Notes under the pieces: model-generated | The model's database searches: none | The model's input: the letters and a program-made list of their open reading frames with translations, nothing else | What the model was told of the DNA's origin: nothing | Origin: a virus | Strand: one strand, 5' to 3' | UHGV virus genome: UHGV-0070058 | Length of the DNA stretch: 38,021 nt | Made by a program: the position numbers and the translations under genes | Shown: positions 1-38,021 of the stretch, one piece after another | How positions within the stretch are numbered: position 1 is the stretch's first letter | How the letters are laid out: every line of letters begins with the position of its first letter

Positions 1-34
1 TGGGCCGCAGGTTCGAATCCTGCAGGGCGCGCCA
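1..34 (+). tRNA. argU: 3' fragment of tRNA-Arg (T-arm GGTTCGAATCC, acceptor 3' strand AGGGCGC, discriminator, CCA); prophage attL side
   Basis: Sequence GGGCCGCAGGTTCGAATCCTGCAGGGCGCGCCA matches the 3' end of E. coli tRNA-Arg(UCU) from memory; an integrase gene lies immediately adjacent and is transcribed toward it. Confidence 0.6.
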
Positions 35-49
35 TTACAATTCAATCAG

Positions 50-1213
50 TTACGCCTTCTTTATATCCTCCATAATTCCAGAGTGGGACATATTTGGGAC
101 ATTATCACCAAAAATGTCGTCTATTTTCCTCGCATGCTCTGTCAAATGATTAGGCGCAAGGTGAGCATACCTACGAACCATTTCTATGGACTCCCATCCG
201 CCCATTTCCTGAAGCACTGATAATGGGACGCCTGACTGAATCAGCCAGCTTGCCCAGGTGTGTCTGAGGTCATGGAAACGGAAATCTTCAATTCCTGCAC
301 GACGACAAGCTGATAGCCATGATGTCTTGCTGTCGATGCGCATCTTCCTGACCGCAGGCGTTGATGTTCCATCTGCTCGCTTAGCCGCCTTGGTATGTAC
401 AAACACCCATTTGTGATGCTTGCCTATTTGATCACGCAACACTTTACAGGCGGTATCGTTCAGCGCCACACCAATGGCGCGGTTTGATTTGCTCTCTTCT
501 GGATTCACCCAGGCAACTCGTCGCTGCATGTCGATTTGTTGCCATTCCAGATTTATGATGTTCGACTTTCTCAGACCAGTTGCCAGCGCAAACTTGACGA
601 CAGATTTCAGTGGTTCGGGGCACTCATCAATAAGGCGTTTTGCTTCCTCCTTTTCCAGCCATCTGACTCGCTTGTTTCTGACCGCTGGTATCTTGATGAC
701 AGGCGCTTTTTCCAGCCACTTCCAGTCGCGTTCTGCAGCACGGAGAATGGCCTTTATCATGGCAAGATGCTTTGCCTTTGTCTGAGTTGATACTGGCTTT
801 GGTTCATAAACAGGCAGTTCTTTACCTTTCCTGATGGCGGCCTGAACTTTCTGTTTCCATATTTCTTTCGTCTTTCTGTTATGCATTCTGCTTACAGCAG
901 AGTAAATCTTTGCCTCCGAGATATCTTTAAGCCTTATACCCTCAAAATGTTCAAGCCAGAACTCAATCCGGCTTTTATCTGAATCGAGAGATTTTTTATC
1001 AGCTTTTTCCTCAAGCCATCTTAGGCAGGCCTCTTCAAAAGTGACATCAGGTAAATCCCCTAGCTTTTCTACTCGCCAGAGTTCTGCTTTTCGCTTGTCG
1101 TGCAACTCCTGAGCTTGCCGCTTGTCCTTTGTGCCAAGAGATTCCTTAATTCGTTTCCCGCCCGGGAGCGAATACGAGGCATACCATATTTCATTTCTGC
1201 GGAAGAGTGACAT
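50..1213 (-). CDS. int: Tyrosine site-specific integrase (lambda Int family, DLP12 IntD-like)
   Basis: 387-aa ORF; C-terminal catalytic-region motifs (HDLRHT...W...Y); adjacent to the tRNA 3' end; recognised as IntD-like. Confidence 0.95.
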
Positions 1214-1440
1214 TTTCTTTCCTCTGTTATGCCATCACCCGCGCTCACCTGGACAGTATGCAGCGGAGACTGAAGCGCCGCAATGCAGGCTTGCCGTGTT
1301 GTGAGGTAAGGAGATTTTGGCTTGGTTGGATCTTTACGTGTTGCCTGTAGGCGGCCTGTTCGTATCCAGTTGGTGGCGGTTGGTCTGGATATCTTAAGAA
1401 ACTGACAGGCTTCATCGAGTGTGAGGCTGTATGATTCCAT
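1069..1440 (-). CDS. xis: Excisionase (Xis, HTH DNA-binding)
   Basis: ATG at 1440 with GAGG Shine-Dalgarno ~9 nt upstream; N-terminal HTH-like segment [25 protein letters not shown]; 3' end overlaps int start by ~145 nt, so the C-terminal extent is uncertain. Confidence 0.7.
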
Positions 1441-1690
1441 GGTTACCTCTGCTTTTTGAACGCATGTCACGTAACTTCTTAATGTGTTCTGCCGTTTCGA
1501 TCTCTTCTGCTATCCGATCTGCATCAGCTTTATTCACAGGTTCAAAGTCATGATTAAAGCGGAACATGCTGGCGATACATGTTCTGCCTTTTCGGATGTA
1601 GTGAACTTTGTTGTGGGTAGAACGCAGGATTTTGCAGGGAGTGCCGTGGTGGTCGACGTACCAGGTGTTAGGAAAAATGATTCTGAACAT
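1412..1690 (-). CDS. Hypothetical small phage protein (int-exo accessory region)
   Basis: 92-aa ORF co-oriented with the early-left operon; no family recognised. Confidence 0.45.
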   Translation of the reverse strand: MFRIIFPNTWYVDHHGTPCKILRSTHNKVHYIRKGRTCIASMFRFNHDFEPVNKADADRIAEEIETAEHIKKLRDMRSKSRGNHGIIQPHTR

Positions 1691-1737
1691 TTTTACACCT
1701 CAGTTGGACGATGTTGAAATTTGCTGCTTTGAGGCCA

Positions 1738-1956
1738 TCACAGTCCCCATTGTTTGTTCTTAAGTTCGATCTCCTCCTGGCAACTTGCACAAGTCCGACA
1801 ACCCTGAACAGCCAGGCGTCTTCGCTCATCTATCGGATCGCCACACTCACAACAATGAGTTGCGGATACAGTCTGGTAGTTCAGACGACGCATTTTTATT
1901 GCTGTATTGCGCTGTAATTCTTCGATTTCTGATGCTGAATCAATGATGTCTGTCAT
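1738..1956 (-). CDS. TraR/DksA-family C4 zinc-finger protein (lambda Orf73-like)
   Basis: 72 aa; CxxC...17 aa...CxxC motif (CCECGDPIDERRRLAVQGCRTCASC) typical of the TraR/DksA C4-type zinc finger; same location class as lambda orf73. Confidence 0.8.
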   Translation of the reverse strand: MTDIIDSASEIEELQRNTAIKMRRLNYQTVSATHCCECGDPIDERRRLAVQGCRTCASCQEEIELKNKQWGL

Positions 1957-2054
1957 CTTCCATTAATCCCTGAATTGTTGGTTAATACGCTTGAGGATGA
2001 ATGCGAACACTAAAAAAGGAGCCTGTAGCTCCCTGATGATTTTGCTTTTCATGT

Positions 2055-2270
2055 TCACCGTTCCTTAAAGACGCCGTTTAACATGCCGATCGCCAGGCTT
2101 AAATGAGTCGGTGTGAATCCCATCAGCGTTACCGTTTCGCGGTGCTTCTTTAGTACGCTACGGCAAATGTCATCGACGTTTTTATCCGGAAACTGCTGTC
2201 TGGCTTTTTTGATTTCAGAATTAGCCTGACGGGCAATGCTGCGAAGGGCGTTTTCCTGCTGAGGTGTCAT
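2055..2270 (-). CDS. Hypothetical small phage protein
   Basis: ATG verified at 2268-2270 (minus); 71 aa; the ORF track's longer upstream extension begins with a non-ATG codon. Confidence 0.4.
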   Translation of the reverse strand: MTPQQENALRSIARQANSEIKKARQQFPDKNVDDICRSVLKKHRETVTLMGFTPTHLSLAIGMLNGVFKER

Positions 2271-2346
2271 TGAACAAGTCCCATGTCGGCAAGCATAAGC
2301 ACACAGAATATGAAGCCCGCTGCCAGAAAAATGCATTCCGTGGTTG

Positions 2347-2904
2347 TCATGCAGCCTCCCGACGGGCAAGAATCCTTGAGCCGAACGCCATCAACTCTCC
2401 ACGATCAACGGTCGTAAAGTGGCAGTGTGTACGGGGGTATGGGTGCCAGATAATGAGCATCGAGCCTTTATTATTTCCACTGACGGGTTTCTCAGTGAGT
2501 GGGTTAATAAATGCCAGTCGTCCAGCCGTGATGAATCTGACCTCACTGGCGGTTTGTATCGCTTCATGAAACCATCCGACAGATGTGTCAGCAGGCAATA
2601 ACATTACACATCCCACACTACTGAATTTGTTTTCAGTGGCTGCCTTTTTCACAAAAGGGGAAATATTGCTGTATGGTGGATTCAACCAGACATAACCAGA
2701 GGCATATCCCATTGCTTCAGGCCATGAAGTGGTTAATGTGTTCTGCTCCTGTGAGATAAAAAGCCGACATAGTCGGTTTTTTTCGCTGGCGGCAGCATCA
2801 AGTTGAAAAACGAACTCTGCATTAAGCGCAGCAAAAATCTCTGGTGGTGTGCGCCAGCTGTCGCGATGTTCGGCAGGAGTATTGCTTCCGGTGAAATCAG
2901 TCAT
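2347..2904 (-). CDS. Phage orphan DNA N6-adenine methyltransferase (Dam-like, NPPY motif)
   Basis: 185 aa; motif WLNPPYS (motif IV of amino-methyltransferases); GGGGG Shine-Dalgarno upstream of the ATG; no adjacent restriction endonuclease gene. Confidence 0.85.
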   Translation of the reverse strand: MTDFTGSNTPAEHRDSWRTPPEIFAALNAEFVFQLDAAASEKNRLCRLFISQEQNTLTTSWPEAMGYASGYVWLNPPYSNISPFVKKAATENKFSSVGCVMLLPADTSVGWFHEAIQTASEVRFITAGRLAFINPLTEKPVSGNNKGSMLIIWHPYPRTHCHFTTVDRGELMAFGSRILARREAA

Positions 2905-3058
2905 ACAGCCCCCGTTTATTATTTATCTCCTCAGCCAGCCGCTGTGCTTTCAGGGGATTTCGGATAACAGAAAGGCCGGGAAATACCCAGCCTCGCTTTG
3001 TAACGGAGTAGACGAAAGTGATCGTGCCTACCCGGATATTATCGTGAGGATGCTTCAT
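2897..3058 (-). CDS. Hypothetical small protein translationally coupled between exo and the methyltransferase
   Basis: Manually translated 53-55 codon ORF ([55 protein letters not shown]); its ATG overlaps the exo stop (ATGA) and its stop overlaps the methyltransferase start (ATGACTGA). Confidence 0.4.
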
Positions 3059-3735
3059 CGCCATTGCTCCCCAAATGCAAAACCAATTTCAGCCAGTGCC
3101 TCGTCCATTTTTTCGATGAACTCCGGCACCATCTCGTCAAAACTCGCCATGTACTTTTCATCCCGCTCAACCACGACATAATGCAGGCCTTCACGCTTCA
3201 TACGCGGGTCATAGTTGGCAAAGTACCAGGCATCTTTTCGCGTCACCCACATGCTGTACTGCACCTGGGCCATGTAAGCCGACTTTATGGCCTCGAAACC
3301 ACCGAGCCGGAACTTCATGAAATCCCGGGAGGTAAACGGGCATTTCAGCTCAAGGCCATTGCCGTCACTGCATAAACCATCGGGAGAGCAGGCGGTGCGC
3401 ATACTTTCGTCGCGATAGATGATCGGGGATTCAATAACATTTACGCCGGAAGTGAACTCAAACAGGGTTCTGGCGTCGTTCTCGTACTGTTTTCCCCAGG
3501 CCAGCGCTTTAGCGTTAACTTCCGGAGCCACACCGGTGCAAACCTCAGCCAGCAGGGTGTGGAAGTAGGACATTTTCATGTCAGGCCACTTCTTTCCTGA
3601 TCGGGGCTTTGCTATCACGTTGTGAACTTCTGAAGCGGTGATGACGCCGAGTCGTAATTTGTGCCATGCATCATCCCCCTGTTCGACAGCTCTCACGTCG
3701 ATCCCGGTACGCTGCAGGATAATGTCCGGTGTCAT
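3055..3735 (-). CDS. exo: Lambda exonuclease (Red-alpha, 5'-3' dsDNA exonuclease)
   Basis: 226-aa protein recognised as near-identical to lambda Exo ([40 protein letters not shown]...). Confidence 0.97.
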
Positions 3736-4517
3736 GCTGCCACCTTCTGCTCAGTGGCTTTCTGTTTCAGGAATCCAAGAGCTTTCACTGCTTCGGCCTG
3801 TGTCAGTTCTGACGATGCGCGAATGTCGCGGCGAAATATCTGGGAACAGAGCGGCAATAAGTCGTCATCCCATGTTTTATCCAGGGCGATCAGCAGAGTG
3901 TTAATCTCCTGCATGGTTTCATCGTTAACCGGAGTGATGTCGCGTTCTGGCTGACGTTCTGCAGTGTATGCAGTATTTTCGACAATGCGCTCGGCTTCAT
4001 CCTTGTCATAGATACCAGCAAATCCGAAGGCCAGACGGGCACACTGAATCATGGCTTTATGCCGTAACATCCGTTTGGGATGCGACTGCCACGGCCCGGT
4101 GATTTCTCTGCCTTCGCGGGTTTTGAATGGTTCGCGACGGCATTCATCCATCCATTCGGTAACGCAGATCGGATGATTACGGTCCTTGCGGTAAATCCGG
4201 CATGTACAGGATTCATTGTCCTGCTCAAAGTCCATGCCATCAAACTGCTGGTTTTCATTGATGATGCGGGACCAGCCATCAACGCCCACCACCGGAACGA
4301 TGCCGTTCTGCTTATCAGGGAAGGCGTAAATTTCTTTCGTCCACGGATTAAGGCCGTATTGGTTGGCGACGATCAGCAATGCGATGAACTGCGCATCGCT
4401 GGCATCGCCTTTAAATGCTGTCTGGCGAAGAGTGGTGATCAGTTCCTGTGGGTCGACAGAATCCATGCCGACACGTTCAGCCAGCTTCCCAGCCAGCGTT
4501 GCGAGTGCTGTACTCAT
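3732..4517 (-). CDS. bet: Bet (Red-beta) single-strand annealing protein
   Basis: 261-aa protein recognised as lambda Bet; overlaps the exo start as in lambda. Confidence 0.97.
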
Positions 4518-4522
4518 CCGTT

Positions 4523-4819
4523 TTATACCTCTGAATCAATATCAACCTGGTGGTGAGCAATGGTTTCAACCATGTACCGGATGTGTTCTGCCATGCGCTC
4601 CTGAAACTCAACATCGTCATCAAACGCACGGGTAATGGCTTTTTTGCTGGCCCCGTGGCGTTGCAAATGATCGATGCATAGCGATTCAAACAGGTGCTGG
4701 GGCAGGCCTTTTGCCATATCGTCTGCCAGTTCTGCCTCTTTCTCTTCACGGGCGATCTGCTGGTAGTGACGCGCCCAGCTCTGAGCCTCAAGACGATCCT
4801 GAATGTAATAAGCGTTCAT
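4523..4819 (-). CDS. gam: Gam, RecBCD inhibitor (short form)
   Basis: 98-aa protein recognised as lambda GamS ([21 protein letters not shown]...[10 protein letters not shown]). Confidence 0.95.
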
Positions 4820-4894
4820 GGCTGAACTCCTGAAAATGGCTGTGAAAATATCGCCCGCGAAATGCCAGGCTGATTAGGAAAACAGGAAAGGGGA

Positions 4895-5185
4895 TTAGTG
4901 ATTCAGGCCGTTACCGCGTCCGTCGAGAAAAACTTCCACGAGCAAATCACGGGTATAAGTGCGCTCGATGCCGCGATGCAGATATAGCCGTCCGCGTAAA
5001 TTAGCTGATGCAGTCCAGGTACCATCTTTGTGTTTGACCAGCATTCCTGGCATGACCGCGCTGCGATTAACGGTCTGCGTTCCGTAATGTTGATGAACCA
5101 TAAAAACTCCTGCCCGTAAGCTGGGCTGCTGAACATATAGAGACTTCTGCGCGTATTCAGGCGGTGGATGGCCGCCGGTTGTCAT
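4895..5185 (-). CDS. Hypothetical protein in the kil/cIII/N position of the early-left operon
   Basis: 96-aa ORF with GAGG Shine-Dalgarno upstream; first gene downstream of the presumed pL leader; not arginine-rich and not N-like. Confidence 0.45.
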
Positions 5186-5379
5186 AACTAAGCCGCCTCG
5201 TTGAAGCGACTAAGGTATGAAATGTTGAGTTGATTTCAGCTGGTCACACCGACGTTCACGCGTCCGTTTCACCCCTCGCACTCCCCGGAGCCTGCCGAAA
5301 TTCAAGCTGCGGATCTAAGCGGTCATCGCAACGGTGAATCAGGTGGTTGCCGTATCGTTGTGTTGTTGCGACATGGTAA

Positions 5380-5500
5380 TAATAGCCATTGCTATTGGTG
5401 GTATCAATACTTATAGCTATTGATTGATGTGTTTTGATATTAACTGTTTGATAGCAAAAAGAATTAATTTTGTGACTTGCATCGCATAGCGATAACTGAA
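5380..5500. promoter_or_regulatory. Putative OL/pL operator-promoter region
   Basis: AT-rich non-coding stretch at the left boundary of the immunity region containing ATTGCTATT-type motifs shared with the cI-cro intergenic region, plus palindromes TCAATActtatagcTATTGA and ATCGCATAGCGAT. Confidence 0.4.
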
Positions 5501-5542
5501 GGGAGGTTGTGGTGGTTTTTTGAACGGTGTGTGATGAGGGGA

Positions 5543-5574
5543 GGCAAAAGAAAACCCGGCACGACGGCCGGGGA
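5543..5574 (-). terminator. Rho-independent terminator downstream of the rex-slot gene
   Basis: On the minus strand, hairpin CCCGGCC-loop-GGCCGGG followed by a TTTTCTTTT tract, immediately 3' of the stop at 5577. Confidence 0.6.
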
Positions 5575-5576
5575 AA

Positions 5577-6440
5577 TCATTTCGCATCTACAATAAATAA
5601 CCTGTTTATCTGGCCTTTTTTAACAGTAGCCTTTGCGGTTATAGTGAATACTGCAGATGGATCACCTTTGGTTGATATATATGCACTAAGAGCTCTAATA
5701 TACGGGTTATTCTTCTTTCCTGCAGCTGGATCGCTAATTTCAGCAGTGATTCTCTTTTTTGAGTCATCACCATCTAAAATTATTTTAGCTGTCATATTTT
5801 GTGCATCAAATTCTGTAAGAAAAGCACGATACTCACGAAGACCGAGAACTTCATCATCATCAAGCCTATCAATTTCAGCTTTATCTCTCTCGTTAACTTT
5901 TAGAAGGCAGCCGTCAACATTTGTTGCAACACTTATCTGATCGCAAGTATTACCAATAGGTGATACTGCCTGCCTTACAGAGGGGCGAAGCTCTACAGCC
6001 ATTCGGTCAATCAAAGAGATCAACTTATCAATGGTTCCAGCATCCTTGTTTCCTAGTGCCTCTATGGCCTTTTCAAGTGACTGCTGCAAAGCTTTCATTT
6101 CATCTTTCTTGTTAGAATTTCTCGCAAAAATATATTGTAGTATTGCGCCAAGTATAGTTGCGGCGATCCCCGAGAACAACTGGTTCTGAGTGGCGAAGTT
6201 AAGAACTGCTTCAAGAGTAAAGCAGTTAGCTTTTGCTTCGCGTGCGTAAACCTTAACTTCCTGATAATTAATGTATTTACTATATTTTTGTGTAACAGAG
6301 AAAGAAGCTGCTGTTGAGAGAACTTTAGAAAAACCCTTTAGGGATTCTCCTAGGCAGTTCAAATCTATTTCATGATTTAAAGCATCTTTTCCGTCATACC
6401 TAAGAGAGATTTTTATATCCTGTAAAGCGTCACAATCCAT
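5577..6440 (-). CDS. Unknown membrane-anchored protein in the rexAB position; candidate prophage-encoded exclusion/abortive-infection factor
   Basis: 287-aa ORF, markedly AT-rich; 66 bp downstream of and co-oriented with the repressor gene; one hydrophobic segment [19 protein letters not shown] at about residue 100; no resemblance to RexA/RexB recognised. Confidence 0.6.
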
Positions 6441-6506
6441 AAATCGCTCTCGTCTAATTCTAATTAAATTTACTATCCCCTAAACGACTCATCAGCACAG
6501 TACTGA

Positions 6507-7199
6507 TTATCCATGTTTCCTGTACGTCTGGGGCATGCTCCCAATAACCTTACCGAAGATGAACACCCGGTTCATCTCGTCTTTCTCGATCGGGTCCCAC
6601 GGTGAGTAGCTCTTGTTATCAGAGATAACCAGCAGCTTATCCTTCATCATTTGCAGGCGCTTTACATGGGCGGTGTCGTCGTACAGAAACGCATAGATGC
6701 CATCACCGTCGAAAGATTTAACCGTGATATCAACGAACAGCAGATCACCTGGTTCGATCGTTCCTGACATGCTGTCACCACGCACGTTAATGATGCGGAT
6801 ATTTTCTGCCTTCCTACCATCGAACATGTGACGAGCATCGTCAAACGAGTACTCAACCGAGCGTAGAACTTCTACAAACTCACGGTTGATGACTCCCGGC
6901 CCGGCACTCACTTCTATATCAAGAACGTCAATCTTGAAGTATTTGGGATGGTTGGCAGTAGGCTTCCCTAATTGTTGACCGTCATTTCTCATCGGGCCTA
7001 TGCCTGATGAGAGCCACTCTGTTCGAACACCCAATGCATTAGCTATTTCAACAATTTTTGTTGAGCCGCGCGCGTTGCCGCTTGTCAGTCTCCAGATTGT
7101 GGGTTGAGCTACGCCAGACGCCTTTGCAAGAGCGCCTTGAGACATTCCAGATTGTTCCATCGCTAGGTTTAAGCGATCAGCAAGAGTTTCTTTTTTCAT
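6507..7199 (-). CDS. cI: CI-like prophage repressor (N-terminal XRE-type HTH + C-terminal S24 LexA-like autopeptidase)
   Basis: HTH segment QGALAKASGVAQPTIWRL; Ala-Gly cleavage site (VSAGPG); Ser (GDSMSG) and Lys (HVKRL) catalytic dyad. ATG at 7199 preferred; the track's 7235 start is a TTG codon. Possibly leaderless. Confidence 0.85.
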   Translation of the reverse strand: MKKETLADRLNLAMEQSGMSQGALAKASGVAQPTIWRLTSGNARGSTKIVEIANALGVRTEWLSSGIGPMRNDGQQLGKPTANHPKYFKIDVLDIEVSAGPGVINREFVEVLRSVEYSFDDARHMFDGRKAENIRIINVRGDSMSGTIEPGDLLFVDITVKSFDGDGIYAFLYDDTAHVKRLQMMKDKLLVISDNKSYSPWDPIEKDEMNRVFIFGKVIGSMPQTYRKHG

Positions 7200-7309
7200 A
7201 AGTTTTAATTTATACGCTTGCGTATTGATGGTCAAAACACGTTTTGCTATTGTTATGATTAATACGCATTGCTATTATTTATTCGTTGCAATACCAATAG
7301 GAATTGATA
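7200..7309. promoter_or_regulatory. Putative OR operator / pRM-pR divergent promoter region between cI and cro
   Basis: Divergent repressor/cro arrangement; palindromes ATACGCTTGCGTAT (7211-7224) and CAAAACACGTTTTG (7233-7246); repeated TTGCTATT motifs. Confidence 0.5.
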
Positions 7310-7537
7310 ATGACAAATCAAACCATTCAACTCGCAATCAGTATTACAGGTAGTCAAAAACGACTGGCAGATCTATGCGGTGTAGCCCAACCCACTGTTT
7401 GGCGTTGGCTACACGGTGGCGGAATTGATGCCCGCTATGTAATGAAAATTGTCTCAGCCACTGGTGGAAAGATTAAACCAGCAGATATTCGTCCCGACCT
7501 CGCACCATTGTTTAACGCGAGTAATTCTGCCGCCTAA
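7310..7537 (+). CDS. cro: Cro-like HTH repressor
   Basis: ATG at 7310 with AGGA Shine-Dalgarno 9 nt upstream; HTH segment QKRLADLCGVAQPTVWRWL; divergent from cI. Confidence 0.8.
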   Translation: MTNQTIQLAISITGSQKRLADLCGVAQPTVWRWLHGGGIDARYVMKIVSATGGKIKPADIRPDLAPLFNASNSAA

Positions 7538-7561
7538 ACTGCGGCGTTAACTGATAAGGCA

Positions 7562-8107
7562 ATGACTATGCAACCACTTACATACCAACAGACTAGCGGA
7601 TTTAGCCCGACTGCGGTGATAAATCGTTCTCAAACAAAACAAGCTCCAGGCCACGAAAAAATCCGTGATGCCGTCCGCGCCTGGTCGGCTGCAGATAATC
7701 AGGATGTTGTTGCCGCACTCATTGTGAATGAGTATCGGGAGCAGGGCGGCGGCACCATCGATTTCCCTGATGATGTCAGCCGTGCACGCCAGAAGCTGTT
7801 CCGCTTCCTCGATAACAAATTCGATTCTGAAAAATACCGAAATAACGTGCGTGAACTGACCCCGGCAATTCTGGCGGTACTACCGCTGGAATATCGCGGT
7901 TACCTGGTTGAGCAGGATAGCTTTATGGCTAGGTTGGCTGAAATGGAAAAGGAACTCAGTGAGGCAAAACAGGCTGTCATTCTCAACGCACCACGCCACC
8001 AGAAACTGAAGGAGATGAGTGAAGGCATTGTGTCGATGTTTCGAGTGGACCCGGATCTGGCTGGTCCATTGATGGCGATGGTCACCACCATGCTGGGGGC
8101 AATATGA
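7562..8107 (+). CDS. YdaT-family protein (DUF1019) occupying the cII position
   Basis: Segments EYREQGGG and LTPAILAVLPLEYRGY resemble Rac-prophage YdaT as recalled; follows a Cro-like gene as ydaS-ydaT does. Confidence 0.6.
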   Translation: MTMQPLTYQQTSGFSPTAVINRSQTKQAPGHEKIRDAVRAWSAADNQDVVAALIVNEYREQGGGTIDFPDDVSRARQKLFRFLDNKFDSEKYRNNVRELTPAILAVLPLEYRGYLVEQDSFMARLAEMEKELSEAKQAVILNAPRHQKLKEMSEGIVSMFRVDPDLAGPLMAMVTTMLGAI

Positions 8108-8193
8108 CAGGTTCAAAAATGGCGAAAGTCGGTCTGCGGGAACAGAACCGACTTTCAGGTGCAAATCGTAACACACTCATTGCGGGAGGAATT

Positions 8194-16999: not shown

Positions 17000-17377
17000 A
17001 TGCGTGATATTCAGATGGTTCTTGAGCGTTGGGGAGCGTGGGCGGCTAATAATCATGAAGATGTGACCTGGTCGTCCATTGCCGCCGGTTTTAAGGGATT
17101 AATTCCTTCAAAAGTAAAATCTCGCCCACAATGTTGTGACGATGACGCGATGATCATTTGCGGGTGCATGGCCCGTCTGAAAAAGAACAACAGCGATTTG
17201 CATGATTTATTGGTGGACTATTATGTCGGCGGCATGACTTTTATGGCGCTTGCACGTAAGCATGGGCGATCTGATTGTTGGGTTGGCAGGATGCTCCAGA
17301 AAGCTGAGGGCGTAGTGGAGGGTATGCTGATGGTGTTGGATCTCCGATTGGAGATGGATGCTGATTGTTCGAAATAA
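17000..17377 (+). CDS. Q: Late-gene antiterminator Q (QuuD/82-type)
   Basis: ATG at 17000 with GGAG Shine-Dalgarno; protein ([26 protein letters not shown]...) matches DLP12 QuuD; Cys-rich zinc-binding segment. Confidence 0.9.
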
Positions 17378-17475
17378 TTAAAGGAAAAGTTGCTGTCTGA
17401 TTGTCATTAGTCTAACATTTTAAATGTTGGAATCGCAACGTAGTTATTATCATATAACAGCTTGTTTCCTGATTT
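17378..17475 (+). promoter_or_regulatory. Putative late promoter pR' / qut region
   Basis: Positional: non-coding stretch directly downstream of Q and upstream of a strong terminator; promoter hexamers not confidently assigned. Confidence 0.4.
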
Positions 17476-17505
17476 AGCCAGCCTCCCCAAAGGCTGGTTT
17501 TTTTC
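17476..17505 (+). terminator. tR'-like rho-independent terminator
   Basis: Hairpin CCAGCCT-CCCCAA-AGGCTGG followed by TTTTTTT. Confidence 0.75.
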
Positions 17506-17532
17506 TAATAAGTATTATTTCGGGTAGGGATT

Positions 17533-18057
17533 TTATTGTTTAACCCATAATAATTCATTGACATTGAATCCCAACTTTTGAGCGGTTCGCGCATAGTCTG
17601 CTTTTACTTTATCTGGAATAGTTGGGGTCCTTGCCAGAATCCATAGGTATTCTCTGTTCGGACCACTGACAAGAGCATACTTATACTCATCATCCAGTTT
17701 GATTACATTATAGCCACCATAGAAGGGGCCAAAAAACGAAACCTTCAACGCTGCAGTTTTAGTATCTCCAGTAAAGTATGCTTTACCTTCGCTCTCGCTC
17801 CATTTATTTTTCGTTGGATCGTATCCACGGTTAAGTACACGAATCCCTCCGTCGTTCCGTTTTCCATAAGTAGCGCTGACCTGTTCCAGACCACGTTCGA
17901 ACCGGTTCTCGAGGCGAGCTATTTCATACCATTTTCCGAGGTAGCGGTTGGCGTCAAAATTTGTAATCGGCTGCACACCTTTAGGTGGTGTCGGGGCCTT
18001 ACATGCTATAAGAGTGAAAGAGAGTGCAATGCCAGTCAACACAGGCCATAACTTCAT
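17533..18057 (-). CDS. blc: Outer-membrane lipoprotein lipocalin (Blc-like)
   Basis: 174 aa; lipobox LIAC; motifs NFDANRYLGKWYEIAR and KVSFFGPFYGGYNVI match E. coli Blc as recalled. Confidence 0.85.
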   Translation of the reverse strand: MKLWPVLTGIALSFTLIACKAPTPPKGVQPITNFDANRYLGKWYEIARLENRFERGLEQVSATYGKRNDGGIRVLNRGYDPTKNKWSESEGKAYFTGDTKTAALKVSFFGPFYGGYNVIKLDDEYKYALVSGPNREYLWILARTPTIPDKVKADYARTAQKLGFNVNELLWVKQ

Positions 18058-18249
18058 AATAAATCCTGTACTTTTGATAGTTGAGAGTAAGTATGAAAGA
18101 TAGATGATTACGACCGATCACTTAAAGAACTTTCATACTATATTAGGAATAGTCCATAACAGAAAAATTGTCAGTGATGACGCCAGAAAGGCAATTTATT
18201 CCGTGCACTACACAGTTTATGTGTTAATGAATTAGTCAAGGGGGAGAAT

Positions 18250-19209
18250 ATGATAAAAAAACCTGTGATTGGAATCAGCGGTTGTTTGGCCGGTTCTGCT
18301 GTTCGTTTTGATGGTGGTCACAAAAGAGCTGACTTTTTAATGGACAAATTAGTGGAATGGGTAACATTCAGACCAGTATGTCCGGAAATGGCTATAGGGC
18401 TGCCAGTTCCGCGTCCTGCTCTACGTCTTGTGCGCTCGACGCAAGGAAATATACGGATGTGTTTCAGCTACGACCAGAATGAGGATGTGACAGAGAGAAT
18501 GACAGAGTTTAGTCGTTCTTATATGGACAAATTAAAGGATGTATCGGGGTTTGTGGTTTGTGCTAAATCTCCCAGCTGTGGCATGGAGCGCGTGCGTGTC
18601 TATGATGAAAATGGTAATCGAGGTCGTAAAGATGGAGTGGGACTATTTACGAGCACTTTGATGGAAAAGTTTTCCTGGCTACCGGTTGAAGAGGATGGGC
18701 GATTACATGATCCAGTGCTTCGTGAGAATTTTGTTGAAAGAGTTTTTGCTTTGCATGAGCTCAATCACCTTTACAAGGAGAAATTATCAAGAAGAGAGTT
18801 ATTAGCTTTTCATAGTCGTTATAAGCTTCAGTTGTTGGCGCATAGTCAGGCAGGCTATAAAGATATGGGACCATTTGTGGCTGCAATACACGAGTGGGCG
18901 GACCTTGAATCATACTTTGAGGTGTATCGTGATAAGCTGATGGCGATTCTCAGAAAACCTGCATCACGTAAAAATCACACGAATGTGCTGATGCATATAC
19001 AGGGGTATTTTAGTAACTACTTAAGTACACGCCAGCGTAAAGAGTTGAGTGAGGTTATACTTAACTATCGTTCTGGCACATTGCCTCTTCTTGCGCCGTT
19101 GACTCTGCTGAAGCATTATCTGGGTGAGTATCCTAATGATTACTTGCTTACACAGAATTACTTCGATCCCTATCCGGACGAACTGGCTCTAAGACTGATG
19201 GTAAATTAA
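18250..19209 (+). CDS. DUF523/DUF1722 (YbgA-like) two-domain protein
   Basis: 319 aa; N-terminal Cys-containing DUF523-like region (GISGCLAG...CPE...SPSCG), C-terminal YbgA-like region; GGGAG Shine-Dalgarno. Confidence 0.6.
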   Translation: MIKKPVIGISGCLAGSAVRFDGGHKRADFLMDKLVEWVTFRPVCPEMAIGLPVPRPALRLVRSTQGNIRMCFSYDQNEDVTERMTEFSRSYMDKLKDVSGFVVCAKSPSCGMERVRVYDENGNRGRKDGVGLFTSTLMEKFSWLPVEEDGRLHDPVLRENFVERVFALHELNHLYKEKLSRRELLAFHSRYKLQLLAHSQAGYKDMGPFVAAIHEWADLESYFEVYRDKLMAILRKPASRKNHTNVLMHIQGYFSNYLSTRQRKELSEVILNYRSGTLPLLAPLTLLKHYLGEYPNDYLLTQNYFDPYPDELALRLMVN

Positions 19210-19560
19210 TTGTATGCAATATCATCCAAAAGGATGAGTTCCTGCATGCAGGATATTTACAATCGTAAAAACTACACTATGATACCCAGAGTGTCAGTTT
19301 GTATAAAAACTCTGTTTACGCTGAAGAAACCATTGAGATGCAACTTAAAGTTGGTAAACATGTCAGTCAAAATATATAATATTATGATTCCACGCAGCTA
19401 TATATAATATAACAGATTGGTTTAATAATTTGTCTTTGTGAGTTAAATACATAATTTTATACTTGTGATGCAATGAGATTTTCCTTATTGTTGAACTGGC
19501 GAATATTGATTTTCCACCTATACTTACCTGGTGTAACCCCAATGATATCAGGTGGATAAT

Positions 19561-20291
19561 ATGCCATACATATGTTCTATCATTTTGGTGTTGAACTCGT
19601 TTGATGTCCGAATTGGTAAAGAAGATATTTTGTTTAAAAAAGGAAGTGCTGTTCTCATTGATTACAATTTAAAAGATTTTTTTCACCAAATATAGATCAT
19701 GTAATGATCGTAGATGTTGAAGAGAAAACAGTTAATGATTTCTTTAAAAGCAACACACTCTCACCTTTTTCTGTAAGAAGGTTTTATCCGGCATACTTGA
19801 TGGTGGAATGTGAAGATTTTTCATTGTTAAAGAACTTGATTGCATGCTTGAATTGTGATGGCAGAACTGTGGATTTTGTTAGAAATCAAATATCACTTGC
19901 ATGTCTTGCTATCTTATCTTCAGAGAAAATAGTGCAAAGTTTTTTATTTGGATGTCTTAATAGTTTAGGAAGTAAAGTTAAGGCTATTATTCACACGGAT
20001 ATATCTGCAGCATGGAGACTTTGTGATATATCTTCAAGACTGTATCTGAGTGAAAGTCTGTTAAAAAGAAAATTAAAGCACGAAGGCTTATCATTTAGTA
20101 AGTTAATTCTTGAAGAGCGAATGGTGATGGCGGAAAGGTTATTAAGCTACAATTTATATTCTGTTGGAAAAGTTGCTGAGATATGCGGTTATGAAAACAC
20201 GTCATATTTTGTAAGTGTTTTCAGAAGATATTTTGGTGTTCCTCCCCATCAATATTCATCAAGATTTTTTTTAGAAAAAGAAATGATGTAA
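19561..20291 (+). pseudogene. appY: AppY-like AraC-family regulator, split by a frameshift near 19662-19695
   Basis: N-terminal 45 codons (MPYICSIILVLNSFDVRIGKEDILFKKGSAVLIDYNLKDFFHQI, ATG 19561) resemble the AppY N-terminus; the C-terminal AraC HTH domain (19704-20291) is in a different frame; the frames overlap around a T7 homopolymer (19675-19681). Confidence 0.6.
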
Positions 20292-20353
20292 CGTGATGCG
20301 TTTTAATGATTTTGTGATTTTCGTATTTGATAATTGTATGATGCTTTCAGCTA

Positions 20354-20383
20354 CGCCAGAATAATCGCTGGCGTTTTTCTTTT
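20354..20383 (+). terminator. Rho-independent terminator downstream of the appY-like gene
   Basis: Hairpin CGCCAG-loop-CTGGCG followed by TTTTTCTTTTT. Confidence 0.55.
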
Positions 20384-20480
20384 TGAATAGATGTTCAAGC
20401 CTTACGCTAATGTAACTTCTATACCTTTCCCTCTTCGTTCCGAACCGTGTACACCATCCGTTATTTGCGGAGGTGAGGCT

Positions 20481-20696
20481 ATGAAATCCATGGACAAGTT
20501 AACAACGGGCATTGCCTACGGCACCTCCGCAGGCAGTGCTGGCTACTGGTTTTTACAGTGGCTTGATCAGGTCAGTCCATCACAGTGGGCTGCTATTGGT
20601 GTGCTGGGAAGTCTGGTTCTGGGCTTCCTGACTTATCTGACAAATCTGTACTTCAAAATCAGAGAAGACAAGCGTAAGGCTGCGAGAGGTGAATAA
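20481..20696 (+). CDS. essD: Holin (EssD/phage-21 S-like) with dual-start motif
   Basis: ATG at 20481 with GGAGGTGAGG Shine-Dalgarno; MKSMDKL dual-Met start; two hydrophobic helices; charged C-terminus; matches DLP12 EssD. Confidence 0.9.
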
Positions 20697-21193
20697 TGTC
20701 GCCATCATTACGCAAGGCTGTTGCAGCTGCTATTGGTGGTGGGGCTGTTGCCATAGCGTCTGTGCTTATCACTGGTCCGAGTGGTGACGATGGTCTGGAA
20801 GGTGTCAGCTACATACCATATAAAGATATCGTTGGCGTATGGACTGTATGTTACGGGCACACCGGAAAAGACATTATGCTCGGTAAAACGTATACCGAAG
20901 CAGAATGCAAAGCCCTCCTGAATAAAGACCTTGCCACTGTCGCCAGACAAATTAACCCGTACATCAAAGTCGATATACCGGAAACAACGCGCGGCGCTCT
21001 TTACTCGTTCGTCTATAACGTGGGCGCAGGCAATTTCAGAACATCTACTCTTCTTCGCAAAATAAACCAGGGCGATATCAAGGGCGCATGTGACCAGCTA
21101 CGTCGATGGACATACGCTGGCGGTAAGCAATGGAAAGGCCTGATGACTCGTCGTGAGATTGAGCGTGAGGTCTGTTTGTGGGGGCAACAATGA
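20696..21193 (+). CDS. SAR endolysin (T4-lysozyme-like GH24 with N-terminal signal-anchor-release domain)
   Basis: 165 aa; Gly/Ala-rich N-terminal hydrophobic segment [16 protein letters not shown]; catalytic E-8aa-D-5aa-T triad ([16 protein letters not shown]); start overlaps the holin stop (TAATG). Confidence 0.9.
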
Positions 21194-21627
21194 GCAGGGT
21201 AACCGCGATTATCTCCGTTCTGGTTATCTGCATCATCGTCTGCCTGTCATGGGCTATTAATCATTACCGTGATAACGCCATCGCCTACAAAGACCAGCGC
21301 GATAAAGCCACATCCATCATCGCTGATATGCAGAAGCGTCAACGTGATGTAGCAGAACTCGATGCCAGATATACAAAGGAGCTTGCTGATGCTAACGCGA
21401 CTATCGAAAGTCTCCGTGATGATGTTTCTGCTGGGCGTAAGCGGCTGCAAGTCGCCGCCTCCTGTGCAAAGTCAAAGACCGGAGCCAGCGGCATGGGCGA
21501 TGGAGAAAGCCCAAGACTTACAGCAGATGCTGAACTCAATTATTACCGTCTCCGAAGTGGAATCGACAGGATAACCGCGCAGGTTAACTACTTGCAGGAG
21601 TACATTAGGACGCAGTGCTTAAAATAA
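21190..21627 (+). CDS. Rz: Rz inner-membrane spanin subunit
   Basis: ATG overlaps the endolysin stop (ATGA); N-terminal TM helix then a coiled-coil-rich periplasmic domain. Confidence 0.85.
21389..21574 (+). CDS. Rz1: Rz1 outer-membrane lipoprotein spanin subunit, embedded in Rz in the +1 frame
   Basis: ORF inside Rz in another frame; signal peptide with lipobox LLGVSGC and a Pro-rich mature region; start codon uncertain (21389 or 21419). Confidence 0.65.
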
Positions 21628-21665
21628 TTTTAATTTCACTGAAATTTAACAAGTGACTTTCAGGA

Positions 21666-21694
21666 AAATGCCTCGCAGATGCGGGGCATTTTTG
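21666..21694 (+). terminator. Rho-independent terminator downstream of the lysis cassette
   Basis: Hairpin AATGCCTCGC-AGAT-GCGGGGCATT followed by TTTTT. Confidence 0.6.
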
Positions 21695-21845
21695 TACCGG
21701 TATTTCACCGCGCACCGCAGCGCACAATAACCACCGAACCTGACCCTTTGGAATGGGTCTTTGAGGATACCAGTTAGTGCTGGCGAGCCTCGGTGGGCTG
21801 GTTTCCTGTGCGGCAAAGGTTCATTTCGAAGTAGCAGGTAACGCC

Positions 21846-22394
21846 ATGAATGAATTAATTGTGAATCATGACTTTGACTTTCGCCAGTTAGTTACCGCAG
21901 CAGAAGGTCAACCGGTAACTGACACCTTCCAGATCGCAAAGGCTTTTGGTAAGCGTCACGCGGACGTATTGAGGGCGCTGAAAAATTGTCATTGCTCTGA
22001 GGATTTCCGGAGCGCGCATTTTTTCGTTGCCGAAAAAATCAATGACTTAGGGATTTTCGACAAGAAACAGATTTACTACCGCATGGACTTTAGTGGCTTC
22101 GTTATGCTGGTCATGGGATTTAATGGCGCAAAAGCCGACGCCGTTAAAGAGGCCTATATAAATGCCTTTAACTGGATGTCAGCAGAACTCCGTAAGTACA
22201 GCGAAAGTTATGAAGCAGAACGCAACGCCATAATGCTGGAGTATATGAAAGAGAAGGATGTCGCCAGTATGTCTGGCCGGCTGCTCAATCGCTGGGGAAG
22301 AACGAAAAAACCTCAATTGCTTGCAAAGCTGAAACGCCTGGAGAGACAGGGACAGTTTTTATTACCGGGATTCGATAAGGGTATTCAAGTCTGA
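21846..22394 (+). CDS. rha: Rha-family phage regulatory protein
   Basis: ATG at 21846; N-terminal segment (VTDTFQIAKAFGKRHADVLRAL) typical of the Rha family; the track's longer ORF begins at an upstream non-ATG codon. Confidence 0.7.
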   Translation: MNELIVNHDFDFRQLVTAAEGQPVTDTFQIAKAFGKRHADVLRALKNCHCSEDFRSAHFFVAEKINDLGIFDKKQIYYRMDFSGFVMLVMGFNGAKADAVKEAYINAFNWMSAELRKYSESYEAERNAIMLEYMKEKDVASMSGRLLNRWGRTKKPQLLAKLKRLERQGQFLLPGFDKGIQV

Positions 22395-22666
22395 CACATC
22401 ATGCGCAGTATCGTCGCTGTATTCCCGCATTAACCATGACCGTAGCCCGACGGGGAATTCCTTCTGCGTGAGTGTGCGGGAATAATCAAAAACGATGCAC
22501 ACCGGGTTTTTACCGCGTTTATGGTGCGCGGGTTTGTCCCTCATGCTCGCCAGTCCTGTGCGAGGGTGGAAGAAACAGGACGTGTATTCAGGTCTGTCAG
22601 ATATTGAATTCATTGCGAATAAACCTGAACGCCTGCGGGTCCTTTCCGGCGATCCGACAGGTTACG

Positions 22667-22678
22667 GGGCGGCGACCT
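22667..22678. other. cos: cosN cohesive-end site (12-nt GGGCGGCGACCT) with cosB/IHF region extending toward nu1
   Basis: Sequence ...GATCCGACAGGTTACG|GGGCGGCGACCT|CGCGGGTTTTCGC... matches the lambda right-end/left-end junction; downstream sequence to the nu1 start matches lambda cosB from memory. Confidence 0.9.
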
Positions 22679-22855
22679 CGCGGGTTTTCGCTATTTATGA
22701 AAATTTTCCGGTTTAAGGTGTTTCCGTTCTTCTTCGTCGTAACTTAATGTTTTTATTTAAAATACCCCCTGAAAAGAAAGGAAACGACAGGTGCTGAAAA
22801 CGGGCTTTTTGGCCTTTGTCGTTTCCTTTCTCTGTTTTTGTCCGTGGAATGAACA

Positions 22856-23375
22856 ATGGAAGTCAACAAAAAGCAGCTGGCTGACATTTTCGGTGCGAGT
22901 ATCCGTACCATTCAGAACTGGCAGGAACAGGGAATGCCCGTTCTGCGAGGCGGTGGCAAGGGTAATGAGGTGCTTTATGACTCTGCCGCCGTTATAAAAT
23001 GGTATGCCGAAAGGGATGCTGAAATTGAGAACGAAAAGCTGCGCCGGGAAGTTGAAGAACTGCGGCAGGCCAGCGAGACAGATCTCCAGCCAGGGACTAT
23101 TGAGTACGAACGCCATCGACTTACGCGTGCGCAGGCCGACGCACAGGAACTGAAGAATGCCAGAGACTCAGCTGAAGTGGTGGAAACCGCATTCTGTACT
23201 TTCGTGCTGTCGCGGATCGCAGGTGAAATTGCCAGTATTCTCGACGGGATCCCCCTGTCGGTGCAGCGGCGTTTTCCGGAACTGGAAAACCGACATGTTG
23301 ATTTCCTGAAACGGGATATCATCAAAGCCATGAACAAAGCAGCCGCGCTGGATGAACTGATACCGGGGTTGCTGA

Positions 23376-23401
<26 letters not shown>
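22856..23401 (+). CDS. nu1: Terminase small subunit Nu1
   Basis: 181-aa protein recognised as near-identical to lambda Nu1. Confidence 0.97.
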
Positions 23402-27082
<3,681 letters not shown>

Positions 27083-27102
<20 letters not shown>

Positions 27103-28402
27103 TCTCCCGCATATTGCCAGCATGGCTTTTAATGAGCCGCTGATGCTTGAACCCGCCTATGCGCGGGTTTTCTTTTGTGCGCTTGCAGGCCAGCTTGGGA
27201 TCAGCCGCCTGACGGATGCAGTATCCGGCGACAGCCTGACTGCCGGAGAGGCACCCGCGGCGCTGGCGTTATCCGGTGATGATGACGGACCACGACAGGC
27301 CCGCAGTTATCAGGTCATGAACGGCATCGCCGTGCTGCCGGTGTCCGGTACGCTGGTCAGCCGGACGCGGGCGCTGCAGCCGTATTCGGGAATGACCGGT
27401 TACAACGGCATTATCGCCCGTCTGCAACAGGCTGCCAGCGATCCGATGGTGGACGGCATTCTGCTGGATATGGACACACCGGGCGGGATGGTGGCGGGAG
27501 CATTTGACTGTGCTGACATCATCGCCCGTGTGCGTGACATAAAACCGGTATGGGCGCTTGCCAACGACATGAACTGCAGTGCAGGTCAGTTGCTTGCCAG
27601 TGCCGCCTCCCGGCGTCTGGTCACGCAGACCGCCCGGACAGGCTCCATCGGCGTCATGATGGCTCACAGTAATTACGGTGCTGCGCTGGAGAAACAGGGC
27701 GTGGAAATCACGCTGATTTACAGCGGCAGCCATAAGGTGGATGGCAACCCCTACAGCCATCTTCCGGATGACGTCCGGGAGACACTGCAGTCCCGGATGG
27801 ATGCAACCCGCCGGATGTTTGCGCAGAAGGTGTCGGCATATACCGGCCTGTCCGTGCAGGCTGTGCTGGATACCGAGGCTGCAGTGTACAGCGGTCAGGA
27901 GGCCATTGATGCCGGACTGGCTGATGAACTTGTCAACAGCACCGATGCGATCACCGTTATGCGTGAGGCACTGGATGCACGTAAATCCCGTCTCTCAGGA
28001 GGGCGAATGACCAAAGAGACTCAATCAACAACTGTTTCAGCCACTGCTTTGCAGGCTGACGTTACTGACGTGGTGTCAGCGACAGAGGGCGAGAACGCCA
28101 GCGCGGCGCAGCCGGACGTGAACGCACAGATCACCGCAGCGGTTGCGGCAGAAAACAGCCGCATTATGGGGATCCTCAATTGTGAGGAGGCTCACGGACG
28201 CGAAGAACAGGCCCGCGTGCTGGCAGAAACCCCCGGTATGACCGTGGAAACGGCCCGCCGCATTCTGGCCGCAGCACCACAGAGTGCACAGGCGCGCAGT
28301 GACACTGCGCTGGATCGTCTGATGCAGGGGGCACCGACACCGCTGGCGGCAGGTAACCCGGCATCTGATGCCGTTAACGATTTGCTGAACACACCAGTGT
28401 AA
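27083..28402 (+). CDS. C: Head protease/scaffold C (with nested in-frame Nu3 scaffold)
   Basis: GTG start at 27083 giving MTAELRNLPHIASMAFNEPL... as in lambda gpC; ClpP/S49-like region; Nu3 is encoded in frame within the 3' portion in lambda. Confidence 0.93.
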
Positions 28403-28411
28403 GGGATGTTT

Positions 28412-28744
28412 ATGACGAGCAAAGAAACCTTTACCCATTACCAGCCGCTGGGCAACAGTGACCCGGCTCATACCGCAACCGCGCCCGGCGGATTGAGTGC
28501 GAAAGCGCCTGCAATGACCCCGCTGATGCTGGACACCTCCACCCGTAAGCTGGTTGCTTGGGATGGCACCACCGACGGTGCTGCCGTTGGCATTCTGGCG
28601 GTTGCTGCTGACCAGACCAGCACCACACTGACGTTCTACAAGTCCGGCACGTTCCGTTATGAGGATGTGCTCTGGCCGGAGGCTGCCAGCGACGAGACGA
28701 AAAAACGGACCGCGTTTGCCGGAACGGCAATCAGCATCGTTTAA
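28412..28744 (+). CDS. D: Head decoration protein D
   Basis: ATG at 28412 ([12 protein letters not shown]...) with AAGGG Shine-Dalgarno 6 nt upstream; near-identical to lambda gpD. Confidence 0.95.
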
Positions 28745-28799
28745 CCTGACCCTTCATCACTAAAGGCCGCCTGTGCGGCTTTTTTTACGGGATTTTTTT

Positions 28800-29825
28800 A
28801 TGTCGATGTACACAACCGCCCAGCTGCTGGCGGCAAATGAGCAGAAATTTAAGTTTGATCCGCTGTTTCTGCGTCTCTTTTTCCGTGAGAGCTATCCCTT
28901 CACTACGGAGAAAGTCTATCTCTCACAAATTCCGGGACTGGTAAACATGGCGCTGTACGTTTCGCCGATTGTTTCCGGTGAGGTTATCCGTTCCCGTGGC
29001 GGCTCCACCTCTGAATTTACGCCGGGATATGTCAAGCCGAAGCATGAAGTGAATCCGCAGATGACCCTGCGTCGCCTGCCGGATGAAGATCCGCAGAATC
29101 TGGCGGACCCGACTTACCGCCGCCGTCGCATCATCATGCAGAACATGCGTGACGAAGAGCTGGCCATTGCTCAGGTCGAAGAGATGCAGGCAGTTTCTGC
29201 CGTGCTTAAGGGCAAATACACCATGACCGGTGAAGCCTTCGATCCGGTTGAGGTGGATATGGGCCGCAGTGAGGCGAATAACATCACGCAGTCCGGCGGC
29301 ACGGAGTGGAGCAAGCGTGACAAGTCCACGTATGACCCGACAGACGATATCGAAGCCTACGCGCTGAACGCCAGCGGTGTGGTGAATATCATCGTGTTTG
29401 ATCCGAAAGGCTGGGCGCTGTTCCGTTCCTTCAAAGCCGTCAGGGAGAAGCTGGATACCCGTCGCGGCTCTCATTCCGAGCTGGAGACAGCGGTAAAAGA
29501 CCTGGGCAAAGCGGTGTCCTATAAGGGAATGTATGGCGATGTGGCCATCGTCGTGTATTCCGGACAGTACGTGGAAAACGGCGTCAAAAAGAACTTCCTG
29601 CCGGACAACACGATGGTGCTGGGGAACACTCAGGCACGCGGTCTGCGCACCTATGGCTGCATTCAGGATGCGGACGCACAGCGCGAAGGCATTAACGCCT
29701 CTGCCCGCTACCCGAAAAACTGGGTGACCACCGGCGATCCGGCGCGTGAGTTCACCATGATTCAGTCAGCACCGCTGATGCTGCTGGCTGACCCTGATGA
29801 GTTCGTGTCCGTACAACTGGCGTAA
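28800..29825 (+). CDS. E: Major capsid protein E
   Basis: ATG at 28800 (MSMYTTAQLLAANEQ...); near-identical to lambda gpE; preceded by a GGCCGC...GCGGC-TTTTTTT hairpin. Confidence 0.97.
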   Translation: MSMYTTAQLLAANEQKFKFDPLFLRLFFRESYPFTTEKVYLSQIPGLVNMALYVSPIVSGEVIRSRGGSTSEFTPGYVKPKHEVNPQMTLRRLPDEDPQNLADPTYRRRRIIMQNMRDEELAIAQVEEMQAVSAVLKGKYTMTGEAFDPVEVDMGRSEANNITQSGGTEWSKRDKSTYDPTDDIEAYALNASGVVNIIVFDPKGWALFRSFKAVREKLDTRRGSHSELETAVKDLGKAVSYKGMYGDVAIVVYSGQYVENGVKKNFLPDNTMVLGNTQARGLRTYGCIQDADAQREGINASARYPKNWVTTGDPAREFTMIQSAPLMLLADPDEFVSVQLA

Positions 29826-29866
29826 TCATGGCCCTTCGGGGCCATTGTTTCTCTGTGGAGGAGTCC

Positions 29867-38021: not shown

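Follow-up and report, generated by a model that had tools for sequence, protein, structure and literature searches.

Between xis and exo, the window (the whole stretch of viral DNA analysed, UHGV virus genome UHGV-0070058, 38,021 nt) carries a block of small genes and a DNA methyltransferase gene, which raises the question of what this block is and what the methyltransferase may do in it. A sequence-only reading had taken the block for an accessory hotspot and for a host-takeover/anti-restriction module. The hotspot is borne out by alternative cassettes counted in related genomes and contigs. An uncharted module it is not: the interval belongs to a lambda-like E. coli prophage and is the exo-xis accessory part of its early-left operon, a known and well-studied lambdoid region. 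Therefore, two of the three small ORFs that had been called unassigned are already named lambda genes, Orf60a (54-codon) and Orf61 (71-codon), with published phenotypes. The five ORFs of that reading, the three small ones included, are all present on the minus strand at the coordinates it gave (ORF table), but two more, of 31 and 27 codons, had been overlooked. Profile searches, which had been proposed for each small ORF, were run and returned DUF4222 (PF13973), phrog_303 and DUF1317 (PF07026). The features are as follows.

50-1213, minus strand: int, overlapped by xis over 145 nt.
1069-1440, minus strand: xis, excisionase, 123 aa (phrog_2907, E 5.9e-46; PF12728 HTH_17; ORF table).
1412-1690, minus strand: DUF4222 gene, 92 aa, with a conserved core of ~79 aa (PF13973, E 1.9e-19).
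1738-1956, minus strand: lambda Orf73 orthologue, 72 aa, with a TraR-type C4 zinc finger; predicted RNA polymerase binder (PF01258; 86% identity to lambda Orf73).
1963-2058, minus strand: 31-codon ORF; its GTG at 2058 overlaps the orf61 stop codon, an ATG lies at 2052, and it ends 7 nt ahead of the orf73 start.
2016-2034, minus strand: terminator-like hairpin followed by TTTTTT, within the 31-codon ORF (terminator scan).
2055-2270, minus strand: orf61, 71 aa, intact (phrog_303, E 4.7e-36).
2267-2350, minus strand: candidate hydrophobic micro-ORF of 27 codons, MTTTECIFLAAGFIFCVLMLADMGLVQ, unannotated (sequence; synonymous bias).
2347-2904, minus strand: orphan phage N6-adenine DNA methyltransferase, 185 aa, with NPPY (PF05869, E 2.3e-56; TIGR01712; PADLOC).
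2897-3058, minus strand: orf60a, DUF1317, 53 aa (PF07026, E 2.8e-33); its start codon overlaps the exo stop codon (ATGA).
2972-2994, minus strand: GC-rich hairpin within orf60a, upstream of the methyltransferase gene (terminator scan: 9-bp stem, 6 GC pairs).
3055-3735, minus strand: exo, lambda exonuclease, 226 aa, upstream boundary of the region (PF09588 YqaJ, E 1.9e-29; near-identical to lambda Exo).

As transcribed, the minus strand reads exo, orf60a, methyltransferase, 27-codon ORF, orf61, 31-codon ORF, orf73, DUF4222 gene, xis and int, with five intact genes from xis to exo. The wider order int-xis-...-exo-bet-gam-kil, all on the minus strand, places the block in the exo-xis position on the early-left strand. 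The extent of xis corrects the earlier reading, as xis overlaps the 92-aa ORF by 29 nt as well as int by 145 nt. ATGA overlaps had been described at both ends of orf60a; the one with exo is real (3055-3058), but the junction with the methyltransferase gene is an overlap of 8 nt, ATGACTGA (2897-2904). The conserved block orf60a, orf63, orf61, orf73, ea22 defines the region, the exo-xis genes of close relatives are transcribed early upon infection or induction, and the region influences the lysis-lysogeny decision and Shiga-toxin phage induction (PMC8614690). From this block, orf60a, orf61 and orf73 were found, while orf63 and ea22 are missing and the methyltransferase and DUF4222 genes are present instead; both substitutions recur in related prophages. 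Taken together, the exo-xis identity of the interval and the role proposed below for its methyltransferase form an explanation that we regard as likely, with these among the points that count against it: no N antiterminator gene was found from the repressor to kil, and the T-run of the orf60a hairpin is only weak in the terminator scan.

The methyltransferase scores 190.5 bits against PF05869 (cut-off 28.1) and 165.6 bits against the TIGR01712 equivalog (cut-off 97.05), and its best PADLOC match is the orphan-methyltransferase model (E 8e-32). The NPPY motif occupies residues 75-78 (N75-P-P-Y78) and, like 50 other positions, is invariant across 36 homologues. The AF2 model (pLDDT 81) has a methyltransferase fold without a separate target-recognition domain in its 185 residues, and its best structural matches are N6-adenine methyltransferases. 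The segment foreign to lambda comprises 551 bp (2351-2901), and the cassette replaces orf63 exactly, at start/stop-codon junctions. Because this segment contains solely the methyltransferase ORF and is flanked by orf60a and orf61, an endonuclease partner is ruled out, and the adjoining cognate endonuclease that characterizes type II restriction-modification is lacking. Thus profiles, the one-ORF cassette and the PADLOC orphan model bear out the early description of an NPPY methyltransferase without partner endonuclease. The label "Dam-family" has to be read as Pfam PF05869, not as the family of E. coli and T4 Dam: the profile of the latter (PF02086) was not among the Pfam matches at E <=0.01, and a Foldseek comparison of the model with E. 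coli Dam gave a weak and partial match (TM 0.22-0.32, E at least 0.02).

The cassette adjoins a DUF1317 gene in 244 of 5,426 complete E. coli genomes and is present in 8 of 80 viral contigs. Downstream of orf60a, other genomes of the same set carry instead a DndB-like gene (282 of 5,426) or a queuine-transglycosylase-like gene (95), and these alternative cassettes suggest a cargo slot for DNA modification after orf60a. The hotspot of DNA-modification genes is itself an association only. Methyltransferase orthologues with 74-79% identity occupy the same niche in Enterobacter, Klebsiella and Atlantibacter prophages, past the recombination genes and ahead of TraR, DUF4222, xis and int; outside E. 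coli, the adjacency of DUF1317 and methyltransferase was seen in Atlantibacter only. A 54-codon ORF ahead of the Enterobacter methyltransferase gene was considered as a DUF1317 gene and rejected, as it is not DUF1317. Across complete E. coli genomes, orf63 is interchangeable with DNA-modification genes in ~11% (244 + 282 + 95 of 5,426). This offers a concrete handle on the purpose of the orf63 position, and natural isogenic pairs are available for the study of phage-encoded methylation in host range and restriction escape.

Forty haplotypes drawn from 88 related loci were subjected to a polymorphism test. The synonymous-site bias signals purifying selection on the small genes and shows that these ORFs are beyond chance: 13 of 16 polymorphisms are synonymous in orf61 (P 3.6e-6), 17 of 32 in orf60a (P 0.0016) and 13 of 24 in orf73. 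The Orf60a protein is identical to lambda Orf60a at 48 of 50 residues; a start of orf60a at 3064 was rejected in favour of 3058, in agreement with both the annotated start in lambda and an Atlantibacter homologue of 52 aa. The orf61 gene is whole here, whereas that of reference lambda is frameshifted by +1 (A7 for A6). Its 71-aa Met start is backed by variants whose N-termini differ but still start from this Met, by a 72-aa Enterobacter relative and by curated records. Other than that weak Enterobacter relative, the Orf61 family looks limited to lambdoid phages of the E. coli type; seemingly diverged matches, tried as distant homologues, were mostly double-frameshift artefacts. Naming Orf61 "cell division protein ZapA", as RefSeq does, was likewise set aside, since neither Pfam nor NCBIfam supports the name at E <=0.01.

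Of the two overlooked ORFs, the 27-codon one is joined to its neighbours at both ends, its ATG overlapping the methyltransferase stop codon and its stop codon the orf61 ATG (ATGA in both cases), and lambda has the same ORF after orf63. In this frame 7 of 11 polymorphisms are synonymous (P 0.0065), compared with 1 of 5 in the frame of the orf61 N-terminal extension (93 aa in Stx-phage records; MRETRY... in lambda); that extension, with four nonsynonymous changes to one synonymous and none at third positions, was rejected. The predicted product is hydrophobic (GRAVY 1.62). The ORF is missing wherever the transglycosylase-like cassette sits, and one haplotype has a stop codon in it. The 31-codon ORF differs by 2 aa from the 31-aa ORF at the same position in lambda, appears as an annotated ORF in the curated phage 21 and phage 434 records, and has a 30-codon counterpart in an Enterobacter prophage. 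Its codon-position signal is weak (5 synonymous, 8 nonsynonymous, P 0.16). A 31-aa peptide has been reported here by ribosome profiling, as cited in PMC8614690.

Reading these observations jointly, we tentatively propose that the slot right after orf60a may be dedicated to, and exchangeable among, DNA-modification genes (PF05869 methyltransferase, queuine-transglycosylase (DpdA)-like, DndB-like) that replace orf63 at start/stop-codon junctions, that modification and the Red recombination genes would be turned on at the same time, and that a translationally coupled 27-codon membrane micro-ORF would follow, so that orf61 of lambda and Stx phages would be annotated with an incorrect N-terminus. 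This composite is possible, but we consider it doubtful as a whole. Nothing here overturns current understanding; the micro-ORF and the hairpins inside ORFs bear on lambda gene annotation and on the gating of xis/int expression.

Both terminator-like hairpins were absent from the sequence-only reading. The one at 2016-2034 is identical at lambda 30673-30691, and the Enterobacter counterpart has a hairpin and T-run at the same place with another stem sequence. The one at 2972-2994 is identical to lambda 31265-31287, has a folding energy of -18 kcal/mol, and probably corresponds to the lambda terminator tL3, the native terminator following exo in pKD46 (PMC8402550). An Rfam scan of window positions 1-9000 returned zero matches, and the 190-nt leader past the candidate left promoter folds no differently from its shuffles (z -0.07).

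What, then, might the methyltransferase do? It would be silent in the lysogen and produced only after leftward transcription passes the hairpin within orf60a, whereupon it would move the methyl group of S-adenosylmethionine onto N6 of adenines, both in phage DNA as it replicates and in the DNA of the host. By analogy with its Stx-phage relative, the likeliest target would be GATC. This relative, 46.6% identical, a level that does not fix specificity, is presumably M.EcoVT2Dam. M.EcoVT2Dam is reported to target GATC and is the sole family member with specificity documented here (PMC6602927). Lambda DNA is ~50% Dam-methylated when packaged (PMC3299994); since the phage enzyme would methylate replicating DNA, progeny DNA would be packaged fully modified, as against about half-modified with host Dam alone. 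The likeliest benefit, and the weakest step of this proposal, would be a shield from next-host nucleases that cut unmodified sites, and such an anti-restriction role is plausible. The E. coli host has its own Dam, which makes any gain from extra GATC methylation less obvious. A methylome of lysogen versus cured strain would likely be uninformative, because the early-left operon that carries the gene is repressed and host Dam would hide any signal at GATC.

The redundancy with host Dam would disappear if the enzyme recognized a site different from GATC, or had relaxed specificity, giving broader protection from restriction enzymes than a Dam mimic; a non-redundant site would explain why the gene is retained in a phage of a Dam-proficient host. 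The predicted model, with no separate target-recognition domain in 185 residues, and the identity of only 42-47% to relatives of assigned specificity are consistent with this. However, the single documented family member hits GATC (PMC6602927), and the Hia5-type non-specific phage methyltransferases, which were tried as relatives, have DPPY and FxGxG motifs, with no connection to the PF05869 family found (PMC3299994). We therefore consider another target unlikely.

It is decidedly unlikely, in our view, that the enzyme serves regulation or repair rather than restriction. Fully methylated GATC is refractory to MutH; full methylation would thus blind MutH mismatch repair and favour Red recombination of diverged sequences, or it might alter Dam-sensitive promoters or lysogeny stability. 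In every locus examined, the methyltransferase gene lies directly downstream of recombination genes (exo/bet, RecT or Erf), and Stx phage 933W is described, in work cited in PMC3342100, as unable to maintain stable lysogeny without host Dam. However, nearness to recombination genes is the standard layout of the early-left operon, and the DndB-like and transglycosylase-like cassettes indicate DNA modification in general, not GATC or mismatch repair. The anti-restriction role remains our preferred reading.

Beyond the methyltransferase, the block holds a protein with a well-characterized relative. The 72-aa zinc-finger protein matches PF01258 zf-dskA_traR (E 2.8e-9; 37.3 bits, cut-off 24.9) and aligns over its full length with F TraR chains 5w1s and 6n57, an alignment that gives C35, C38, C56 and C59 as zinc ligands in the CxxC...CxxC arrangement. 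With TIGR02419 it reaches 53.9 bits, under the curated cut-off of 59.7, and its closest relative is still lambda Orf73 (61 of 71 residues identical, 86%). The DxxDxA tip (D3-I-I-D6-S-A8) and the Arg pair R46-R47, which matter for RNA polymerase regulation according to the Gourse laboratory (PMC9239242), are kept, so that the TraR/DksA-like zinc finger of the sequence-only reading proves to be a lambda Orf73 orthologue. Lambda Orf73 binds in the secondary channel of RNA polymerase and alters initiation; it represses the promoters for rRNA and ribosomal proteins, and it increases the burst size (PMC9239242). The neighbouring DUF4222 gene fills the variable stretch that in lambda holds ea22, ea8.5 and orf55. 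By analogy, its product might be a second RNA polymerase-targeting factor beside the TraR-like Orf73, a small beta-barrel docking on the beta-subunit lobe like the Tudor domains of UvrD, PcrA and CarD; a Foldseek search with DUF4222 gave nothing significant, and we hold this idea to be improbable.

The small ORFs had also been suggested as sources of anti-defence proteins. One or more products of orf60a, orf61, the DUF4222 gene or the micro-ORFs might inhibit a host defence system, being small early proteins of a variable accessory region beside Gam, a known nuclease inhibitor. However, neither PADLOC nor any known anti-defence family matched, and orf60a and orf61 are nearly invariant in E. 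coli lambdoid phages (95-100% nucleotide identity), unlike fast-evolving counter-defence genes. The published phenotypes of Orf60a and Orf61, which have predicted DNA-binding folds, are pro-lytic and concern the lysis-lysogeny decision (PMC8614690). Nothing found here marks these two proteins as anti-defence candidates, and for the set as a whole an anti-defence role is quite improbable. That the methyltransferase acts on RNA rather than DNA is hardly credible: the solved structures nearest its model are RNA adenine methyltransferases, CAPAM (cap-specific adenosine, TM 0.53-0.59) and the tRNA enzyme TrmM, but a PDB sequence search found no relative of the PF05869 family with a solved structure for comparison, the score exceeds the curated cut-off of an equivalog for phage N6-adenine methyltransferases that act on DNA, and the related M.EcoVT2Dam is documented to methylate DNA at GATC (PMC6602927).

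[quoted passage not shown] In contrast to lambda, the methyltransferase stands for orf63 and the DUF4222 gene for ea22, ea8.5 and orf55, and orf61 is unbroken. Escherichia phage PhiR30_1 (PV340558.1), which has lambda-type head and tail genes, is the only one among 50,697 phage records with this arrangement: it is 99.0% identical over window positions 1200-3800, with the same gene set and order, methyltransferase included. Elsewhere the relationship is mosaic, as positions 5573-6505, 9812-15326 and 17360-20465 of the window have no long match in it. The zinc-finger protein shares the C4 zinc finger, DxxDxA and RR pair with lambda Orf73 and F-plasmid TraR (72 versus 73 aa), and its 10 differences from lambda Orf73 in 71 residues are chiefly C-terminal. 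E. coli Dam and T4 Dam (PF02086) are likewise orphan N6-adenine DNA methyltransferases of the same broad fold, themselves GATC-specific, but of a different family. M.EcoVT2Dam of Stx phage VT2-Sakai/933W and the Dam enzymes of T1-like phages belong to the same PF05869 and are also small single-domain orphans with NPPY, the T1-like enzymes being 42-45% identical to the one described here. The Stx-phage gene sits beside ninE in the nin region, within the rightward operon, whereas the methyltransferase gene of the present prophage lies in the leftward exo-xis region.

The minus-strand genes from int to kil, listed below, make up the early-left arm of a lambda-like prophage.

Genes of the early-left arm, with protein lengths and profile matches
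50-1213, minus strand: int
1069-1440, minus strand: xis, 123 aa
1412-1690, minus strand: DUF4222 gene, 92 aa (PF13973, E 1.9e-19)
1738-1956, minus strand: DksA/TraR zinc finger gene (orf73), 72 aa (PF01258)
2055-2270, minus strand: orf61, 71 aa (phrog_303)
2347-2904, minus strand: methyltransferase gene, 185 aa (PF05869, E 2.3e-56; TIGR01712 equivalog above cut-off)
2897-3058, minus strand: orf60a, 53 aa (DUF1317, E 2.8e-33)
3055-3735, minus strand, leftward-transcribed: exo
3732-4517, minus strand, leftward-transcribed: bet
4523-4819, minus strand, leftward-transcribed: gam
about 4895-5185, minus strand, leftward-transcribed: kil

Positions 1200-3800 show 99.0% identity to Escherichia phage PhiR30_1, which has head and tail genes of lambda type. 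The five ORFs that the sequence-only reading had listed between xis and exo were all recovered where it had placed them. Of the two ATGA overlaps it described, that of exo and orf60a holds, and that of orf60a and the methyltransferase gene is really 8 nt long (ATGACTGA, 2897-2904). In addition, xis has to be extended to 1440, where it overlaps the 92-aa ORF. The overlaps of xis with the int start (145 nt) and the DUF4222 gene end (29 nt) are unusually long in comparison with 23 nt in lambda. The window seemingly opens within a tRNA gene 3' end (positions 1-40, …GGTTCGAATCCTGCAGGGCGCGCCA), which we take to be that of argU, the DLP12 attachment site; ARAGORN found no complete tRNA.

On alignment to the lambda reference (NC_001416), the block between xis and exo is the region named exo-xis. 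The conserved block, orf60a-orf63-orf61-orf73-ea22, is transcribed from pL among the earliest genes and affects both lysogenisation and induction (PMC8614690; PMC3824215). Orf60a corresponds to the 53-aa product (48 of 50 residues identical to lambda), Orf61 to the 71-aa product and Orf73 to the 72-aa product (61/71 residues identical to lambda). Three small ORFs had been called unassigned; two of them are the named lambda genes orf60a and orf61, and the third is the DUF4222 gene. This gene is located in the orf73-xis stretch, which is variable among relatives and holds ea22, ea8.5, orf55 or DUF4222 in differing combinations. For Orf60a and Orf61, pro-lytic phenotypes have been published and DNA-binding folds predicted (PMC8614690). 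The feature is real, and is the known exo-xis region with a recurrent orphan-methyltransferase allele.

The zinc-finger protein had been read as a TraR-type, RNA polymerase-directed factor, which appears sound because of its close orthology to lambda Orf73. Alignment to F TraR places the zinc ligands at C35, C38, C56 and C59. The protein retains both the DxxDxA motif at its N-terminus (D3-A8) and an arginine pair (R46-R47); its TIGR02419 score is slightly below the cut-off. The motif and the arginine pair touch the RNA polymerase active-site region and the secondary-channel rim, and substitutions in these residues weaken lambda Orf73 (PMC9239242). Lambda Orf73 itself is an RNA polymerase-binding protein that inhibits the promoters of rRNA and ribosomal-protein genes, makes the host grow more slowly and increases burst size (PMC9239242).

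The methyltransferase gene stands where lambda has orf63 (DUF1382). In pairwise alignments with lambda and phage ev243, homology ends at 2902 and restarts at 2350, and the foreign segment between (2351-2901) is essentially the methyltransferase ORF alone. One break falls in the methyltransferase start codon, within the final codons of orf60a; the other coincides with the stop codon, and GCATGA there provides the following ORF with its ATG. In Enterobacter, the native orthologue has the same ...REAA stop end and, at a 4-nt overlap, its own downstream gene, so the cassette seems to travel together with its ATGA junction. The earlier statement that no partner endonuclease is present stands, as none can fit in this segment; the best PADLOC match for the enzyme is an orphan-methyltransferase model. 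The enzyme appears to be functional: 36 homologues share an invariant NPPY (residues 75-78) and about 50 further invariant positions, and nine copies of the gene differ at five sites only, with no stops or frameshifts. An AF2 model (pLDDT 81) shows a compact methyltransferase fold without a separate recognition domain. No solved structure was found in its family; the structures closest to the model are those of CAPAM, a cap-specific adenosine methyltransferase (TM 0.53-0.59), and of TrmM, a tRNA enzyme, and E. coli Dam is a weak structural match. Therefore, the label "Dam-family" is right in the sense of Pfam PF05869, not in that of the E. coli/T4 Dam family.

Among phage records the methyltransferase arrangement was found in PhiR30_1 only; among complete E. 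coli genomes, 244 of 5,426 have the cassette beside DUF1317, as do 8 of 80 viral contigs, and most other genomes having the exo-xis region carry orf63. Two further genes replace orf63 or the methyltransferase gene after orf60a. One, present in 282 complete E. coli genomes, encodes a 354-aa DGQHR protein with a Pfam DndB match (E 3e-46; L084 2940-4004); the other, present in 95, encodes a 250-aa phrog_887 protein (queuine tRNA-ribosyltransferase, E 4e-99; L087 2241-2993, L085 2579-3331), resembling the DpdA enzymes, which insert 7-deazaguanines in phage DNA. Three of the four slot alleles are thus associated with DNA modification, which supports the description of the site as a hotspot and, as an association, makes a restriction-related role somewhat more likely. 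In prophages of Enterobacter, Klebsiella and Atlantibacter, methyltransferase orthologues (74-79% identical) take the corresponding place, downstream of the recombination genes and ahead of TraR, DUF4222, xis and int; the Atlantibacter gene immediately follows a DUF1317 gene. Some Enterobacter homologues (P0126, P0136, P0144 and others) are 250-284 aa long with a PF00145 cytosine-C5 methylase match, suggesting either fusion to a second methylase gene or read-through into one. E. coli BL21(DE3) has a truncated copy (NC_012971.2 536209-536575; 67% of length, 98.4% identity), and in E. coli B strains this copy adjoins a replication protein P gene, so in defective prophages the cassette is found on the rightward side too.

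The closest functionally informed relatives of the enzyme are T1-like phage Dam (42-45% identity) and a Stx-phage enzyme of the nin region (46.6%), which we assume to be M.EcoVT2Dam. The target of M.EcoVT2Dam has been stated as GATC (PMC6602927). Lambda DNA is about half methylated by host Dam when packaged (PMC3299994), so a delayed-early phage methyltransferase could finish modifying progeny DNA. We prefer this reading, in which both target and benefit are inferred. A GC-rich hairpin in orf60a (2972-2994, minus strand), identical to lambda 31265-31287, probably represents tL3, which pKD46 keeps as its "native terminator after exo" (PMC8402550); the hairpin lies upstream of the methyltransferase gene, and the DUF1317 gene of Atlantibacter has not conserved it. 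Location past this hairpin and within the repressed early-left operon implies that the methyltransferase is off in the lysogen, and the methylome comparison of lysogen and cured strain proposed earlier would then show nothing; a GATC signal would be hidden by host Dam in any case.

No N gene was found between the repressor (6507-7235) and kil. At 5186-5600 there is an unannotated leader of ~390 nt, 81-96% conserved in a lambda-like phage set; the leader follows a promoter-like site (5407-5379, minus strand), and 94 nt of it have 76% identity to Salmonella P22-like phages. An RNA-based antitermination element is one possibility for this leader, which gave neither an Rfam match nor a folding signal. 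The position of lambda rexAB, directly downstream of the repressor, is taken by a 287-aa gene of unassigned function (5577-6440, minus strand; phrog_5147; weak PADLOC PDC-S42 match, E 1.5e-4), followed by a strong terminator-like hairpin (5555-5572). It is a candidate prophage-expressed defence gene, and PhiR30_1 has a different gene in its place.

Two short ORFs had been missed. The first, of 31 codons (1963-2058, minus strand), has a GTG start overlapping the orf61 stop and ends 7 nt ahead of orf73; it is annotated in curated phage 21 and 434 records. A passage of PMC8614690 refers to a 31-aa peptide from the exo-xis region detected by ribosome profiling. Polymorphisms in the ORF (5 synonymous, 8 nonsynonymous, P 0.16) do not show a clear coding pattern. 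Inside it lies a hairpin with six T behind it (2016-2034, minus strand), which may be a terminator contained within a translated micro-ORF immediately ahead of orf73. The Enterobacter counterpart (L092 5742-5834; 30 codons, just upstream of TraR, 71% nucleotide identity) keeps the open frame and the hairpin/T-run with a different stem, so part of the conservation may be due to the terminator and the orf73 ribosome-binding site.

The second is an unannotated hydrophobic ORF of 27 codons (2267-2350, minus strand; MTTTECIFLAAGFIFCVLMLADMGLVQ), coupled to each of its neighbours by an ATGA: the methyltransferase stop shares it with the ATG of this ORF, and the orf61 ATG shares it with the stop. In 40 haplotypes, 7 of 11 substitutions in this frame are synonymous against a 24% neutral expectation (P 0.0065), on small numbers with three frames inspected, one haplotype having a stop and two having indels. 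All common substitutions are at third positions, and the ORF is absent alongside the transglycosylase-like cassette. The evidence for this ORF is thus suggestive only. The frame of the annotated orf61 N-terminal extension, which the substitutions favour less than that of the 27-codon ORF, shows 1 synonymous and 4 nonsynonymous changes; together with Orf61 variants of different N-terminus that start at the same Met and a 72-aa Enterobacter relative, these counts favour the 71-aa start, and suggest errors in both the 93-aa Stx-phage annotation and the orf61 start given for lambda. At a site with A6 in the window and most relatives, reference lambda has A7 (L003 3340-3525 versus window 2055-2270), a frameshift by which the lambda orf61 annotation fuses an out-of-frame upstream stretch with a truncated gene; lambda Orf61 has indeed been described as truncated (PMC8614690). 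RefSeq calls Orf61 "cell division protein ZapA" in many genomes, a name that looks unfounded, as Orf61 had no Pfam or NCBIfam match at E 0.01 or better.

Three points are worth retaining: a cargo slot, exact to the codon, that has DNA-modification alleles; the candidate ORF of 27 codons; and the ORF-embedded hairpins. Lambda has the same 27-codon ORF, placed alike after orf63, and has the 31-codon ORF with two amino-acid differences and an ATG start instead of GTG.

Follow-up and report, generated by a model that had tools for sequence, protein, structure and literature searches.

The window analysed here, the whole 38,021-nucleotide stretch of the virus genome UHGV-0070058, is a lambdoid prophage whose genes run from int to dam, exo, bet, gam and kil, then through the cargo gene described below and cI, and on through cro, a cII-like gene (YdaT), O and P to the head and tail genes. 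The ORF upstream of the cargo gene carries HTH_3 and Peptidase_S24 domains and can thus be identified as a CI/LexA-type autocleavable repressor, and the identical gene in RefSeq is annotated as an S24 family peptidase. Both the ORF call and these domains upheld the proposal, made in an earlier note from the letters alone, that a single 287-aa ORF lies 66 bp downstream of a CI-like repressor on the same strand (Table 1). On the coding strand of the spacer between the two genes neither a terminator nor a promoter match was found. The hairpin and T-tract terminator that had been read directly behind the cargo gene is likewise present: its 6-bp, all-GC stem begins four bases past the cargo stop codon and is followed by TTTTCTTTT, and it folds with a dG of -17.7 kcal/mol (z = -3.3), a value equalled by none of 200 shuffles.

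Approximately 150 bp past this terminator lies a putative OL/pL, where a 10/12 promoter match overlaps an operator-like repeat, in agreement with the earlier placement of the end of the unit before OL/pL. The same repeat (5380-5399) was found three more times in the cI-cro intergenic region, and the layout of this OR region resembles the annotated pRM, pR and operators of phi80. Taken together, the repeats and promoter matches fit OL/pL and OR, consensus matches being no proof of function. In lambda, cI has a leaderless arrangement, and the spacing of the pRM-like match at the cI ATG is similar here. The cargo gene is probably co-transcribed with cI from pRM.

Table 1. Coordinates, strand and supporting evidence for the features of the repressor-cargo region in the window.
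Feature	Position	Strand	Evidence or detail
Putative pL promoter, overlapping OL operator-like repeat 5380-5399	5379..5407 (5407->5379)	-	10/12 sigma-70 consensus match
Intrinsic terminator	5545..5572	-	Stem 5555-5572, T-tract 5545-5554
Exchangeable cassette	5573..6507		blastn breakpoints 5572/5573 and 6507/6508 vs phages 4A7, PhiR47_2
Cargo gene, 287-aa DUF7946+DUF7947 protein, phi80 protein 40A orthologue	5577..6440	-	ORF, ATG start, Pfam, PHROG
C-terminal beta-rich domain, aa 165-287, predicted OB-fold-like barrel (DUF7947)	5580..5948	-	Model
Predicted helical region, aa 87-158	5967..6182	-	Three-helix bundle and short helix (length varies in distant relatives)
Hydrophobic helix, aa 88-106, then basic patch R107/K111/K112	6123..6179	-	KD19, Hessa, model
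Predicted N-terminal alpha/beta module, aa 9-86	6183..6416	-	Strand 9-16, long helix 27-50, hairpin 62-82 (AF2 model)
cI-cargo spacer, 66 bp	6441..6506	-	Gap between repressor ORF end (6507) and cargo ATG
CI-type repressor, 230 aa from ATG at 7199	6507..7199	-	Pfam HTH_3 and Peptidase_S24
OR region, three operator-like repeats	7207..7309		Repeats 7236-7254, 7260-7279, 7293-7309
pRM-like match	7235->7207	-	Ends 8 nt ahead of cI ATG (7199); consensus match only
pR-like match	7250->7278	+	Consensus match

The cargo gene as an exchangeable cassette

The cargo ORF has a G+C content of only 38.4% (computed 0.384, GC3 0.295) compared to approximately 52% in the flanks, 0.475 in cI and 0.51-0.53 (GC3 0.55-0.62) in exo, bet and gam, which substantiates the AT-richness that had been estimated by eye. 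When the gene was compared with its homologues from Erwinia, Rahnella, Serratia, phi80 and Morganella, pN ranged from 0.09 to 0.30 and pS from 0.76 to 0.89 (saturated), and the low pN at saturated pS indicates that the gene is under purifying selection. In phages 4A7 and PhiR47_2, the flanks of which are 90-98% identical to the window, homology ends at 5572 and restarts at 6508, and the segment in between, which is filled by a single ORF in the window, is thus defined as the cassette. It extends from the repressor stop codon to the terminator stem, whose outer edge forms the second boundary. The terminator itself represents conserved phage backbone common to different cargos, and homology with phage 4A7 extends as far as 5572. 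Since the terminator resides in the backbone and not in the cargo, any insert joins the repressor transcription unit.

In both 4A7 and PhiR47_2 the slot is occupied by an ASCH protein and a protein of ~355 aa, a pair annotated in PhiR47_2 as GevA/GevT antitoxin/toxin; a literature search on GevT/GevA returned nothing relevant. A search of E. coli genomes with both flanks joined located the flanks at one place in 537 genomes, and the cargos were determined from a sample of these matches. Among the sampled genomes the slot contained DUF7946, a HipA-family kinase with DUF3037, an ImmA/IrrE peptidase with DUF4411, a Ser/Thr kinase with a PP2C phosphatase, an ASCH protein with a hypothetical protein, DUF3800, a BamE-like protein or one of several hypothetical proteins, while in some genomes it was near-empty with ~160 bp between the flanks. 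That nine or more further cargos occupy this site in E. coli prophages supports the assignment of the gene to a rexAB-equivalent slot and cargo hotspot, and agrees with the published view that the interval between cI and N is a mosaic hotspot, occupied by rexAB in lambda and by bstA in BTP1 (PMC8585504).

The further suggestion that the gene is an acquired moron stood in part. Foreign composition and sharp boundaries speak for it, and the view of the cargo as a compositionally foreign cassette is supported. However, the own promoter and own terminator of a Hendrix-type moron were not found, as the gap to cI contains no promoter match and the terminator belongs to the backbone. The cargo gene rather appears to borrow the cI transcription unit.

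Family membership and distribution

The cargo protein is not an orphan but a member of the catalogued, uncharacterised phi80-40A / DUF7946-DUF7947 family. Two Pfam models, DUF7946 (residues 11-191, 3.8e-55, 187 bits) and DUF7947 (residues 201-287, 1.4e-18, 67 bits), both well above their gathering cutoffs of 27, are matched in N-to-C order and span the entire protein, and PHROG 5147 covers residues 1-287 (593 bits, 1.5e-178). Among phage proteins, phi80 protein 40A comes closest, with 62% identical residues across 99% of the query length (E = 2e-114). In RefSeq the protein is named hypothetical or 'DUF7946 domain-containing' (WP_000340376.1); its exact sequence is found on at least 1000 contigs, and among 5426 complete E. 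coli genomes, 77 possess the gene at >=99% identity. When 1.84 billion representatives were searched with a profile, 497 clusters were obtained at E<=1e-3, nearly all of them 270-310 aa long with one shared architecture, and a GTDB scan that used a pattern-based prefilter provided 8 loci. Its members come from distant taxa, and all of them reside in prophages or mobile elements. A literature search revealed no mention of the DUF7946/DUF7947 family, its accessions or its Pfam and PHROG identifiers.

The earlier note had considered the protein unrelated, as far as could be recognised, to RexA, RexB or SieB. This part of the claim holds, as neither these proteins nor BstA showed a detectable relation to the cargo (Pfam at E<=1, PADLOC at E<=10) and no KilA-N or BstA-related match was obtained in Pfam, PADLOC or PHROG; the protein as such, however, is readily recognised by its Pfam and PHROG family. 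PADLOC, one of the profile collections that had been proposed for follow-up, returned only a sub-threshold match to PDC-S42 (E = 1.5e-4, 19 bits), which is restricted to positions 4-113 of the 302 profile positions and therefore falls short of full length; 28 of 98 family members match this profile, the best at 3e-8. Likewise, NCBIfam LAPAL_fam (NF053583) was matched with 26.2 bits, below its cutoff of 60, over the N-terminal 116 of 292 positions, and 59 of the 98 members match it below threshold (best 1e-10). It is thus the N-terminal ~115 residues that the cargo has remotely in common with PDC-S42 and LAPAL_fam. PDCs are unvalidated defence candidates (PMC11514479). Searches of Pfam, PADLOC, NCBIfam and folds detected neither a recognisable effector (nuclease, NADase, pore-former) nor a nucleotide-binding domain. 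The label 'acetate kinase superfamily domain' that is attached to the phi80 protein is unsupported by Pfam, NCBIfam and fold searches.

Predicted structure and conserved residues

An initial AlphaFold model based on 22 sequences reached a mediocre pLDDT of 75.6, whereas the model built from 98 diverse sequences was confident (pLDDT 90.8, pTM 0.75; five models at 88.9-90.8). It predicts a compact protein of ~32 kDa with an overall fold that appears to have no counterpart among solved structures: the Foldseek comparison of the model with the PDB, which had been suggested together with the structure prediction, gave no match below E = 0.1, structure comparison gave no match to the N-terminal module or the whole chain, and a profile search of PDB sequences produced only coiled-coil noise and no solved relative. 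The N-terminal module carries the family motif RYDGxDAxxHxIxLxxLGxSLxG, and its residues G17, S33 and G36 are near-invariant, with H23 present in 84 of the 98 sequences. In the helical region, helices are modelled at residues 87-108, 112-128, 134-150 and 152-158. The modelled C-terminal domain forms a five-stranded closed beta-barrel that is superposable on known OB-folds and contains the near-invariant residues D237-P238, Y247 and K270. The best-conserved positions of the family also include P161 and G163.

A catalytic or metal site composed of H23, C73 and C166, which are invariant in close homologues, was rejected. In the 98-sequence alignment C73 is replaced by Ser in 33 sequences and C166 by Ala in 18, with no co-variation between them (Fisher p = 1), and since Cys and His are neither conserved throughout the family nor co-vary, the idea was dropped. 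A mutual-information test of the topology performed no better than chance, with pairs between the N-domain and the C-terminal half making up 9 of the top 40 compared to 39% of all pairs.

Recurrent position behind divergent repressors

In 11 of ~20 independent loci, a CI-type repressor with the same orientation immediately precedes the cargo gene and faces away from a cro-like gene. These comprise this window, phi80, two different Morganella prophages, Vitreoscilla, Neisseria, three Mannheimia loci, an Enterobacter MAG (HTH only) and a metagenomic relative (35% identity) in which the gap measures 11 bp. The remaining loci, about nine in number, either belong to mobile elements of other kinds or lie on contigs whose length does not allow a verdict; the former include positions after AlpA in an IS-flanked Serratia islet, beside integrases, in a Helicobacter prophage, after DinI-like genes in Rahnella and after a Tlde1-domain gene in Erwinia. 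Regarding further neighbouring genes, the next gene in the Vitreoscilla slot encodes a SIR2-domain protein, and the neighbour in Neisseria is a HigBA pair.

The cargo was better conserved than the repressor in all 45 locus pairs compared, with a median coverage-normalised identity of 49.5% for the cargo versus 15.6% for the repressors. In Morganella, the cargo proteins are 100% identical while the repressors are 25% identical, and a similar difference was found in Mannheimia, where cargos with 98-99% identity are combined with repressors that share 24-37%. Members from Enterobacterales, Pasteurellaceae and Neisseriaceae accompany repressors that differ widely from one another, and transfers of the gene to this one position behind heteroimmune repressors have evidently occurred time and again. 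These repeated moves provide the strongest evidence that repressor-coupled expression in the lysogen is under selection.

An anti-phage role and its alternatives

Lysogens of Lula/phi80, unlike lambda lysogens, do not support plating of T4 and reduce the yield of P1 tenfold, phenotypes for which no responsible gene has been named (PMC2885432). Gene 40A of phi80 was therefore considered as the cause of the T4 block, and this candidate could largely be rejected. The phi80 cI and 40A genes are 100% intact in DH5alpha, DH10B, TOP10, NEB 5-alpha/10-beta, XL10-Gold, JM83 and EPI300, and DH10B keeps the entire phi80 early region around them. Nevertheless, wild-type T4 has been propagated and plaqued on DH10B (PMC4471564) as well as on DH5alpha (PMC7588440). 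Since T4 plates normally on strains with intact cI and 40A, 40A in its native context is insufficient for the T4 block, which probably maps elsewhere in phi80, and any defence by 40A must be narrow or conditional. The defence hypothesis is lowered but not removed by this result, because narrow-spectrum systems are common.

Starting from a real gene of an established family, from its cassette structure and recurrent position next to repressors, and from the predicted fold of its product, a tentative scenario can be drawn. The cargo would be a lysogeny-expressed accessory gene, most likely transcribed by read-through from pRM, the promoter for repressor maintenance, while the prophage is repressed, and its role would most likely be the protection of the lysogen against other phages. 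The OB-fold half might recognise a phage-derived ligand, either nucleic acid or protein, and recognition might, as the most speculative step, free or re-orient the sequestered hydrophobic helix. The freed helix could then allow the protein to engage the inner membrane or to self-assemble, by which the infection would be blocked or the infected cell killed. Judged from its genomic context, we lean cautiously, and with considerable reserve, towards a mainly anti-phage role of the cargo, with the sensor and latent helix as the loosely backed version of the mechanism that we prefer.

A different mode of protection would follow if the hydrophobic helix served as a constitutive single-pass anchor of an inner-membrane superinfection-exclusion protein that blocks phage DNA entry, as do P22 SieA, T4 Imm and HK97 gp15. 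The ~19-residue segment that the earlier note had placed near residue 100 is indeed present at residues 88-106, and its Kyte-Doolittle 19-residue mean of 1.85 exceeds the classical threshold of ~1.6, as does that of all 22 close homologues despite sequence drift. Its Hessa-scale sum is +1.63 kcal/mol, compared to +8 to +11 kcal/mol for soluble controls from the same window and +4.3 kcal/mol for the signal-peptide core of the window's inverse autotransporter, which is less hydrophobic than the cargo helix, and the conserved basic residues R107, K111 and K112 directly follow the segment. However, the helix is only marginally hydrophobic on this insertion free-energy scale, the Hessa sum lies above 0 in each of the 98 family members that were examined, and only 50 of 108 full-length representatives reach a Kyte-Doolittle value of 1.6, the helix being amphipathic or charged, with K, E, D or R inside it, in many distant members. 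In addition, the confident model packs the helix as the first helix of the three-helix bundle in a compact protein, G91 and G98 co-vary, although with a weak signal, with residues of neighbouring helices, and single-pass insertion would place the highly charged 87-residue N-terminal domain on the far side of the membrane although the protein lacks a signal peptide. The proposed membrane anchor is hence no more than marginally supported, constitutive anchoring is unproven and an exclusion protein of this type seems improbable; a sequestered, conditionally exposed helix and a helix in the core of an oligomer are equally compatible with the data.

It is also conceivable that the protein acts on the prophage itself, modulating the lysis-lysogeny switch or SOS induction by means of an OB-fold that senses ssDNA or RecA filaments and tunes the cleavage of the S24 repressor. 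An autocleavable S24-type repressor as recurrent upstream partner (CI-type in 11 of ~20 loci) would suit such a modulator, and the modelled C-terminal OB-fold resembles ssDNA-binding OB domains (RPA, SSB-like). Moreover, the upstream genes in Rahnella encode two DinI-like proteins, phi80 is known for hair-trigger induction (PMC2885432), and there is a parallel in the transition to lytic growth for lambda RexA/RexB, as Rex proteins are cited as affecting induction (PMC12315714). Yet hundreds of E. coli prophages combine the same repressor allele with other cargos or lack a cargo altogether, and the near-identical Mannheimia cargos lie behind widely divergent repressors, which argues against a specific partnership of repressor and cargo; about nine loci, some on contigs too short to judge, furthermore have no repressor neighbour. 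We accordingly attach little probability to a function in the switch. A lysogenic-conversion gene that is unrelated to phages and affects stress tolerance, envelope physiology, competition or virulence is unlikely as well. The prophage does contain other non-defence morons (the inverse-autotransporter adhesin and an esterase), the slot is sometimes occupied by a BamE-like lipoprotein, the nearest NCBIfam family is called simply 'putative phage structural protein', and PADLOC found no defence-specific domain. However, most of the identifiable alternative cargos belong to module types that are typical of defence (toxin-antitoxin or kinase-type), and the restriction of the family to prophages and mobile elements over distant taxa fits a phage-phage conflict better than a host-niche trait.

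Protection of the lysogen against other phages hence remains the role that we tentatively prefer, and the cargo gene is a good candidate in a known hotspot rather than a demonstrated exclusion factor. The more far-reaching notion that DUF7946/DUF7947 constitutes a new single-gene anti-phage family, which combines an OB-fold sensor with a latent sequestered helix and travels as a plug-in cassette behind heteroimmune repressors, appears doubtful at this point. If it were true, its unnoticed presence in DH5alpha, DH10B, TOP10 and every other phi80dlacZdeltaM15 cloning strain could bias phage-host experiments. As a defence gene it would represent a structurally new single-protein system and an unrecognised phage-resistance determinant in the most widely used cloning strains. 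The repressor-proximal interval is also the site of rexAB and bstA, and DUF7946/DUF7947, a family without an assigned function since the sequencing of phi80 gene 40A in 1988, is a recurrent occupant in at least three bacterial orders. Independent of any function, the cassette, extending from the cI stop codon to the shared terminator and holding at least nine alternative cargos, offers a searchable definition of the lambdoid cargo hotspot.

Comparison with known systems

The nearest counterpart of the cargo is 40A of phi80 (UniProt P14817; phi80 gp45, YP_007947967.1), which has the same 287/288-aa architecture and occupies the same slot between cI, with its annotated pRM, and the OL operators/pL on the cI strand. 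In contrast, the immunity repressor of phi80 (23% identity) and its prophage backbone differ from those of the window, and 40A itself is uncharacterised. It has been known as an ORF since 1988, when the sequence split the gene into 40A and 40B.

In lambda lysogens, rexAB is transcribed from pRM; RexA acts as a sensor in the cytoplasm, and RexB resides in the membrane with four transmembrane helices. The cargo gene lies in the same slot as rexA and rexB, downstream of cI and before OL/pL on the cI strand, and presumably follows the same expression logic. However, it shows no sequence or profile similarity to RexAB, represents one gene instead of two, and encodes one marginal hydrophobic helix compared to the four transmembrane helices of RexB. 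By analogy, a sensor combined with a membrane element, as in RexA and RexB, is possible for the cargo protein.

BstA reportedly contains a KilA-N-type DNA-binding domain. Neither such a domain nor a cognate self-immunity element like aba of BstA was found for the cargo, and the folds of the two proteins are unrelated. As described in PMC8585504, BstA of Salmonella phage BTP1 and its relatives is encoded by a single gene right after the repressor, has its own terminator and is found behind diverse repressors of Gram-negative prophages. The cargo likewise consists of one gene that immediately follows the prophage repressor and recurs behind diverse repressors.

PDC-S42 and LAPAL_fam, with lengths of ~290-300 aa, share the N-terminal module of ~115 residues with the cargo, whereas their C-terminal half is unmatched. 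To OB-fold domains such as CusF/SilF, RPA, YgiW/BOF, Ten1 and the anticodon-binding domains of aaRS, the cargo shows 5-13% identity, a resemblance at the fold level only, and the conserved metal-binding Met/His/Trp motif of CusF was not identified in its OB-fold. In summary, the gene is a repressor-linked prophage cargo in a recognised hotspot, which is not categorically new and not yet a demonstrated defence system; belonging to neither the rexAB nor the bstA family, it resembles both in its position and presumed expression logic.

Exchangeable cargo of the post-repressor slot

The slot that holds the DUF7946/DUF7947 cargo gene, equivalent to 5573-6507 of the window, is a cargo hotspot with clean limits. 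In other E. coli prophages that have the same two flanks (joined-flank matches H44-H78), the interval was either empty, with no cargo between the flanks, or occupied by varied cargos, comprising a HipA-family kinase with DUF3037, ImmA/IrrE with DUF4411, a Ser/Thr kinase with a PP2C phosphatase, an ASCH protein with a protein of approximately 355 aa (annotated in phage PhiR47_2 as the GevT/GevA toxin-antitoxin), DUF3800, a BamE-like protein and several hypothetical proteins. This E. coli hotspot merits systematic mining. Among the 77 E. coli copies of the cargo gene itself, one, that of strain VG1046-3E9 (H19; NZ_CP128594.1 3681489-3683129), is broken up by an IS1A element; its match falls into two pieces across 1641 bp compared to 864 bp in the uninterrupted gene.

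Outside E. coli, the post-repressor interval of a prophage of Vitreoscilla sp. C1 (locus L009, 6661-8274) carries a 537-aa SIR2_2-domain protein beside the DUF7946 gene, and that of Neisseria sp. HSC-16F19 (locus L012, 4019-4564) carries a HigB/HigA-like pair in the same company; the slot can therefore take stacked cargos. The Serratia homologues (locus L014, around 4921-5843; locus L015, around 1776-2698) have no adjoining repressor and are located 3' of an AlpA-like gene inside an IS-flanked islet. After them lie two conserved small ORFs of 147 and 160 aa, neither of which had a Pfam match, and which may represent partners in this lineage.

Further genes of the window

A second AT-rich insertion (9800-15062; GC 0.32 at 9801-10200) lies directly 3' of replication gene P, where it occupies the ren/nin position, and encodes an adhesin and an esterase; PADLOC gave no matches within it. 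At the equivalent position, E. coli 720632 carries a NACHT-domain protein in place of this insertion. Lambdoid phages do not usually carry a passenger such as the 2-thiouracil desulfurase/DUF1722 protein. A toxin role for two genes of the immunity region is suggested by their Pfam family names, but they sit in the cro and cII positions, and the annotation of related phages is cro/cII. The 137-aa ORF almost certainly represents a shadow ORF produced by the AT-rich coding strand.

Positions and features of further genes in the window
Gene	Position	Strand	Features
Inverse autotransporter, 1303 aa	10071-13982	+	IAT_beta and Big_1/Invasin_D3 repeats; intimin/invasin-like adhesin
Esterase, 347 aa	14019-15062	-	BD-FAE/alpha-beta-hydrolase; convergent with inverse autotransporter gene
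2-thiouracil desulfurase + DUF1722 protein, 319 aa	18250-19209	+	Within prophage late-regulatory/lysis-proximal region
cro-like and cII-position genes	7304-7537 and 7562-8107	both +	Pfam YdaS_toxin and YdaT_toxin matches
ORF, 137 aa	5527-5940	+	GTG start; antisense to cargo gene, extends across terminator

Comparison with phi80 lysogens

Full phi80/Lula lysogens block T4 completely and reduce the yield of P1 tenfold (PMC2885432). The cloning strains DH10B and DH5alpha retain the phi80 early region, including cI and 40A, the phi80 counterpart of the cargo gene, and lack part of the late region; T4 plates on them. The determinant of T4 exclusion is probably either located in the part of phi80 that is absent from phi80dlacZdeltaM15 or dependent on the strain background.

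Follow-up and report, generated by a model that had tools for sequence, protein, structure and literature searches.

What do a lipocalin, a 319-aa two-domain protein and an AraC-type regulator do between the Q antiterminator and the holin of a lambdoid prophage? The window analysed here (the whole 38,021-nt stretch of UHGV-0070058) contains a complete DLP12-type lambdoid prophage of E. coli that carries this cargo in its Q-S slot.

The Q-S slot and its cargo

Three open reading frames had been placed at this site in a preliminary description of the DNA, and all of them were recovered there by ORF analysis and Pfam (Table 1). The profile searches that it had called for gave the families expected and none unrelated. 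A P21-type holin and a lysozyme lie directly 3' of the cargo and Q directly 5' (Pfam profile search). Homology to the DLP12 prophage of K-12 ends at 17359, within quuD, and picks up again at 20470, the Q-side flanks being 95% identical; the corresponding gap in K-12 is filled by nmpC::IS5. The GC content falls to 0.32-0.43 over 17501-20500, against 0.45-0.52 in the flanks, in agreement with the AT-rich intergenic regions that had been ascribed to these genes. Furthermore, strain M114 has a 100% identical copy within a full prophage located beside a tRNA-Arg and fimZ. The exchange with K-12, the M114 copy and the IMG/VR loci described below confirm that the block is accessory cargo within a prophage and not chromosomal backbone.

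Judging from alignment and composition, the interval from ~17360 to 20470 (3.1 kb) is a moron cassette that replaces the nmpC segment of K-12. It has the position between Q/tR' and the holin, the deviant composition, a terminator of its own and alternative content in related phages. Both nmpC in DLP12 and stx in Stx phages likewise occupy the slot that follows Q/tR' and precedes the holin; the genes and their presumed benefit are different, and in the window one of the genes is antisense to the late transcript. As such, the lipocalin/rudS/AraC block is ordinary phage cargo, a known kind of moron cassette. Two terminator-like hairpins bracket it, and the first one, just 3' of Q, has the position expected of a lambda tR'.

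Table 1 Features of the Q-S slot, with coordinates in the window
Feature	Position	Strand	Basis and remarks
Q antiterminator gene	17000..17377	+	Pfam Phage_antitermQ, E 2.5e-51; left limit of the cargo site; in the identical strain M114, PGAP CDS L001 19701-20078
Intrinsic-terminator-like hairpin	17476..17499	+	Terminator scan; stem of 9 pairs with TTTTTTT after it; kept in phage 1H12
Blc-family outer-membrane lipocalin lipoprotein, 174 aa	17533..18057	-	Pfam Lipocalin_2 and NCBIfam Blc
Lipocalin-rudS divergent spacer, 192 bp	18058..18249		Promoters presumed here; MerR gene absent; identity of 90% with the 1H12 allele
rudS, TudS(DUF523)-DUF1722 fusion, 319 aa	18250..19209	+	Pfam 2-thiour_desulf and DUF1722
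AT-rich spacer before the regulator gene	19210..19560		GC 0.32-0.36; poorly conserved, 58% identity between two phage alleles
AraC/XylS regulator, AppY/GadW/YdeO/PatE clade, frameshifted pseudogene	19561..20291	+	PGAP and alignment to intact alleles
T7 homopolymer (T8 in intact alleles)	19677..19683	+	Aligned T8/T7/T6 variants; frameshift site and recurrent slippage hot spot
Terminator-like hairpin at the end of the cargo block, before the holin	20353..20374	+	Terminator scan; kept in 1H12
Holin essD	20481..20696	+	Pfam Phage_holin_2_1, E 1e-34; right limit of the cargo site; in the identical strain M114, PGAP L001 23182-23397

A prophage-encoded RudS

The central gene of the block had been described as a DUF523/DUF1722 protein, which both Pfam domains bear out, and as its least characterised member, of unknown function, a view that has to be abandoned. 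Its N-terminal domain matches 2-thiour_desulf/DUF523 (PF04463, E 7.9e-40, residues 7-149) and the TudS structure 6Z92 (E 1.8e-4). The C-terminal DUF1722 (PF08349, E 2.2e-40) follows in the same polypeptide at residues 192-309, and this part is 49% identical to YbgA of K-12 across 152 residues. The [4Fe-4S] ligands Cys12, Cys44 and Cys110 are invariant in an alignment of 11 sequences, and the cluster cysteines of RudS_vir and RudS_ST are numbered Cys12/44/110 too (Table 1 of PMC11417400). Also invariant are Glu46, Arg55, Ser107 and Ser109, which were located via a constant offset from the cysteines; the catalytic set of RudS_KT is Glu51, Arg60, Ser111 and Ser113 (PMC11417400). The protein is 93% identical to RudS_vir, the gp66 of Escherichia phage 1H12 (H3V29_gp66), which has the same 319 aa, the same TudS-DUF1722 architecture, the same cysteines and the same catalytic Glu/Arg/Ser/Ser. 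When expressed in E. coli, RudS_vir lowered tRNA s4U (Jamontas et al., NAR 2024, PMC11417400). By its sequence the product is RudS, a [4Fe-4S] tRNA 4-thiouridine desulfidase whose activity is predicted from this assayed orthologue.

In 1H12 too, the gene lies between Q and the holin, flanked by a Blc-like lipocalin gene on one side and by an AraC-type gene on the other. The window gene is a different allele (8% DNA divergence) and, unlike the gene of RudS_vir, it is found in an argU/DLP12-type prophage next to a frameshifted regulator. In the published assays the tRNA desulfidation by RudS_vir was below that of other RudS enzymes despite good expression, and the lag on free 4-thiouracil was the shortest of all (PMC11417400), so that tRNA s4U is only a candidate for the preferred substrate in vivo. 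The growth delay caused by UVA is s4U-dependent and is relieved by RudS; overexpression of RudS_KT cut it by about 45 min (PMC11417400). The same paper states that E. coli is devoid of RudS (PMC11417400), whereas the family to which the window allele belongs is present in about a fifth of the complete genomes of this species. Literature searches for this combination of genes (prophage with lipocalin and YbgA; DUF1722 with prophage) provided nothing relevant beyond this work.

The enzyme would carry its [4Fe-4S] cluster on Cys12/44/110 and use Glu46/Arg55/Ser107/Ser109 to convert the 4-thiouridine of tRNA to uridine, the tRNA being held by the DUF1722 domain. YbgA, equivalent to the DUF1722 half, is all that the E. 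coli chromosome keeps, so the prophage would restore an s4U-lowering activity. Less s4U would in turn mean less UVA-triggered s4U8-C13 cross-linking and a weaker growth delay and stringent response.

The lipocalin and its chromosomal relatives

The gene on the minus strand codes for a member of the Blc family, with matches to Lipocalin_2 (PF08212, E 1.9e-43), to the NCBIfam Blc subfamily NF007786 (313.8 bits, cutoff 267) and to the structures of E. coli Blc (E 1e-67 to 1e-69; 3mbt at E 6.7e-69). Its lipobox SFTLIAC18-K, read from the sequence, fits [LVI][ASTVI][GAS]C and has a Lys at +2, where no inner-membrane retention residue is found, as in a lipoprotein signal. Family, length class and lipoprotein signal are those of E. 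coli Blc (b4149; 1QWD, 2ACO, 3MBT). The resemblance to chromosomal Blc that had been pointed out is real at this level, but the gene is neither an orthologue nor a copy of blc. The protein is 60% identical to K-12 Blc and 77% to the lipocalin that Serratia rubidaea has linked to rudS, and the genomic partner is rudS instead of the ampC that accompanies blc.

We compared the chromosomal contexts of rudS across 80 Enterobacterales species. The gene belongs to a photolyase operon in 50 of the 80, and in 13 to a cluster with SDR, amine oxidase, DUF1365 and CFA-synthase genes; in Pseudomonas, light induces a cluster with comparable genes. In 13 of the species rudS has a lipocalin gene as its divergent neighbour, the protein being 74-82% identical to that of the phage, and in most of these loci there is a MerR gene between the two. 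In Kluyvera the gap is of 112 nt and has no MerR, like in the phage. The loci of Enterobacter, Leclercia, Lelliottia, Raoultella, Buttiauxella and Serratia rubidaea have the gene order and orientation of the phage, lipocalin (-) and rudS (+), the lipocalin being again of 174 aa and within that range of identity and RudS being 69-74% identical. The phage copy differs from them in the lack of MerR, in a lower GC and in the addition of an unrelated AraC gene, a type of gene that was beside rudS or the lipocalin in none of the 80 chromosomal loci. At the DNA level the phage pair matches the chromosomal loci sampled at no more than 65-73% identity. A gene of 174/175 aa without Pfam match, located beside DUF3833 in the rudS cluster of Citrobacter and Klebsiella, is not a lipocalin and resembles neither Blc nor the window protein.

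The best tblastn match to a MerR gene in the window had an E value of 0.16 and fell inside the AraC HTH. The class II LitR operator TRTACA-N12-TGTAYA was absent from the cassette at up to one mismatch and was found twice at two mismatches (1.9 expected), and just 2 of 16 chromosomal lipocalin/MerR/rudS loci contain it. These scans do not support a LitR-type operator retained by the phage.

That lipocalin and RudS are functionally linked is suggested by their synteny in related genera, which shared ancestry may explain. Since lipocalins of the group to which this one belongs are found in synteny with rudS in other Enterobacteriaceae, the stress/envelope module proposed in the preliminary description would be one of near-UV or light stress, and its anaerobic and stationary-phase theme, derived from AppY, is not upheld. 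We consider it probable that the moron cassette consists of a captured lipocalin-rudS module that lowers tRNA s4U, plus an AraC regulator of other origin. The divergent pair would have been copied from an enterobacterial lipocalin <- MerR-type -> rudS module and captured without its regulator. The lipocalin would be exported as an outer-membrane lipoprotein and would presumably deal with damaged lipids or lyso-lipids under the same kind of stress.

Prevalence and selection

Of 5426 complete E. coli genomes, 1157 (21%) carry the block, and the window allele is found in 583 RefSeq genomes. The block also occurs in 12 phage records that include isolated phages; virions with the same arrangement are 1H12, the Lambda_ev phages and IdasGreatGrand. 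Among 80 prophage loci from IMG/VR, RudS is full length in all and the lipocalin is intact in 79. Q and the holin flank nearly all of these loci, and the arrangement is fixed in at least 77. In the comparison with the 1H12 allele, dN/dS was 0.08 for the lipocalin, 0.11 for rudS and 0.11 for Q. Both cargo genes are under purifying selection. Two alleles of the block exist, about 10% diverged.

These data bear on the possibility that the block is hitch-hiking DNA in decay, i.e. cargo that is tolerated in a recombination-prone slot and at present serves neither phage nor host. The regulator is frameshifted in the window and in many genomes, IS1, IS2, IS3 and IS911 have inserted inside the block in several genomes (one lipocalin is cut by IS1), and the equivalent slot of K-12 holds a disrupted nmpC. 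However, the dN/dS values of lipocalin and rudS are equal to or below that of Q, the two proteins are intact in virtually every IMG/VR locus, every catalytic residue of RudS is kept and the block persists as two diverged alleles in a large number of genomes, all of which makes simple decay very unlikely.

The regulator and its T tract

The open reading frame that had been called AppY-like (19704-20291, 195 aa) is merely the downstream part of a gene of 243 codons. This 3' part codes for the C-terminal double HTH (HTH_18, E 6.5e-15; HTH_AraC, E 1e-11; Pfam), and an uninterrupted frame of ~240-250 codons including the N-terminal domain is absent from the window. The T tract has lost one base, so that the frame is broken after codon 41 and a stop follows at 19693-19695, and PGAP labels the gene as 'frameshifted' in the identical strain M114. 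Once repaired, the 243-aa product is 98% identical to the intact P0001 version, 54% to ECs_0287 (the regulator of Sakai Sp1), 34% to GadW and 32% to both AppY and YdeO. No NCBIfam equivalog cutoff was approached, the best being YdeO with 105 bits vs a cutoff of 348. Within the AraC family the protein falls in the AppY/GadW/YdeO clade, but orthology with AppY was rejected, the protein being no closer to AppY than to GadW or YdeO. Actually, the AppY gene lies at the right-hand extremity of DLP12, outside the Q-S slot. The Sp1 regulator is probably PatE, by its Sp1/OI-8 position and according to a review. Clade and size are shared by AppY (DLP12), PatE (OI-8/Sp1), PsrA/PsrB and the window regulator, as is an N-terminal M-x-x-x-C-S-[VI] followed by the C-terminal double HTH, and they are all morons of lambdoid prophages. 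What sets the window gene apart is the Q-S slot, instead of a prophage end, and the frameshift.

The T-tract states in the IMG/VR sample were 46 T8, 8 T7 and 2 T6. Of 57 T-tract alleles, 10 put the regulator out of frame, and some other loci lack the gene or have it interrupted. The out-of-frame alleles belong to six haplotype groups (<=3 SNPs); slippage of the tract has recurred on different haplotypes.

If this gene were the key element, the cassette would be a stress/envelope conversion module in which an AppY-like regulator reprogrammes the anaerobic, stationary-phase and acid-resistance genes of the host and Blc acts as the envelope-stress effector. AppY, PatE and PsrB, prophage regulators of the same clade, activate the acid-resistance genes gadE/hdeA (a review). 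The clade itself, the 54% identity to the probable PatE, the abundance of intact T8 alleles and a regulator dN/dS of 0.27 between alleles all go in this direction. The frameshift after codon 41 does not, and because of it the window gene cannot be taken to act as an AppY-like regulator. Furthermore, the identity to AppY is low and far from any equivalog cutoff, the regulator is a dispensable part of a cassette in which lipocalin and rudS stay intact, and the chromosomal loci have no AraC gene with either of them. We regard this explanation as unlikely. In the captured lipocalin-rudS module that we favour, the AraC/XylS regulator, from the clade of AppY, GadW, YdeO and probably PatE, would be a second part, inactivated here by a T8 -> T7 slip.

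A bolder version of the preferred reading can also be put forward, although we give it little credence as a whole. Lipocalin and RudS would be the envelope arm and the tRNA arm of a single enterobacterial near-UV/photo-oxidative defence unit, lost by E. coli and re-delivered by a widespread family of lambdoid prophages without the MerR repressor, and the T8 tract would be a contingency (phase-variable) switch of the PatE/AppY-clade regulator across lineages and not the product of simple decay. With the MerR repressor missing, the lipocalin-rudS unit would be constitutively on in lysogens.

Expression of the cassette

The matches to sigma-70-like promoters in the spacer between lipocalin and rudS are weak. 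In the spacer before the regulator the top two promoter-like matches are 10/12, at 19256-19283 and 19351-19380. The whole block contains 13 such matches vs 10.0 +/- 3.1 in shuffled sequence, so we claim no promoter. An Rfam scan of 16900-20800 with permissive E-values gave only chance matches below threshold, so the long AT-rich spacers contain no RNA element known to Rfam.

Both rudS and the regulator gene have the orientation of the late transcript and, lying between a tR'-like terminator and the holin, would also be read by Q-antiterminated RNA polymerase in lytic growth. It could then be that the cassette mainly serves the lytic phage, RudS made in large amounts under Q stripping s4U from the host tRNA and so sparing late translation from UV cross-links upon induction by sunlight. 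The shared orientation with Q and the lysis genes, the hairpins after Q and before the holin, the constancy of the arrangement in prophages and isolated virions and the relief of the s4U-dependent growth delay by RudS would all fit. The lipocalin, however, is antisense to the late transcript, and an outer-membrane lipoprotein is of no obvious use minutes before lysis. Besides, the terminator of its own and the AT-rich upstream regions are what would be expected of independent expression in lysogens, and the removal of s4U after cross-linking would presumably repair nothing. A primarily lytic role seems improbable to us.

Implications

The general picture of Q-S morons is left unchanged by these findings. 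With the captured lipocalin-rudS module, the prophage would bring back to E. coli an enzyme that is missing from the chromosome of the species. As about a fifth of the E. coli genomes have a prophage rudS, the s4U content, the UVA growth delay and the UVA/UVB synergy could vary among natural isolates, and a prophage-dependent s4U would bear on solar/UV disinfection and on s4U as a near-UV sensor. In addition, the synteny of lipocalin and rudS provides a testable lead on the role of Blc-type lipocalins, and the slippery T8 tract offers natural on/off alleles for probing the targets of a PatE/AppY-clade regulator.

Location and spread of the block

E. coli M114 carries the 3.15-kb segment on its chromosome with 100% identity, within a complete lambdoid prophage adjoining tRNA-Arg and fimZ (the DLP12 site). 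With K-12 DLP12 the window has in common the integrase segment (99.8% identity), ybcN to Q (94.9%), essD-rrrD (85%) and nohD (98.6%). Similarity stops at 17359 and restarts at 20470, and in K-12 this gap holds nmpC broken by IS5, indicating that the block occupies an exchangeable prophage cargo slot. The preliminary description had proposed prophage cargo, and both comparisons bear this out against a chromosomal backbone. The flanking genes were identified by Pfam as Q (Phage_antitermQ, E 2.5e-51) upstream and a P21-type holin plus phage lysozyme downstream. The GC content of 17501-20500 is 0.32-0.43, versus 0.45-0.52 in the adjoining early region and 0.55-0.62 in the structural genes. In the block, an Rfam scan found no known RNA family, promoter-like matches occurred only at background frequency and no LitR-type operator was found. 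The mechanical holin ORF starts 17 nt past the right-hand hairpin and is probably unused.

Features of the block and other accessory genes in the window
Feature	Position	Strand	Remarks
DUF7946 protein gene	5577-6440	-	immunity region, adjoining CI-like XRE repressor (PGAP, identical strain)
YdaT-domain 'toxin' gene	7310-8107	+	3' of Cro-like gene (PGAP, identical strain)
Inverse-autotransporter (intimin/invasin-like) beta-domain protein gene	10071-13982	+	second cargo site; ~1300 codons (PGAP)
BD-FAE/alpha-beta hydrolase gene	14019-15062	-	second cargo site, convergent; N terminus …MSVGSC resembles lipoprotein signal
Terminator-like hairpin, left of block	17476-17499		just 3' of Q (terminator scan)
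Lipocalin ORF, 174 codons	17533-18057	-	ORF listing
DUF523/DUF1722 (rudS) ORF, 319 codons	18250-19209	+	ORF listing
True start of regulator gene	19561	+	alignment to intact allele
T7 tract	19677-19683	+	frame then stops at TAG 19693-19695
Third ORF, 195 codons	19704-20291	+	ORF listing
Terminator-like hairpin, right of block	20353-20374		just 5' of holin (terminator scan)
Holin, mechanical ORF, 101 codons	20391-20696		ATG 20391
Holin, PGAP essD, 71 codons	20481-20696

Of 5426 complete E. coli genomes, 1157 contain the block (988 of them with coverage of at least 80%), as do 12 phage records, including the isolated phages 1H12, the Lambda_ev series and IdasGreatGrand. The cassette is another allele of a three-gene block already present in deposited phage genomes, and the RudS of such a block has already been assayed. 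Across 80 prophage contigs of IMG/VR, its neighbours are almost always this Q and holin. The cassette is carried by lambdoid prophages whose modules 3' of it vary, being trkG (Rac-type), iss/bor or ybcV (DLP12-type) (L013 4762-5302, L016 4653-4946, L012/L014 5118-5301), indicating that the Q-cargo-lysis segment moves between prophage backbones by recombination. IS1, IS2, IS3 and IS911 are often inserted in the block of other E. coli genomes (RefSeq matches H4 and H12-H19; locus L013), and in strain M9682-C1 the lipocalin gene is cut by IS1.

The window has a second cargo site between replication gene P and ybcN/ninB, whose counterpart in K-12 DLP12 is ybcK-ybcL-ybcM. Accessory or defence functions are possible for the DUF7946 and YdaT-domain genes.

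RudS and the lipocalin

Pfam now calls DUF523 "2-thiouracil desulfurase", and TudS-DUF1722 fusions were defined in 2024 as RudS, tRNA 4-thiouridine (s4U) desulfidases (PMC11417400). One of the enzymes assayed, RudS_vir, is gp66 of Escherichia phage 1H12 (PMC11417400), a phage also found among our DNA matches, and the window protein is 93% identical to it across all 319 residues. The DUF523/DUF1722 protein, initially taken as the least characterised member and of unknown function, is therefore a RudS, and desulfidase activity is predicted for the window allele. Cys12, Cys44 and Cys110 are at the exact positions given for RudS_vir (PMC11417400), and Glu46, Arg55, Ser107 and Ser109 correspond to Glu51, Arg60, Ser111 and Ser113 of RudS_KT, another assayed RudS, which are catalytic and inactivate the enzyme when mutated (PMC11417400). 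None of the seven residues varied when ten enterobacterial homologues were aligned with the window protein. In the published assays tRNA s4U in E. coli fell with every RudS variant, and least with RudS_vir, although it was well expressed; this enzyme also showed the shortest lag on free 4-thiouracil, and overexpressed RudS_KT cut the UVA growth delay by ~45 min (PMC11417400). E. coli was stated to lack RudS and to have only the DUF1722 protein YbgA (PMC11417400), to which the C-terminal half of the window RudS is 49% identical.

The lipocalin matches Pfam Lipocalin_2 (E 1.9e-43) and the NCBIfam Blc subfamily (313.8 bits, above the cutoff of 267), and aligns full length to solved E. coli Blc structures (E ~1e-68), with only 60% identity to K-12 Blc. 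Its N terminus (...SFTLIAC-K) reads as a lipobox with Lys at +2, which fits a predicted outer-membrane lipoprotein.

Origin of the lipocalin-rudS pair

Chromosomal 319-aa RudS homologues with 70-76% identity are found in Citrobacter, Klebsiella, Enterobacter, Serratia, Salmonella and others. A survey of 80 species-representative loci revealed three contexts. In 50 species rudS lies directly 5' of the photolyase gene phr (RudS 55-63% identical to the phage), an arrangement that E. coli retains as ybgA-phr. In 13 species it is the last gene of a SnoaL/SDR/amine-oxidase/DUF1365/CFA-synthase/DUF2878/DUF3833 cluster (70-76%). In another 13, a divergent 174-aa lipocalin precedes rudS, mostly with a MerR/MlrA-type regulator gene between them (69-74%). 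These rudS-linked lipocalins are 74-82% identical to that of the window (77% in S. rubidaea versus 60% for K-12 Blc). In Kluyvera cryocrescens the two genes are separated by 112 nt without a MerR gene; the phage gap, 192 nt, likewise has none, and no MerR remnant was found in the window. A Pseudomonas cluster of similar content (phrB, SDR, FAD oxidoreductase, CFA-synthase-like UfaM) is light-induced under the MerR-family LitR. Given the synteny, the lipocalin identities and this light-induced cluster, the most plausible reading of the phage pair is a light- or near-UV-stress module taken up from a chromosome without its regulator. The stress/envelope theme first suggested had missed this near-UV/tRNA side. 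The donor was not among the sampled chromosomal loci (DNA identity only 65-73%).

In the CFA-synthase/rudS cluster of Citrobacter and Klebsiella, DUF2878 and DUF3833 flank a conserved secreted 174-175-aa protein (L017-L020, ~4932-5460) that has no Pfam match and is unrelated to lipocalins.

A slipping regulator gene

Aligned to the intact gene of phage Lambda_2G7a, the window regulator lacks one base in a T run, and PGAP labels it "frameshifted" in the identical strain M114. It is therefore a frameshifted pseudogene; the three ORFs of the preliminary description were soundly observed, but the third is the leftover 3' part, read from an internal ATG. With one T put back, the gene encodes 243 aa, and the product is 98% identical to the intact protein cluster P0001. 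Its identity to AppY (32%) is like that to YdeO (32%) and GadW (34%), so that the label AppY-like was too specific; YbcM gave 22% and Sakai ECs_0287 54%. The latter, an AraC regulator from the right end of the Sp1 prophage, we infer to be PatE, whose gene patE (z0321) a review places on OI-8. The gadE/hdeA acid resistance genes are a common target of AppY, PatE and PsrB and, by analogy, acid resistance would most likely be the role of the intact allele.

Five RefSeq genomes spanning the identity range had T8 (intact CDS), T7 or T6 (PGAP: frameshifted). In 60 genomes, evenly spaced among the 583 carrying this allele, the tract had in-frame length in 28 and was one or two bases shorter in 32, an out-of-frame share probably inflated by over-sampled clinical clones. 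The 80 IMG/VR loci gave 46 T8, 8 T7 and 2 T6, and in one more a substitution lengthens the run with the frame unchanged. The out-of-frame alleles form six haplotype groups over the 3.1-kb cassette, several nearer to an in-frame haplotype than to one another (that of the window is 4 SNPs from in-frame L104 and 14 from L139), which implies several independent slips. The spread of T8, T7 and T6 over different haplotypes (window; L012-L016, L104-L183) likewise indicates recurrent slippage. Two RefSeq genomes and an IMG/VR contig share the window haplotype with T7, making a private sequencing error unlikely, while a homopolymer error could still account for the missing base. In the 1H12-type allele a C interrupts the run (TTTTCTTTT), which is stable, and the gene is intact.

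Between the window and 1H12 alleles, dN/dS was 0.08 for the lipocalin and 0.11 for rudS (Q, 0.11; lysozyme, 0.03), and 0.27 for the repaired regulator. RudS was full length in all 80 IMG/VR loci and the lipocalin in 79, the exception lying at a contig end; the regulator was out of frame, interrupted or absent in several. Conservation centres on the lipocalin-rudS pair, and the regulator is the expendable part. Seven IMG/VR loci (L160, L165, L167, L170, L175, L176, L182) retain intact lipocalin and rudS genes but have the AraC gene displaced, only in part or not at all; in L170 the holin begins ~0.9 kb after rudS.

Possible role in lysogeny and lytic growth

A literature search found no published account of where the pair comes from (the chromosomal lipocalin-MerR-rudS loci), of how common the block is in E. 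coli, a species said to lack RudS, or of the recurrently slipping T8 tract; these three points appear not to have been described before. During lytic growth, Q-modified polymerase would pass the left-hand hairpin and transcribe rudS and the regulator in sense and the lipocalin in antisense. If intact, the regulator would target acid-resistance promoters. In the lysogen, the 192-bp divergent region would drive expression of the pair, free of the usual MerR control, which would lower s4U and supply a second Blc-type lipoprotein. RudS strips s4U from tRNA and so eases UVA-induced growth delay (PMC11417400).
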